The translations under genes and the position numbers were made by a program. The notes below the pieces were generated by a model. That model made no database searches. It was not told the origin of the DNA and worked only from the letters and a program-made list of their open reading frames with translations. Positions 1-64,000 of a DNA stretch of 64,000 nucleotides are shown one piece after another. The DNA is taken from the NCBI GenBank assembly GCA_965215885.1, contig CBDCEW010000101.1:115569-179568 (forward strand), written 5' to 3'. Source of the DNA: Candidatus Moanibacter sp. GTDB lineage: Bacteria; Verrucomicrobiota; Verrucomicrobiia; Opitutales; UBA2987. Position 1 is the first letter of the stretch; each line of letters opens with the position of its first letter.

Positions 1-1263
1 TTTACATATGATTTCTGCTGTCTTCGACTTGAAATTGCAAAAAGCCTTGTGGACTCTCAAAAATTTCGAGGGTCCAAATCATGTATACAGGCCGATTCGT
101 TTTTTCTCAAATCATAGATTATCTTCCGCGCCATCAGTTCCATCGTTGCGTCCAATGCTACGGAGGCGACTACAAAGTTCAAAAGTTCAGTTGCTTCGAA
201 CAATTTCTCTGCATGGGTTTTGCCGAGTTGACCTACCGGGAGAGTCTGCGCGACATCGAAACCTGCCTGCGGGCAGTACAACCAAAACTATACCACGCAG
301 GGATTCGAAGCGGAGTATCCAAAAGCACGCTCGCCGATGCCAACGAGAAACGAGACTGGCGCAGCTACGCCGACTTTGCACAGGTCCTCATCGCAATGGC
401 TCGTCCTTTGTATTCAAACGAGGATCTGGGCATCGACCTGGACAATACGCTCTACGCTCTGGACTCCACCACGATCGATCTATGTCTATCACTCTTCCCG
501 TGGGCACGTTTCCGCAAGCACAAGGGGGCGGTGAAGGTCCATACGCTTCTCGATCTCAGAGGCTCTATCCCTTATTTTATCGAGATTACCGATGGAAAAG
601 TTCACGACGTAAACATTCTGGATCTCATCATCCCCGAGGCCGGTGCTTACTATGTAATGGACCGAGCCTATCTGCATTACGAGCGCCTCTATCGGATCGC
701 ACAATGCGGTTCTTTCTTCGTCACACGCGCCCGCCGCGGCTTTCAGTTTCGCCGCCTCTACTCTCAAAAGGTCGACAAATCAACCGGTCTGCGTTCGGAC
801 CAGACCGTTGCCCTGGTCAGCTTCTATCCTGCCAAGGCCTACCCCGAAAGACTCCGGCGTATCACTTACCTCGACCCCGACAGTTCCGAGCGCTTCGTGT
901 TTCTCACCAACCAGTTTGCCCTCCCAGCCATAATCATCACCCAGATTTACCGTTTACGCTGGCAGATCGAATTGTTCTTCAAATGGATCAAACAGCACTT
1001 GCGCATCAAGAGCTTTTTCGGCACCTCCGAGAATGCTGTGAAGACTCAAATCTGGATTGCCGTCAGCGTCTATGTGCTCATCGCCATCATCCGCAAACGC
1101 CTTCGCCTGGAGATCAGTTTGCACAAAATCCTACAGATTCTCAGCTTCACCCTATTTGAGAAAACTCCTATGACTGAACTACTTACAGAAACCGATTACA
1201 CTTTCAATGAACACCGCATTCCTAAACAGTTGGAGTTGTTTGACTTATAACCGGACAGTACTG
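1..1263 (+). mobile_element. IS4-family insertion sequence; left end probably lies outside the window
   Basis: Intact DDE transposase followed immediately by a terminus-like sequence (ccggacagtactg, 1251-1263). No matching left inverted repeat seen in 1-80. Confidence 0.75.
81..1250 (+). CDS. IS4-family transposase (DUF4372-like N-terminus plus DDE domain)
   Basis: 389 aa; motifs ALDSTTIDL, VMDRAY and YRLRWQIELFFKWIKQ (YREK-type signature). Confidence 0.93.
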   Translation: MYTGRFVFSQIIDYLPRHQFHRCVQCYGGDYKVQKFSCFEQFLCMGFAELTYRESLRDIETCLRAVQPKLYHAGIRSGVSKSTLADANEKRDWRSYADFAQVLIAMARPLYSNEDLGIDLDNTLYALDSTTIDLCLSLFPWARFRKHKGAVKVHTLLDLRGSIPYFIEITDGKVHDVNILDLIIPEAGAYYVMDRAYLHYERLYRIAQCGSFFVTRARRGFQFRRLYSQKVDKSTGLRSDQTVALVSFYPAKAYPERLRRITYLDPDSSERFVFLTNQFALPAIIITQIYRLRWQIELFFKWIKQHLRIKSFFGTSENAVKTQIWIAVSVYVLIAIIRKRLRLEISLHKILQILSFTLFEKTPMTELLTETDYTFNEHRIPKQLELFDL

Positions 1264-1572
1264 GTATTTCATCAGTTCTTAGCGTTGTATCCTTTTTTGA
1301 GTTGTGGGCAGCCGTTGATGGCTCCCTTTCACACCAGGTCGAACCGCGATCAACGAAATCGACACCTCACAGACGATTTCTTCGATTTTTTCCCGTGAGT
1401 ATCATTATTCCGCTGTCTGCATTAACTCCCTCTTTCCGATCTTCCCGAACTTTCTGTGAAAATCTCTTAATCACTTGTCCAAACATCGACTGCCAAACGT
1501 CCCTCATCGTCTCAAAAGTCGCCGGAAAGGAGCAAACCACCAGGCCGAAAAGAGCGAGTTCATGATCTGTTC

Positions 1573-2928
1573 TCATTTCTCCTGTTCGTGATCGAGGTCG
1601 AACAGCTCTTCACGGAGAGGCGTGAGTCGTGTACTGAGGTATTCTTCGATCCAGATCGGTTCCACAAGCCCGGCAAAACTCATTTTCACTTCTTCGGCAA
1701 CCTCGTCCGCTTCTCCGAGGATGTCACGTAACTTGCTCAGGCTCTTACTCGCCATACGTGAACCGCTTCGACGCGCGTCCTTACGGCAAAATACAACCTG
1801 TTCGCGTAACGATTGGATGGATTGCCAGCCTCGTTGGCGAATGGCTGCTAGATTTTCCATGGCTGTTTTGCAGGATTCGAAGCGATCCCTTTCGCCGAGT
1901 TCTTCCAGGGCAGATATGCAAGCATCAATGCCGCCTTCAGGTGGCCGGCCATCGTGCATGATTACTCCAATGTTGACTAACGAGTCGAGTGAGGCATCAA
2001 TGGTCTCACACTGCACACGATCGGTGGAGTAACGGCTCCATCCGGTGGCAATGACACCCACATATCCATAGCGCTGCGCAATTTCCATCCAGGCGAGAGC
2101 ATTGCGCTCCCGCTCTTGGATATCCGGGCGATCGATATTGTGGCCATCGGCTCCCTTATATGCCGTGCCGCCCCACAGAGTGATATTGTGGTCGTGAAAG
2201 CGTTTGATGTATTTGGTGCTGAAATGAAGGTCCGTTGTGTCTGGATGGCCTGAATATCCCCACGTCAGAAGATCACTCTTGGCGGCAAGAACTCTCAATG
2301 CGTCAGTTTCCCAGTTGATCATCATATCGTGCCACAGAATTGGCCGGATACCTCGGGCATTGAGACTGTCCAAGATTGGCTCCACGTGCTGTAGGTAAAG
2401 CGCCCCCTTTCCGTGTTCATCTATGTAGACCTTGGTTTGTGGGTGTTTTCCCATACTCCAGGCTTCATCACCCCCGAGATGGAAATAGCGGACCTCCGGC
2501 AGGAGATTAAGAACGTCATCCACCATCCTCTGGACCAGGTCGCGGGCGCCAGTAGCCAACGGATTAAGCACAGAGGAGTCATCAGGCTCCTCACGAAAGT
2601 GTTCGTAACCGGGAACACTGAGAGGCGTTTCCATGTGTCCCAGACACTGCACCAGAGGAATGATTTCGAGACCGAGAGTCCGCGCCGCCTCTTGAAAATG
2701 ACGGATATCCTCAGCCGTGTATGCTGTGGGACTGCGAAACCGTTCGTCCACAGTCCAGGGAAAAGTGTCTTCCCACTCGACCGAGACGGCATTGTAGTGT
2801 GCGGCTGCAAACAGTTTCAGAAGCTCCCGAAACCGGTTGGCCGTCGGAGGCATCCCCTTCAGGTCCAGATGAACGCCACGCGTAGGGATGATTGGTTGTG
2901 CCGCTCTGAATAATTCACTACCCGTCAT
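1573..2928 (-). CDS. Glycoside hydrolase family 20 (hexosaminidase D-like)
   Basis: RGVHLDLKG, EWEDTFPW, IIPLVQCLGHME and the catalytic FHLGGDEAW motif. Confidence 0.88.
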   Translation of the reverse strand: MTGSELFRAAQPIIPTRGVHLDLKGMPPTANRFRELLKLFAAAHYNAVSVEWEDTFPWTVDERFRSPTAYTAEDIRHFQEAARTLGLEIIPLVQCLGHMETPLSVPGYEHFREEPDDSSVLNPLATGARDLVQRMVDDVLNLLPEVRYFHLGGDEAWSMGKHPQTKVYIDEHGKGALYLQHVEPILDSLNARGIRPILWHDMMINWETDALRVLAAKSDLLTWGYSGHPDTTDLHFSTKYIKRFHDHNITLWGGTAYKGADGHNIDRPDIQERERNALAWMEIAQRYGYVGVIATGWSRYSTDRVQCETIDASLDSLVNIGVIMHDGRPPEGGIDACISALEELGERDRFESCKTAMENLAAIRQRGWQSIQSLREQVVFCRKDARRSGSRMASKSLSKLRDILGEADEVAEEVKMSFAGLVEPIWIEEYLSTRLTPLREELFDLDHEQEK

Positions 2929-3085
2929 CTTTTCCCCTTCTCCGTTGTTCTTATCAAACGTTTAGTATTGTATCCGGCGTATCGGCGAAGCGGGATGCCG
3001 GAAACAATCTGTTAGCGATCATGTTTCGACAAGCTTGTATTCTTTTTTCACTTCACGCTTTTGACTAGGAATCATGTGATGCGAA

Positions 3086-3259
3086 TCATGGTATGATCCA
3101 GGATTCCGGGATATCCAGTCCGAAGCCGGGAGCATCGCTGGGTGTCAGCCGGCCATTTTTTGGAATGGGTGTTCCCGGTAGGCGGGGAAGCTCTTCGAGC
3201 GGGACTCCGGGCTCTGAGCCCACGAAATATTCTGCCCACGGTAGGGACGGCGTAGCGAT
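3086..3259 (-). pseudogene. Orphan 3' end of an enolase-superfamily dehydratase (paralog of 18356-19522)
   Basis: IATPSLPWAEYFVGSEPGVPLEELPRLPGTPIPKNGRLTPSDAPGFGLDIPESWI closely matches the C-terminus of 18356-19522. The 5' part is absent. Confidence 0.85.
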
Positions 3260-3369
3260 CGTTCTCCTCCTCGAAGTCTTGGCTAAAACTTGGCAGGAAC
3301 CCACCCCTAACCCCTCCTGGGAGGGGAACGCTGATCAGATAACGGTGTAGGGATGGTATTAGTAATATT

Positions 3370-3560
3370 GATCTCTCCGTCGTAATCATAATCGTAATCT
3401 AAATTCGAAAGAAGAAAGCTCGACGGGAGATCACGATTTAGAGTCACGATGGGAAGAGGGGAGCCGATTGGATCTTTCGTCGTGAATCGTAATCGTGATC
3501 TAAAATCGAAAGAGGACAAGATCGACTTGAGATCACGATTTAGAGTCACGACGGAAGAGG
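3370..3560. repeat. Structured intergenic array with 6-bp periodicity, about 100-bp unit present twice
   Basis: tcgtaatcataatcgtaatctaaattcgaaa...gatcacgatttagagtcacgat is followed by tcgtgaatcgtaatcgtgatctaaaatcgaaa...gatcacgatttagagtcacgac. A homologous copy lies at about 55511-55640. Confidence 0.85.
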
Positions 3561-3592
3561 AGGGTCGCAATACGAGGAAGCCTGCATCAATA

Positions 3593-5236
3593 CTACCGCC
3601 ATTCGTCAACAGAGATACTTTTCCTGTATTTGCAACCCATGATTCGCCAGTAGCCGTTCGTTTCTCCGCCTACCACGACGACTTCTATTTGATCCTTCGG
3701 GAATATCCGGATGTGTTCGGTGTCCGCGGCTTTGAGCATCGTGGCATAGGGCTCGACTCCCTTGAGAGCCCTTGGGTAAATGTAATTCTGGACGAGTTGA
3801 TAATCCCAATAAATGCCGGCTGGCATTGTGGCGTTTTCGTGCACCCAATCGATCAGCTTTTCTTTGGTGTCAAGCCCGCCGCGGTCGACAAATTGTCGCG
3901 CGGTGATGGGATCGAGGACGAGAGTCGGGGGACTGTGCGGGTTCATGCCGACGAGCAGGTTACGCACGTGCTCGCGCCAGAATTTTTCCCGCAGCCCCAA
4001 ATGAAATGACGTGGACCGACAGCCCGAGAAGGCGCTGACGACGCTATCATCTTTCTTAAAACCATGTTGTTCGTGAAACGGCACCCAGGGACTTCCGTCC
4101 TCATTCTCCGCGAACGTTATGCTATTGTAAGCGTAGTTATTGCCTTGAGATCCAAGGTAGGTCACCTCCGGCAGGGAACCCCCTTGAAGATTCTGAGAGA
4201 GGAGACCGTAGGAGCGACCGATGGTGGCGTTGGCGTGGTTGTACGGCCCCATGGCTCCGATACCCCAATTCATGCCGATCTCATGGCGGATAGGGCCGTT
4301 GACGACAGCCATGCCCGCCGCTGAACTCGTGGTGCTGGCTCGCGCCGTGGCCTCGGTAGCGGCAAGAGCGAGGATCACCGGGAAGTACTCCGGTTTCGCG
4401 CCGGCCATGACGGCGTTTACGGCCACTTTCTCAACGGTGTATTCCCAGGCCTCGCGCCCGGCAGTCGGCCGCATGCGACCCACCACTTGGTCCGGACTCC
4501 GGCTCGTTCCCTTCAGCATATCCGCGACCCGTTCCTCGGTAGGGAGGATGATGGGCAGTTTGTCGGTCCAGTTCTTTTCCAGGAAGAGCTGATGCAGGTT
4601 TTCTTCCGTGTCCGGGTCGACGAACCGAGGTGTTGATCGATCGAAGCGCACTTGCCTGGTCTCCGCATCCGAGAGTGGAGTTGCAAGAGCGTCCAACACT
4701 ACCTGCATAAATGGCTGCCCGGTGATGGCGTCTGCGCCGTCGACATAAGCGCGCAGCTCGGTGGGCGACTTCCCCATAACCGGTTGGGGCACAAAGGCGA
4801 ATCGCTGTTTGGGCATGCCCCGTTGCATGGACGAGGCCCGCACCAGGGGTTCAAAGATGTTCGTTTGGACGGAGGCCGTTGGGACCCCGTATTCAGTCTC
4901 GAGAATGAAGCATTGGTCGGCGACCGCCGGCGCACAGGTGCTTCAGTGGCCGACTCCGACTATCGCGGCAGCCCCTCGGGATTGAATCTCCTCGTAAAGT
5001 TTCGGATCCCGCTCAGTGTAGACACCCTCCTTGCTCCGCAGCTCAGTCTTCACCGAAGGCATGTGCTCCGAAAACCAGCCCTGCATCTGCTCCATGAGGA
5101 TGTCGCCGTCATCGAAGCGGCAGTCGACGAGATAAACCGTTTTACCCTCCAGACTTTCCATTCTCGGCGCCATTCCCATCTGCGTGATTTGGGGCGGATA
5201 CCCCATCGGATTCATTACTTCAATTTCGTTGCCCAT
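3593..5236 (-). CDS. Predicted selenoprotein, 547 aa: UGSC-type thioredoxin-like domain (U98-S-T-C) fused to a large domain of unknown function
   Basis: ORFs 4943-5236 and 3593-4843 are in frame, separated by one TGA (4945-4943) and 33 open codons: AIVGVGH*STCAPAVADQCFILETEYGVPTASVQTNIFEPLVRASS. AGAGG precedes the ATG at 5236; no Shine-Dalgarno precedes GTG 4843. Confidence 0.85.
4906..4945 (-). promoter_or_regulatory. Candidate bacterial SECIS hairpin
   Basis: mRNA UGAAGCA-CCUGUGCGC-CGGC-GGUC-GCCG-ACCAA-UGCUUCA. UGAAGCA pairs with UGCUUCA, and the upper stem CGGC/GCCG closes a G-containing loop starting 18 nt after the UGA. Confidence 0.7.
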
Positions 5237-5462
5237 GACTGACCTCTTTTATGTTCTTACCGATTCTTTTTAGGACGGCTGTAGATTGAAAGGATCTACG
5301 AGTTTTTTCAATCTTTAACCCATTTATCTTTTAAGATTGTTTGGTCTAAAGTTTGCAAGATCAGCGGGTTAGGGTAGCTGAACCCCGGGTTGTGCGTGTT
5401 TAGCGTGATTTGAAGCTGCCCCGGTCTTGCGCCGGGGACCAGCTAACAGAATGACGTAAGTC

Positions 5463-5629
5463 GTCGACAAGGTTCGGGAGTGAGGTTCGCGACCCGTCGT
5501 CGCTCTGCTTTGCCGAGGCATGCAAGGTTACCCAAGGGAAGTAGGAGTTTCCTTCTGCATTCGCGTCCATCTGCGTACATCTGCGGTTCTCTTCTTCTCT
5601 TTTTTTGGTTGCGGCTACGCTGCGCCAGG
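5463..5629. repeat. Composite intergenic repeat (inverted copy at 20066-20185; 5' part also at 36941-37004)
   Basis: gtcgacaaggttcg...ccaagggaagtaggagttt...cattcgcgtccatctgcgtacatctgcggttctcttcttc...ggttgcggctacgctgcgccagg, including a 9-bp-period run. Confidence 0.85.
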
Positions 5630-5840
5630 TCATCCGTGGTTGGAATTTTTAGTTTCCTTTTCCACTCCCTGGTTGGTCCTGCGTTCCGATCTCAGAAACG
5701 AGGAAACACTTTGGTTTTCATACAGCATGAAGAAGATTGATCTTCCTCTTTATCGGTTTTGCTTTCAGATTCCTGGCATGCGAGGATCTTTGGAATTTTC
5801 CGGATCGTTCCCGGAGCGTTAATCGAGCACAGGAGAAACA

Positions 5841-7280
5841 ATGCCTAAAGTTGTAATCGTGGGTGCGGGGAGCCTGGTGTTTTCCAGCCGGTTGACCGCT
5901 GATATTCTTTCATTCGATCAGACTCGTGAGACGGAGTTTGCCCTCGTCGACATCGACGAGGAGCGTCTCGCATACGCGAGCAGGATCATCGAACGGATCT
6001 TTGAAGGGGGCGGATACGACAACGCCTCCTACACTGCCACCACTGACCGGCGAGAGGCATTGCCGGGTGCTGACTACGTGATCAGCAGCCTTCTCGTGGG
6101 AGGGTACGAAGCAATCGAGAAGGAGATCGATATTTCCATGAGATATGGGGTGGATCAGTGCATCGGCGACACCTTGAACCCGGGCGGAATTTTGAGGTGT
6201 CTGCGCACGCTTCCCCATCAGGCGGGGATCGCACAGGATATCATGGAACTCTGTCCCGATGCCCTCCTGCTGAATTACACCAATCCGATGTCCATGCTCT
6301 GCTGGGGGATGTACCGGCAGGCGACGGGAATCAAACTGGTGGGACTTTGTCACTCCGTTCAACACACAACGAAACAATGGGCGAAGCGCTTGGGGCTCGC
6401 TTTCGCAGACATTCAATGGAAATGCGCGGGGATCAATCACCAGGCCTGGATTTACCAGTACAGGAAAAATGGCGAAGACCTGCTACCGAGGATCCGCGAA
6501 CTGGCGGTCCAGCCCGAGATCTGGCTGGGGGATGCCGTGCGAATGGAGTATGTCAAGCATCTGGGATACCCGGTCACCGAATCGAGCGGGCACTGCTCCG
6601 AGTACACACCGTGGTGGCGAAAGCGTCAGGAGCTGATCGATAAGTATTGTCCTGACAACGACCCGTGGAACGGGAAGAGCGGGTTTATAAAGGACCTCTA
6701 CGCAAGGCCGGACTGGAAAGAGCAGATGGAACGGATGGCCAGCGGCGAGGAACCGGTGAATCTCGAACGCAGTCACGAATACGGATCCCAGATCATCAAT
6801 GCCTGTGAAGGGGGCGATCCGGTGGTGATTCACGGAAACGTGGAGAACACCGGGTTGATCGACAACCTGCCGGAGGGCTGTTGTGTGGAAGTTCCAATCT
6901 ACGTCGATCGAAACGGGCTACAGCCGATGTGCGTGGGTGAGCTACCGATGCACCTGGCGGCGATCAACCGGAACCAGGTAACGATGCAGGAGTTGGCGGT
7001 GGAGGCCGCTATCACGGCTGACCCGGAGCTTGTCTTTCAGGCCTTTTCCATGGATCCCTTGACCGCGACGGTGCTCACTCTTGACGAGATTCGCGAGATG
7101 ACGCGGGAGTTACTCGAGGCCCTGGCGTTCTGTTTACCGACATTCGAAGGAAAGCAACTCTCCCTGAAACCATACATGGTGGGATCGACGGCGGAGAGTG
7201 TCGAACGGCATGAGGACGACGCGGAGAAGCGCGCGCCGATCGAGAATGAAAAGAAAAGAGGGGTCACAGAGCTTCACTGA
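5841..7280 (+). CDS. melA: GH4 NAD+-dependent alpha-galactosidase-like glycosidase
   Basis: VIVGAGSLVF, DQCIGDT, LLNYTNPM, GLCHS, AGINH, ESSGH motifs; AGGAG ribosome-binding site. Confidence 0.88.
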   Translation: MPKVVIVGAGSLVFSSRLTADILSFDQTRETEFALVDIDEERLAYASRIIERIFEGGGYDNASYTATTDRREALPGADYVISSLLVGGYEAIEKEIDISMRYGVDQCIGDTLNPGGILRCLRTLPHQAGIAQDIMELCPDALLLNYTNPMSMLCWGMYRQATGIKLVGLCHSVQHTTKQWAKRLGLAFADIQWKCAGINHQAWIYQYRKNGEDLLPRIRELAVQPEIWLGDAVRMEYVKHLGYPVTESSGHCSEYTPWWRKRQELIDKYCPDNDPWNGKSGFIKDLYARPDWKEQMERMASGEEPVNLERSHEYGSQIINACEGGDPVVIHGNVENTGLIDNLPEGCCVEVPIYVDRNGLQPMCVGELPMHLAAINRNQVTMQELAVEAAITADPELVFQAFSMDPLTATVLTLDEIREMTRELLEALAFCLPTFEGKQLSLKPYMVGSTAESVERHEDDAEKRAPIENEKKRGVTELH

Positions 7281-7307
7281 GAAGCACAGAGGACCACGGA
7301 GGTTGAA
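7257..7307. repeat. 9-bp-period repeat overlapping the GH4 stop codon; inverted copy at about 20231-20280
   Basis: cacagagcttcactgagaagcacagaggaccacggag versus the reverse complement of ctccgtggtcctctgtgcttctcggtgatctctgtg. Confidence 0.8.
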
Positions 7308-7410
7308 AATGGTTCTGTGGAGAAGAGGAATAAACAGAAGGCAACAGAGAGAAACGGCGACGGGGAGACGCAACGAAAACAGAGTGGGGGAAGCGGTGAA
7401 GCGACCGGAC

Positions 7411-7498
7411 CTTTGTCGTAAGCTTCGTCGTCAACTTTGTCGCTAGCTTTGTCGCGGAATTCGGTCACTTTCTTGAGGAAGCTTTCGATGAAGTTTGG
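7411..7498. repeat. Orphan 12-bp-period array of the family that flanks the four-helix-bundle gene
   Basis: tcgtaagcttcg-tcgtcaactttg-tcgctagctttg-tcgc, followed by a degenerate inverted arm (gaggaagctttcgatgaagtttg). Confidence 0.8.
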
Positions 7499-7819
7499 GT
7501 GTTCTGTAAAGAAGCTGATTGAATCCCGGCAAGTCTGGAGAAACTGAGGGTTACAGGGAGAAAAAAATTCTCACGCAACGGTCTTCGACCCGCAAGCGGC
7601 ACTACGCCCTGTCGAGAAGCCGCAAAGTAGGGAATGGAGATTAGAATCGTATGGGAGAATATCCCAAGAGGGTGATGGCAACGGATAAGGGCAGTGCAGC
7701 GGATAGAGGGATGTAGTTTTCGGCTTGGTGCAAATCCTACTGTAGAGGAACGCGGGAGCGTTTCTCTTGAATCGATCAGCGATTATACCTTAATCTCGAA
7801 GGGAAACAAACATCGAATC

Positions 7820-8686
7820 ATGACTACCGAAAATCATACCACGACGATAGATAAATCCGACAGCTTACCTGATACCGAGCCGGTTCCCATGACACCGGAG
7901 CAAGAGTTCTTCTTCGACCTCCGTGGATGGATATTGCTGCCTTCCGTATTGTCGGGGGCGGAGATTGACGAGATGAAGGCGGAGGTATACGCGGGCGCCA
8001 AGAAAGGTTACGAGGGTGCGCTGCAGCGACTCCTGGATCATCCGGCGATTGCAGGAATCCTCTCCGAGATCTTGTGCGAGGATCCGTACGTTTCGGACGA
8101 ATGCTACGGTTTTCGGTGCGAGAGCTCCTTCACGACGGTTCGGCCGCCCGGATGGAGCATGACGGAGCGGGGTGACGGCGGTCGGGCCCACGTCGTGCGT
8201 CCTCCCCAACAGGCCAATGCCATGCGCTACCAAGTGGCGGGGGGCAAGATTTTCGCCGGACTGACCCGGGTGGTATGGGAGTTGGAAGAGGTAAAAGCCG
8301 GTCAAGGCGGCACCTCCTTCCTCAGTGGCTCACACAAGGCTCATTTCAACTACGGTGGCCCGAACCGGTACCAGCCGAATACCGACGGCTCGCCCTGGAA
8401 AGATAACATCAGGGCCATGATGGAGGACTACAGTTGCCCTGCGGGATCGGTGGTTGTCTTTACCGAGAGCCTCGTCCACGCCGCCAATAGTTGGACGAAC
8501 CCGGACAATCCGCGGTGTGCCGTCTTCAACTGCTACAACTCGGTCTGGGCGCAGTGGCACCGAACCAATCTCAGTCACGACCTCATCGTGACCATGCCTC
8601 CGAAGCGAAGAACCCTCTTTCGCGGTACCTGGCAACTCGGAGAAGGCGGAAACCGTGAGTATTCGGCTGAGAACCGGGCGCTTTGA
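7820..8686 (+). CDS. Phytanoyl-CoA dioxygenase (PhyH)-like protein
   Basis: FFFDLRGWILLPSVLS, LLDHP, GGTSFLSGSHK, AGSVVVFTESLVH. Start placed at ATG 7820. No canonical HxD motif is apparent. Confidence 0.8.
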   Translation: MTTENHTTTIDKSDSLPDTEPVPMTPEQEFFFDLRGWILLPSVLSGAEIDEMKAEVYAGAKKGYEGALQRLLDHPAIAGILSEILCEDPYVSDECYGFRCESSFTTVRPPGWSMTERGDGGRAHVVRPPQQANAMRYQVAGGKIFAGLTRVVWELEEVKAGQGGTSFLSGSHKAHFNYGGPNRYQPNTDGSPWKDNIRAMMEDYSCPAGSVVVFTESLVHAANSWTNPDNPRCAVFNCYNSVWAQWHRTNLSHDLIVTMPPKRRTLFRGTWQLGEGGNREYSAENRAL

Positions 8687-9030
8687 AGTTGGTACTCCGG
8701 AGATTGAATCGTAGCACACTGTTCCCGCTCGGCGGGAACCAGGAGGCAAAGCAAGTTGCAGGTTGAATTCTATCTCTATCCTTATTCTATCAGCAGTAGA
8801 ATAATTGACTGCGGTTGGGTGAACGGGTGATCGCTCAATCGGAAGATTCAAAAGGAGTCTGCTGAAATACTTTCCACGTTCTGACGAACGCGGCTACCAC
8901 TGGAATTGGAATGAAGGCCGAGACCGCTTACGCGATTGGATATTACCGAATCGAGACTGTAGCTGAAAGCGGAAGTTTTTCGATTCTCGCGAATTCTCGA
9001 GAACGAGGACGATTACGAGGACGAAAGGAA

Positions 9031-9108
9031 TCGTGGGATAAACCCACTCCTACAATCTTTCATGGCAATAGGACCATCGTTTGGTGTAGGAGCGGCTTTA
9101 TGCCGCGA
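9031..9108. repeat. Inverted pair of GTAG-type REP palindromes
   Basis: tcgtgggataaacccactcctac (reverse-strand copy) and gtaggagcggctttatgccgcga. Same family at 34262-34377 and 37034-37128. Confidence 0.8.
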
Positions 9109-9144
9109 TGGAATTTCAGAATGGAAACTCCCCCACCTGGAATC

Positions 9145-10470
9145 TCACCCCATCCTCGGACCATCAACATCACTTCTTTTCGAGCTGTCGTCGCGTTGCC
9201 TCTCGTCATCGATGAGGTCTGAGAGTTCCCTGACGATCTGAGGGTTGTCGGAGGCCTGTTCGATTGTTTCGTAGGGATCTTCCGCGATATTGAAGAGTTC
9301 GGATTCGGTCTCGCCTTCCACCTGGCGGCGGATTAGCTTCCAGTCGCCGCGGCGGATGCCGAGTTGAGCCGCTCCTTTAAAGTTCCAGAAAAATGCGCGT
9401 TCTGCTGGTTGTTCGGCTTCGCCGCTGATCAGGGGCCAGATATCGGCGCCGTCCCATTGCGGATCAGTCTGGGGTTCCGCACCCGTGAGTCTGGTAAATG
9501 TCGGCATCCAGTCAGCGACGTGCACGGGATGATTCATCTTCCCGGGAGAGAGGTGACCACGCCAGTTGATTACAGTCGGCGTTCGTATGCCTCCTTCGTA
9601 GAGCTGTGCCTTCACCCCGCGGAAGGGGAGGTTTGACCCGAGACGAGGATAGGCTTCCTGCCACCCGGGATACATGTCGGTTCCGTGAAGCGGGCAATCG
9701 TTGATAGCGCCGTTATCCGAAGAGAATATCACGATCGTGTTCTCGCGCTGTGTAGTGCGCTCGAGGGCCTCGAGAAGCTCGCCGATCCCCTGGTCCATGT
9801 GACTCGTATAGGCCGCGTACTTCTTGTAAGAGATGTCCTTCGCGGGAACGTCGTCGAAGTTCTCAAACTGATAGCGGTCGAGCCATGACTGAACGGGTTT
9901 CACTGGGACGTGCACGGCGGTAAACGGGACGTAGCAGAACCAGGGACGATTCCGGCTTTCAATCCATTCCGCGGCTTCTCTTACGATCAAATCGGTGACG
10001 TGACCCTTCTCTTCAACCAGGGTGCCGTCCCGGTGCCAGGTGGCGGAGAATTCACCACGTTTGTAGCAGTGATTGTAGGGATCGACACCGCCCGCCAGAC
10101 TTCCGTAGGCGGTGTCGAAACCGTGGTTGTTGGGGCCAAATTGCGGCGATGAACCGAGATGCCATTTGCCGAAGAGACCGGTGTCGTATCCGCGGTTGCG
10201 CATAACGGTAGCGAGAGTCTCGTATCCATCCGGAAGGACGGGGGCGTTGCTCGGGACAGTAGCGTGGGCGCCGAAACGCCCGGGATGGCGCCCTGTCAGG
10301 AGTGCGGCCCGGGTCGGGGTGCACATCGGGCAGACGTAGTGCTGCTCCAGTTCAATTCCATCGGAAGCGAGCCGATCGATGTTCGGGGTCCGGATAGGCG
10401 ACCCGTGCAGACTCAAATCCGCCCATCCGAGGTCATCAGCGAGGATGAAGAGGATGTTGGGGGTGGTCAT
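9145..10470 (-). CDS. Formylglycine-dependent sulfatase (arylsulfatase B-like)
   Basis: PNILFILADDLG, CTPTRAALLTGR, GKWHLG, SSDNG. Start reassigned to ATG 10470 (MTTPNIL). Confidence 0.93.
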   Translation of the reverse strand: MTTPNILFILADDLGWADLSLHGSPIRTPNIDRLASDGIELEQHYVCPMCTPTRAALLTGRHPGRFGAHATVPSNAPVLPDGYETLATVMRNRGYDTGLFGKWHLGSSPQFGPNNHGFDTAYGSLAGGVDPYNHCYKRGEFSATWHRDGTLVEEKGHVTDLIVREAAEWIESRNRPWFCYVPFTAVHVPVKPVQSWLDRYQFENFDDVPAKDISYKKYAAYTSHMDQGIGELLEALERTTQRENTIVIFSSDNGAINDCPLHGTDMYPGWQEAYPRLGSNLPFRGVKAQLYEGGIRTPTVINWRGHLSPGKMNHPVHVADWMPTFTRLTGAEPQTDPQWDGADIWPLISGEAEQPAERAFFWNFKGAAQLGIRRGDWKLIRRQVEGETESELFNIAEDPYETIEQASDNPQIVRELSDLIDDERQRDDSSKRSDVDGPRMG

Positions 10471-10881
10471 CGGTTGGTCCTGCTCGAGGAGAAAAGATGA
10501 AGGCATATGGCGGAAATGATGATGAAGATTTGACAGGTGTCGATGGGGTTTCGGGTGACGAGTGGTTTCAGGGGCTTCTTTGTCGAACTCCAGGTCTACT
10601 GAAACGGCGGCAATTTCCCGGAACCTGTTTTTCAAATCGCTTCTGCTCAGATACCGGATCCCGTCTCCTTTATCGTCAATCGACGATAAACGATTCTGTG
10701 CGATTGGTTTGTTCAGGATGGGATCCGAACGACGAAGTTGTCCGGCTACTGTCGAGTCCCGACACCCGAAACCCTTGAATCCATGGCATCTTCTTATCCG
10801 GACTCGACATCGGCGCCGTGATCTGAAACCTGAATCCGGAAATCCTTTTCGAATAGGTTCCATATTGAATGTTCAGCTAAA

Positions 10882-13473
10882 ATGACCGGTAACCTTCACA
10901 ACAGCTGGCCGGTTCTGAAGTCCTACGATCAGGAGCATCTTGATCGCATTGCGATGCCGATCGGAGGGATCGGAACCGGGACGATAAGCCTGGGCGGGCG
11001 GGGCGACTTGCGTGACTGGGAGATCATGAACCGTCCGGCGAAGGGATTTATTCCGTGTTGGCCGTTGAGTCACGGGAACCGGGCGCGGATTGGGCCTTTC
11101 TTCGCCCTCTATGCGAAGCCAAGCACCGGCGATGCGGTTGCACGGTTGCTCGAAGGCCCGTTGCCGATTGAGGCCTACGAGGGCCAGATGGGCGCGACAG
11201 GTCCCAACCACGGCCTGCCGCGGTTTCGGAATTGCCGGTTTTCGGCGGCCTATCCTCTCGCCCAGGTATCCCTGGACGATCCGGCTGTTCCCCTTGTTGC
11301 GAGGATGGAAGCGTTTAATCCGATGGTCCCGGGCGATGCCGAGGCGAGTGGTTTACCGGTCGCGGTCCTCCGTATTGTCCTGACCAACAAGACGAAGCTT
11401 CCGGTTCAGACCTCAGTTTGCGGATCGCTCCCGAACTTTATCGGTTTTGAGTCTGGTAGTGAGATGGAAGAAGCTCCGGGAAAGGAGCGCCGCGTACGTT
11501 TTCGTGTCGGTAAATCGGTCCGTGGTCTTTTCTACGATGCCCCGGGTGTGGAGGGCAGAAGAGAATCCTTGGGCACGATGGCGTTGGCGACGACGGCACG
11601 AATCGGCATTTCGCACCGCACTTCTTGGATCGAAGCGCACTGGAGCCGGGCATCACTTGATTTTTGGGATGATTTCAGCACTGACGGCAAACTCGAGCCA
11701 CGTAAGGGGTCCGGCCAGACGGAGCCGATGGGATCTCTCGGGGTCTCTCTCCGCGTGCCACCGGGAGCGGCGCGTGCCGTGACGTTTTTGATCACCTGGC
11801 ATTTTCCCAATCGATTCGCGTGGGCGCCGCAGACCGAGAAACCCTGCTGCGGCGATTCGGGCTCCCGAGGCCGCGGCACGGTTGAAGAGGCCGGGGAGGG
11901 AAACTGGTATTGCACCCGCTACAAGGACGCCTGGAACGCCGCGGCTGAGATCGCACCCCGTTTGCCGCAGCTGGAACGGGCCACGGTAGCGTTTGTGAAA
12001 GCCTTTTGTAGCTCTGATTTGCCTGAACCGGTGAAAGAGGCCGCCCTTTTCAACACTTCGACGCTCCGCACGGAGACCTGCTTTCGCACACGTGAAGGAC
12101 ATTTCCTGGCGTGGGAAGGTTGCCGGGACGAAGAGGGTTGCTGCCATGGCTCTTGCACGCACGTTTGGAATTATGAGCACGCGACGGCGCATCTATTCGG
12201 CGACTTGAGCCGGTCCATGCGCGAAACCGAGTTTCTGCACGCTACTGACGAAGAGGGCAAGATGGCTTTCCGGGTCGACTTGCCTCTGCCGGAGCGCCAG
12301 ACCGAAGGGCCCGCCGCGGCGGATGGACAGATGGGCTGTTTGCTCAAACTCTACCGGGACTGGCAACTGTCCGGGGACGACGAATTTCTGCGCGCCCTCT
12401 GGCCGCATGCGCGCCGGGCGCTCGAGTTCTGCTGGGTCAAAGGGGGATGGGATGCCGATCGCGACGGCGTCATGGAAGGCTGCCAGCACAACACCATGGA
12501 CGTGGAGTACTTCGGGCCGAATCCGCAGATGACGGGATGGTACCTGGGCGCTTTGCGGGCGGCTGAGGAAATGGCCTGCTTCCTCGGCGAAGACGCGTTC
12601 GCCGACACCTGCCGATCTCTCTTTGAACGCGGAAGCGAGTGGATGGATGAGTATCTCTTCAACGGTGACTACTACGAGCACCAGGTGCGGGTGCTGCGGC
12701 GATGGAGCGACGTCCACCCCGCACTGCGGCTGAATATGGGTTCGAGTAAGCTGAAGAATCCCGATCTTCAACTCGGCCCGGGTTGCCTCGTCGATCAGCT
12801 GGTGGGACAATACACCGCACACCTTTGCGGCCTCGGCTACCTGCACGAAAAAGCAAAGGTGAGGAAAACCCTTCGCAGCGTTCTGCGCTTCAACCGGTGC
12901 ACGAATTTTGGCTCACATTTTAACAACATGCGCAGCTACGTGCTCGGCGTTGAGACGGGGTTGCTGATGGCGGCTTATCCCCCAGGGAAACGTCCCAGGT
13001 TTCCGTTTCCCTACTTTTCCGAGGTGATGACCGGGTTCGAATATACCGCAGCGGTCGGCATGATCTACGAAGGACTGAAGGGGCTCGGACTCAAGGTGAT
13101 CGGAGACATCAGGGACCGCTATGACGGGAGAAAACGCAATCCGTTCGACGAGGCGGAGTGCGGTCACCACTACGGCCGGGCCATGGCTTCGTGGTCGGCT
13201 GTCCTCGCATTTACCGGTTTCCACTACAGCGCCGTTCAGGGAACGATGACCTTCGCGCCATCGGAGAAACCTGTCACCTGGTTCTGGTCGAACGGGTACG
13301 CCTGGGGAACCTTCTCCCAAGAAAAGAAGCGCGGGGGCGTCGCCGTGGAATTACTGGTGCTTTACGGAAGGCTGGAACTGGCGAGATTAGCGCTCACCGG
13401 CATCGGTCAGATCGAATTTCCGAGGCGCCGGGTATTCCGCAAAGGACGAGGCTTGAAATGTGTCATTTCGTGA
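10882..13473 (+). CDS. GH116 glycosidase (non-lysosomal glucosylceramidase-like)
   Basis: MPIGGIGTG, GSCTHVWNY, AADGQMG, QHNTMDVE, GCLVDQLVGQ, EVMTGFEY, ECGHHYGRAM. Confidence 0.9.
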   Translation: MTGNLHNSWPVLKSYDQEHLDRIAMPIGGIGTGTISLGGRGDLRDWEIMNRPAKGFIPCWPLSHGNRARIGPFFALYAKPSTGDAVARLLEGPLPIEAYEGQMGATGPNHGLPRFRNCRFSAAYPLAQVSLDDPAVPLVARMEAFNPMVPGDAEASGLPVAVLRIVLTNKTKLPVQTSVCGSLPNFIGFESGSEMEEAPGKERRVRFRVGKSVRGLFYDAPGVEGRRESLGTMALATTARIGISHRTSWIEAHWSRASLDFWDDFSTDGKLEPRKGSGQTEPMGSLGVSLRVPPGAARAVTFLITWHFPNRFAWAPQTEKPCCGDSGSRGRGTVEEAGEGNWYCTRYKDAWNAAAEIAPRLPQLERATVAFVKAFCSSDLPEPVKEAALFNTSTLRTETCFRTREGHFLAWEGCRDEEGCCHGSCTHVWNYEHATAHLFGDLSRSMRETEFLHATDEEGKMAFRVDLPLPERQTEGPAAADGQMGCLLKLYRDWQLSGDDEFLRALWPHARRALEFCWVKGGWDADRDGVMEGCQHNTMDVEYFGPNPQMTGWYLGALRAAEEMACFLGEDAFADTCRSLFERGSEWMDEYLFNGDYYEHQVRVLRRWSDVHPALRLNMGSSKLKNPDLQLGPGCLVDQLVGQYTAHLCGLGYLHEKAKVRKTLRSVLRFNRCTNFGSHFNNMRSYVLGVETGLLMAAYPPGKRPRFPFPYFSEVMTGFEYTAAVGMIYEGLKGLGLKVIGDIRDRYDGRKRNPFDEAECGHHYGRAMASWSAVLAFTGFHYSAVQGTMTFAPSEKPVTWFWSNGYAWGTFSQEKKRGGVAVELLVLYGRLELARLALTGIGQIEFPRRRVFRKGRGLKCVIS

Positions 13474-13630
13474 TGGCGCAGCAGGGTGCGCGACTGATGT
13501 AAAATTTTGGTGTCCATGCGGGTTTATGAGCCATATGTAGGACAAGCGTCCCGCTTGTCTGTGTTTTCGGGGCAAGGGAAAGACCTATATAGCCTCGAGT
13601 CTCCTCTCCCCTGCGGGGTGATATATTCTC

Positions 13631-13800
13631 TCGAAACTTGATCGTAAGCTTCGTCGTAAGCTTACTCGAAAGATCAACCTGAAACGTCGACGGACTTGAC
13701 CCTCCCTGCCGAAACTTAATCGTAAGCCTCGTCGTAAGCTTTGTCGAGAGATCGGGCGAAAACATCGACGAAGTTGACGATTAAGCTTGCGAGGAAATTT
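13631..13800. repeat. Upstream 12-bp-period inverted-arm array
   Basis: Arms 13631-13669 and 13710-13747 (units like tcgtaagcttcg) are each followed after 17 nt by an inverted arm (13687-13700, truncated; 13765-13800). Confidence 0.9.
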
Positions 13801-13865
13801 CCCTGGGGGGAGGAACCTCCTTCTGCTCGCCATCGCCCAATACTCCGTCCTAATCTTCCCGACCA

Positions 13866-14630
13866 GTGAGCGCTACCTTCAATCACGAGAAACTGCTTGT
13901 CTATCAGAAGACGTTGGCATTCTATGGAATAGCAGACACTTTGGTGCAAGATTGGGATTCCAAACGTGCAATCACCGATCATCTCCCAAGAGCAGCACAG
14001 AGCAGCGTTGAAAACCTTGCAAACGCGAGTTCTGCAATCTCTAAGGGATCGAAGTTAAAATCGCTCGACTACAGCTTGGGGTCTACACTCGAGTGCGCAG
14101 CCTGTCTCGACATCGCCGAAGTAAAGCGACTTCTCAACGGAGAAATTGTGGCGCAATACAAAGCGAATCTCGCAGAAATTGTCAGAATGACGATGGGCCT
14201 TCAAGATTCCTGGTCCCAACACATACTACGAGAAGATGGAGTCACGTATGGCGGGGATACAACCTCACGACCGCAGCGGTCGGGGTTTCACCACGAGGAA
14301 CTCGACGTCTACATAGTTGCTCTTGAAGTGATTCGATGGTTCTGCGAATCGGAGTTATCGGCGGGACTCTCGGTCCGCTTATTGCGCAAATTGGATGCGT
14401 TCGCCACCAGCATCGTGCTGAATATAGCGGAAGGTAACGGTCGTTACTCAGAAAGGGATAAGCGAAGTTTTCTCCAGACTGCTCACCAGTCAACGGTCAA
14501 ACTGGCGACTCAGCTGGATCTTTGTATCCTAAAGGGGCTGCTATGTTCAAAGGATGCCGACGTCGGAAAGAACCTGATTGTCAGAGTTGCGAGTATGACC
14601 GCAGCCATGATCAGGAGTAAACGAACCTAA
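13866..14630 (+). CDS. Tandem double four-helix-bundle protein (23S rRNA IVS protein/Avd-like family)
   Basis: Two homologous halves: FNHEKLLVYQK...RAAQSSVENLANA...GSTLECAACLD and FHHEELDVYIV...ATSIVLNIAEGNGR...QSTVKLATQLD, joined by an LREDGVTY linker. Confidence 0.88.
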   Translation: MSATFNHEKLLVYQKTLAFYGIADTLVQDWDSKRAITDHLPRAAQSSVENLANASSAISKGSKLKSLDYSLGSTLECAACLDIAEVKRLLNGEIVAQYKANLAEIVRMTMGLQDSWSQHILREDGVTYGGDTTSRPQRSGFHHEELDVYIVALEVIRWFCESELSAGLSVRLLRKLDAFATSIVLNIAEGNGRYSERDKRSFLQTAHQSTVKLATQLDLCILKGLLCSKDADVGKNLIVRVASMTAAMIRSKRT

Positions 14631-14652
14631 TAGAGAATTGACGGAAAACCGC

Positions 14653-14855
14653 GTCGAAGCTTACGACGAAGGTGCCCTGACGGGGGTAGTAGGGCTCCCT
14701 ATCAAAACTTAATCGTAAGCTGCGTCGTAAGCTTAGTCGAAGACCCAGCCGGAAACATCGATGAAGTTGACGATCAAGCTTACGACGAAGATGCCCAGCC
14801 GGGCGGAAGAGGATCCTCCAAACCTAATCGTAATCTTCGTCGCAAGCTTAGTCGA
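14653..14855. repeat. Downstream 12-bp-period inverted-arm array
   Basis: Alternating arms at 14653-14672 (inverted), 14704-14740, 14758-14792 (inverted, after a 17-nt spacer) and 14819-14855. Confidence 0.9.
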
Positions 14856-14950
14856 ACGATCGCGTGATATTGAATCGAGTGGGGAGAGCGGAAGAAAAAA
14901 GAATTGCAAAGTTTGTGCCTGGACGGGCAGAATCTGTGTAACATTCATCC

Positions 14951-15790
14951 ATGAACCGATTATCACCGGAAGAAATCACCTTTTTTAAACGCGAGGGCTA
15001 CCTGATCAAAAAGGGTGTTCTTGACCCGGATCTGATGGCGCGAGCCCGGGAACGAAAATGGGTGGGCGCACCTGATCGCATGAAGCGGGATGATCCCTCC
15101 ACCTGGTTTGGGCCGTGGAGCACCGAGGAAGAAACCAGCGAAGCGGAGGCTGACTGTAAGCTGGGATACACTTGGAAATATCGCGAACCGGCTGAGGAGG
15201 AATGGCTTGTCCGCATGATGGCGGCAAATCCCGTAATTGTCGGCTGGGTCGAGCAGCTCCTCGGTGAGGGGACTTTCGACGTGAAGGAACGTGTTCGCGG
15301 CATCTATTGCCGTCTACCGATGGGAGATGCACCGGAAAAGCCTCTCGTCTGCCACTGCGATGTTGGACCCGACCGACTGCACGAGACGCTGTTCACGCAA
15401 CTCCTAAACCCCGGCGTCGGCGCCGTGGGACTGATCGCGCCCATCCCACCGAACGGAGGAGCTTTCACCGTCTGGCCGGGAACGCACAGGATAATCTATG
15501 ACCTCATGATAAACACGGAAGGCCTTGCACGGAACGAGGCCTATAAGCAAAGGATTATCGACTTTAACGACGATTATCACGTGGAGGGCTGCGGCGAAGC
15601 GGGCGACGTTCTATTATGGCATCGCCTTCTGGCCCACGCCGCCGGGTGGAACCGATCCGAGGTACTGCAGTTGCGCGAAGCTGTTCTCTGTGATTACCCG
15701 CACCGTGAGAATCCCGACGCGGAAGCGAAGTCCTCTTACGAAGACATGTGGGAGGCATGGTCGGGGGAGGTGCGGAGGGCTGCTGTTTGA
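14951..15790 (+). CDS. PhyH-family Fe(II)/2OG dioxygenase
   Basis: FFKREGYLI, CHCD (HxD), GGAFTVWPGTH, AGDVLLWHRLLAH. Confidence 0.88.
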   Translation: MNRLSPEEITFFKREGYLIKKGVLDPDLMARARERKWVGAPDRMKRDDPSTWFGPWSTEEETSEAEADCKLGYTWKYREPAEEEWLVRMMAANPVIVGWVEQLLGEGTFDVKERVRGIYCRLPMGDAPEKPLVCHCDVGPDRLHETLFTQLLNPGVGAVGLIAPIPPNGGAFTVWPGTHRIIYDLMINTEGLARNEAYKQRIIDFNDDYHVEGCGEAGDVLLWHRLLAHAAGWNRSEVLQLREAVLCDYPHRENPDAEAKSSYEDMWEAWSGEVRRAAV

Positions 15791-16497
15791 TCGCAGTGAG
15801 CAAATCGATTTGAGGAAAGCTTCCTCGTTCTTGGAGCAAGGTGTTCGATCGCTGTCTTATCTGGCGTATTCTGGACCAGGAACGCAGATCCGTCCTCCCC
15901 CCGGTGGCTTCGGCGGGACACGTTTGATGGCGCCCTCCACCGTAGCTCTCCAAATTTCGCGCGCTTTATGCCTTACGGGCTCCTCGCCACCTCGATGAAT
16001 AACTTGGACAACTGATAAGCTATGTCGAAGAAGCTGGGCGTGGCAACCTGTCTCGGCATCTTTTGTCTCGCCGTAGTCTTGACGAAGGCGGAAGTCCCAA
16101 GGACGGCGGCGCATCCAGAGTAAGGCAGGTAGAGCCTTCCCGACTCCTGGATCGCCGCGTCTCCCTTCGGTCGGCTCGCGATGACAGTGTGCTGTCTTTC
16201 AATTGTCGGAGGAACACGGGCCTCTTTCCCCTCGGCCGCGAGTTCGGGGCCGAACGGCACAGGGCTAACGGCGAAACCGATTTGTAGCCCGCTTATTGTG
16301 TGAAATAGGTGGGCTAGCATTGAGCAAGCTTCTCACTCCTCGCGTCGAAACAGAAGCCGCAACATATTGCGACTTTAGTGGATTGCCAGCAACCGCGTTA
16401 GCTGTATGTAATTAATCTAGGCTAAAGTGTTGACCGGAAGTGGGTCGGCGTGTCCCAAAAGAGGCCCGCGAGGTAGAGAAGAGGATGGGGTTTTGAT

Positions 16498-16905
16498 ATG
16501 AGTAGAACTGCGAAGATATCGCTTGTGAGTTACCCGACGCTTCCGTCTGACCTGCCGGACAGACTCTCGAAAACTCTAGAGCGAATGGGAGAGCACGTCG
16601 ACCATGCGGCGGCGCTCGAGAGCGATCTCGTGGCGTTCCCTGAAATCTGCAATACACTCGGGGCTTCCGACGCCTGGCAGTTCGAACCGCTCGACGGGCC
16701 GACGATCACTACCATAGGAAAAAAGGCGAAGGCTCACGGCATCTATATCGTTTGTCCAATGGGCACTTTCGATTCGGAGGGCAGAAAACGAAATAGCTCC
16801 GTTCTTATCGGGCGGGATGGCGGGCATTTCTTTCGCTACTGGCTTCCGGACCTGGCGTTGTTTGACGCATTGGAGATGCTCAAGGATCCCCAACCGCCGC
16901 TTTAG
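16498..16905 (+). pseudogene. Truncated carbon-nitrogen hydrolase (nitrilase family)
   Basis: DLVAFPE, EPLDGPT and RNSSVLIGRDG are present. Similarity stops near 16825, before the catalytic Lys and Cys motifs. Confidence 0.8.
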
Positions 16906-18359
16906 CCCGCGTTGTCGATGAGATGTTCGACTCTCGACCTTGAAAAGACTTTCTTCTCGTCGGCATATCGGCCGCAAATCCCGAGTTGTCCCGAACCTGT
17001 AACCACTTCATTGAAGCCATCCCGGGTCGGGTCGACGTAGCGAGAAAACCATTTTATCAAGCGCTGATGCATCTCGTTTTCCATCGTCTGCCACTCGGGA
17101 TTCCCGGCGAGATTGATTTGCTCTGCAGGGTCATTCTTGAGGTCATACAATTCGTTCGGACCGTACGAGCGCCGATGGACATACTTCCATTCCCTGGTTC
17201 GTGCCATTCGAACGAGGCCGTATTCGTCAAACACAGCGATCTGATCGTGGCTGTCATTTGAATCACCCCGCCATACGCCAGCAAAACTCTTTCCCGGGAG
17301 GGCGTCATCTTGTGGGGTATCGATACCAAGATAGTCGAGGAGCGTTGGCATGAAGTCATACTGACTCATCAAATCACCGTTTACCATTCCTTGTGGAATG
17401 CTTCCGGGCCGCGAGACGATAAACGGAACCTTGATTGACTCCTCAAACATATTCAAAGGGAACGTGGCATTGCCTTTCCCATATACACCATGGTGTCCCA
17501 TATTCATTCCGTTATCGCTGGTAAAGATGATCATGGTGTCCTTACGCAGATTGTTTGCCTCAAGCCAATCGATCAACCTGCCAATGTTGCGATCCATTTC
17601 CGCTACCGCTGCGTAATAGCCGCTCAGGTGGCCGCGACGCTTTTCAGCACTCCGGACCGGAATGCTCACATATTGGATCCATTCGGGCGGCGTTTGCTTG
17701 TCGGGAACCGACTCAAAAGAGCAATCATTGTAATAACGGTCATACAAGTCGGGTGGATGGTTCTCACGCGACCATGGCGAATGAGGTGCAGTATAGTGAA
17801 CACTCATGTAGAAAGGAAATTCATTAGTTTTCTGTGTCTCCAGCCAGCGAAGCGCATTGTCGGTAATCACGTCAGTAACGTAATCGGGCTCTTCATACAC
17901 TGCACCATTTCTTATCATGGGAGCATTATAATAGGGACCCCCGCCTTTGGCGTGGACTTCCCAAAATTCGAATCCTTTCTGTGGATGGTGAGAATCCCCC
18001 AGATGCCATTTCCCGCTAATTCCGCAGCAATAGCCGGAATCAGAGAGAATTTCTGTGTAACAGGTTTGATCTTTTAGATACTCAATTAATTCACCATTCC
18101 GCGACGGTTCATATTTGGCGATTGTGTCACCCGCTGCGATCCAGTCGTGGACACCGTGTTGCGAGGGAATTTTCCCCGTAAGCAATGAGGCCCGTGCAGG
18201 TGAGCATACAGGGGATGTGCAGAAGAAATTCTCGAACCTCAGCCCCGTCTCAGCAAGGCGATCAAGGTTCGGAGTTTCGATTTCATCATTGCCGGCACAT
18301 CGCATAGCCCAGGGACCTTGATCATCAGACAGGAGGAAGAGAATGTTTGGGCGCTTCAC
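16902..18359 (-). CDS. Formylglycine-dependent sulfatase
   Basis: RPNILFLLSDDQG, CSPARASLLTG, GKWHLG, TSDNG. The GTG start at 18359 overlaps the upstream TGA (GTGA). Confidence 0.92.
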   Translation of the reverse strand: MKRPNILFLLSDDQGPWAMRCAGNDEIETPNLDRLAETGLRFENFFCTSPVCSPARASLLTGKIPSQHGVHDWIAAGDTIAKYEPSRNGELIEYLKDQTCYTEILSDSGYCCGISGKWHLGDSHHPQKGFEFWEVHAKGGGPYYNAPMIRNGAVYEEPDYVTDVITDNALRWLETQKTNEFPFYMSVHYTAPHSPWSRENHPPDLYDRYYNDCSFESVPDKQTPPEWIQYVSIPVRSAEKRRGHLSGYYAAVAEMDRNIGRLIDWLEANNLRKDTMIIFTSDNGMNMGHHGVYGKGNATFPLNMFEESIKVPFIVSRPGSIPQGMVNGDLMSQYDFMPTLLDYLGIDTPQDDALPGKSFAGVWRGDSNDSHDQIAVFDEYGLVRMARTREWKYVHRRSYGPNELYDLKNDPAEQINLAGNPEWQTMENEMHQRLIKWFSRYVDPTRDGFNEVVTGSGQLGICGRYADEKKVFSRSRVEHLIDNAG

Positions 18360-19522
18360 TCGAAAAACGGTTCGATCCACTCCTTCGGGATCTCCAGACC
18401 GAACCCCGGGGCATCGCTGGGGCTGACGCGGCCGTTTTTCGGAAAGGGCGTTCCCGGAAGGCGCGGCAGCTCCTCGATGGGAACGCCCGGCGCAGAGCCG
18501 ACGAAATATTCCGCCCACGGCACGGCCGGTGTGGCGATGGAGAAATGCTGGCCGTAGGGATCTTTTGCGCCCGTGTGAAGGATCACTGAAAGCCCTGCGG
18601 CGTCCGCGATATGTGCGATCTTGCGAGCCGTCGAGATACCGCCACACCAATGGAGATCGGGTTGGAATATGTCTACAGCCCGATGATTCGCGGCCCATTG
18701 AAAGGGGACATGGGTGTACCAGTGCTCGCCGGTGGCGAGGGTCTGCCATGGCAGGCGCTCCCGTAGAGCCACGTGGGCGTCCAGATCTTCGGAAATGAGA
18801 CACTCCTCCATCCACTTGAGCCGGTAGGGCCGCAGTGTCTCCGCCAGCCGCACCGTGTACTCCACGTCGAACGCCATCCAGCAATCGAGCATCAGTTCGC
18901 AATCGTCGCCGATCGTCTCACGGGCTTTGGCGACAAGCTCTTCGTTCCGGCGGATGCCGTCGATTCCGTCCACCGGGCCGCAGGGGCAGGCCAGTTTGAA
19001 GGCCTTAAATCCCAATTCCTTGTACCAGTCGAAATCGTTACCCGTCGCGTAGCAAAAGAGATCATCTTTCTGCTTGCCACCGAGGAGCGTGTAGACCGGT
19101 TGCTGCAAGACTCTTGCGCGCGCGTCCCACAGCGCGAGGTCAACCGCGCTGATCGCGTTGGAGGCCAACCCCGGGGTGCCGTAGGGCTTGGTGAGCCGGA
19201 ACATCATGTCGGCCAAACGCTCGGTGGCGAGTCCGTCTTCGCCGACCAATTGCGGAGCCAGATGATCCTCGATGATTGCCGCCGTGACGCGCCCGCCCCC
19301 GGTGCTGCCGAGACCCCAAGTGCCGTCCTCAAGGGTCACCCGGCACCAGACCCCCTCCCATTTTCTTGGCATCCAGAGTCCGCGGTGTCGCTTGACTTTC
19401 GGGTAGCGGGACATCGGGTTGGCCACTTCGGCGGTTTCGGCCCAACCGGATCGCCGGGCCGGAGTCTTCGGTTCAGAGTGCGGAGCGTTTACGCGCACGG
19501 TGCTGATTTCGGTGATTCTCAT
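18356..19522 (-). CDS. rhmD: L-rhamnonate dehydratase-like sugar-acid dehydratase (enolase superfamily)
   Basis: VANPMSRYP, AISAVDLALWD, LMLDCWM, LKWMEE, ATGEH, QPDLHWCGG. Confidence 0.8.
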   Translation of the reverse strand: MRITEISTVRVNAPHSEPKTPARRSGWAETAEVANPMSRYPKVKRHRGLWMPRKWEGVWCRVTLEDGTWGLGSTGGGRVTAAIIEDHLAPQLVGEDGLATERLADMMFRLTKPYGTPGLASNAISAVDLALWDARARVLQQPVYTLLGGKQKDDLFCYATGNDFDWYKELGFKAFKLACPCGPVDGIDGIRRNEELVAKARETIGDDCELMLDCWMAFDVEYTVRLAETLRPYRLKWMEECLISEDLDAHVALRERLPWQTLATGEHWYTHVPFQWAANHRAVDIFQPDLHWCGGISTARKIAHIADAAGLSVILHTGAKDPYGQHFSIATPAVPWAEYFVGSAPGVPIEELPRLPGTPFPKNGRVSPSDAPGFGLEIPKEWIEPFFE

Positions 19523-19744
19523 GTTCTCGCGATAAAGAGAGTGGGCAACGAATTGAAGAATAGCAATGAATAGAGCAATACCATGGCGTTTGGACTCGAG
19601 GACGAGAACGAGACTTCTACTCGATCCACCCCGGTTCTGCCCGGCGCATGCGCGTAAACCAAAGAGTTAGCCCGCTGATGCAGTAGCCATACCACTGTTC
19701 CTTGCGGTGATCGAGCGATTGAGGACGAAAGCTCAATCCATTCT

Positions 19745-19942
19745 TTATTCGATTAGCGTGGCGACGGTCACTGACGAGCACAGTGGGATGGGGCAAAGCC
19801 CGCGCAAGCCTCCGTTCACCAGCAGCTCCGCCAACTGGAAGGCATGGTCTTCCCTTAGGCCTGCCGTTTTTAAGCAATCTTCCGCGAAGTGAGTGAGGTT
19901 TTCGCAACGGATGCGTTTGAAATCCTTTGGTGGAAGGTTCAT
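19745..19942 (-). pseudogene. N-terminal fragment of an Ldh_2 (malate/L-lactate dehydrogenase-like) protein
   Basis: LTHFAEDCLKTAGLREDHAFQLAELLVNGGLRG resembles the Ldh_2 start up to the DLRG..SHG motif, then similarity ends. Confidence 0.6.
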
Positions 19943-20065
19943 CAGCTTGAGATGTGATGTCAGTCTTTGGTTTTCGACGGTTTCTGTGTAGATGAATCAC
20001 GCAGGAAAGTTATTAGCAAATAGTTAAGTAGTAGCTGAATCATGGTCACAAAGGACACTGAGAAG

Positions 20066-20280
20066 CCTGGCGCAGCGAAGCCGCAACCAAAAAAGAAGAA
20101 GAGAACCGCAGATGCACGCAGATGGACGCGAATGAGGAAGAAAACTCCTACTTCCCTTGGAAACCTCGTCGCGAACCTTGTCGACTGCATTTCCTTTTCG
20201 TTTTCCTTTGTTTCTATCGACGCGCGGGATTCAACTCTCCGTGGTCCTCTGTGCTTCTCGGTGATCTCTGTGGCCCCTCT
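20066..20280. repeat. Composite repeat block: inverted copies of the 5463-5629 and 7257-7307 repeats side by side
   Basis: Direct sequence comparison; contains aaccgcagatgcacgcagatggacgcgaatg (9-bp period). Confidence 0.85.
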
Positions 20281-20761
20281 TCAGTCGGTCGAAGTTTCAG
20301 TTTGGGACGCGGGATTGACGTCAAGCAGGATAAGACCTACGACAATCAGCCAGTGAAGACGCTGGACGAGCACAAGGAGGAATTCAAAACACAGGCGTCT
20401 CCCATGGCTTCTCGGCATTGATGATCTTATGTTTCGTCGGGCCAATTACGGATATTACCGGACCGATGAGGAGATGTGGCATCAGTGGGCCAACACTTTG
20501 CGTATCCTTTCCTCCCGGTGGCTTCCTAATCTTACAATCGCCTGCACCTTAGTATTCGAGTTCGGTAAATACTGTGGTGTATGTCAGAGCGCCATTGGGG
20601 GTAGTGTAAGGCGCGCCAACGAGTTGACAGGCTCCCAATTAAACTTTGGGGATATTCTTGACCTTCTCTGTTGACCAGGTCGGGTGTATGAAGATTATAA
20701 TAGGGTGAAAATACTCATTCACATATATTTTGATACCCATTAACCCCGCATAAAGGTTGAT

Positions 20762-22135
20762 ATGTTTCGGACAAGTATTCGTGATTTGAAGAGCTGGCAG
20801 TCCAAGCCAAGGCGAAAGCCGTTGGTGATGCGTGGGGCTCGACAGGTGGGAAAGACCACCCTTATTCGGCAGTTTGCGAGTGAGCGATTTAACAATCTCG
20901 TAGAGCTGAATTTCGAGAAGCAACCTGAACTCGCACAGCTTTTTGTCTCGAAAGATCCGAAACAGATTCTTCCGTTAATCGAGTTGCAGCAGAACACCGT
21001 GATCAGATCCGGGGAGACCCTTCTATTTCTTGACGAAATCCAAGCTGCTCCGAGAGTGTTTGAGGCACTTCGGTATTTCTTTGAAGAACGGCCCGATGTC
21101 CATGTAGTGGCGGCGGGGTCATTGCTCGAATTCGCCCTTGAAGAGCCGTCTCTCTCAGTCCCTGTTGGCCGAGTCGAATACATGTATCTCGGTCCCATGA
21201 CGTTCGAGGAGTTCCTGCTCGCTCAGGGCAAAGACCGTTTGGTCTCCTTCATTAACTCCTTTGAGTTCCCTGCCTCCATCCCTGGCCCGCTGCACAGCCA
21301 GATGCTGGACGCCGTAAAGCAATTCCTGGTAGTGGGGGGCATGCCGGCGAGTGTGTCTGCCTACACCAGGTCCGATTCACTTTCAGATACGGAATCCGAG
21401 AAACAATCAATACTCGAAACGTTTATCGATGACTTCGGGAAATACGCTTCCAGAGTCGACCCCAACCGGCTCAGAAAGGTATTTACCCGTCTTCCTCTGT
21501 TGATCGGACAAAGGTTGAAATATGCCAACATTGACCGTGACGATCAGGCTAGGAACCTGGCTCATGCCCTGTCGCTTTTGTGCAAGGCGCTTGTCGCTTA
21601 CCGCGTGCATCACAGCGCCTGCAACGGCATCCCTCTTCGCGCGGAAATGAAAGAATCGGTATTCAAACCGTTGTTCCTCGACGTCGGCTTAATGGCAAGC
21701 GCCTGTGGTCTCAGTCTTTTGGATTTTGCAAATGCAACGGACGTGCTTCAAGTGAATCAGGGAAGCGTCTGCGAGCAGTTTGTCGGGCAGCATTTGCTCT
21801 ACTCCCAACCGTCCTTCGTCAGGCCCGAGCTGTTTTGCTGGATGAGGCAGAAGCGGTCTTCCAATGCGGAAGTTGACTACGTTATCAGCACAGGGCCTCG
21901 GATCATTCCAATCGAGGTTAAAGCGGGAAAGACCGGTACGCTCAAGTCGTTACAGGTTTTCCTCAAGATCAAGGGGCAGAAGACCGGAGTGCGATTGGGC
22001 AGCGCTTCCCCTTCTCGGCATCGGGCCAACTATGCGTTGCCGGGAATATCCGACCAATCCTTCGAATTGGTCTCGATTCCCTTCTATCTGGTGGGGCAAC
22101 TACGCCGGTTGCTTGGAGAGTCTGCAGGCTCATGA
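20762..22135 (+). CDS. AAA_14 ATPase with C-terminal DUF4143 (PD-(D/E)xK-like) domain
   Basis: GARQVGKT Walker A, LFLDEIQ Walker B, VGGMP, LDVGL, EVDYV...PIEVKAG. Confidence 0.9.
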   Translation: MFRTSIRDLKSWQSKPRRKPLVMRGARQVGKTTLIRQFASERFNNLVELNFEKQPELAQLFVSKDPKQILPLIELQQNTVIRSGETLLFLDEIQAAPRVFEALRYFFEERPDVHVVAAGSLLEFALEEPSLSVPVGRVEYMYLGPMTFEEFLLAQGKDRLVSFINSFEFPASIPGPLHSQMLDAVKQFLVVGGMPASVSAYTRSDSLSDTESEKQSILETFIDDFGKYASRVDPNRLRKVFTRLPLLIGQRLKYANIDRDDQARNLAHALSLLCKALVAYRVHHSACNGIPLRAEMKESVFKPLFLDVGLMASACGLSLLDFANATDVLQVNQGSVCEQFVGQHLLYSQPSFVRPELFCWMRQKRSSNAEVDYVISTGPRIIPIEVKAGKTGTLKSLQVFLKIKGQKTGVRLGSASPSRHRANYALPGISDQSFELVSIPFYLVGQLRRLLGESAGS

Positions 22136-22188
22136 ATTTGCGGCGCCAATCCCTGAGAGCCCGGTCCAAACTTTTCTGAAGTGAGTGC

Positions 22189-23196
22189 TCAGTCCCGCCA
22201 CACTTCCTCGAAAATTCGCATCCAGTTTCCTCCCAGGATCTTGACGATGTCCGTGGATGAGTAGCCGCGCTTCATCAGCGCCTCGGCGAGGTTGGGAAAT
22301 TCTGCAGGCGTATCCAGGCCTTTGGGCTGGAAGGACAGCTCTTCGTATCGCAGGGAGAGGTCCGCAAAAGTGGACGGGTATCTGGTGCCCTGTTGCGAAG
22401 CGATATAGTGCCAGAACGATAAAGGCTGGTCGTGGGTGGAGTCCGTGCCCACCGCGACGTGGTCGATGCCGATACGCTCCACCATGTCGTCGACGGCGTC
22501 GATGTAGTCCTCCAGAGTGGACTCGAAGAGGGTGGGCAGGAAGTTACAGAAGGGCGTGGTGCCGACCACTCCCCCCTTTTCGGCGAGCAACCTGAGGGCC
22601 TCGTCCTCTTTGTTACGCCGGTGGTCGTAGAAGGCGCGGGCGTTGGCATGGCTGATAGTTACGGGTCTTTCGGATACCTCGATGGCCTCCAGGGTAGTGC
22701 GGTCTCCCACGTGGGAGAGGTCAATGAGGATGCCCAGCTCGTTCATCTCACCGATGGCGTCGACGCCGAAATTGCTCAGACCCTCGTCGCGGCGCTCGAA
22801 GCAGCCGTTGCCCAGCAGGTTACGCTCGTGATAAGTGAGCTGTATCATGCGCACGCCGAGGGCGTGGAAGAGGCCGAGGCGGTCCAGGTCGTTCTCGATG
22901 GGCGAGGCGTTCTGGAAGCTGAGGATAATGCCGGTTTTGTCACTTTTTTTGGCGGTGTGGATGTCGGCTATGCTCTTCACCGGCAGGATGTCGGCGCGCT
23001 GGCGGAAACGGCGCAGCCAGGCGGCGATGTGGTCCATGGTCTGCGGGAAGTTTTCCCATGTGGCCACGGTGGCGCTGATGGCGGTCAGGTTGCCCGCGCG
23101 CAGGCCGGCGTAGACGTTGGGGCTGTCCCAGTTGCTGATGTTCAGGCCGTCGATGACGATGGCTTCGTCGTAGAGTTTTCTGGCTTTGGATTGCAT
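22189..23196 (-). CDS. Membrane dipeptidase (peptidase M19)
   Basis: VIDGL, GVRMIQLTY, IDLSHVG, SHAN, RNK, GIDHVAVGTD, KILGGNWMR. Confidence 0.9.
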   Translation of the reverse strand: MQSKARKLYDEAIVIDGLNISNWDSPNVYAGLRAGNLTAISATVATWENFPQTMDHIAAWLRRFRQRADILPVKSIADIHTAKKSDKTGIILSFQNASPIENDLDRLGLFHALGVRMIQLTYHERNLLGNGCFERRDEGLSNFGVDAIGEMNELGILIDLSHVGDRTTLEAIEVSERPVTISHANARAFYDHRRNKEDEALRLLAEKGGVVGTTPFCNFLPTLFESTLEDYIDAVDDMVERIGIDHVAVGTDSTHDQPLSFWHYIASQQGTRYPSTFADLSLRYEELSFQPKGLDTPAEFPNLAEALMKRGYSSTDIVKILGGNWMRIFEEVWRD

Positions 23197-23278
23197 GTGT
23201 GTTGCTCCTCGATATCTGTGAACGGCCGACAGTGGTTTCTACCGGCCTTAAGGTTCCATGTTTGCGTTTTGATGTGCG

Positions 23279-24433
23279 CTAACTTCGTCGTTTGGAATTT
23301 GTGTGTTGTCGGACGTCCTCTGGGAAACGCGTGCCGATGCGGAAGAGGTCGCCCAAGGGGTTGTGTTTATCCTCTAGAGCGTCGGCGATGACCGGGCCGA
23401 TGGAGCCGCCGAATTTGAAAGCATGGCCGCAGCCGGCGATGAGCAGGCGCTGAGAGTCGGGGACCCAGTCAATGACGAAGTGGTCGTCGGGCGCGTTGGT
23501 GTAGAGGCACGAGCGGCCGCCGGCCAGTTCTGCCTTGGCCAGGGAGGGGATGCGGTCGGCGACGAATTGCAGCGCGGCTTCCATAAAGTCTTCGGTGGGT
23601 TCGCGGTCCACGTCGGGATGGGCTTCCTCCAATTTGAGGTCGTCGGCGATTTTGACGTAGCCCTCCTGCAGCAGAGGGAAACCGTACCAGGCTTCATGAG
23701 AGGAAAGACAGGCCCAGACAGGAAAGGCGGCCTGAGCAAATTGCTCGGGTTTCTCGGGGATGAAAAATGCCATCTGGTTGCGGGTGATACGCAGGTGGTG
23801 GGCGAGTTGCGGTAGCAGATGGACTACCCACGGTCCGGCGGCAATCACCGCCCGGTCGCAGTTGAGAGCGTCGTCGTCACAAACGATGCGGACCCGGTCG
23901 GTGGTCTCTTCTACCTTCCGTACAGGCGTCTCCTCGAGAATCTGTACGCCTTCGGCTCGTGCCAGGGCGGCCAAGTCGGCCACTGCCTGGCCGCTGCGTA
24001 GATAGCCGGTCCACGAATCGTAAACCAGGGTATCCCCTTCGCTAAGGGTGAATTGTGGGAAGCGCTCCCTCGCCTCCTTCAATGACATAAACCGGAAGCC
24101 GTCTTCCCGCTCGGCAAGGCTTTCCCAGCTTCGGTAGATGCGGCTGTCGCTGGCAAGATCGCGCACGAACATGAGCATGCCGGTTTGGAAATAGATGGCC
24201 CGGCTGAGCTGCTCGTGCCAGATGCGCCATTGATGTGCCGATTTTTCCACCAATTCGACGTATGTTTCTTCGAGGTAGTTGGTGCGGCGGATGATTTTCG
24301 ATACGTCGGTGGAACTTGCCCGCTCGCAGGGGACCTGCTCCTGTTCGCAGACGGTGACCTGGTGACCACGGCGGCGGAGTTCAAGGGCCGCGGCCAGACC
24401 GAAGATTCCGGCACCTATGATTGTTACTTGCAT
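23279..24433 (-). CDS. FAD-dependent oxidoreductase (monomeric sarcosine/fructosyl-amine oxidase-like)
   Basis: IIGAGIFG, ASSTDVSKIIR, AAGPW, YGFP, CLYTNAPDDHFVID, GHAFKF. Confidence 0.87.
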   Translation of the reverse strand: MQVTIIGAGIFGLAAALELRRRGHQVTVCEQEQVPCERASSTDVSKIIRRTNYLEETYVELVEKSAHQWRIWHEQLSRAIYFQTGMLMFVRDLASDSRIYRSWESLAEREDGFRFMSLKEARERFPQFTLSEGDTLVYDSWTGYLRSGQAVADLAALARAEGVQILEETPVRKVEETTDRVRIVCDDDALNCDRAVIAAGPWVVHLLPQLAHHLRITRNQMAFFIPEKPEQFAQAAFPVWACLSSHEAWYGFPLLQEGYVKIADDLKLEEAHPDVDREPTEDFMEAALQFVADRIPSLAKAELAGGRSCLYTNAPDDHFVIDWVPDSQRLLIAGCGHAFKFGGSIGPVIADALEDKHNPLGDLFRIGTRFPEDVRQHTNSKRRS

Positions 24434-24840
24434 CGCTCGTCCTCCGTCAGTGCGGCGTCGTCATCGCCGCTGATGTCGGTCGTTTCGACTTCGAGAATAG
24501 CATAGGCAATTAAGTTCCAAATGGCGAAAGCCGTTGGTAATTCGTGGGATTCGACATGCGGGTTAGGATTCTCCGCTCAGAATTTGGGTCTTCGCGACAT
24601 TCGGCACGACAAGGCGCAATGAGGAAAAAGCGTTCCGTTTCCCCGATGGCGTTGTCGGTTACATCGAGCAAAGCTTCGAGCTGGATGCGTGCACTGTTAC
24701 CCAGAGCGGTATTGTGCCTTGCGTAGGGACGAGGATCGTTTGGATTGGGCGGCTTGTCCCACGTCATGAAGGAGGCCTGAAAATTACATACTCCTGGCGT
24801 CATGATTCGTCCTCCTATTTCAGGGCCTTTTCGAACAGAC

Positions 24841-25893
24841 TTATTTCAGTGGCAGATCGACCCGGACATTGCCGAGCTCGTGGGATTTCAGGATGGCCAA
24901 CATGAGCTCCACCGTTTTGCGGGCTTCATGGGCCGGCGACACGAGCTCGCCGCCATTTTCAAGGGCACGAATCAATTCCTCCACAGCACCGAGAATGCCG
25001 TTCACCATGTACTGGTCGATTTCGAGAGGTGTTTTTGAGCGCGTCCATTCTGAAAGGTTGCGAATGACGAAGGCTTCCACATCTGAGATCTCGATCGTAC
25101 CGTCGTCGCAGATGAGCTGCATACCGGGTCCACCGATCGAGACTTTGAGGCCGTTGTAGAAAGCCCGAACGCCATTCGCGAAGTGAATGTATGCCGATGC
25201 GGCAGGATCCGTCGATGGATCATGTCCGCCGTCACCCTTATACTCGGTGAAATGGTCAAACCCTTCCTCCAGTTGGGCGAAGACCCACTGCGGATCCGAC
25301 TCGGCGAAGAAACAGGTCATATCGAGCATGTGGGTGCCGTTGCGGAAGAGCATGGATCGGCGGGCGAGCAGGTTGACGACGATGCCCCGAAGTGGTCCGA
25401 TTTCACCACTCCTTATCCGTTCGCGGGCGGCGTGGTAGCTGGGGTACCAGCGCCGCGTGTGTTCGACTGAGAGGATCACCTCGTTTGCCTCGACCGCGGC
25501 AATCATGCGATCGGCATCTTCGAGCGATGTGGCGATCGGTTTTTCGCACAGGATCGCTTTTGCTCCGCTGTTGGCGGCGTCAACAGTGATGTCGGCATGG
25601 AGATGATCCGGCGTGACGACGCTGACCAGATCGGGTTTCGCTTTCTCCAGCATCTCCCGGTAATCGGTGTAGTAGTGCATGTCGGGCCAGACGTCCCGCC
25701 AGTTCCTCTTGAAATCGTCGAGGGCCTCCTGTCGAATATCACACACGCCGACCACTTCGGTCTGTGGATGGTGGTGATAGGCGGCGGCGTGAGAGCCGGG
25801 AATGGGCCGGTAGAGGGGAAGATGAGCCTGCTCCACGGGTCTGCGAGCTCCGATTCCGGTAAGTCCGACGATGGCGGCGCGATAGGGTAACAT
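24841..25893 (-). CDS. Gfo/Idh/MocA oxidoreductase
   Basis: DLVSVVTPDHLH, LCEKPIA, NGTHMLD. Confidence 0.9.
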   Translation of the reverse strand: MLPYRAAIVGLTGIGARRPVEQAHLPLYRPIPGSHAAAYHHHPQTEVVGVCDIRQEALDDFKRNWRDVWPDMHYYTDYREMLEKAKPDLVSVVTPDHLHADITVDAANSGAKAILCEKPIATSLEDADRMIAAVEANEVILSVEHTRRWYPSYHAARERIRSGEIGPLRGIVVNLLARRSMLFRNGTHMLDMTCFFAESDPQWVFAQLEEGFDHFTEYKGDGGHDPSTDPAASAYIHFANGVRAFYNGLKVSIGGPGMQLICDDGTIEISDVEAFVIRNLSEWTRSKTPLEIDQYMVNGILGAVEELIRALENGGELVSPAHEARKTVELMLAILKSHELGNVRVDLPLK

Positions 25894-26238
25894 GGATTCT
25901 TCTCCTTCTTCGCCCGATGATACTGAGCTACTTCGATCTTCTCCCGACGTGGAGTAAACGAGTGCGTCTTACGGTAGTCATGTCTCTAGCTCGATAGTGA
26001 CAATACTGATCAAAATCGTTACCAGCACGATACCGAGAATCTTTGAAATTTCCGGACTAATCGAAGAGGCTACGGCGCACAAAGTCAATTTCGGGTAGAG
26101 TTAAAAGGAGCTATTCGAAGTTTAGCGTTTCTTAGGCTGCCCCGGCACCCGTCTTCGCGCGAGGCTTCGCCGTGGCGAGCAAGACCGGGGCTGCCAGCGA
26201 TAAAAGGCACGCTAAACGTGCACAAGTCCGACTGATTC

Positions 26239-28299
26239 CTAGGACCAGACAAAGACCTCGTCATCGTCGTCCGACAAGGCGATAAAAGCCGCCAGCACGA
26301 CCCGCGGCGTTTCTCCAACTACGGCAGGCACTTCGTGAATATTCCCCGAGTAGAATTCAGCGCCCATGGAAGACTTGAAGAACCAGTTAGCAGCAGCAAG
26401 AATTCTCTCCCGTTATGTTACGGAGCTCGAAGAACTCGTGGGGTAATCGATCGCGCAATGGTTGCGAATTTTCGAGAGGAATCGGCGGGATCGATTTTCG
26501 GAAGGTTCAGCTTCATTTGGATAATCGCGAATCTATGGAAGCGTGTTGCTATTTGCCTGTCAGGCCATGCTTTCCAACTGAGCGTATTCTTTCGCTGAAT
26601 CCTGCCTTGTTTCTTTTTGATTAATGGCGTCACGGCCTGGCCGTGATCTGTCCTCGGCCTCCTGCCTTTGAGGGTCTTGCCGTTCTGAATGCACATCACG
26701 CCGGCAAACTGAATTCCAGGAGCGTAGGTCGTGCCGAGCACAATCATGCTCAGGACCGTGGCGAGCCGATATCTAAGGCCCGCTTTACGACGGAAGTCTT
26801 CTATCTGATTGAAGCGTTCCCACAGGCTGCTCATCTGTTCCACTTTGAGGCAGACCGCATGGGAGTTATCGGTTTCATTGAGCGCCTGGCTCTGTGCCGC
26901 GGGCAATGGCCCTGAAGCGCGCAAAAGCTCAAGGGCATTAGCCTTGAGGGGTTTGACCCAGATCTGCTTGGGACGCTCATGGCGTTGATAGAAATCTTCG
27001 CGTTGGCGGCCATATCCCGCGCTCAAGCCCAAGGGCGTCCACCCGCTCGCTTCGTAGCAAGTGCCCCGGTGAATCTGTGGGTCCACGAACGTTTCCGCTA
27101 CTAAGGGACGATAGCCAAAAGCCTCCTGCCAGTGATCGGCTAAGACTCTCAGGCACATACCCAACGTCTTGGAGGCCAAATTTGCAAGATCCACCCAGGG
27201 CAAAATCAGACGCCGGTTCTGAGTTTCAATCGTGCATGCCGTTGCGCCCCGTCCCACCCGATCCATTCGTCTCGATCCTTCAGCCGGTAGGATGCGGCCC
27301 CCCACAAGAGCGCCCATCCATTGCCCGTCGATCTGCGCCACATAGCGCAGGGTCTCTCCTGCGCTGCCCGCACTGTGTAAATAATGATGTTGTTTCAATA
27401 GATCATTGAATCGCTCCTGCTCTTCGGGCAGGACCAGACGCAGAGTTAAACGATCTATCGAAGGATTCAGTTGGTAAGATTTTTTGTCTTTCAATCTTAA
27501 CATGACTGATTCCCTCGGGTTTGTTTAGCTCTTTTTTTAGCTTATCAGCTAGTTGCTTCCTGGAATCCTTTTACCCTGAGAAGAAGTAGAGGTCTCCCGG
27601 GTGGAGCTCGACTCGTATGCGTTCAAATTTTCGATCATTCGCGAATCTATGGAAGGTGCCGCCTGTCAGGTGCTTTCCAACCTCTTTCGAGAATCCTGCC
27701 TTGTACAACACGGCCTGGCCGCTGTCCTCGGCCTCCTGACTGTTCTGAATGCACATCACGCCGGCAAACTGGTGGTCGAAACGAGACACCGCATACTCGA
27801 AAAGCCGCGACCGTTTGGCCACGGAGTCGTAATGGGGGTTGTGACCCTGGCCGTCATGGTAACTGCGAAAGATGGCGGGGCCGTAGCGACGCCCGTCCGG
27901 CTCTCGCGCAGTCATCACACGCTTTTCGGGAAGAAGACCACTGAGCGCGTTGTAGATCGTCTGAACCGGGTCCCGGTATCCATTGAAAAGAGTCTCGAAC
28001 AATCGGTGGGTCCCGATGGCGTGCTCGAAGAAACGTTCGGGTTGTTTGCTGTGGACACCCAGGCTGGTGCCGATATCGACCCGTGGAGGTTTGACGGACT
28101 CGTTTCGTTCAGGATCGTGGAGCAGTCCCCGCTCATAAAATCTCTGAACGAGGCCCGCGCAGTCGGCGGCGGGGAAAATCTCCGGCAGAATCACGGCCGG
28201 GACCTGTCCCTTCCGCAGTGCATCAAAAGGCCGCGCGTCTTTCCGCAGAATCGATTCGACAGTCCCTTCAACGGGATTCCAATTTCCGGAGGGCGACAT
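26239..28299 (-). pseudogene. Fe(II)/2OG oxygenase-like gene interrupted by an ISAs1-like element
   Basis: The 5' part (28299-27579) has PHYD (HxD) and ends at PGDLYFF. The missing tail FYSGNIHEVPAVVGETPRVVLAAFIALSDDDDEVFVWS* is at about 26355-26239. Confidence 0.85.
26712..27578 (-). mobile_element. Truncated ISAs1-like element encoding a DUF4338 (DruA-like) domain plus the start of the ISAs1-associated domain
   Basis: Starts CAGGG at 27578, at the breakpoint of the host gene. HHYL, GETLRYVA, NLASKTL, ETFVDP..RGTCYEASGW, EDFRRKAGLRYRLATVL. Internal compensating frameshifts; no DDE core. Confidence 0.8.
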
Positions 28300-28468
28300 A
28301 TTGTTCAATTTGAGTTCGCTCGGTGAAGGGAGTTTCCGCAATTTCCACCAACCGTCGGTAAACCGTCAACCTTCAATCCGTTTTCCGTTGATTTTTCATT
28401 CGCGTAGATTCGCGGAATTCGTAGTTTCCTCTCCCAGTTTTGAAATTTAGCGAACAAGGAGGCAGTAG

Positions 28469-29482
28469 ATGGTGGGTGTAGCGATTGTTGGATTGGGTAT
28501 GGGCCGCAACCGGGCGATGCAGGTTAAGGAAACTGAGGGCGCTGAGTTGAAAGTGGTTGTCGACCTAAATACGGAACTGGCGGAAAAGATCGGCAACGAG
28601 ATGGGTTGTGACTGGACGCCAAACCTCGCGGACGCACTCGGAAGGAGCGACGTTGACGTGGTCTTTATTCTTACACCGAGCGGATTGCACGCAAAATTGG
28701 GTGTCGAAGCCGCGCGTGCCGGAAAGCATGTTATTACGACGAAACCGATGGATGTTTCTACCGTAGCGTGCGACAAACTCATCGCTGCGGGCGAGGAGGA
28801 AGGAGTTCTCGTCGGCGTCGATTACCAGAGCCGGTATGTGGACAACAATTTCCGGGTGGCGGAGGCGCTTCGGCAGGGGTGGCTGGGCAAGCCGATACTC
28901 GGCGAAGCTCGCTTCAAATGGTTTCGCTCGCAGGAATATTTCGAGGTCGGCAACGGCTGGCGCGGCACCTGGGCCATGGACGGCGGAGGTTCGCTGGCCA
29001 ACCAGGGGTCCCACCTGATTGACTTGCTCCTCTGGTTTATGGGTGAACCGGTGAGAGTCTACGGGGAAACCGCGATCATGAATCACGAGATCGAAACCGA
29101 GGACATCGGTCTCGCTATCATCAATTTCGCCAGTGGCGCGAAAGGTACGGTGCTCGGCACCACCACCTTCCCTGAAAGCGTTTATTTTGGAGCCGAAGTC
29201 CACGGGACCGATGGCGGCGTGCTTATTGAGGCTGCCCTGGGCGGAACCATGCGTGTGTTTGGCGACGGCTTGGAGGATAAGCTCATGGGCATTGAGAATC
29301 CGTTAGGAAATGTCGTCCAGGACGTCGTCTCCGCTTTGGAAAACGGAACCCAGTTGCGGGTCGACGGCCGGGAGGGGCGCCGTACGGTGGCCCTGCTGGA
29401 ACAGATTTATGCCTCGGCGCAAAAAGAGGAAGCGGTCTCAGCGCCATTCCGGTCCGACTCTAATGGTTCACGGCATGGTTGA
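28469..29482 (+). CDS. Gfo/Idh/MocA oxidoreductase
   Basis: AIVGLGMG, TPSGLH, KHVITTKPM, WRGTWAMDGGGSLANQGSHLID. Confidence 0.9.
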   Translation: MVGVAIVGLGMGRNRAMQVKETEGAELKVVVDLNTELAEKIGNEMGCDWTPNLADALGRSDVDVVFILTPSGLHAKLGVEAARAGKHVITTKPMDVSTVACDKLIAAGEEEGVLVGVDYQSRYVDNNFRVAEALRQGWLGKPILGEARFKWFRSQEYFEVGNGWRGTWAMDGGGSLANQGSHLIDLLLWFMGEPVRVYGETAIMNHEIETEDIGLAIINFASGAKGTVLGTTTFPESVYFGAEVHGTDGGVLIEAALGGTMRVFGDGLEDKLMGIENPLGNVVQDVVSALENGTQLRVDGREGRRTVALLEQIYASAQKEEAVSAPFRSDSNGSRHG

Positions 29483-29889
29483 TAACGCGTTTCAACGGAT
29501 CGAAGAGGACGGGTATCTGATCGTCGACAATGTCCTCGGCCCCGATGAACTCGAGTCCTGCCGGGCGGAGGTGCAAAGGCTTCACGAGTTATACCTTGAA
29601 TTGGATAAAGCCGGAGACCCGGCGGCGCGCAACTTCCAGATCGAGCCCTTTTCCGAACAGCAGGTGAGAGAGGGTCTGCCGGTGTTACGGAAGATCGAGA
29701 GTACCGATAAGTTCTCAAGGACTTTCGCGGATCTCGCGACCCATCCGAACTTAGTAGCCGTGCTTAAGGAGATTCTCGGCCCTGCCCAACCTGACCGACG
29801 ACCGCATGCGCCTCTCCCTCGATAACCGCTACCAGGGTGTAAGCATGCCCGTTAACCTGAAGAATCTGCATCTGCACTATAATATCTGA
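29475..29889 (+). pseudogene. PhyH-family gene lacking its catalytic middle
   Basis: The N-terminus (EDGYLIVDNVL...THPNLVAVLKEILGP) joins out of frame at about 29781 to a PhyH-like C-terminus, LPNLTDDRMRLSLDNRYQ...HYNI*. Confidence 0.72.
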
Positions 29890-30454
29890 GTCTCGGACGG
29901 GCGTGTCGCCCGTCTGCTGAGCCGGGGGACGACCCGGCTCATCGTTTCGAACAGACCGGAAACTGAAGGATCCCGGCCCTCACGGGCAGAGCAACAGTCT
30001 GCATTATGTAGCTCTGGGCGTGAGCGCAGGGCGTAGCGGCATTCTGTAGCGCTCTTTAGACGATGGATACCGTTACTATTCAATTGCCGTTCTGATGAGT
30101 TGCCAATCGAGCTCGTAGGCGGTCGGCGATCCCGTTTGATTTTCTCCCAAAATCGGTTTGCACCACCCGCGCCCCCTCTCCATCTCTTACCCACGATGTC
30201 CGACGATTGGGAACTCGGCGGTGAAATAGTCAAGGAGCACTTCCTGCTCACGGAACGGCTGAAGGGATCCCATTTGCCGAATACGCGATCTCTTACGCCG
30301 TGGATTGGATCGATCCGGATACCGGAATCATCGCCGAACCTGGCCGCGACTGGGGAGAATACGCCTCGCTCGAACCAACTTTGAAGACCTACGGGAGCTT
30401 TCGTTGATGAGTCTTGCTATGAGTAGCGAAAGCTCCAAGTTAGGGTTCTAAAAG

Positions 30455-31333
30455 ATGCCCGGCTCATCACAAACTGCTTCCAGCACTTCCTCTTCTCCGA
30501 AACCGTTAACCGCAGAGGAGCTGGGGTTTTTCAAGCGTGAGGGCTACCTCATCAAACGTGGGGTTCTTGACCCCGACCTGATGGAGCGGGCTCGGGAGCG
30601 TAAATGGAAGAGTGCTCCGCCTCGCATGAAGCGGAATGATCCTAACACCTGGTTCGGCCCCTTTCGAGAGGACGAGGAAATCGAGGACGGGCCGAACCGG
30701 CGCTCAGGGTACACCTGGAAATACTGTGAACCGGGAGCGGAGGAATGGATCATCGGGATGCTTGCGACCGATGCCACGATATGGGGCTGGGTCGAGCAGC
30801 TGCTGGGTGAAGGAGAGGTGAAGCAACCGGAGAAAATTCGTGGCATCTACTGCCGGTTGCCGATGGGCGACGCGCCGGAGGAACCAACCATTTGCCACTG
30901 TGATGTCACGCCTGATAATTTGGATATGGACCTTAGGGAAACCGCCCTGCAGCCCGGAATGGGTCTGGTCGGGTTGATCGCCCCGATTCCCCCGAACGGC
31001 GGATCCTTTACCGTGTGGCCGGGCACCCATCGGATTATTTACGACCTGCTCGCAACTACTGAAGGTCAGGAGCGCATCGATTCCTATAAGGCGCGAATTA
31101 TAAAGTTTAACGATGATCGCCGCGTAGAGGGCTGCGGTGAGGCGGGCGACATTCTTTTCTGGCATCGGCTCCTTGCGCATACGGCCGGTTGGAACCGATC
31201 CGAGAAGATCCAACTCCGCGAAGCCGTTCTCTGCGACTACAATAAAGTGCCAAACGAAGAGTTGGCGGCACAACGCCCCCATGATGACATGTGGCGCGAA
31301 TGGTCGGAGGAGTTGCGCAATCCACGGATGTAA
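30455..31333 (+). CDS. PhyH-family dioxygenase, close paralog of 14951-15790
   Basis: FFKREGYLI, CHCD, FTVWPGTH, GDILFWHRLLAH. Confidence 0.88.
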   Translation: MPGSSQTASSTSSSPKPLTAEELGFFKREGYLIKRGVLDPDLMERARERKWKSAPPRMKRNDPNTWFGPFREDEEIEDGPNRRSGYTWKYCEPGAEEWIIGMLATDATIWGWVEQLLGEGEVKQPEKIRGIYCRLPMGDAPEEPTICHCDVTPDNLDMDLRETALQPGMGLVGLIAPIPPNGGSFTVWPGTHRIIYDLLATTEGQERIDSYKARIIKFNDDRRVEGCGEAGDILFWHRLLAHTAGWNRSEKIQLREAVLCDYNKVPNEELAAQRPHDDMWREWSEELRNPRM

Positions 31334-31365
31334 TTGAGGAAGTCTAATCTTCCTCAGAATCTTAA

Positions 31366-31547
31366 CTAGCCCGAACATTTCACAAATCTTCTGCTACGAC
31401 CGCGGATGTCACTGCGTCTCAAAGCCTTCCCTTGCCCGGCGACCTCAGAGGGTTCCGACACGCTGTCGCCCGCCGTGCTGCGGATAGTCACTGATACGCA
31501 GCAACCTACGCAGTCTCGCTACGAAGTGTGTGAAATGTCCGGGCTAG
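31366..31547. mobile_element. 182-bp MITE-like element, copy 1
   Basis: Terminal inverted repeats ctagcccgaacatttcaca / tgtgaaatgtccgggctag; no ORF; second copy at 45034-45215. Confidence 0.85.
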
Positions 31548-31705
31548 AGCGTGTGTGACACTCATGTTAACTCTTGGCCTGCCCGCTTCTGAGGGAGCGG
31601 ATCGTTCGTCGAGTTGCGCAGCATCCCTGATAAACATGGCCACATTCCTTTGTAAATGGCTTGACCTCACTTTTTATATCTAGCTAATCTAGCCAAAAAC
31701 TGAGT

Positions 31706-31948
31706 ATGGACTGGAAACTGGCAGACGCAAAAAACAAGTTTAGTGAAGTTGTAAGCTTGGCACTCTCCAAGGGACCTCAACGTGTCCTGCGGCGTAATGA
31801 GGCTGTAGTGATATTGGCCCAGAATGACTATGAGAAACTGACAGGTAAACGGCCAGACTTTAAGCAGTTCCTCATGAAGGGGGGACCAGATTTTGAAAGC
31901 CTGGACTTGGTTCGTGAACGGAGCCGGATGCGAGATGTAGAACTGTGA
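31706..31948 (+). CDS. Phd/YefM-family antitoxin
   Basis: WKLADAKNKFSEVV...GPQRV; its stop overlaps the toxin GTG; TTGACC about 45 nt upstream. Confidence 0.9.
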   Translation: MDWKLADAKNKFSEVVSLALSKGPQRVLRRNEAVVILAQNDYEKLTGKRPDFKQFLMKGGPDFESLDLVRERSRMRDVEL

Positions 31949-32702
31949 GGATTCTGCTCGATACATGCGTGTTGTCTGAGTTACGTAAACCAGGAGGAAA
32001 CAGAAGTGTTCATGCTGCGGTTACTGAGGTAGCCAGTGAAAATCTCTTCGTCAGTGTCATTTCGGTAGGAGAAATCATAAAGGGCATCGCCCTTCTGAAT
32101 GAGGGCAAAAAGAAGCGTGAACTGCAAAGCTGGGCGCAGCATCCCTTGAACGCTATTATTCGGATCGCCTATTAGATGTAGACCTTGAGACAACGCGCAT
32201 CTGGGGTGAGATAACCGCAACTGCCCAAAAAGGCGGGAGAGTTATCCATGCCAGTGACGGCTTGATCGCCGCGACTGCGGATGACTGGCGATGAGCACAT
32301 AGACGATTGGACGGCAATCCAGATTTGACCGTCTTCAGAAGCATTCCCATCGGAGGTGCCGAAAAAGCTCTTGATGCTTTCACCGAGGTGCTGTTTGATC
32401 GTCAGCTTCCCGAAATCGAACAATTCGATCCTGCCAGCGATAAACGGTAAATCTGGGTGATCAAAGATTATGGCTGGGAGGGCAAACTGATATGGCTGAG
32501 AAACACGAAGCGCTCGGAACTGTTCGGGGTCGAGGTAATCGTCGATCACCGCCGGCAGTCTTTCGGGGTCCCCCGCTCTGGCAGGATAGAAGCTGTACCA
32601 GGGCAACGGTCTGCCCTGCGTAACGGTATGCATCTGATGACTCGCAATATTGCTGATTTCGAACCTTCCGGGGCTCTGCTGATCAATCCCTGGGAAAGGT
32701 AA
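31945..32702 (+). pseudogene. vapC: VapC PIN-domain toxin, frameshifted and interrupted
   Basis: ILLDTCVLSE...SVGEI; frameshift near 32140; DGLIAATA | LRNGMHLMTRNIADF...NPW is split by 32279-32614. Confidence 0.85.
32279..32614 (-). other. Insertion-riddled internal fragment of the IS4 transposase at about 801-1095
   Basis: Collinear exact blocks (ggcaatccagatttga, tcggaggtgccgaaaaagctcttgatgc, gattatggctgggagggcaaactg) separated by extra bases; no IS ends. Confidence 0.85.
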
Positions 32703-32803
32703 AGGGACGCGGGAGTCAGTCGATCTTCTCTTCTTTCGAATCTCAATTACGATTACGAAGGGAAGATTGAACCGGTTCCCCACTCCCATCGCTTATTAGC
32801 AAC

Positions 32804-33949
32804 TTACAGACTCAACTCGACGGCATACACCTGTGTCGTACCTGTAATATCACTGTCGTAGATACACCACTTTTCATCGGCGCTCCAGGACGGATGCGGA
32901 TGTGACCATTGCGGGCCGTAAACGGTATCCACTTTCATCTCCATCCACGATAACGCCCCCTTTTCCTTTCCAGCCCGTTCGAAGTCCTCTTTGAGCGCGT
33001 ACCTGCTGGTGCGCCACTGGCTACCTCCACAGGTCGCTCGGGGATGACATATGGTGGTCCGTTCTCCGCTGCGAAGATCCACCATCCGAAGACCGATATC
33101 GGGATCGCAGGTGTCGCAGGCAATCTTTGTTCCAGCGCGATTGGGTGCGATGTGCCACGAATTAAACTCGCTGATGGTCGAAAATGCAGATTCTGGAGGT
33201 GGGGAATCAGCCCGTTGCTCAGATAGATCCAGACGCTTGAGGGCAAAGGGCCAGTGGACCGTTACCAGATCTCCGGTGGTCCCCAGCCAGGTTTCGTGGA
33301 CGATGAATTCGTCGTTCTCGTGCTCGTAAAGGCAGACGTTTTTGCTTCCATCGCGTTGGATCAACCATATGCGGGGGGCCGGGTCCTGGGCATATTCGAT
33401 GAGGTTGTCATCCGTCGGGTGAAACTGGGGATGGATGATGGTGCGGTCGCACTTGAGTATCAGCTCGGACTCTGATCCGTCCGTTTGAACCACGGCAAGG
33501 TAGTTCTTATCTTTCCATTTCATCGCGGTGACAAGGAACCGGCCGCACGAACTCAGGCTGACCTCTCCCAGGGAGGCTCCACCCCAGTGCGCTAACGACC
33601 GCTCATTCAGGTCTTCCAGGTCCACGGCTCGCACCTCGCCCATGGTGGTGAAGATCAATTCACTACCATTGGGGGTGAGATGCCCGGAATACCCGTGCAC
33701 ACCGCCTTCGCAATCCGTGAGTTGCACAATATCACCCTTTGTAAATCTCGCTTTGTAATATTGAAATTCCCCGCTGCGGTTGGAGGTGAAGACAAGCCAT
33801 CGCATGTCGGGTGTGGTAGAGCAGGTGAGAGGATAGAGGTGGTGATTGATGCTGTCGTGAGAGGTCAATTGTAGGATGGAAGCACCCGTCCGGTCGTCTT
33901 TCAGCGCCCTCGTCTCGGTTGAATAGGTGCTTCCTTTTGTGTAGCTCAT
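32804..33949 (-). CDS. Oligogalacturonate lyase-like (TolB-like beta-propeller) protein
   Basis: QLT...HHLY, LVFTSNRSG, IVQLTD, HPQFHP, HETW, HPHPSWSAD. Confidence 0.75.
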   Translation of the reverse strand: MSYTKGSTYSTETRALKDDRTGASILQLTSHDSINHHLYPLTCSTTPDMRWLVFTSNRSGEFQYYKARFTKGDIVQLTDCEGGVHGYSGHLTPNGSELIFTTMGEVRAVDLEDLNERSLAHWGGASLGEVSLSSCGRFLVTAMKWKDKNYLAVVQTDGSESELILKCDRTIIHPQFHPTDDNLIEYAQDPAPRIWLIQRDGSKNVCLYEHENDEFIVHETWLGTTGDLVTVHWPFALKRLDLSEQRADSPPPESAFSTISEFNSWHIAPNRAGTKIACDTCDPDIGLRMVDLRSGERTTICHPRATCGGSQWRTSRYALKEDFERAGKEKGALSWMEMKVDTVYGPQWSHPHPSWSADEKWCIYDSDITGTTQVYAVELSL

Positions 33950-34261
33950 GTCAGTTCGCCTCGTGAATCGTTAGCTGCCGGATGAAAAACTGAGCGTGTA
34001 GTATGCATGATTCGAAAATATTAGAAAGCGATTTTCATTGGATGCGATACCTGATCGTGCGGCGGAGCGCCCGATCCACCACTACACGGTTGCTCGTGGT
34101 GGACCGGGCCCTCCGGGTACGGTGATCGTGATGTTTGTAGGAGAAATGATCTTGCCGCCACGGCTGAGCGAAGTCCTAATTAGAGGCATGGCGCAGTGTG
34201 GCAAGTGGAAGAACCATGATCGTCAATTTCTGCCTGAAGGATGGAAGAATCCCATTGGAAT

Positions 34262-34377
34262 GTGGGAGAGGCTTTATGCCTCGATGCGGGCTCGTTCCAT
34301 CGCGGGATAAACTCGCTCCTACAGTTGAGACTTCCAATCGAATGCCCGCCAGGGATGTAGGAGCGTCCCGCTGAGCG
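34262..34377. repeat. GTAG-REP cluster interrupted by an IS; continues at 35984-36032
   Basis: tcgcgggataaactcgctcctacagttg...ccgccagggatgtaggagcgtcccgctgagcg matches 37034-37128. Confidence 0.85.
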
Positions 34378-34391
34378 CATACGCGTAAACC

Positions 34392-34592
34392 TTATTTTCG
34401 CAACTTAGTCAGATTCAAAGACTTGCGAGGTATTTTGCGGCGGAGTATGAGGGTGTCTCTATCCTCGAGGGTCCACTCCATTTGTTCGCCCTTTTCTATT
34501 TGCTTCGTTTCGACCACAGCGGTGAGGAAATTCGCAGTTGAGCGAGTGCATTTTGGCCGGGTTATCTTCTCTACTTTTACCGTCTACCCCAT
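34392..34592 (-). pseudogene. Small AbrB/MazE-like ORF inside the IS, with TAG at codon 3
   Basis: MG*TVKVEKITRPKCTRSTANFLTAVVETKQIEKGEQMEWTLEDRDTLILRRK...*. The I-x-KGE-x-x-EW...TL-x-L pattern resembles swapped-hairpin proteins. Confidence 0.55.
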
Positions 34593-34655
34593 TTTTTTTC
34601 ACTTTGGCAGCATTTTATGCTGTACATTCGTTCATATATAGGATTTATCCTTCGG

Positions 34656-35975
34656 ATGCAAAGTATAAAAAAAGCTGATTGTATCCGTCAAACCTTCCGT
34701 AAGTTGAACCTCACAGCCCTCGCTAAACAGAGTGGTTTTAGAGAGAGGAAATCGCGCAAGATCTCCCCTCTGAACTTTGTTTTGGCTTTGCTGGCGATGG
34801 CTTCTAAGGGGGCCTTGTCCCTTGGCAAAGAAGCCGAGCTTATTGGATTCTTAGCCAACCGCACCATTTCCAGACAAGCGGTCCAAAAGTGCGCCAAAAA
34901 AGCCACCGCTTTTATGACCTTAGTGCTCCTGAGGCTTTTAGAACTTAAAGCTTATGGGCCTGTGGGCAGAGCTGTTCCAAATTGCATGAGGAGCTTTGAA
35001 CGGGTTCTCATTGCCGACAGCACTTCGATTGGCTTGCCTAAGGTCCTGGCCCCCTTCTTCCCCGGAGCGTCCAATCAGACAGGCTCCAAACAGGCTCAAC
35101 TGAAGATTCAGGCCTATTACGATCTGCGCAATGAATCCTTCGTTGACTTCAGCCTCAGTAGCTTCCGAAAAAACGATCAGGCTGCTTCCAAAGACATTCT
35201 CGCTCTCGCTCAACCCAACGACTTGATCCTGCGCGACTTAGGCTATTTTGTCCTCGATGTCTTTAAGCAACTCGATCAGCGCGGCTGCTTCTTTGTGAGT
35301 CGTTTGAAAACCGGCACTTGCCTTTTAGCCAACGAAGGCGATGAAGAGCTCGATCTACGCAAACTTTTACGTGGCCAAAAGCTTCTCGATATGCCCGTTC
35401 GGGTGGGTAAAAAAGCCAAGCTTCCGGTTCGTCTGATCGCCGTCAAACTCCCTCAGAAGGTGGCCCATAAACGCCGCCGCGAGCATAGACAAAACCGCGA
35501 CAATAGACTTCGATATACCAGCCGCACCAGCTTCCTTCTCGGTTTCCAAATCTTTATTACAAACCTCCATCAGAAAGACTTTAGCCCTAAGCAGATTCTG
35601 AGCTTTTACGGGCTTCGCTGGCGCATCGAAATTTTCTTTAAGGCCTTTAAGCAACATCTTAATCTCGGTCAGGTCAAAGAGACTACTCCCTACCAGGTTG
35701 AGCTTCTTATCTACGCCCGTCTCATCCTCATTACCCACTTACTCAACTTCGTCTATGGTCCCCTTAGACACTATTCGAATACCAGTTTGTCCTCTCCTCT
35801 GAGTATCCTTAAATTCTCCTACTGGTTTGGCTTCTTTGCTCCCTACTTCTTCATCCTCTCTCACATTCCCAAAGATCAGATCATCCCCCGATGGCTCAAA
35901 CAAATCCCCAAACACTGCACCTATGAAAAGCGTTCTCGTCTTGATTTCCTCTCTTGTTTCTTCTCCTTAGGTTAA
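34656..35975 (+). CDS. IS4-family transposase
   Basis: IADSTSIGLP, ILRDLGYF, YGLRWRIEIFFKAFKQ. Confidence 0.93.
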   Translation: MQSIKKADCIRQTFRKLNLTALAKQSGFRERKSRKISPLNFVLALLAMASKGALSLGKEAELIGFLANRTISRQAVQKCAKKATAFMTLVLLRLLELKAYGPVGRAVPNCMRSFERVLIADSTSIGLPKVLAPFFPGASNQTGSKQAQLKIQAYYDLRNESFVDFSLSSFRKNDQAASKDILALAQPNDLILRDLGYFVLDVFKQLDQRGCFFVSRLKTGTCLLANEGDEELDLRKLLRGQKLLDMPVRVGKKAKLPVRLIAVKLPQKVAHKRRREHRQNRDNRLRYTSRTSFLLGFQIFITNLHQKDFSPKQILSFYGLRWRIEIFFKAFKQHLNLGQVKETTPYQVELLIYARLILITHLLNFVYGPLRHYSNTSLSSPLSILKFSYWFGFFAPYFFILSHIPKDQIIPRWLKQIPKHCTYEKRSRLDFLSCFFSLG

Positions 35976-36070
35976 CGCAAATGCGCTCAGCGGGACCGCG
36001 ATCGAACTTTCCTGTTTCGAATTTAGATCACGATAAAGATCCACGACTGAGATATTGATCGGCTGTCTCG

Positions 36071-36898
36071 TCAATCCGCAGTTCCGCGCACTTCCTCGGA
36101 CCAGTCGCGCCACATGTCCTTCTGCGGAGGCTCGTCTGCTGTTTGCTCAATATCCTTCTTGCGAAAGTCGTAGAGGACCGCTTTGCGGATCTGTGGGGAG
36201 CGATTGTGACCGGAGGAGTGGGCGAGGCGGTGGTGCCAGAAGACTATGTCGCCTGGCCCTCCGTGGCAGTCGACTGGGGTTTGCCGGTTGAAGTGCTCGA
36301 TATGCGCATCGTAACCCTCGGCGCGCTCGTGCCGGTATTGCGAAGTGAAGGCGTGGTAGAGGGTGCGATGGCTTGTTGGCCATACCGTAAAGGCTCCTCC
36401 CCGTGGCGGCACATGGTCGATGAGACCGACGATGCCCAGGTGGAAGAACCCGGCGTCGGCGTGGCAAGTGGTAGGCCTTTCCGGGAGATCGCCTTCGGGT
36501 AGGATACCGTATATTCCGCGGATTTGGTCGGGATCGGGGGCACCCTGTCCAGGTTCTGAATGGTGCGGGTGAACGACCTCGCCCACTCCCAGGAGTTGCT
36601 CGGCCCAACCCCAGATGGGCGCATTGGTGACCAGCATCTTGATAATCCAGTCTTCGTTGCCTGGTTCGCGATATTTCCAACTGAAGCCCCCTCTGAGATT
36701 GTTACTGTCGGTCGTCTTTTCGTCTTCGCTGAAAGGACCGATCCAGGTATCGGGGTCGTCCCTCATAAAGCGTGGCGGTGCTCCGGCCCACATGCGCTCG
36801 CGGGCGCGTACCGTTAGGGAAGGGTCCATAACGCCGCGTTTTATGAGGTAGCCCTCGCGCTTGAATAAGCGGATCTCCTGCTGCGTTAGTTTGCTCAT
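36071..36898 (-). CDS. PhyH-family dioxygenase
   Basis: LFKREGYLI, CHAD, GGAFTVWPTSH, GDIVFWHHRLAH. Confidence 0.88.
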   Translation of the reverse strand: MSKLTQQEIRLFKREGYLIKRGVMDPSLTVRARERMWAGAPPRFMRDDPDTWIGPFSEDEKTTDSNNLRGGFSWKYREPGNEDWIIKMLVTNAPIWGWAEQLLGVGEVVHPHHSEPGQGAPDPDQIRGIYGILPEGDLPERPTTCHADAGFFHLGIVGLIDHVPPRGGAFTVWPTSHRTLYHAFTSQYRHERAEGYDAHIEHFNRQTPVDCHGGPGDIVFWHHRLAHSSGHNRSPQIRKAVLYDFRKKDIEQTADEPPQKDMWRDWSEEVRGTAD

Positions 36899-37033
36899 AC
36901 TTCAACTTCGACTGCAGTTTGAATTGATGTTCTACACAATGTCGACAAGGTTCGCGAGTGAGGTTCGCGACCCGTCGTCGCTCCGCTTTGCCGAGGCAGG
37001 CAAGACGACCTATGATCTGCCAAACAGAAAAGA

Positions 37034-37128
37034 TCGCGGGGTAAACCCGCTCCTACAGTTGCGATGTCCAATCGAACACCCGCCAGGGATGTAGGAGCGT
37101 CCTGCTGAGGGGGACCGCGATCGAACTT
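37034..37128. repeat. GTAG-REP inverted pair adjoining the 37129-39502 element
   Basis: tcgcggggtaaacccgctcctac...gtaggagcgtcctgctgagggggaccgcgatcgaactt. Confidence 0.85.
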
Positions 37129-39502
37129 CAGAACTCGCTATCATGCGGGTTGGCGGGCAGGGGGCAATCGCAGATACAATTCCCGGCTTTTAAGAGCTAA
37201 AGAAAACGGTAGGCTTCATCTTCGAACCATCAAATTCGAAGAAAAATGGAGAAACCTACCGTCAAAGAAGAGACCTTCTTACAGTGCATCCTTGGAGTGG
37301 ACAAGGGTAATCCCTCGATCACGGTCTATCGGGATCTGAGCGAAGGCAAACTGCACGTCTATTACGGGCATGAGCTTTTTGAAGTCGTAGAGGACGATCG
37401 GGAGCAAGTTGAATTCAAGCTATTGGTGGGGCGCCTCTACAATGCGGGGTTGAAGAAAGGGCGCTTAGAGAAGCAATTTGAGGTTGACCCCAAAACGATG
37501 AAGCGGTGGGGGGAGGCGCTTCAAAGCGGAGATGCCGAGACCTTAGCGCGAGTGCTGGCGGGACGCAGCGCTCATCGCAAATTGACGAGGGAAATCCGGA
37601 GTTTTGGGCGGGTGCGCTTCGGGCAGATCTATGGGGAGAGTCGGTATGGCTACAGCAAGAAGATACGGGGGGAGATCGAGGAGGTGTTCGGAGTTAACCT
37701 CAGTGGGGAAACTTTGCGCCCTGTCTTTAAGGAGCTTAAAGAGGCCCGGGCAAAGGAGGCCGAAGCCGAGAGGGCGCAAAATCGGGAGACTCCCTGGGAT
37801 TGCCCGGAGGACTCGGGGAGGGACGAACAGGAGCAAGAAGCAGAAAATAGCCCCGAAAGCGAAGGGGACAATCGCAAGGAGTCTCCCGATTTTTCGAGGG
37901 AGAGCTCCGAAGCGGTGCAATGGTATCGGCACCTGGGAGTACTTCTGTTCAGTGCCGCGCTCAGAGAAGTCGCTCAGATTGATCGCGAAGAGGGCTGGCT
38001 TTTGAAACAATGGGTGGCTTGCGGGTTGTTGGCCGCGGTCAATATCGAGCAGAGCAAACTGCTCGATCTCGAAGACCTGCAAAAACTCATCGGGCGAGTC
38101 CTGTATACCCCCTATCTGCAACGCCAAAGCCTTAGCGCCCTGGCCGATGAAGGGCTTTTAAGAGAGATCCTCAGAGTGAACGCGAGGGGCCTGAATGCTT
38201 CGGATGAAGAGAGCTTTTATTATGATCCGCACACCAAACATTACACCGGAATGAGCAAGGTGCTGGCGGGATGGTGTCCGGGTATCCGTCTGGCCGACAA
38301 AGCGCTCCACAGCGATTTTATTCATACCCTCAAGGGCTATCCGATCTATTTTGCGAGTACCGACAACTATGAGGATATAAGGGAACGGTTTATCCCCAAC
38401 TGCGAAGCGATGCTCGAGCTGGTGCAGTTGCCGGCTGATAAGAAGGTGAGCATTTACGTGGACCGGGCGATCGCCGCGGAGTGGTTTTACGAAGCCATCG
38501 TGGAGCATCCTCAACTCGAAATCATTACCTGGGAAAAAGGTTACAAGGCCAGCGCCCAGCCCCTCCAACGGATCGACGGGCAGTTGCGCCTGCAGCGCGC
38601 GCGCAACCATGCCGAAGATCTCCAGGAGTATCATCTTCGCTATCAGCGGGGCCCCTGGAAGAAAAATCCTCAACTGGTGCAGTGGATCGTGGAGGCGACC
38701 AATCCAAAAAATCGAACCATTACCGTGAGCATCCTGGCGACCGATCAGCAGGCCCGAAATGAAGAGGTAATCAAAGGGATGTTCAGTCGCTGGATTCAGG
38801 AGAATGACTTCAAATACCTCGATAAGCACTTTGGGATTAATCAGATCACCTCTTATCGCACCGTCCACTACAAGCGATTAGCCCAACACCTTGAGGACAA
38901 GCAGGAGAAAAGCGGTGCCGCCAAAGCCCTCCTGAAGCAAAAACAGCAATGCACCGAAGAATTGAAAAGACTGCTCCTGGCCGAGCATGCCCACCCGGGC
39001 AAAAGCGCCTCAAGGGGCGAAAAGATCCGTCGACTCGATCAGGCCCTCAAAGCCCTCCAACTCGAACTGGAGCAAATCGACACCGAATGCTCGAGGCTGC
39101 AGCGCCTCATTGATGAAAACTATGTCCGCCTGGACACCGCTAACAAGTCCCTCATGGATGCCTTGAAAATCTTCGCCCGTAACAGCTTCTACAAGCAGCT
39201 CGAACCCTTTAAAGCTCGCTACAACAACTATCGTGACGACCACGATCTGTTTCGCAATTTGACTCACAGTGACGGCGTTCTTATAGAGAGGGGCTGTGCG
39301 GTCGAAGCGCATTTATTCCCCACCGCAACTTATCCCCCTCGGGTGCAGGCGGTGGTGCTTGAGTATCTGCAAACTCTCAATGAGAAGCCCTTACTGATGC
39401 CCGACGGTTCAGGCCGAAGAATCATCTTCCGACTGGGCAAAAAATCGGGATTTAAACTTGCGATTGCATAGTGCCTTTAGAGGGGCAATATAGTGAGGTC
39501 TG
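37129..39502 (+). mobile_element. 2374-bp insertion sequence with a large atypical DDE transposase
   Basis: TIRs cagaactcgctatcatgc versus cagacctcactatattgc (14/18 match). Direct repeat AACTT at 37124-37128 and 39503-39507. Confidence 0.85.
37246..39471 (+). CDS. Putative DDE transposase, 741 aa (N-terminal HTH, C-terminal coiled coil)
   Basis: HTH-like EVDPKTMKRWG; candidate triad FYYDPH / YVDRA / SRWIQENDFK; the ORF fills the TIR-bounded element. Confidence 0.8.
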   Translation: MEKPTVKEETFLQCILGVDKGNPSITVYRDLSEGKLHVYYGHELFEVVEDDREQVEFKLLVGRLYNAGLKKGRLEKQFEVDPKTMKRWGEALQSGDAETLARVLAGRSAHRKLTREIRSFGRVRFGQIYGESRYGYSKKIRGEIEEVFGVNLSGETLRPVFKELKEARAKEAEAERAQNRETPWDCPEDSGRDEQEQEAENSPESEGDNRKESPDFSRESSEAVQWYRHLGVLLFSAALREVAQIDREEGWLLKQWVACGLLAAVNIEQSKLLDLEDLQKLIGRVLYTPYLQRQSLSALADEGLLREILRVNARGLNASDEESFYYDPHTKHYTGMSKVLAGWCPGIRLADKALHSDFIHTLKGYPIYFASTDNYEDIRERFIPNCEAMLELVQLPADKKVSIYVDRAIAAEWFYEAIVEHPQLEIITWEKGYKASAQPLQRIDGQLRLQRARNHAEDLQEYHLRYQRGPWKKNPQLVQWIVEATNPKNRTITVSILATDQQARNEEVIKGMFSRWIQENDFKYLDKHFGINQITSYRTVHYKRLAQHLEDKQEKSGAAKALLKQKQQCTEELKRLLLAEHAHPGKSASRGEKIRRLDQALKALQLELEQIDTECSRLQRLIDENYVRLDTANKSLMDALKIFARNSFYKQLEPFKARYNNYRDDHDLFRNLTHSDGVLIERGCAVEAHLFPTATYPPRVQAVVLEYLQTLNEKPLLMPDGSGRRIIFRLGKKSGFKLAIA

Positions 39503-39624
39503 AACTTACCTATTTTGCTCGTAGTCGCGTTCTTGTGTCGATCTCTCCTGTTTCGAATTTAGATCACGGCCTGCCATAAGCAGGCCAACCTGAAGCTCGA
39601 ACCCCGTCTTACTCAGTTCCCAGA

Positions 39625-40650
39625 TTACACTTCGCGATTTCGAATGAGCCTCCCCATAACGGCTCGATCAAAATTATCGGCCAGAACTTCAATGCCGTCG
39701 GCATCGGGATGACATTGGTCTTCAGCATAGCGGCCGATCAAATCCAGATCAAAAACCTCGAGCCCGTCGACGTAGATCAGGTTCTTGTCTCCCATCGCGA
39801 CGAGCCTTCGGTGCACCTCCTCCATATCCTGACGCATAGCGGCGATAGTGTAGCCGACTGCATTGGGCTCGGTCTCGTGGGGCGGATAACCCATCGGGGA
39901 GACGAGCGCCATTGGAGTATCCGGATGCTTCTCGCGGATAATCTGCACCAGCGCGACGACTGCCGCCGGGTAGGTACGTGCGTCGAGAGTGCCGCGGATT
40001 GTATTGATTCCCAGTTTAAGGGTAATGAAATCGGCCGGCACATCCCGAATTACCATTCCCACCATGGCGTCGAGGTGACACTGGCCGCCGAACCCCAGAC
40101 TGGTCAAGTGCAGGCCCCGGCGCCGGGCCACGATCGCCGGCCAGATGCGCGCGGGACTGTGGGCTCGCTTACAGTGGGTAAGCGAGCTGCCGTAGGTCAC
40201 CCATCTGGGGCTGCTGTCATTCGCGGGCCGACAGGGAGAATCGGCATCGAGCCCCAACAAAATAACCGGCGTCTCGGGCAAGAGCCAGATCTCCACCACC
40301 TTATCGCCGGCCGGCAGATCCTTGAATACCGCCCCTTCGGCGCCGGGAGCGGCTGGGGCGCTGGTAACCAATTCCCCGGCCATGGTCAGATCGAAGTGGA
40401 AGACCTCACGCCTGCATGCGGGCGGTACCTCGGGTAAGGGCAGAAAGCGCAAACGGATGCGGCGGGCAACGGTAGCAAAGCGCAGGCGCACTCCGCTGGC
40501 GGATTCGGCGCCGGCCAGGAGGCCCTCATTCGGAGAGGGAAAGAGATCCCGCCGGGAGTAGGGCAGGCGCCAGGGCTTGACCCACCCATCACCTCTTTCC
40601 AGTGAGATATGGCCCTGGAAAAATTCGTCGTCCGGTAGATAGCTTGGCAT
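39625..40650 (-). CDS. SGNH/GDSL hydrolase
   Basis: WVTYGSSLT, LGFGGQC, LKLGIN, DQCHP. Confidence 0.87.
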   Translation of the reverse strand: MPSYLPDDEFFQGHISLERGDGWVKPWRLPYSRRDLFPSPNEGLLAGAESASGVRLRFATVARRIRLRFLPLPEVPPACRREVFHFDLTMAGELVTSAPAAPGAEGAVFKDLPAGDKVVEIWLLPETPVILLGLDADSPCRPANDSSPRWVTYGSSLTHCKRAHSPARIWPAIVARRRGLHLTSLGFGGQCHLDAMVGMVIRDVPADFITLKLGINTIRGTLDARTYPAAVVALVQIIREKHPDTPMALVSPMGYPPHETEPNAVGYTIAAMRQDMEEVHRRLVAMGDKNLIYVDGLEVFDLDLIGRYAEDQCHPDADGIEVLADNFDRAVMGRLIRNREV

Positions 40651-40762
40651 TTAAGATAGTCGCAGTTGGTCCGCTGAATGGATGTAGCCTTTTCCAGGGG
40701 CGCGGATCAAACATTTTCACATACCCGATTCAAGCTTCAACGCTGCGCGGTTCCGACGGACG

Positions 40763-41770
40763 TTATCGTGGCCGGAAGCGTGCGATCGCATCGTCGGCGC
40801 GGGCGTGGTTCGCATCGATCGTTCGACCCGCATTGTGCGGGGTGTGGACGACGTTGTGCCGGCCGAGGAGCGGCGAGTCGAGGGGCACCGGCTCCTTATC
40901 GAAGACATCGGCAGCCAGGAACAGCTCGTCGTTGAGGACACGGCGGTAGAGGGCTTCAGTGTCGCAGACCCTGGCACGCGTCACCTGAACGACCAGGCTC
41001 CGGTTGGGAAGGGCGTTGATGTGCTCAGCCGTGACCAGTCCCCGCGTGCTGTCCGTGAGCGGAACCATGGGTGCGAAAATATTCGCGTCCTTGACAAGTT
41101 CCGACAGGTGAAAGCACCGCTGGACTCCGGCGATGTCAAATGAGGCGTCAGGCGCGAAGGGATCCCATACCTCCACTTGTGCCCCCATCATTGCACACCA
41201 CTTAGCGTATCGTCCACCAATATTGCCGATCCCGATGATGCGCACACGTTTGCCTCCGATCGTACCGTTGACGAAATTGACGTCGTCACCGAACTGTGAG
41301 CCACGCTGTCCCGGTTTTCCGATCTTTGGAGTGTAATTCCAGGTTTCGTGGCTTTGAATCATGGCTGTAGAGGTGTGGGGGATGCGTCGAAGCGCGCAGA
41401 TGGTCAGGCCGAGGGCGTACTCCGCTACGGTCTGGCCCCACTGAACGTCGCCGCGCGGGTGAAAAACCGTAACGCCTCTGGCCTTCGCCTCCTCGATGCC
41501 TTTCCCTGAACTATCGCCATAGCTGCCGGATGCATAGCACTCCTCCAGTGCAGTGAACGGCTCGAGATCCTGGCTTTCCGCGGGAAAGCCGAGGAGCACC
41601 AGACGCTCTACGGTGCCGGGGTTCGGGACCAATTCCGGGGCGCGGGTGTCGGGATCTTCGGTCCGGTAGAGCTCGGAGCCGCCCTCTTCTTGCCAACGCT
41701 CGTGCCAGTGGTCGGCCGTGAAAGGCCAGTGTGCGTCGTAACTCTCGTGAACACAGATTACAGATCTCAT
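40763..41770 (-). CDS. D-isomer-specific 2-hydroxyacid dehydrogenase-like protein
   Basis: TVAEYALGL, IIGIGNIG, PLTDSTRGLV, AADVFDKEP, TPHNAG. Start reassigned to ATG 41770. Confidence 0.87.
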   Translation of the reverse strand: MRSVICVHESYDAHWPFTADHWHERWQEEGGSELYRTEDPDTRAPELVPNPGTVERLVLLGFPAESQDLEPFTALEECYASGSYGDSSGKGIEEAKARGVTVFHPRGDVQWGQTVAEYALGLTICALRRIPHTSTAMIQSHETWNYTPKIGKPGQRGSQFGDDVNFVNGTIGGKRVRIIGIGNIGGRYAKWCAMMGAQVEVWDPFAPDASFDIAGVQRCFHLSELVKDANIFAPMVPLTDSTRGLVTAEHINALPNRSLVVQVTRARVCDTEALYRRVLNDELFLAADVFDKEPVPLDSPLLGRHNVVHTPHNAGRTIDANHARADDAIARFRPR

Positions 41771-41787
41771 GTCTTTGTGCCTCCGTT

Positions 41788-42639
41788 TCAAGCTTGTCCG
41801 GATTTTTCGGAGTAGATTTCCCAGTGTTTTTGAATTTCGACTGGCGCCAACGGACCGTTGTGCAGAATCATACGATATCGGTGGCGAAGAGCTTCTCCGG
41901 CTGTCAAATCGATGGGACCCGGGATGCAAGGTGCAGGATTGATACCTCTCTGGCCATCGACGCGCCAGTGCGCCGGATGGCGGGGATTGTCCCGATGATC
42001 GAGCAGGGAGATGCCGGCGCTCACATCACCTCTGTTCACAGGCATGAACAGATCGACCCAGGCAGCGGGCTGCTGTTCGGTGGCGTCGTCGTGCAGTCCC
42101 GTCGAACTGACAACGTTTGCCCCGCGCTCATCGCGATAGGGCATCCGGATGAAGAGCCCGCCGTAGGTACCCTGATCGATGTGCAAGTCTTGAATTGCCT
42201 GCAAGGTCCAGTCCAGGTCTAAGTAGAGCAGGTCGTCCGCAGGATGAAGTGACCAGGTCTGCTGCTCCCTTAGAAGATCGGTCCCTTTGTCGTGGCGCCA
42301 TATCGCTTCAATTGTCCAGCAAGGTGTGTTGTTACTCGCTATGCGGGGCACCTTCGGATCGATAGTTCCGATGATGGCATTAGCGCGCTGCCCCGGATCG
42401 AACCAGAAGTCGCATCCGTTAACACCGTGGAACCCCGTCTGGATGCCGTGCTGCCAGGGGTGGTGCCATGGGCTGTCTTCCGTGAGGCATGTTTGGCCGT
42501 CCGGACCACGCAGGGGATGAATGTAAGGGCGAAGTCCGTGGCGGGCGTTGTGTTGAAGGACAATTCGGCCCGATTCCGCTTCATCGATGAAAAGGCAGCC
42601 GTTGTCGATGCGTATGTTCCAGCGAGTGGTAGTTGACAT
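41788..42639 (-). CDS. PmoA-family/DUF6807-like protein of unknown function (not methane monooxygenase)
   Basis: RPYIHPL, DSPWHHPWQHG, YGGLFIRM, DHRDNPRHP. Confidence 0.75.
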   Translation of the reverse strand: MSTTTRWNIRIDNGCLFIDEAESGRIVLQHNARHGLRPYIHPLRGPDGQTCLTEDSPWHHPWQHGIQTGFHGVNGCDFWFDPGQRANAIIGTIDPKVPRIASNNTPCWTIEAIWRHDKGTDLLREQQTWSLHPADDLLYLDLDWTLQAIQDLHIDQGTYGGLFIRMPYRDERGANVVSSTGLHDDATEQQPAAWVDLFMPVNRGDVSAGISLLDHRDNPRHPAHWRVDGQRGINPAPCIPGPIDLTAGEALRHRYRMILHNGPLAPVEIQKHWEIYSEKSGQA

Positions 42640-42671
42640 GGTTAATGGAACGATTTGGTCGATGGAAGCGG

Positions 42672-44038
42672 TCAGCTATCGGCAGAATGGCATTGTCTCG
42701 TATCGATGGAAGGAAAGGTGTCACTGGCTTTTGAACAATACTCCTGCAGATAGGCCCGGTGCTGTTTCAGGATATTGAAATAGTCCGTGTTTCTCGCCAG
42801 GTTTAGGGTCTCGCCGGGGTCATGTTCCATGTCTACAAGGGATTCGCGATGACCACCCCTGTTGTAGATGCAATACTTGAATCTCTCGCTACGGACCATT
42901 CGGCCATCGACATGCGGAATCATTCCGTCGATTGCCGCCCCCTGGACAAACTGGGTCTCGCACACAATCCAATCCCGTTCAGCAGTTCTTCCGCGTCCCA
43001 GGGTGACATCGAGTGCGCTAATTCCCGGTAATTCAGAGGGGATACCGATCCCAGCTATGTCACACAGCGTGGGGATCAGGTCAATGCCGGTTTGCACAAT
43101 TTGACTGGATAGACTCGATCCTGCTCTCTCGGGATGGGATACAATGAAGGGTACACGAGAGGATTCATCGTAGAAAACGGTCTTCTGATTCCAGCAATGT
43201 GCACCCTGAGCGTCACCGTGGTCGGAGAGAAAAAGAATCACAGTATTTCCCTTCTGACCGGCCGTCTCCAGACTGCTCAACAATCGCCCAATTTTCTCAT
43301 CGACGATCTCGACCATTCTGTAATAGGCCCACAGATACTCTCTCCATTCTCTCTCCCCGAAATCACCAACCGGGAAGGTGGTGCTCGCTTGGTAGGAGCG
43401 ACGCAACAGAGTTATCGCCTCCGTCTCGTCGTTTTCCGGGAGATGATTGTGTTTAAGAGGGGGACACTTCTCAATAGGCGGCGGTGAGTCGAGTTTTCCG
43501 TCCGGAAGCGCCCCTCTCTCGCCGCGACCCCACTCACAGATGTTGTGTGGGTTGTTGTAGGAGGCGACGAGAAAGAATGGCGCATCTCGCGGCATTTTCA
43601 GAAAGCGAATGGCCTCATGGCCTCATCCAAATTGTGGAGATCCGCCCCGTTGTTGCGGATGTTGGCACAATATCGGAAGCCGTGTGTTTCAGGGTCTTCA
43701 ATGGGATACGGCACGTGCCATTTTCCAACGTAACCTGTGTCGTATCCCGCATCCCTGAAGATTCTGCCCAGGCCAGGGAACGCCGATAGATCCTTCGATC
43801 GGTCGGCGTTTGACAGCACACCGGTCTCATGCGGGTAGCGTCCTGTAAGCATCGAAGTGCGGGAGGGGACGCAAAGAGGGTGAGGACAATAAGCCCGGGT
43901 AAAGAGCATCCCATTCGCTGCCAAACTGTCCATTGCCGGTGTCGTGATGTAGTCGCTTCCAATGCGGCAACTCATCGCGTCGGAAGATTGCTGATCAGTC
44001 ATGATCAAAAGTATGTTTGGACTTTTGCTGTTAGCCAT
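42672..44038 (-). pseudogene. Sulfatase split by an 8-bp tandem duplication
   Basis: PNILLIMTDQ, CVPSR, GKWH, SDHG. ggcctcat is duplicated at 43611-43626; removing one copy restores LDEAIRFLKMPRDAPFFL. Confidence 0.88.
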
Positions 44039-44090
44039 GCGCTACATTTGATTCCGTGCCTAGAGGCCCCGATCCACCACTGACGGCGTC

Positions 44091-44945
44091 CTAACAGGTT
44101 ACGTCCTTGCCTTCGCTCCCGAACACCTCCAGGCGATCGTCTGTGGAAGTCTCCTCAACCCCATCCGGGATAAAATGGAGTTGGAGCGATCGGCGGCTGC
44201 AATCTGACAGATTGGCTGGGGTGCCGTGATGAAGGAGACCGTGCCAGAACAGAATTCCCCCGGGCTTTAGAGGCACTGCGACGACCCGGGTACGCGCAAT
44301 ATGGGTGTCGCAGAGCTGCCAGTCTCTTCGCCGGAAGTGCACGACGGGCCCCTCTCGGTGGCTACCCGGGATAACATGCATACAACCGTTTTCTGGTGTA
44401 GCTTCATCGAGGGCGATCCACACGCTCACGATACAGGTGCCCATCGGGAGGTTGAAGTAGGCATGATCCTGATGCCACGGCTTCTCGCGGCCAATACGCG
44501 CCGGCTTTTGCATTGCCTGGTCTCGATACAGCTTCGGCGACGTCTCGAATATGCGCGCCAAGGTATCCAGAATACCGGAGTTGGCCGCAAAGTGATCCAA
44601 GCGTGTATCATACCCGATGAAACGATTCAGTTTTCGAACCCCTTTGCGGCGTTCCACGCCGGTTCGGGCGGCGAACTCTTTCCGTTTCCCCTTTTCAAAT
44701 TGCGTGTATCGGAACTTCGAATTCTTACCGTCAATCAAATCCGAGACCGCTTTGAGAGCATCTTCCACCTGTGCCCTGGTAAAGACACCGGCGATCGGAA
44801 GGAAGCCGTCCTCGTGAAACCGCGCGATTGCCGAGTCGGTTACGTTTTCAAAGCCGTCCACTCCTTTCGCCACGCTGGCAGATTGGTAGAGGCCGGGATC
44901 GTAGCTCGCGGCTACTTCGGGATCTTCCAGTGCGTTTTCAGCCAT
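44091..44945 (-). CDS. PhyH-family dioxygenase
   Basis: KPWHQDHAYF, VWIALDEATPENGCMHVIPGSH, LLHHGTPAN. Confidence 0.93.
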   Translation of the reverse strand: MAENALEDPEVAASYDPGLYQSASVAKGVDGFENVTDSAIARFHEDGFLPIAGVFTRAQVEDALKAVSDLIDGKNSKFRYTQFEKGKRKEFAARTGVERRKGVRKLNRFIGYDTRLDHFAANSGILDTLARIFETSPKLYRDQAMQKPARIGREKPWHQDHAYFNLPMGTCIVSVWIALDEATPENGCMHVIPGSHREGPVVHFRRRDWQLCDTHIARTRVVAVPLKPGGILFWHGLLHHGTPANLSDCSRRSLQLHFIPDGVEETSTDDRLEVFGSEGKDVTC

Positions 44946-45033
44946 ACTAATCAGGCAACCTCGTGGCAAACCTCACACGGGAATCTTGTCGACAATATTC
45001 AGAATTTCAAATCAAACTTTGAATCTGTTCGGG

Positions 45034-45215
45034 CTAGCCCGAACATTTCACAAACCTTCTACTACGACGACGGATCTCACCGCGTGTCAATGCCTTCCCT
45101 TGCCAGGCGACCTCAGAGGGTCTTAACACACTGTCGCCTGCCGTGCTTCGGAAAGGCATTGACACGCAGCGATCTACGCCGTCTCGCTACGAAGTGTGTG
45201 AAATGTCCGGGCTAG
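45034..45215. mobile_element. 182-bp MITE-like element, copy 2
   Basis: Same length and TIRs as 31366-31547. Confidence 0.85.
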
Positions 45216-45303
45216 GACCGGCAAGCCGGGATCGCACGAATTCTGGTGCTTGCCGGGCTCGATGAAAACAAGCACGCTCAGTGAGTCCGATGAGCCTTGC
45301 GGG

Positions 45304-46872
45304 TTAGATGGCTCCGCCGCTCATCTGCTGGACTATGTACTCAGCCTGTCGGATGGCGAGCGCAACGATAGTCAGAGTTGGATTCTCTGCGCCCCCCGTC
45401 GTAAATTGACTTCCGTCTGAGATAAAAAGCCCGGGGAGGTCATGTGTTTGCCCAAACTTATTGGCCACCCCATCCTCTGCCCGCGCACTCAAACGACAGG
45501 TGCCGAGATTGTGCGTCGACGGATAAGGCGGCACTCGATGGGTGGTCTTCGCTCCGGCGGCGACGTAAACCGCGCGGCCTCTCTCATAGGCATGCTCACG
45601 CATGGCGACATCATTGGGATGATCCGTAAACGCGACGTCGGGAGCCGGTAGGCCGTATTGGTCCTTTTCTTCCTGGTGCAAGCTGATGCGGTTCGACTCC
45701 TGGGGCATATCCTCACCTACCAGCCACATACCCGCCATAGTGCGATAGTTGTCGATCGCTTCTGTGAATTTCGGTCCCCAGCCACCCGGGTCAAGGAACG
45801 CCGCCATGAATGGCAACCCAAGAGAAAGCGTCTCCATTTCATAACCACCGACAAAGCCGCGGTTTGGATCATTGATCGACTCATCTTCGATGATTCCGGC
45901 CATTGTTGTGCCCCGCCACATATGCACTGGTTTTCCGAATACGCCAAATACAGATCCCGTTGTGTGACGCATATAGTTCCGCCCCACCTGACCCGATGAG
46001 TTGGCAAGACCGTCTGGATAGATGCTGCTGGCCGAATTGAGTAGCAGTCTTGGCGTTTCAATGGAATTTCCGGCAACGCAGACAGTACGGGCTTTCTGGA
46101 CGTGTTGCCTCCCATCGCTGTCCGCGTAGAGAACCCCCGTCACTTTGCCTGATCTGTCATTTTGAATCTGAAGAGCCTGGGCTTCACTACGGAGCTCGAG
46201 CTTGCCCGTCGCTTCGGCTTTGGGAATCTCGGTGTAAAGCGTCGACCACTTGGCGCCCGATTTGCAACCCTGGAAGCAAAAACCAAGCTGCAGGCACGGT
46301 GGACGCCTGTCGCGCGCGCGACTATTGATCGCCATGCGGCCAGTGTGACATTTCTTATAGCCCAGTTTGGCGGCGCCGGCATACATGACCTTGAAGTTGT
46401 TGGACCCGGGCAAACCCGGGATTCCGTTGGTCCGCGTCACCCCCATTTTGGCTTCGGCCCTGGCATAGTAGGGCTCCAGTTCTCGCAAGTTCAGGGGCCA
46501 GTCCAGGAGATTCGCCCCCGGGATCTCTCCGTATTCCGACTTGACTCTGAATTCGTGCGCTTGCAGCCGCAGACTGGCACCCGCCCAATGTACTGTAGAT
46601 CCCCCAACGGTCTTGCAAATCCACGCGGGCAATCCGGGAAAGTCTTTGCTTACTCGCCAGCCGCCCGAGGTTGTCCGCTTGTCGAGCCAGGATAACTGAC
46701 TGAACGCGGCCCATTCGTCATTGACGAATGTCGCTGGCGACTCCCGCTTCCCCGCTTCGAGGAGAACGACCTTGATCCCCTTCAGGCACAGCTCGTTGGA
46801 GAGCGTGCCGCCGCCCGCCCCGGAGCCAACAACGACAACGACGCTGTCATCTTTTAACGGGTACTTTCTCAT
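45304..46872 (-). CDS. GMC-family flavoprotein oxidoreductase
   Basis: VVGSGAGG, VGGSTVHW, CLQLGFCFQGC, ETPRLLLNS, HNLGTCR, ENPTLTIVALA. Confidence 0.93.
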   Translation of the reverse strand: MRKYPLKDDSVVVVVGSGAGGGTLSNELCLKGIKVVLLEAGKRESPATFVNDEWAAFSQLSWLDKRTTSGGWRVSKDFPGLPAWICKTVGGSTVHWAGASLRLQAHEFRVKSEYGEIPGANLLDWPLNLRELEPYYARAEAKMGVTRTNGIPGLPGSNNFKVMYAGAAKLGYKKCHTGRMAINSRARDRRPPCLQLGFCFQGCKSGAKWSTLYTEIPKAEATGKLELRSEAQALQIQNDRSGKVTGVLYADSDGRQHVQKARTVCVAGNSIETPRLLLNSASSIYPDGLANSSGQVGRNYMRHTTGSVFGVFGKPVHMWRGTTMAGIIEDESINDPNRGFVGGYEMETLSLGLPFMAAFLDPGGWGPKFTEAIDNYRTMAGMWLVGEDMPQESNRISLHQEEKDQYGLPAPDVAFTDHPNDVAMREHAYERGRAVYVAAGAKTTHRVPPYPSTHNLGTCRLSARAEDGVANKFGQTHDLPGLFISDGSQFTTGGAENPTLTIVALAIRQAEYIVQQMSGGAI

Positions 46873-46874
46873 AG

Positions 46875-47447
46875 TTAATCTTCGTTAGGCGGGCTAGCTT
46901 CTACAGGTGGATCGGGCAACCACTGCAGATCTTGAAAACCGCGGTTCAGATATCCCCCTTTTGGCCAGGATGGTCCTTCGTATCCGAAGTGCGCCCATGC
47001 CATGTCATTGTTGTAAAGCGAAACGACTGCCGTGCCGCGGATTTTCTCGAAGAAAGGAGTATCCTGTATCGCAGCTACCAGCTCGGCCTGCCGTTCTGTG
47101 CTGGCGGTGTGCCAATCTCCCTTCGCCAGTCTGTTCAATTCGGCTGCGCCCTCTGCCAACATTCCCGCCAGAGCCTCGTCGTCTGCCGCCGCCGCATCAA
47201 GGTCCTTCACGACTAATGCATAGACTGCATCGTCCAGAGCCTCGTGAGGGAAGATTTGGCGTGCCACCTTGAGCAGGATCCGGCCGACACTTGGGGAGAG
47301 CGTGGTCAGCTCCAGAGCCCAGGTCGTGCTGGGGGCTAAGCCCTTTAGTACGCCGGAACCTGCTGCCAGAGTCCCCACCAGCATGGTACCGCTTGTCTTG
47401 ATGAAATCACGGCGAGTGAATTTTAGAAGGCGGGTCTTCTGGAGCAT
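46875..47447 (-). CDS. Tat-signal partner subunit (gluconate 2-dehydrogenase subunit 3-like)
   Basis: TRRDFIK twin-arginine motif; WAHFGYEG; ends 2 nt before the GMC gene. Confidence 0.85.
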   Translation of the reverse strand: MLQKTRLLKFTRRDFIKTSGTMLVGTLAAGSGVLKGLAPSTTWALELTTLSPSVGRILLKVARQIFPHEALDDAVYALVVKDLDAAAADDEALAGMLAEGAAELNRLAKGDWHTASTERQAELVAAIQDTPFFEKIRGTAVVSLYNNDMAWAHFGYEGPSWPKGGYLNRGFQDLQWLPDPPVEASPPNED

Positions 47448-47753
47448 TGGTTTACTATTTGACGAAAAAGAACCTTGGTGTAAAGACGGCACAATCAGCC
47501 ATTGATACCTTCCTGGGTTTCTTCAGCGTTGAATACGCTTCTTATCGAGGACAGAGAGGTGTCCCATAGCGGCACTTGTGCTCTTGAAGCAAAAGTGTGA
47601 CTCAAGGGATTTCGAGACAGAATTTTCGGTCTGAAGGCGATAGATTTTTATCGCATATTCGAGTATGCAGTTGATACGCTGTGTTTTGATGGGTAGCGGG
47701 ACAGGAACGGCCGTTGAAGCACTTGCCACCGATTTCGGTGTATAAGGTTAGAA

Positions 47754-49715
47754 ATGGTCGACCATAGAGGTATTCTTTCCCGGGGAGTGCTCCGGTTGTC
47801 AGCCGATATACGTGAAGGCCCTGAGGAGGCGGAAGCGTTGATTATCAAGAATGATCCGGCCAAGACTTATATGACCGTTTCCTCGAATCAATGGGCGATT
47901 CTTCAGCGTTTTAAAGGTGGTAACTCGGCTTCCAAAATCCTGCCTGAGCTGATTCAGAATCGTAGGTGTCCGGCGCTCAAGGAGTTCTATGAACTGATTC
48001 TGAAAGGGCGGAAGGAAAAGATGCTGGAACCGACCTGGGAGGAACCGGAGAGTGCTTTCACTCGAGCCATGAATTGGCGGTGGAAAGTGACGTTCAACGG
48101 AGCGGTTGGAATTGGGTTTTTCTGTTTCTTTTTTGGAATTGCCGGGCTCAGTTACAATTACGCAGTCGATTTGCCGAAGGGTATTAACCAGATTGTGGTG
48201 GGGTACCTTCTGGTGATTCTTGCCCTCAGTTTCGGGCAAGTGATGGCTGCGTGCGTTCTGCGTGGTTATGAATGTGAAGTCTATCGACCTTACCTGGATT
48301 GGAAGACACTGTTGCCGCATTTCCGATTTGATCTGGATGACGCCGTTATGGGTGGACGGTTTTGTCGGATTGCGGTTGGCCTACTGCGGATGGCGCCGCT
48401 GTTTCTATTGACCGGAATATGCGCGTTCTCATTTCCAGATTTCGAGTTTCTCCTGATGATTGCGATACTCTGGGCGGTTTCACCTTTTGGTGATACGCCG
48501 TCGACACAAATTATCCGAGCGCTATTCGACGAGATGCATCTTTCGACGGACCGGGATTATCTATTCGAAGAGAATCGCAGGTTCCGCGAACGGTTACATC
48601 GCCCTCTTCGATTTACTAACGGGGTCTACAATCTGATATTCACGTTTTACTCACTTTCGTGGCTGGCTTCAATTTTCACGTGGGCCGTATTTTCGTTTGA
48701 ACTGGAAACGGTGGCTCTGGTAGGCGAGATCGTTCAGTTTGCGCTGCGAAGAGACGTGTTGACGACGGAAATCGTGATATTGAGCCTTGTTGTTCTGGGG
48801 TTTGCCTCCTATTTTTGTCTCAATGATTTTATTCGTTCGTTCAAGCGCATGCAGGAGCGGCGACGGAAGTTCGCGACCGCACCCATAAAGGCGCGACGCG
48901 ATCTCGAAATCCCTAAGGAAGAGATTGAGAAACTGCTGAGTGACAGCCTCTTGTTTGGCGAATTGACGCCTCCTGTCATTTCCGAGATTGCAGACCGCGT
49001 AGAGCGTGTTCTGGTGAAGCGCGGCCAATATCTCCTGCGCGAGGGTGAGGCGGATGCGGACCGGCTATTTATTGTATTTTCGGGTCGTGTCGAGGTACTA
49101 CGGGAACTCAAGACAGGAAGGATGGAGAAAGTCTCCGCGCTCGGACGGGCCGATGTGTTTGGTGAGGTGGCTCTCATTCACCACGTGCCGAGGAATCGGT
49201 CGGTCCGCGCCACGAAGCCGAGCATACTTCTGACGATCGACGAGGATACTTTTAGAGCTGCCGTTCTTGAGTACATGGACTTCAAGAAAGTCGAAGAGAT
49301 CGTCCAGAAGCGCGCCTTTCTCCATCGCATACCATTATGTTGGGAATGGGAACGCAATGCAATCAAGAGACTCGCTGAACTCTCGTTCGTGACGGGGTAT
49401 CGTCCCGGCTACAAGGTGGTAGATGAAGGCACGTTTAACCAGTTTTTCTATATCGTATACGAGGGCGTCTTTAACGTCGAAAGGAAGGGAAAGCGGGTTG
49501 CTCGACTGAATGGAGGTGACTTCTTCGGCGAGATAAGCATACTCGAGAACAGTGTTTCGGTGGCAGACGTGGTGGCTGACCGGAAGTGCCGTTGTGTCGG
49601 TATTCACTGCAATGACTTTCTTCGATTTCTCGCAGAGGATTATCGAGTGGCTCTCTATTTCGAGCGGATCAGTTCGAAGCGATTGAAACACCCGATCTTT
49701 CCGTTAAAGAATTAG
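47754..49715 (+). CDS. Membrane protein with two C-terminal cyclic-nucleotide-binding domains
   Basis: Several hydrophobic helices, then DVFGEVALIHHVPRNRSVRA and DFFGEISILENSVSVADVVA. Confidence 0.85.
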   Translation: MVDHRGILSRGVLRLSADIREGPEEAEALIIKNDPAKTYMTVSSNQWAILQRFKGGNSASKILPELIQNRRCPALKEFYELILKGRKEKMLEPTWEEPESAFTRAMNWRWKVTFNGAVGIGFFCFFFGIAGLSYNYAVDLPKGINQIVVGYLLVILALSFGQVMAACVLRGYECEVYRPYLDWKTLLPHFRFDLDDAVMGGRFCRIAVGLLRMAPLFLLTGICAFSFPDFEFLLMIAILWAVSPFGDTPSTQIIRALFDEMHLSTDRDYLFEENRRFRERLHRPLRFTNGVYNLIFTFYSLSWLASIFTWAVFSFELETVALVGEIVQFALRRDVLTTEIVILSLVVLGFASYFCLNDFIRSFKRMQERRRKFATAPIKARRDLEIPKEEIEKLLSDSLLFGELTPPVISEIADRVERVLVKRGQYLLREGEADADRLFIVFSGRVEVLRELKTGRMEKVSALGRADVFGEVALIHHVPRNRSVRATKPSILLTIDEDTFRAAVLEYMDFKKVEEIVQKRAFLHRIPLCWEWERNAIKRLAELSFVTGYRPGYKVVDEGTFNQFFYIVYEGVFNVERKGKRVARLNGGDFFGEISILENSVSVADVVADRKCRCVGIHCNDFLRFLAEDYRVALYFERISSKRLKHPIFPLKN

Positions 49716-50000
49716 TTGGGCCGTTTCGCTCAGAACAAAACAGATCGATGGCATGCCGACCTGTATGGACTCGCCGAAACGAGTTTCCGCCTCGAGCAAC
49801 CGTCTCTTCTGAGGGCAAGGAAGACGGATAATAACAATTCTAAGAACCGTTATTATTCACTTGATCCTTCCAATTGAAGAGTAGAATTTTACACGAGATT
49901 AGAAGAATTTTCATAATTCTTTGACTATGTTTAGAACTGACATCCTGGGGGGTATGCCCTAGGCTCTTTCAAAAATAAACTGAACAACAGGAATTGTAAG

Positions 50001-50483
50001 ATGAAAGAGAAAAGTGAAACCGAGGAGAATGAAAACCTGGAACAGAAAAAACGGTTTTCGGCGATTGATTATCTGCTGGTAGCAGGAGTTTTTGCAGCCG
50101 TGATAGCGGGGGGCACCATTTTCGCGCGAGACGTCAACGAGTTATCCGAGAGCGCGAAGATGGAGAAATTTGCGCTGGCGGCATTGGACGCGGAGAATCT
50201 TCACCTACGATCTCTCGGCTGGAATGAATTTGAAGAGCTCCATCCTTCGGGGGAGTTTGAAGCGAGAGATCCGGATCCGAATACTTCCTTAGATGGCTAT
50301 AGCATTCAAAGGGTCATCTCGCCAAGAGGAGAAACGCAGAAGGAGGTTCGGCTCACAGTAACCTGGTCGGGGCCGAATGAGTTGGTGGAGAATCAGCGGC
50401 AATCGATCGCCTATTTCAGCAAGGGCGGTGGCTACCACCCGCTAATCACACCCGACGGCCCCACGAATCTGTCTATCTTCTAG
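50001..50483 (+). CDS. Pilin/pseudopilin-like protein with a degenerate prepilin motif
   Basis: KKRFSAIDYLLVAGVFAAVIAGG hydrophobic segment; QKEVRLTVTW. Confidence 0.55.
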   Translation: MKEKSETEENENLEQKKRFSAIDYLLVAGVFAAVIAGGTIFARDVNELSESAKMEKFALAALDAENLHLRSLGWNEFEELHPSGEFEARDPDPNTSLDGYSIQRVISPRGETQKEVRLTVTWSGPNELVENQRQSIAYFSKGGGYHPLITPDGPTNLSIF

Positions 50484-50907
50484 TCCGTAGCGGATCCAGA
50501 CGCGCAGGTCGGGTTCGGAACGTACATCTTGTCTTTCCATGCAATCCCGTCGAGCTGGACTCGAACCTCGTAGAAGGGTGGCTTCGCTGCGCCAGTCGAA
50601 TTCCACTCTAGAATAGAGGTGCCTTCTCGGATAGCTTGCGCATCAGGTAACGCCTTTCCTGACTGGCGACGATATTGGTACGTTCTCTATTGCCTGTAAT
50701 GGGCATGGAGATGTTCCTTACGCGTGGTGCCGCCTTGTTCAATATCAAACTTGCATCCAGCAAAACCATCCTGAGTTGGGCGAAACGCCCCTATTCGACG
50801 CAGCTACTTGTAAGAATCTCGCGATTCGACTTGCGCTTTAATCGTAAACTCAGATCAAATCTGAACCGGACTCACGATCGAGATAAGCGATTTAGATTCC
50901 AATCAGT

Positions 50908-52116
50908 ATGGCAACTAAGACGATCGCCTTAGTCGGCGCCCTTGACACCAAAGGGGCGGAATACGGTTTTGTGCGGGACTCCATCAAGGCGCGCGGACAT
51001 GATGTTCTGCTCATCGATGTCGGAGTGCTGGAGCCGCCGGTTATCGTGCCGGATGTAAACCGGGAGGCGGTTGCGGAAGCGGCCGGCGCCGATATGGCGG
51101 AGCTGGTGGAAGAACGAGACCGGGGCCGTGCGGTGGCGGCGATGAGTGAAGGCGCGGCCGCATTGCTCCCAAGGCTCTATGCCGAGGGAAAGTTTGACGC
51201 GGTCATGGCCATGGGCGGCACCGGCGGCACCTCCGTTGCCTGTGGCGCCATGCGGGCTCTACCCTTAGGTGTTCCCAAGGTTATGGTTTCTACGGCAGCC
51301 GGAACGGATGTATCGGCTTACGTCGGCGTGAAGGACATAGTCATGATCCCCAGCATCGTCGATGTGGCCGGTATCAACAAGATCAGCCGCGAAGTCTTCG
51401 CACGTGCGGCCGGTGCGATTTGCGGGATGGTGGAAACTGATGTACCGGAGGCCGACGACAAGCCCTTGATCACCGCCACAATGTTTGGCAACACGACGCA
51501 GGCCGTTGACCATGCTCGCGAGATACTCGAAAAGGCCGGCTATGAAGTGCTGGTCTTTCATTGCACCGGTACCGGTGGGCGAACCATGGAAAGTCTGATT
51601 GAAGCCGGTCAAATTGTGGGCGTCCTCGACATGACAACGACGGAGTGGGCGGACGAGCTCCTGGGCGGGGTGTTTTCGGCGGGACCGACTCGGCTCGAGG
51701 CCGCGGCCAAAAACGGCGTGCCGGCTATCGTGACACCCGGCTGCCTGGATATGGTAAACTGGTGGGCGCCTGACACCATTCCGGGGAAATTTGAAGGACG
51801 TACCTTCTATCAACACAATCCCAATATCACCCTCATGCGCACAACTGTTGAGGAGTGCCGCCGGCTCGGGGAGATCATGGCTGAAAAACTCAATCAAAGC
51901 ACGGCCGCGGTTACCGTCCTGTTGCCGCTCAAAGGGTTTAGCATGATCGACCTGGAAGGGCAGGATTTCTACTTGCCCGAAGCCAATGCCGCACTTTGTG
52001 AGACCTTGAAATTGAACCTTCGCGACGATATCAGAGTTGTAGAGATGGATTGCGAAATCAATGATCCGGCATTTGCGGCCCGGTGTGCAGAGGAGTTGCT
52101 GGTGAATATTGGTTGA
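50908..52116 (+). CDS. Tm-1-like ATP-binding domain protein (UPF0261)
   Basis: GALDTKGAEY, GGTGGT, LPLGVPKVMVST, SIVDVAGIN, TMFGNTT, VFHCTGTGGRTME. Confidence 0.9.
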   Translation: MATKTIALVGALDTKGAEYGFVRDSIKARGHDVLLIDVGVLEPPVIVPDVNREAVAEAAGADMAELVEERDRGRAVAAMSEGAAALLPRLYAEGKFDAVMAMGGTGGTSVACGAMRALPLGVPKVMVSTAAGTDVSAYVGVKDIVMIPSIVDVAGINKISREVFARAAGAICGMVETDVPEADDKPLITATMFGNTTQAVDHAREILEKAGYEVLVFHCTGTGGRTMESLIEAGQIVGVLDMTTTEWADELLGGVFSAGPTRLEAAAKNGVPAIVTPGCLDMVNWWAPDTIPGKFEGRTFYQHNPNITLMRTTVEECRRLGEIMAEKLNQSTAAVTVLLPLKGFSMIDLEGQDFYLPEANAALCETLKLNLRDDIRVVEMDCEINDPAFAARCAEELLVNIG

Positions 52117-52300
52117 GACTTCAATGTAGATGCCGTTCGACAAGCTCACGGTCTTCGACGGGTTTTCGGACGCGTTATGTCAATGTTTTCAAGCGTGAAA
52201 ATCGAAGATATCGTTCTCGTCCTCGAACATTCGCGAAGATCGAAAAGCTGCCGCTTTTTGTATTCTTTAACGCCGACTGATTCAAACTCGGTTGGTCCGG

Positions 52301-52346
52301 CAATCTGCGCAGTCTCGCTGCGAACTGCGTGAGATGTCCGGGCTAG
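52301..52346. repeat. Right-end remnant of the 182-bp MITE
   Basis: caatctgcgcagtctcgctgcgaactgcgtgagatgtccgggctag matches the last 46 nt of the two full copies. Confidence 0.75.
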
Positions 52347-52378
52347 ACAGTCATATTGAAACTATGAGGTAAGATACT

Positions 52379-53209
52379 ATGGCAGAAACACGTTTAGAGA
52401 TATTATCACGTTTCCGTGAAAAGATAGCAAAGGGGCTGCCCATCATTGGAGGCGGTGCCGGCACGGGGATTTCGGCGAAATGGGAGGAGGCGGGAGGAAT
52501 CGATTTGATCGTCATTTACAACTCCGGCCGCTTTCGTATGGCGGGGCATGGTTCACTGGCTGGTGTGATGCCCTTCGGCGATGCCAACGCCATTGTCATG
52601 GAGATGGCGCGCGAGGTGCTTCCGGTTACCCGGAAGACACCGGTCCTCGCCGGCGTTTGTGGAACCGACCCCATGCGTATGATGGACCGCTTTCTTGGCG
52701 AGGTCAAAGCGATCGGCTTCGCTGGAGTCCAGAACTTTCCGACCGTCGGCCTTATTGACGGCACTTTTCGGGCGAATCTAGAAGAGACCAACATGGGCTA
52801 CGACAAAGAGGTCGATATGATTCGGTTGTCGCACGATCTGGACCTGCTGACCACTCCCTATGTGTTCAATACGGAAGAGGCCCGGGCTATGACCGACGCC
52901 GGCGCCGATATCCTCGTTGCCCACATGGGCCTCACGACTTCCGGCTCCATAGGCGCCAAGACGGCGCTAACGCTCGAAGAATGTGTTGACCCGATCAACG
53001 CGATCATCGACACCGCCAAAGCGATCCGTGGCGATGTTATTGTGCTGTGCCACGGCGGCCCAATCGCCGAGCCGGATGATGCCTCTTTCATCATCGATAA
53101 GTGTGCCAATATCGACGGGTTCTACGGCGCCAGCTCGATGGAACGCCTGCCCACCGAACGCGCCATCAAAGAGCAGACGGAACGCTTCACCTCGATTCGA
53201 CGGAGTTGA
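52379..53209 (+). CDS. Phosphoenolpyruvate hydrolase-like TIM-barrel protein (counterpart of the Tm-1 C-terminal region)
   Basis: [60 protein letters not shown]. Confidence 0.9.
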
Positions 53210-53320
53210 ACGAATTGGAGCTTATCGAAACCGGTGACAGTTTGGTTGGCCGGATTGGGGATACCCTGATTCGATAAATATACGAGGGCTTGTAGCCGGA
53301 CGCGCAAGCGTCCGATCCTT

Positions 53321-54430
53321 CTACCTGACATCCACGACTGAACCAGTCCGACCGGATTCCAGGGCGGCTTTAACAGTCGCCGTGATCGCCCGACTCTTCG
53401 CTGCATCGAGAATGGTGTCGCCATCGGTGTCTATGGCACGAGCGAAATCGTCGGCGAGCAGGTAATCGTTGTCCTCCGCAAGTAAGCGTTGGTTCTTGAA
53501 CTCGTCCTCGGGTTGATGGCGATAGTAGATTCCCACTTCGGGCCGCGCCTCGCTTATGACCATCGCACCTTTGGAACCGAGGATGTGTAATTTAATCTCG
53601 CCGATGTCCGGGTGGCTTGCGGCGCCGATGCGTCCGATGCAGAGACTGCCGACAATATCGTTCTCGATTTCGAGTGTGACAGTCGCGAGATCTTCCACGT
53701 CGTTATCGACACAGAGCTGATGAAAGTGCGCGGTTGTGCGGGAAAAGACACGGATTACTTTTTTGTTGGAAAGCATACTGATGTAAGCGAGCGGATAGCA
53801 CCCTTCGATACTGAGCTCGCCCATTGGTTCCTTTCCTACGCCACCGTCCGCGCCCGTCACGTGAGCGGCCTTGAGGGTTTCAAGCCAGTCCATCGGCGGA
53901 TCATCGGGGCCGCGCGAACCTTTGGGCGGACCGGCGTCCTTGGCAAAATAGAAGTCGACGTGAAAAGCGTAGGGATCGCCCACTTTCCCGCCGGTGATCG
54001 CGTCGCGAGCCTGGACGAGTGCGGGAAGAAAATTACGATTCCACATTAGAAATTTAACGTTGTTGCGCGCCACCGCTTCGACGACGCGATCACACTCCGA
54101 CAGGCTATTGGACATCGGTTTGTCCTGTATCACATGAAGACCGGCATCGGCGGCCCGCACACTCAGATCACAGTGACGGTCCGCTTCGCTGGACACCACG
54201 GCGACCTGGACATCGTGTTCGGCAATCGCCTGCGCCACATCGCGCACGTATGGAATGCGGTGTTCAAGAGCGAATTTCTCATTACGTTGGTGAACCCAAT
54301 CCGGCTGATTGGGATCGTCCGTAACTACGGCCAGTTCGAAACGCGGGTGAGAGTCCACGCCGCGGGCAACATAGTCGTGCTTCACCACACTCAACACGAG
54401 GACGCGATACTGGTCCAGCCCCTTAGACAT
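53321..54430 (-). CDS. Gfo/Idh/MocA oxidoreductase
   Basis: VAVVSSEADRH, HVIQDKPM, VEDLATV. Start at ATG 54430 overlaps the end of the upstream gene. Confidence 0.8.
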   Translation of the reverse strand: MSKGLDQYRVLVLSVVKHDYVARGVDSHPRFELAVVTDDPNQPDWVHQRNEKFALEHRIPYVRDVAQAIAEHDVQVAVVSSEADRHCDLSVRAADAGLHVIQDKPMSNSLSECDRVVEAVARNNVKFLMWNRNFLPALVQARDAITGGKVGDPYAFHVDFYFAKDAGPPKGSRGPDDPPMDWLETLKAAHVTGADGGVGKEPMGELSIEGCYPLAYISMLSNKKVIRVFSRTTAHFHQLCVDNDVEDLATVTLEIENDIVGSLCIGRIGAASHPDIGEIKLHILGSKGAMVISEARPEVGIYYRHQPEDEFKNQRLLAEDNDYLLADDFARAIDTDGDTILDAAKSRAITATVKAALESGRTGSVVDVR

Positions 54431-55346
54431 AGCTGCCTCCCTCTTCATGAAGCACCCGTCCGGAATCAAGAGAACGCCCTACCGCGTCAATCACCCGATG
54501 CAGGGCGAGGTATTCGTCACCATTGACGGGTGGTTGTTCCTTTTTGTCGACGGAATCGACAAAAGCCTGAAGCTCGAGGACAAAGTGGCCTGAGCCCTGA
54601 TCACTGATCAGCGCTTCAGGATCGCCCCCGCGAAATAGCAGATGACTATTGTTATGATAGTCGGAATACGCCGCGCCGGTAGAGCCTATGAGAGACAAGG
54701 ATTCGTATCCCTGGCCGGTGGGCAGCGCGGCAGAAAAATCAAATATCGCCATGCCGCCAGATGGAAAACCGAAGTGCACCTGAATGTAGTCCCGTGATGC
54801 GGCGGCACCATCACCGCCCCGCCCGAGTGCATAAACATCGGTTGGCCTTGCGCCAAACAAGCATATCGCCAAGTCGACATCAGCAAAGATTCTTTCAACG
54901 AGCCCGGGGTGCGCGCTATCGTTCCTACCGCGCCAACGGTGAACGCGCAGAAGACCTGGATCGCCTAGACTACCGTTTGAGAGACGTTCCCTGATCATCT
55001 GATTGCTCGGTGTGAATCGCAGCGTTCTCCCGACGGCGAAACAAACCCCTGCCTGATTGCAAGCATCAACGGTCGCCTCAGCTACCTGCAAAGATTCGGA
55101 GACCGGCGAATCGAGCAGGATATGCTTTTGGGCCTCGGCGGCGAGTTCTACTGCGGCCTGCCGTTGAGCAAGCGGTGTGCAGATTACGGCGGCGTCGAAC
55201 TCGGCGGCGCGCTCCTTAAGTGCCGCCTCAAGGGAATCGACAACAACCGTAAAGCAGCCACCCCGCAGGCGCATGGCAACGTCGCGCCAGACAGCTATGT
55301 CGTCAGGACAACCGAGCAGTGCAAGGCGAATGGGTGGATCACTCAA
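54423..55346 (-). CDS. Divergent Gfo/Idh/MocA-like protein
   Basis: AAVICTP, KHILLDSP (in place of EKP), LRFTP, GSLGDP. Confidence 0.75.
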   Translation of the reverse strand: MSDPPIRLALLGCPDDIAVWRDVAMRLRGGCFTVVVDSLEAALKERAAEFDAAVICTPLAQRQAAVELAAEAQKHILLDSPVSESLQVAEATVDACNQAGVCFAVGRTLRFTPSNQMIRERLSNGSLGDPGLLRVHRWRGRNDSAHPGLVERIFADVDLAICLFGARPTDVYALGRGGDGAAASRDYIQVHFGFPSGGMAIFDFSAALPTGQGYESLSLIGSTGAAYSDYHNNSHLLFRGGDPEALISDQGSGHFVLELQAFVDSVDKKEQPPVNGDEYLALHRVIDAVGRSLDSGRVLHEEGGSYV

Positions 55347-55504
55347 GGTTGTGATTCCTTTTGCTTAAGTGTGAATGAGCGACTCGCGGTAGGAAATTGG
55401 AACTGGCAGAGTAGCTGAAAAACGCACACGTGCAAGGAAGAATCAGGACATCCTAATTTTCCGTGCTTTTTTTGTTACAGGGAGAGCGGGTAGGACGGGA
55501 AGAG

Positions 55505-55720
55505 GAAGATCGACAGAAGATCACGATTGAGAGACACGATGGAGAGGGAGATCCAGTTCGATCTTCCGTCGTGAATCATAATCGTGATCAAAAATCGAAA
55601 TGGTCGACCTTCGATTACGATTATGATTACGATTATTGATTGGGCTGGCGAGAACCTACAATCTAACTGCGTAATCTAATATCGAAACGACGAAGTTGAC
55701 GTCGAAGCTTACGACAAAGT
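55505..55720. repeat. 6-bp-period array followed by one 12-bp-family arm
   Basis: 55511-55600 is homologous to 3421-3512; gattacgattatgattacgattat; cgacgaagttgacgtcgaagcttacgacaaagt at 55688-55720. Confidence 0.85.
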
Positions 55721-55742
55721 CTCACACGATACCTGAAACCTG

Positions 55743-57293
55743 ATGAAGCCCCATAATCAAGACAGATCCGAGAACACTTATTGTGCCGCCGACTGGCCGG
55801 CGGTGCATGCGCATAGCCAGCCGATACCGATTGAAGCGGTTGCCATCGAAGGCTACTTGGGACGCCGCATCGATCAAAACCTCGACAGCTTACTGGCAGG
55901 CCTGGCCAGCCCGGTGGTTCGGTATTTCGAGTCCAGCGTCGAGGGCCGACAGCAAGTTGAAGAGGAGGCGATACGTCTGGCCGCGGACTCCGACCTTTAT
56001 AAGTGGCTGGAAGGCGCCTCCTATGTTTTCGTGCGGAGCGGCGATTCAAGGTTGAAGGCTTCAATTGATCGCATGGCCGTTCTGATTCTTCAATGTCAGG
56101 AAAGGGACGGGTACATCAATGCGCAGAAAGAGCACAAGGACCGGTTCGACGAGAAAGTATGCCACGACCTCTATCTCGAGACGGGGCGCGAAGACCTCCT
56201 TCAGCACGTTCCCGGCTTGTGGGATGAAATCGTCGATTCGAGGATGTACGTGACCGGCGCGGTGGCGTCCCACGGTGAATCTTTTTCGCCGGAGCCCTTT
56301 AATCTTCCGCATACCCAGCTCGAGAACAAGGATCGGTCCCTTGGGGAGACCTGCGCCTCAATCGCTTTCATCCTTTACTCGTGGCGGATGCACGCGATCA
56401 CGGGTGAGAGCCGGCACTTCGACGCCATTGAGAACACGCTCTACAACCACGTGTTTGGTGCCGCGTCGCTCGACGGAATGGGGACCTTCTACTACAACCC
56501 GATGCGCATGGTGGGAGACCTGAATGAGCATACAGACCACTGGCATCGACCCGTTTCGTCGCGGTGTATGCTGCCGAAGGTTAACAGGACTTCATGCTGC
56601 ATGACGAATCTATGGCGCTTCCTTGGCGCGCTTCCGGAGTACGTTTTCTCTTTTGACCCTAACGGCGTGTCTATCAATCTCTACACGAGCGCCTCGGTCA
56701 CTCACGGATTGCCTGACGGCCGTCGAATCGATTTGACGATTGAGACTGAGTACCCGCACCAGGGAGAAGTCAGTATTCGTTTCGATGGTGAGGAGCCTAC
56801 GCCCTACAATCTGCGCCTTCGGATTCCCGGTTGGTGCTCTGCGGCGACGGTGGACTGGCCGGAAGAGAAGAAGCAAGGAATTGCTGGTGGATGCACCTTC
56901 GAGATCGACCGAACCTGGGAAAAAGGTGATACCGTACAACTGGCCCTTGATATTCCGGTCCGGATGATTCTGTCCGACGCGCGTGTCGTTGCCAACACCG
57001 GCCAGGTTGTCTTTGCCCGCGGGCCGGTGCTGTATTGCCTAGAGCAAGAAGATGTGCAATTTCCAGTGGAACAGGCAGCCGTTGCACTTGATCCCGCCGA
57101 TGTCAGTGAAAGGGTCAGAGTCGAGTGGTGTCCGGATCTACTGAGCGGGATACACACGCTTCGTTTGCCCGGGTTGGTTGACGGTGAACCGACAGAGTTT
57201 ACACTCGTCCCCTGGTCGGTGCGCGCGAACCGAAGCGAAAACAGCCGCTGGGTTATCTTTCTTCCTCTGGCCCATCAAGCGAAGGATATATGA
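55743..57293 (+). pseudogene. GH127 (beta-L-arabinofuranosidase-like) gene with an apparent in-frame internal deletion
   Basis: DSDLYKWLEG, DGYIN, ETCAS, SCC and RGPVLYCLE are present, but HDLY runs straight into LETG...LW...MYVTG. Confidence 0.72.
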
Positions 57294-57330
57294 ATCGTCT
57301 GACCGTCAATTTCTGTGAGGCCAAATCTCA

Positions 57331-57666
57331 ATGATCAATGTCCTCCTCATCGGTGGCCGAGGGCAGATCGGCTCAGGACTGAGGATCTATTTTCCGAAGC
57401 TGGACCCTGGTTTCATCGTTACGTCGGTCGATCTGCCAGGCGTCGTCGACCATGCCTCAGAAAGCCAGGTAACTAACGAATCTGTGGACCTTGACATCAA
57501 TACGGACCCCGCCGCCCTCAGCGCGCTCGCAGCCGGGAAAGATATGATCGTTTATCTTGCCAGAATGACCCCCCGTAAAGTCGATGAACGAGATGTCCGG
57601 TCCACAACTCCGAGATATTCTACGAATCCACTTTCGAAGGCGTTTGAAACTGTGGGGATAAGATGA
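57331..57666 (+). pseudogene. N-terminal fragment of an NAD-dependent epimerase/dehydrogenase
   Basis: VLLIGGRGQIGS Rossmann motif...DMIVYLA, then unrelated sequence. Confidence 0.65.
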
Positions 57667-58454
57667 GAGCTACCAACGATTATCTATTCGATCTCCAGGG
57701 CTATTTGCTTCTCAAAGGCGCCCTCTCCGCCAATGACGTTGCCGAGATCAACGCGGCTATTGACCACCTGCCAAGATTGAAGCCTGGGGAATGGCACGGA
57801 CAGGTTCACTGCCAGAAGCACCATCCAAGGCGCGGCATCAATTGGCAGAATATCATAGAAGGGGGAGAGCCGTTCGAGCGCCTGATTGACCACCCCTCAT
57901 GGATTTCGCTTGTCAGGAGGTATGTAGATACCGGCTGGGGACTGTTTATCGACGAGGCATTTTTCAATATTCGGGGTCCCGGTGAAGCCATCAACGTTCA
58001 TTCCGGCGGGCACATTCGCGCTACCCGCTCGCAGTTTCGATTTCACAACAACGAGTTCTTCTGCGGACAGATAAATGTCCTCGTTGCGATGACCGATATC
58101 GGACCGGGCGACGGGGCGACAGTGATCATCCCGGGCAGCCATAAATCCAATCTGCCGCACCCTGGCTTTCCCGAGAGATATGAAGATCTCATGGGCACCG
58201 CGATGGACGGCATGCTGGGCGGAGTTGAACTCCATATGCAAGCGGGTGACGCGGCCCTCTTTGTGGATGCTCTGGCTCATGGATCTGTAGCTCGGGTCAA
58301 CCACGGTGAGCGCCGCATTCTGGTCTATCGATACGGACCGGGTTGGGGGCAATCCCGTTTCGGGTTTGAACCCTCGGAGGCACTGATCGCTCGTTTGACT
58401 CCGGAGAGAAGGAGGATTGTCCAGCCGGTTTCTCCCAGCCGCCCGCCTGTGTAA
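57663..58454 (+). CDS. PhyH-like Fe(II)/2OG enzyme with H-S-G in place of HxD
   Basis: YLFDLQGY, LIDHP, NVHSGG, GATVIIPGSHKS, AGDAALFVDALAHG. Confidence 0.85.
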   Translation: MRATNDYLFDLQGYLLLKGALSANDVAEINAAIDHLPRLKPGEWHGQVHCQKHHPRRGINWQNIIEGGEPFERLIDHPSWISLVRRYVDTGWGLFIDEAFFNIRGPGEAINVHSGGHIRATRSQFRFHNNEFFCGQINVLVAMTDIGPGDGATVIIPGSHKSNLPHPGFPERYEDLMGTAMDGMLGGVELHMQAGDAALFVDALAHGSVARVNHGERRILVYRYGPGWGQSRFGFEPSEALIARLTPERRRIVQPVSPSRPPV

Positions 58455-58567
58455 GGACACCACGTTTGCCGATTGCAAAGTCCGATCACAATAGAAGATG
58501 ATTAACTTGATTCCATTCGGCTCTTTACCTTTCCGTCTGAGATTCACCAGTTCGATCGAGTCCTATC

Positions 58568-59629
58568 ATGCCTGTAATCAAAGAGGAAGTCCTGCGGAAG
58601 ATCAGCCGCAATGTATTCTGTGCCACCGGAATCCCTCAAGACGATGCGCATATTGTGGCCGATCAACTGGTCAATAATCACCTCGTCGGGCACGACTCCC
58701 ACGGCACCTGGTTTCTGCGCATATACGCAGACAGAATGAAGAGCGACTACCGGCGCTGGGAGGACCACGAGGTCCTGCGTGATAATTCTTCACTGAGGCT
58801 CATCGATGGTCACGGAGCTGACGGAATCGTCGCCTGCACGCGCGCCTTGGACATCGCGGTGGAAAAAGCGCGCAATGCGACTTTCGGTTTCGTGGGCTTG
58901 CGCAATGTCTCGCACATCGGCAGATTGGGCGACTACCCGCCACGCATTGCCGAGAAGGGTATGCTGGGTATGGTCTGGCTCAACGGCGGCGGCCTTTTTA
59001 TGGCTCCTTTCGGCAGCGCCGACCGCAAGTTGCGGCCCGAGCCCATCTCCATTGCCGCTCCCCGGCGGAACGGTCCGGCGTTCATGCTCGACATGTCGAT
59101 GACGGGCGTGGCGGGCGGCAAAATCACTCAGAAGATGATTCGGGGTGAACCGATACCCGACGGGTGGATGGTTGACCATGAGGGAAGTTACGAAAATGAC
59201 GCCCACAAGTTCCGCGAAGCGGAATCCTGTGCCGTCCTGCCTTTGGGGGGATTGCAGTTCGGTCATAAGGGTTATGGTCTGGCGATGATGGTGGAGATGC
59301 TCGTCGGGCCGCTCACCCATGCCGGTTGCACAAAGGGGAACGAGGAGAATGATGGCGGCAACGGCGTCATGATCCTCGCCATCGACATCGAAGCATTCAC
59401 CGATCTGGAAACCTACAAAGATGAGGTGGAAGGACTCCGGGAATGGGTGTGCTCGGCGCGGCCCCTCCCCGGTTTCAGCAAGATCTACGCTCCCGGCGAA
59501 ATTGAAGAGGAGACCCGCCAACGCCGATTGGCAGAGGGTATCGATCTGCCCGAGAGTGTTTGGGAAGGGATTGTCGAGGTGGCCGCTGAACTTGAAGTGG
59601 AGTTACCTTCCGAGGTCGCGGATCTGTAA
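58568..59629 (+). CDS. Ldh_2-family oxidoreductase (malate/L-lactate dehydrogenase-like)
   Basis: GHDSHG, SHIGRLG, APFG, LPLGG...GHKGYGL, YAPGE. Confidence 0.9.
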   Translation: MPVIKEEVLRKISRNVFCATGIPQDDAHIVADQLVNNHLVGHDSHGTWFLRIYADRMKSDYRRWEDHEVLRDNSSLRLIDGHGADGIVACTRALDIAVEKARNATFGFVGLRNVSHIGRLGDYPPRIAEKGMLGMVWLNGGGLFMAPFGSADRKLRPEPISIAAPRRNGPAFMLDMSMTGVAGGKITQKMIRGEPIPDGWMVDHEGSYENDAHKFREAESCAVLPLGGLQFGHKGYGLAMMVEMLVGPLTHAGCTKGNEENDGGNGVMILAIDIEAFTDLETYKDEVEGLREWVCSARPLPGFSKIYAPGEIEEETRQRRLAEGIDLPESVWEGIVEVAAELEVELPSEVADL

Positions 59630-60379
59630 AAGGATATTAAAAACAGGGGCCGTTACAGAACGCACCCGGGACCGATTCAGGTTATATCCGGTTCGGTTGA
59701 TGATCCCAAGGTACACTTTGAAGCGCCACCGTCGAAATCCGTCCCCTGCGAGATGGATCGCTTTATCCGGTGGTTTCAAAATTCGAAACTGCCGTTGCCG
59801 ACGTTGACACGCGCAGGGATTGCCCATGCCTATTTTGTATCAATCCACCCCTTTGAAGATGGAAATGGTCGTATTGGCCGGGCGATATCGGAAAAAGCCA
59901 TGGCGGAAAAATTGGGCAAGCCAACACTCCTGGCGTTTGCTCAGATTATAGAAAAAAAGAGAAAGGCTTATTACGAAGCTTTGCATCGCATTAACAGATC
60001 AAATGAAATTACCGGGTGGCTGCTATATTTCGCGGATACGGTTCTCAAGGCTCAGGAGGCCACGATGGGCCAAGTCGAGTTTGTCATTGCGAAGGCAAAA
60101 TTCCATGACCGGCTCAAAGATCAGTTGAATGAAAGACAATCTAAGGTGATTGACCGCATGTTCAAAGAAGGTCCCGATGGTTTCGCTGGAGGCTTGAGCG
60201 CTGAAAACTATTTAGCTATCACCAAAACCTCTCGTGCCACCGCAACGCGTGATTTGGCAGACCTTGTTAGGAAAGGCGCATTGATCAAGGAAGGTCAACT
60301 CTTCCTCTCTTCTTCCTCTTCGTTTCCTTCTGTTCAATACTCTTCTCCAGGGAATTTGGTTGCGGCTGTGCTGCTCTAG
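59630..60379 (+). pseudogene. Fic-domain protein fragment
   Basis: Canonical HPFEDGNGRIGR and a C-terminal HTH (SRATATRDL). The frame opens at the Ldh stop without an N-terminus (GRYRTH...VHFEAPP) and ends in unrelated residues. Confidence 0.8.
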
Positions 60380-60426
60380 GAAAATCAGTGTCAACCGTGG
60401 TTCTCTTTGAAAACAGCAAGGCAGGC

Positions 60427-62205
60427 ATGACTCAACCGCGATCCGAGCACCCGAAACCGCAGTTCGAGCGCGAGGATTGGATCAACCTGAACGGTCCCTG
60501 GACCTTCCAGATCGAACCGCGCAAGCACTCCAATCTCTCCGGTTCGGCACAGAGGGATTTCAGGGAGGTCCACAGTTTCGATAAACCGATCACCGTGCCC
60601 TTCGCCCCGGAGAGTCCGCTTTCCGGAGTCGGAGACAAGGACTTCATCACTTCCATCTGCTACCACCGCAGGATCGAGATTCCTGAGAATTGGAGCGGCA
60701 AATCGGTGCTTCTCCACTTCGGCGCCGTCTTCTACCGGGCGGAGGTGTATATTGATGGCCACTACGCCGGCCAGCATGTGGGCGGCAGCGTTTCCTTTCG
60801 CCTCGACATCTCGGCTTTCGTCGAGGCCGGCGGGCGCCACGACCTGATCGTGTCGGTAACCAATGACCTCTGGAGCGGGACGGAGCCGTCCGGCAAACAG
60901 GCGTTGAAGTACCACTCCTACGGCTGCCACTATACGCGCACGACCGGAATCTGGCAGACTGTCTGGTTGGAAGCGGTAAACCCCCGCGGCCTGGCGGGAA
61001 TGAACATCGTATCCGATATTGAGGGTGGCCGATTCGTCATCACGCCTCGCTTCCGCTCTTTGGAGTCGAACCTCCGATGGGAAGCGGTTGCGACTCTCGA
61101 CGGGGCGGAGAAAGGGCGTGCGGGAGGTGCCGCTTCGGATGGCGTGCCGATTATTCTGGAGCTCACTGATCCCGAGATGTGGGCACCGGGGTCCCCCACT
61201 CTTTACGACTTGGAATTGCGAGTGCGCGACGGCAGCGGTTCAACGAACGATGTGGTGAGAAGCTACGCCGGCCTTCGAAAAGTGCACATCGAAGGCAACC
61301 AGTTCTTCCTCAACGGGAGACCCTTATATCAGAGACTAGTCCTCGATCAGGGATTCTATCCTGACGGCATTTGGACCGCGCCTTCGGACGAGGCGCTGAA
61401 AAGAGACATCGAGCTGGCCATGGCGGCCGGGTTCAACGGCGCCCGTTTGCACCAGAAACTATTCGAGGAGCGTTTCCTCACCTGGGCCGATCGGCTTGGC
61501 TACCTGGTATGGGGAGAGTCGCCCAGCTGGGGGCTCGATTATTCCACCGACGGCATGCCGCACCGCAACTTCCTCGCGGAGTGGCGCGAGATCGTGTTGC
61601 GCGACCGCAACCACCCGTCCATAGTCGCCTGGACTCCCTTCAATGAAACGCGAAACTACCATGACGCGAGGGCTCACCAGCGTATCCACGAAGACGCCTA
61701 TGCAATCTGCAAGACCCTGGACCCGACTCGGCCGGTAAATGACACGAGCGGCTACATCCACCACATCACCGACCTCTACACGGTTCACAGCTACGAACAG
61801 GATCCTGGCAAGTTAAAGGCGCTTCTCGATGACCAGTCCGAGCGCGGAGTGTTTCGCAACTTTCCCGAGGCCGATGCACCGTATGCGGGCCAACCCTACC
61901 TGATCGACGAGTTTGGCGGCATCAAGTGGGATCCGGAGACTCAGGAAGATTCCGCTTTCGGAACCGGGCAGAATGTCGTCTCATGGGGCTATGGGGAAGC
62001 GCCGCGCTCTCTTGAGGAATTCTATTCGCGTTTGGAGCAACTGGTAGGGACGGTGATGAGCCATCGTCATATCTGCGGATGGTGCTACACCCAACTGACC
62101 GACGTGGAGCAGGAAATGAATGGGATCTACTTCTACGACCGCTCGACCAAGTTCGATATGGAGCGAATTCGCGGAATTTTCCAGATGGACCGAGACCAGG
62201 AATAG
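60427..62205 (+). CDS. GH2 glycoside hydrolase (beta-galactosidase/glucuronidase-like)
   Basis: [54 protein letters not shown]. Confidence 0.92.
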
Positions 62206-62215
62206 AAAAGAGACT

Positions 62216-63498
62216 ATGGCAAAGACAGTTGGCATTGGGGTCATCGGAATGGGCTGGATGGGGCAGGTACACAGCCGTAGCTATAGGCAGGTTGTTAGTC
62301 GCTTCCCCGAAAGGGAAGTCGTACCGCGACTTATCGTCTGTTCCGACAGCGTGGAGGCACGGGCGGAGGAAGCAAAGAAACGATTGGGCTTTGAATATTG
62401 TGTGACCGACCGGGAAGAGGTGGTTGGCAACCAGGAAGTCGAAGCCGTCAATATCACCGCCCCCAATCATCTTCATCTTGAAATCGTTCGCGCCGCGTCG
62501 AAAGCAGGAAAGCACATCTATTGTGAAAAGCCGGTTGGCCGAAGTCCGCGGGAGACGGCGGAAATCGAATCGCTTGCCCGGAGTGCAGGTATCCTCTCAC
62601 TGGTCGGCTTTAACTATCGCTGGGCGCCGCTTGTTCAGTACGCCCGGCAACTGATAAGCGGCGGGAAGTTGGGCGAGTTGACCCATTACCGCGGACGATT
62701 CCTTGTCGGCTACGCCAGCGATCCCGAGGCGGGGCTCACCTGGCGATTTAAGAGGGAGACAGCGGGATTAGGAGCATTGGGGGATTTAATCGCTTCGGGT
62801 TTAATCGCTTCGGGTTTAATTCCCCGAAGCTTGCTTCGTTTCTAATTCATAAAGTCTAATATCAAATGCCTCGGGGCTTGCCCCGAGGATCTTTACTGTC
62901 CCACGTCACCGATATGGCGCATTTTCTTGCCGGTCCTATCGATGAGGTCGTTGGAAGCAAGAGGACATTCATTCCCCAACGACCTGTTGTAAAAGAGGGT
63001 GAAGGGACGCACTATTCGGCCCGTGGCGGTGAAGAGAAAGGCGATGTCACCAACGAAGATTATGCCGGTGCCCTGGTCAGATTTTCCAATGGCGCTCATG
63101 GCTCATTTGAGGTGTGCCGGGTGATCAGCGGAATGAAATGTCAAATGGCCTTGGAAGTGCATGGGTCAGAAGGGGCACTGAACTGGAATTTCGAGAAGAT
63201 GAATGAATTGAACCTTTTCCTGCCAGACGGTGATTCCGGTCATGATGGGTTTGTGACTCTCTATACGGGTCCCGATCATCCCTATCATTCCAACTTCAAC
63301 CCCGGGCCGGCAAACAGCTTGAGCTACGAAGACCTCAAAGTGATTGAGGCTTATAATTTTCTTCGGGCGGTAGGAGAAAATAAGCAAGCAGAGCCCGGCT
63401 TCGACGCCGCGTTGAGAGTGGCTGAAGTACACGATGCCCTCATTCGCTCCTGGGATTCAAAACGATGGGAGGAAGTCAGACCGATCGAAATTCGTTAA
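62216..63498 (+). pseudogene. Gfo/Idh/MocA (inositol dehydrogenase-like) gene interrupted by a 107-bp insertion
   Basis: Removing 62789-62895 restores GALGDL-LSHVTD; YCEKP and GFNYR present. Confidence 0.9.
62789..62895. mobile_element. Non-autonomous hairpin-ended miniature element
   Basis: Palindromes cgaagc-tt-gcttcg and cctcggggc-tt-gccccgagg near the two ends; TTTA at both junctions; no TIRs. Confidence 0.75.
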
Positions 63499-63848
63499 GA
63501 AAAAAAACCGTGGATGGGGGAAACGGGATCGAGACAAGTGGAAAGAATCGAGAGAGACGGATGTCCGCGAAAGGGTCAAAGGGTCAGACTGCGAATTGTT
63601 GGATTGACAATTTCGACGTTTCTACCCTCTAACACGTGTCTTTCGGGCCACTGGAACGAACTTGACACCGATTGAAAGCCAACTTGGCGGAGTGTTAAAT
63701 GACACCCCCACTATCCTGCCCTGGATAATATGGGTGTCCCAATATTCTTTTGGCAGGTGGAAGATTTCTCTGCTTGCAATTTCAAGGAACTTGAACTGAA
63801 CGGCTCCACTGAACCGACCATTGCCTTCAATTCTGTCACTCCATATCC

Positions 63849-64000
63849 CTACCAGATTGTCTCTACTCCGTACCGGGAGATTGTAGGATCGACTGTCAGT
63901 ATCGGCATCTCGTTCAGTTGGCTTTGAGCGATCAGAATACGATCGAAGGGATCTCGATGGAGAAGTGGAAGTGTGTAGACGTGCAGGGTATGTCGAAGAT
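63849..64000 (-). CDS. vapC: C-terminus of a VapC/PIN-domain toxin (runs off the window)
   Basis: Manual translation gives LPLLHRDPFDRILIAQSQLNEMPILTVD...IW*. Confidence 0.85.
   Translation of the reverse strand, partial: LRHTLHVYTLPLLHRDPFDRILIAQSQLNEMPILTVDPTISRYGVETIW

What the first reader, a model, noticed from the sequence alone, without database searches (positions are those of the whole stretch)
13631..14855. Double four-helix-bundle (Avd-like) gene enclosed by ordered 12-bp-period inverted arrays
Seen: the gene has two tandem four-helix-bundle domains. Both flanks carry arms of about three 12-mers (consensus near TCGTAAGCTTNG) that alternate in orientation. Wherever a forward arm is followed by an inverted arm, the spacer is exactly 17 nt and ends aaac(a/g): 13670-13686, 13748-13764 and 14741-14757. 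The spacer middles differ while arm phase is kept. The cassette sits between two unrelated catabolic genes and has no transposase, reverse transcriptase or rRNA nearby. Established: this family includes the 23S rRNA IVS proteins and is structurally related to Avd, the nucleic-acid-binding accessory protein of diversity-generating retroelements. Inference: gene plus arrays may form a self-contained unit, in which the protein binds or processes hairpins made by the arrays (RNA or ssDNA), or a mobile cassette moved in trans. I know of no established function for this arrangement.
Basis: partly seen in the sequence, partly recalled or inferred. Interest (0 to 1): 0.85.

Follow-up and report, generated by a model that had tools for sequence, protein, structure and literature searches.

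The report
Repeat-armed double helix-bundle gene cassette
A gene made of two fused helix bundles of the "ribosomal-RNA intervening-sequence protein" family sits, here and in about four of five relatives examined, between mirror-image runs of a 12-base repeat; it is likely a small mobile cassette whose protein would read its own repeats, and in this genome the repeats alone occupy about 90 sites.

Summary
Gene 13866-14630 has two PF05635/TIGR02436 bundles. Both flanks carry arms of 12-nt units in alternating orientation, with 17-nt loops at the stated places.

- The arrays belong to a genome-wide hairpin family: 89 loci in this genome, also abundant in one relative, at background in 39 others.
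- All 5 copies or fragments of this gene subfamily touch such arrays. None of the other 9 PF05635 loci does.
- The layout is family-wide. Inverted arms flank 60 of 74 genome loci and 56 of 68 metagenome loci of distant relatives (32-50% identity). Period 12 dominates. The unit core is nGAyNAAG; the other unit positions differ between cassettes but match within one.

Single-domain relatives in the same genomes carry 7-nt units. Two cassettes lie between gene pairs that are contiguous in relatives. No partner gene recurs.

Best reading: an intervening-sequence-type selfish cassette outside rRNA, whose protein likely reads its repeat arms. How it moves, and whether it acts on RNA or DNA, is unresolved.

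This scan had already noted single-domain cassettes with 7- or 8-nt arms on other DNA. New here are the fused double form, the 12-nt unit, an arm read as interdomain linker, and the gene-less expansion.

The parts
13637..13702 (+). Hairpin unit 1: forward arm 13637-13669 (three 12-nt units), 17-nt loop 13670-13686, truncated reverse arm 13687-13702
   Evidence: (D1, I1)
13715..13796 (+). Hairpin unit 2: forward arm 13715-13747, 17-nt loop 13748-13764, reverse arm 13765-13796
   Evidence: As RNA it folds at -32.4 kcal/mol, z -2.96; as DNA z -1.3.
13797..13865 (+). Second-loop-like stretch (13797-13828) followed by a leader of about 40 nt that is conserved in all paralogues and in the G006 orthologue
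   Evidence: alignment A1
13866..14630 (+). Gene for a 254-aa protein with two tandem PF05635/TIGR02436 four-helix bundles (about residues 5-117 and 142-251) joined by a disordered linker (121-138)
14631..14671 (+). Trailer that resembles the 17-nt loop of the gene-less units (14631-14651), then a short reverse arm (14652-14671)
   Evidence: (I9, I18); the resemblance was read by eye
14672..14855 (+). Downstream array: second loop 14672-14707, forward arm 14708-14740, 17-nt loop 14741-14757, reverse arm 14758-14790, second loop 14791-14822, forward arm 14823-14855
   Evidence: (I2, I6). RNA folds have z -2.7 to -4.8.
7411..7455 (+). Gene-less array of the same 12-nt unit (3.8 copies), lying between a GH4 gene and a PhyH gene
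55700..55714 (-). A further single copy of the 12-nt unit motif

Best explanation
This is a single-gene cassette of the 23S-rRNA-intervening-sequence type lying outside rRNA: a fused pair of PF05635 four-helix bundles flanked by inverted arms built of 12-nt units, which was likely inserted as one piece and whose protein likely binds the repeat units of its own arms.

Shown:
- the architecture, and its recurrence across the protein family;
- a conserved unit core (nGAyNAAG) with cassette-specific variable positions that match between the two arms;
- a 12-nt unit for double-domain genes against a 7-nt unit for single-domain genes in the same genomes;
- two filled-versus-empty sites;
- no partner gene;
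- gene-less arm hairpins spread over this genome.

Inferred:
- the arms pair, in the transcript of the host operon or in single-stranded DNA, into a stem that loops the gene out; as in rRNA intervening sequences this stem would be cut by RNase III;
- the protein would sit on the periodic units, one protein per unit, for maintenance or spread;
- the gene-less hairpin arrays would be ORF-deleted derivatives moved in trans.

My odds: one unit, 0.9; inserted or mobile, 0.8; protein reads the repeats, 0.5; RNA stem with RNase III processing, 0.35.
For: Within this lineage.
- All 5 copies or fragments of the subfamily lie 50-260 nt from arrays: C101, C72, C56 and C96 in this genome, and the 79%-identical gene in G006. 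The other 9 PF05635 loci have none within 1.4 kb.
- Among 41 related genomes, both the 15-mer motif (306 and 199 hits; others 0-5; reversed-pattern controls 0-4) and the orthologue occur only in G000 and G006.
- The G006 copy sits in a different neighbourhood.

Across the family.
- Inverted arms (score 17 or more) flank 60 of 74 genome-collection loci.
- In an independent metagenome set the figure is 56 of 68, against 15 of 68 mismatched pairs.
- Tandem periodicity passes in 85 of 153 flanks (54 at lag 12) against 2 of 134 controls. In the second set it passes in 84 of 148 (77 at lag 12) against 0 of 160 pieces from inside the genes.

The unit.
- 44 distinct unit consensuses from 67 loci share G2, A3, A6 and G8 at about 97%. 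Total information is 11.3 bits, against a null of 4.4 +/- 0.2.
- The 8 variable positions agree at 6.85 of 8 between the two arms of a cassette and 3.92 of 8 between cassettes.
- Arm scores have a median of 28 within a cassette and 7 between cassettes.
- The two arms were never in the same orientation (0 of 26 typed); the two polarities were 13 and 13.

Single against double domain. 17 single-domain genes from four genomes that also hold a double have inverted arms in 14 of 17. Of their 22 periodic flanks, 13 are at lag 7, 5 at multiples of 7 and none at 12. The doubles in those genomes are at lag 12 or 13.

Insertion.
- rsmA and mutS abut or overlap in 3 relatives, while G041 holds the cassette between them.
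- A binding-protein gene and a permease gene lie about 20-65 nt apart in 3 relatives, against about 990 nt with the cassette in G069.
- The commonest neighbour family occurs in only 5 of 80 loci.
- Flanking ORFs on both sides run with the gene in 28 loci and against it in 12 (crude ORF calls).

Stem. A simple cassette (L051) folds as RNA with about 35 consecutive arm-arm pairs enclosing the ORF, z -8.1.

Precedent. The Coxiella intervening sequence has a 28-bp stem of terminal inverted repeats cut by RNase III, and tandem GACAGAT heptamers before the S23p ORF (PMC4990558, passages). The genome holds one RNase III gene.
Against: - There are no binding, processing or transposition data.
- Arm mismatches show no excess of G:U on the sense strand (116 against 96, p 0.19), and 229 are transversions, so nothing points specifically to RNA pairing.
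- The gene-less arrays show no orientation bias towards neighbouring genes (24 same, 18 opposite).
- In the window itself local hairpins would out-compete a long-range stem, and the two arms nearest the gene are both of the reverse type.
- I saw no target-site duplication, and both empty sites are at deep divergence (flank proteins 52-70% identical).
- Period 12 could reflect coding rather than a protein footprint: in 8 of 116 loci a reverse arm is read in frame as the interdomain linker.
- The single-to-double change of period is one evolutionary event.
- G041 holds 79 hits of a 12-nt palindrome whose arms differ from those of its own two double genes. The G006 orthologue is cut by an IS630-type element although arrays abound there. 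Spread of bare arms may therefore not need a cognate protein.
- The core motif was chosen after looking at the first set, though it replicated in the second.
Confidence: 0.5

Rival explanations
1. A purely RNA-level intervening sequence. The arms matter only because they pair in the transcript and are cut by RNase III, which insulates the host operon. The protein does not recognise the arms, and the periodicity is a by-product of slippage and of the arm occasionally being coding.
For: The precedent in 23S rRNA (PMC4990558). The predicted 35-bp stem of L051. Co-orientation with neighbours, 28 against 12. Insertion inside operon junctions. An arm read in frame as linker in 8 of 116 loci, and most lags divisible by 3.
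Against: A conserved nGAyNAAG core across 44 distinct units is not needed for pairing. The period is fixed at 12, or at 7 for single-domain genes, while the sequence turns over. There is no G:U excess. 12 loci lie antisense to both neighbours. The gene-less arrays have no strand bias.
Confidence: 0.2
2. The gene homes into pre-existing palindromic repeats, so the arms are the target and not part of the moving unit.
For: Gene-less palindromes of the same units are common in G000, G006, G041 and G042. Other insertion sequences in this genome target hairpin loops, according to earlier scan notes. In the window the gene occupies the place of a forward arm inside an array (read by eye).
Against: The two empty sites have no palindrome; the genes there abut or overlap. 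In G043 the unit occurs only at the cassette: all 6 hits lie within about 900 nt. Arms are cassette-specific even within one genome, where four different arm types were seen in one MAG (L061, L072, L083, L093).
Confidence: 0.08
3. A resident regulatory module rather than a mobile element. The arms are operator arrays through which the protein controls its own or neighbouring genes.
For: The arms lie 10-30 nt before the start codon and directly after the stop. The units are periodic with a conserved core.
Against: Genomic contexts differ at every locus, with no recurrent neighbour. Filled and empty sites exist. There are multiple truncated paralogues, and gene-less copies at 89 loci.
Confidence: 0.08
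4. The arrays are an independent REP/BIME-like repeat family spread by a tyrosine transposase, and the gene is a chance passenger.
For: The alternating orientation with two linker types recalls BIMEs (recalled). The genome has 29 Y1_Tnp matches.
Against: Only 1 of 27 Y1_Tnp loci lies within 1 kb of an array. Arms flank distant homologues in other classes of bacteria. Every copy of the subfamily is array-linked, while none of the other 9 PF05635 loci is.
Confidence: 0.04

Closest known systems
ORF-bearing intervening sequences of 23S rRNA (Coxiella burnetii helix-45 element with S23p; Leptospira, as cited in PMC4990558)
   Same: The protein family is the same (PF05635). The ORF lies between terminal inverted repeats that can form a long stem. 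Short tandem repeats sit in the arm next to the start codon (GACAGAT heptamers in Coxiella). The start signals are weak. A selfish or mobile nature has long been suspected. ORF-less forms exist (bioRxiv 10.1101/2024.02.27.582315, passages).
   Different: This element is not in rRNA: it lies between protein-coding genes, and the window has no Rfam hit. The protein is a fused double domain. The arms are built of 12-nt units with an nGAyNAAG core. Multi-unit arrays surround the gene, and about 90 gene-less loci exist. RNase III cutting has not been tested here.
Avd, the accessory protein of diversity-generating retroelements
   Same: The four-helix-bundle family is related. Avd is basic and binds nucleic acid (recalled, not read here).
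   Different: There is no reverse transcriptase and no template or variable repeat pair nearby. No partner gene recurs in 80 loci. The genome's two RVT_1 genes lie on other contigs.
REP/BIME clusters with RAYT transposases, and REPINs
   Same: Dispersed intergenic hairpins occur in alternating orientation with two alternating linker types, in tens of loci.
   Different: No Y1 transposase is linked to them. The arms are tandem 12-nt units rather than one palindrome of 20-40 nt. The only gene consistently linked to them is a four-helix-bundle gene.
Transposon ends with several transposase-binding sites (Mu, Tn7; recalled)
   Same: Repeated protein-sized sites occur in inverted orientation at both ends of an inserted segment.
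   Different: There is no transposase domain, I saw no target duplication, and the whole element is only about 0.9 kb.
Single-domain PF05635 cassettes with inverted heptamer or octamer arms
   Same: The architecture and protein family are the same. I confirmed the 7-nt arms on 17 genes.
   Different: Here the gene is a fused double domain, the unit is 12 nt, an arm is read as linker in some members, and the gene-less arrays have expanded across the lineage.

Membership tests
PF05635 / TIGR02436 four-helix-bundle (23S rRNA intervening-sequence protein) family | The profile match is above the curated cut-off, for each half separately | tested here: met
   PF05635: 44.6 and 46.7 bits against a cut-off of 33.8. 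TIGR02436: 41.7 and 43.8 against 24.
PF05635 / TIGR02436 four-helix-bundle (23S rRNA intervening-sequence protein) family | A four-helix up-down bundle like the solved members (2gsc, 2rld) | tested here: met
   The AlphaFold2 model has pLDDT 89.8 and pTM 0.87, with two bundles. The best solved matches are 2gsc (TM 0.88 on the target, rmsd 1.8 A) and 2rld (TM 0.87). Foldseek E is only 2e-3. By sequence, 2gsc_A matches at E 5.5e-4.
PF05635 / TIGR02436 four-helix-bundle (23S rRNA intervening-sequence protein) family | A ring oligomer (homopentamer in Xcc0516, as cited in PMC4990558) | tested here: inconclusive
   One three-copy prediction gave no verdict.
ORF-bearing 23S rRNA intervening sequence | A PF05635 ORF between inverted terminal repeats able to form a stem | tested here: met
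   60 of 74 and 56 of 68 relatives. L051 folds with an arm stem of about 35 bp. In the window the arrangement takes the form of flanking hairpin arrays.
ORF-bearing 23S rRNA intervening sequence | Located in helix 25 or helix 45 of a 23S rRNA gene | tested here: not met
   No rRNA or any other Rfam family in the window. The flanks are GH116 and PhyH genes.
ORF-bearing 23S rRNA intervening sequence | Excised from the precursor RNA by RNase III | not testable with these tools
   Only assembled contigs of RNA libraries were available. The genome has an RNase III gene.
Diversity-generating retroelement (Avd component) | An adjacent reverse transcriptase and a template/variable repeat pair | tested here: not met
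   No recurrent neighbour in 80 loci. The window's neighbours are catabolic genes. The RVT_1 genes lie on contigs C92 and C37.
REP/BIME with RAYT | A Y1 (IS200-like) transposase gene flanked by the repeats it spreads | tested here: not met
   1 of 27 Y1_Tnp loci lies within 1 kb of an array.
Insertion sequence or MITE | Terminal inverted repeats plus a target-site duplication, with a transposase in cis or in trans | tested here: inconclusive
   Inverted arms are present. I saw no clear duplication at the two filled sites (read by eye). No transposase is linked.

The most novel reading that the evidence does not exclude
PF05635 four-helix-bundle proteins are sequence-specific readers of short tandem repeats. 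The unit length is set by the protein's build: 7 nt for one bundle, 12 nt for a fused pair. Protein plus inverted repeat arms form a minimal mobile element that has no transposase. This element can settle in rRNA as an intervening sequence or in operon junctions. When it loses its gene, it seeds genome-wide hairpin-repeat families such as the roughly 90 arrays of this genome.
Probability: 0.35. Interest if true: 0.9.

Novelty: new variant of a known kind. Interest (0 to 1): 0.75.

Why it matters
Intervening sequences of 23S rRNA and their S23p proteins have been known since about 1990 without a function or a way of moving (PMC4990558, passages). PF05635 genes have also been read as functional parts of cas operons because they lie between cas genes (PMC3936711, one passage).

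The same gene family is shown here to travel with cassette-specific, periodic inverted arms, to sit in operon junctions, and to leave gene-less hairpin arrays behind. That gives a concrete and testable partner for the protein, namely its own repeat units. It also gives a likely origin for a class of unexplained intergenic repeats in PVC-type bacteria, and a reason to treat such genes inside operons as insertions.

The contrast between 7-nt and 12-nt units makes a sharp prediction for binding experiments.

Tried and rejected
- RAYT/REP link: rejected.
- G:U excess as a sign of RNA pairing: none found.
- Strand bias of the gene-less arrays: none found.
- Rfam on the locus and on the whole window: nothing above chance.
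- Promoter and terminator scan: no more hits than in shuffles.
- Empty GH116-PhyH site: no orthologous junction in 21 relatives, the best PhyH being 50% identical. An exact 24-mer from the end of the GH116 gene was not found in metagenome contigs.
- Sequencing runs: only contigs were served.
  - RNA-library contigs of X9 cover 14109-14293 and 14417-14643 at low depth. This does not show transcription or processing.
  - A joint 13691->14657 (13 other letters between the two sides) appears in two DNA runs from different studies and would fit a gene-less form. It was laid at 90% likeness, and the right-hand piece has 7 mismatches. No second locus of this genome explains it. I keep it only as a lead.
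- Plasmid and phage collections: no match at E 1e-8.
- Homotrimer prediction (three copies): no verdict.
- Tree of arm polarity: 5 changes on a FastTree tree of 56 proteins, against 11-14 in the ten shuffles printed. This is descriptive only. The careful tree did not finish.
- DNA against RNA folding of the window's hairpins does not discriminate.
- A paper id recalled for Ralph and McClelland 1993 was not held.
Full report
THE LOCUS

The ORF at 13866-14630 (+, GTG start, 254 aa) matches PF05635 twice (E 1.1e-24) and TIGR02436. Each half alone passes both curated cut-offs. The halves are 27% identical to each other.

An AlphaFold2 model built on 39 aligned relatives (A3) is confident: pLDDT 89.8, pTM 0.87. 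It shows two four-helix bundles joined by a disordered linker at residues 121-138. Its best solved matches are the S23p-family structures 2gsc and 2rld (TM 0.87-0.88 on the target; Foldseek E only 2e-3). By sequence, 2gsc matches at E 5.5e-4.

In the alignment the two bundles differ. The second keeps the family's LNIAEGNGR motif. The first carries a conserved GSxLECAACLD motif instead.

The 15-nt unit motif occurs 16 times in the window against 0.39 expected.

Between a reverse arm and the next forward arm lies a second loop of about 32 nt. The arrays therefore read forward arm, loop 1, reverse arm, loop 2, forward arm, and so on.

The neighbours are GH116 and PhyH genes and, further out, sulfatases and glycosidases. 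No Rfam family is present in the window.

THE ARRAYS ARE A GENOME-WIDE FAMILY

A profile made from two units finds 225 hits, which merge into 89 loci (13.7 kb) of the 6.36-Mb genome. Three further copies of the unit lie in this window. Other loci show the same two loops and arms of two to four 12-nt units.

The arrays are not linked to tyrosine transposases: the genome has 29 Y1_Tnp matches, and only 1 of 27 loci lies within 1 kb of an array. An unbiased look at ORFs next to arrays finds mostly abundant catabolic families, one transposase family at 4 loci, and this four-helix-bundle gene.

THE GENE AND THE ARRAYS GO TOGETHER IN THIS LINEAGE

The genome has 12 PF05635 loci plus one fragment. 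The window gene has three paralogous remnants, each within 50-260 nt of arrays:
- C72 is cut at its 5' end next to a DDE transposase gene.
- C56 has lost the stretch 13905-14291. It is thereby reduced to one bundle by a join inside the HExLxVY motif shared by both bundles.
- C96 keeps only residues 1-72.

The other 9 PF05635 loci have no array of this family within 1.4 kb.

Among 41 related genomes, the 15-mer is abundant only in G000 (306 hits) and G006 (199). The others have 0-5, and reversed-pattern controls give 0-4. The only orthologue (79% identical) is in G006.

In G006 the gene lies next to a molybdopterin-oxidoreductase-like ORF, which I named by eye. It has arrays at both ends, and an IS630-type element (DDE_3 plus HTH) sits in its 3' end. 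All copies share a leader of about 55 nt and a short trailer. Homology between copies breaks down inside the arrays.

THE ARCHITECTURE IS FAMILY-WIDE

In one genome per species, 239 stretches encode relatives, and the best 80 were kept. They are 32-50% identical over both bundles. By their record titles they are mostly Verrucomicrobiota, Kiritimatiellia and Lentisphaerota MAGs, with a few planctomycete and other MAGs.

Typical members read as follows: a forward arm of two or three 12-nt units, 10-30 nt, ATG ... stop, 10-40 nt, then the exact reverse complement of the forward arm.

First set (genome collection):
- Of 74 loci with both flanks, 60 have an inverted repeat scoring 17 or more between the 200-nt flanks.
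Some misses in that pass came from my own errors in ORF ends.
- 85 of 153 flanks have a 20-nt stretch repeated at some lag (17 or more of 20 matches), 54 of them at lag 12. Controls give 2 of 134, none at lag 12.

Second, independent set (80 metagenome loci), scored with the same thresholds:
- inverted repeats in 56 of 68 loci, against 15 of 68 mismatched pairs;
- periodicity in 84 of 148 flanks, 77 of them at lag 12, against 0 of 160 pieces taken from inside the genes.

WHAT THE ARMS ARE MADE OF

Unit consensuses from 67 loci (44 distinct) align to nGAyNAAGnnnn. G2, A3, A6 and G8 are near 97%. Total information is 11.3 bits, against 4.4 +/- 0.2 for random 12-mers treated the same way.

Phased GAnnA[AG]G motifs (2 or more, 11-14 nt apart) occur in 92 of 153 flanks against 1 of 134 controls. 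In the second set they occur in 116 of 148 flanks against 1 of 160. I chose the motif after seeing the first set.

The remaining 8 positions of the unit agree between the two arms of a cassette (6.85 of 8) far more than between cassettes (3.92 of 8). One MAG holds four cassettes with four different arm types.

The two arms are always inverted with respect to each other: 0 of 26 typed loci had them in the same orientation. Either polarity towards the gene occurs. The counts are 13 and 13 in the first set and 42 and 14 in both sets pooled under a stricter filter, with about 5 flips on a quick tree.

In 8 of 116 loci a reverse arm lies inside the gene at its midpoint and is read in frame as the interdomain linker, for example AVDKARDKARDK. 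The arm after the stop codon stands in the same frame (control 1 of 180). The double gene therefore looks like forward arm, bundle 1, reverse arm, bundle 2, reverse arm. That is a tandem of the unit 'bundle plus reverse arm' in which the first stop was lost. This origin is inferred.

UNIT LENGTH FOLLOWS THE PROTEIN'S BUILD

Four genomes that each hold one double gene also hold several single-domain PF05635 genes. Of 17 of these fetched, 14 have inverted arms. Of their 22 periodic flanks, 13 are at lag 7, 5 at multiples of 7 and none at 12.

The doubles of the same genomes have their best lag at 12 or 13. No double flank in either set had lag 7.

Other PF05635 genes of this genome also have their own arms. 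Earlier notes of this scan describe 7- and 8-nt arms around single-domain genes in many phyla. I list those as leads and re-tested only the 17 genes above.

INSERTION

In G041 the cassette lies between rsmA and mutS. In three relatives (MutS 59-70% identical) the two genes abut or overlap and no palindrome is present.

In G069 the cassette fills a gap of about 990 nt between a binding-protein gene and a permease gene. In three relatives the two genes lie about 20-65 nt apart.

No gene family recurs beside the cassette; the commonest occurs in 5 of 80 loci. No plasmid or phage record holds a relative at E 1e-8.

Where both neighbours run the same way, the gene runs with them in 28 loci and against them in 12 (crude ORF calls).

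Gene-less arm hairpins occur beside cassettes in several genomes. G041 has 79 hits of a perfect 12-nt-unit palindrome, embedded in a larger repeat of about 200 nt. G043 has the unit only at its cassette.

In this genome the 17-nt loop resembles the trailer that follows the gene's stop codon, and also the leader of simple cassettes. This fits gene-less units being cassettes that lost their ORF. I read the resemblance by eye.

RNA OR DNA?

A simple cassette folds as RNA with about 35 consecutive arm-arm pairs around the ORF (z -8.1 with 20 shuffles). The window's local hairpins fold at z -2.4 to -4.8 as RNA and -1.3 to -3.7 as DNA.

Arm mismatches show no sense-strand excess of G:U (116 against 96; 229 transversions; 2608 Watson-Crick pairs). 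The gene-less arrays have no strand bias.

Only contigs of sequencing runs were served. They show the gene in one RNA library at low depth, which proves nothing about transcription or processing. I cannot decide between RNA and DNA.

COMPARISON WITH WHAT IS KNOWN

The closest described thing is the ORF-bearing intervening sequence of 23S rRNA. [quoted passage not shown] Tandem GACAGAT heptamers of variable number precede the S23p ORF. The element is called selfish, and a mobile origin with the ORF acting in mobility was proposed long ago (PMC4990558, passages; the older papers are known to me only as cited there).

PF05635 genes have been reported between cas genes, for example between cmr3 and cmr2 (PMC3936711, one passage). 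They have also been reported in insertions of 16S and 23S rRNA genes of CPR bacteria (bioRxiv 10.1101/2024.02.27.582315, two passages).

Three full-text searches found no paper that links this family to periodic inverted arms outside rRNA. Their terms were: PF05635; TIGR02436; 'S23 ribosomal protein'; S23p; 23S_rRNA_IVP; 'intervening sequence protein'; 'Avd-like'; 'IVS-like element'; 'four helix bundle' and its variants. I saw no supplements. Statements about Avd, BIMEs, Mu and Tn7 are recalled.

MECHANISM I COMMIT TO

This is a selfish cassette of the intervening-sequence type, inserted as one piece (arms plus gene). Its arms are arrays of a protein-sized site with a conserved core and cassette-specific flanks, and its own four-helix-bundle protein likely reads them, one protein per unit.

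Paired arms would loop the gene out of the host transcript or of single-stranded DNA. ORF-deleted derivatives would persist and multiply as the hairpin arrays seen at 89 loci.

My odds: unit 0.9; insertion or mobility 0.8; protein reads the repeats 0.5; RNA stem with RNase III 0.35.

LIMITS

- All evidence is comparative.
- The two sets of relatives may overlap in organisms.
- Relatives are not independent samples.
- The single-against-double contrast is one evolutionary event.
- The neighbour strands rest on raw ORFs.
- The oligomer prediction gave no verdict.

Noticed in passing
window 3370-3560: A 101-nt unit repeated 1.9 times, whose arms are built of TCGTAA/CGTAAT hexamers. It is a hairpin repeat related to, but distinct from, the 12-nt arrays.
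   Followed up: no
window 55612-55641: Runs of the hexamer CGATTA (period 6 and 12) lie close to a single 12-nt unit at 55700.
   Followed up: no
G000 contigs C2, C27, C37, C57, C74, C103, C69, C101:45651-46013, C104: Nine nearly identical 152-aa IS200/IS605-type TnpA genes, plus about 15 longer proteins (roughly 190-440 aa) that carry only part of a Y1_Tnp domain. None is linked to the arrays except one that lies 609 nt from an array.
   Followed up: partly
G000:C56:4091-4441 (L010, L022): This paralogue lost exactly one bundle through a join inside the HExLxVY motif shared by both bundles, which turns a double gene into a single-domain gene. Its start codon is also changed.
   Followed up: partly
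L151-L157 (G041, several contigs): Perfect palindromes of CTTTGTCGCGAG units with no loop lie at the centre of a conserved repeat of about 200 nt, at some 25-30 sites. The two double genes of that genome have other arm types.
   Followed up: partly
L131 (G050), between rsmA and mutS: The junction that holds the cassette in G041 holds here a different insert of about 850 nt. It has a 201-aa open frame that I took by eye for an ArsR-like regulator (no domain search was run), bracketed by two copies of a perfect 30-nt palindrome.
   Followed up: no
G000 arrays on C40, C86, C63, C78 (printed): A stretch of about 24 nt (TCCCGCTGAGCGGGATCG-like) interrupts arms at the same relative place in several arrays. 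An earlier scan note (e1-9803347) describes it.
   Followed up: no
L058 2980-3891 (G069): The cassette ORF (303 aa) runs on through the downstream arms and ends 2 nt before the permease start codon. The arms are therefore coding there.
   Followed up: no
L150 (G041:C2), and L051 downstream of its cassette: Double genes, or their surroundings, carry complete local hairpins of another 12-nt unit (GACGCnTACGGC-like) on each flank.
   Followed up: no
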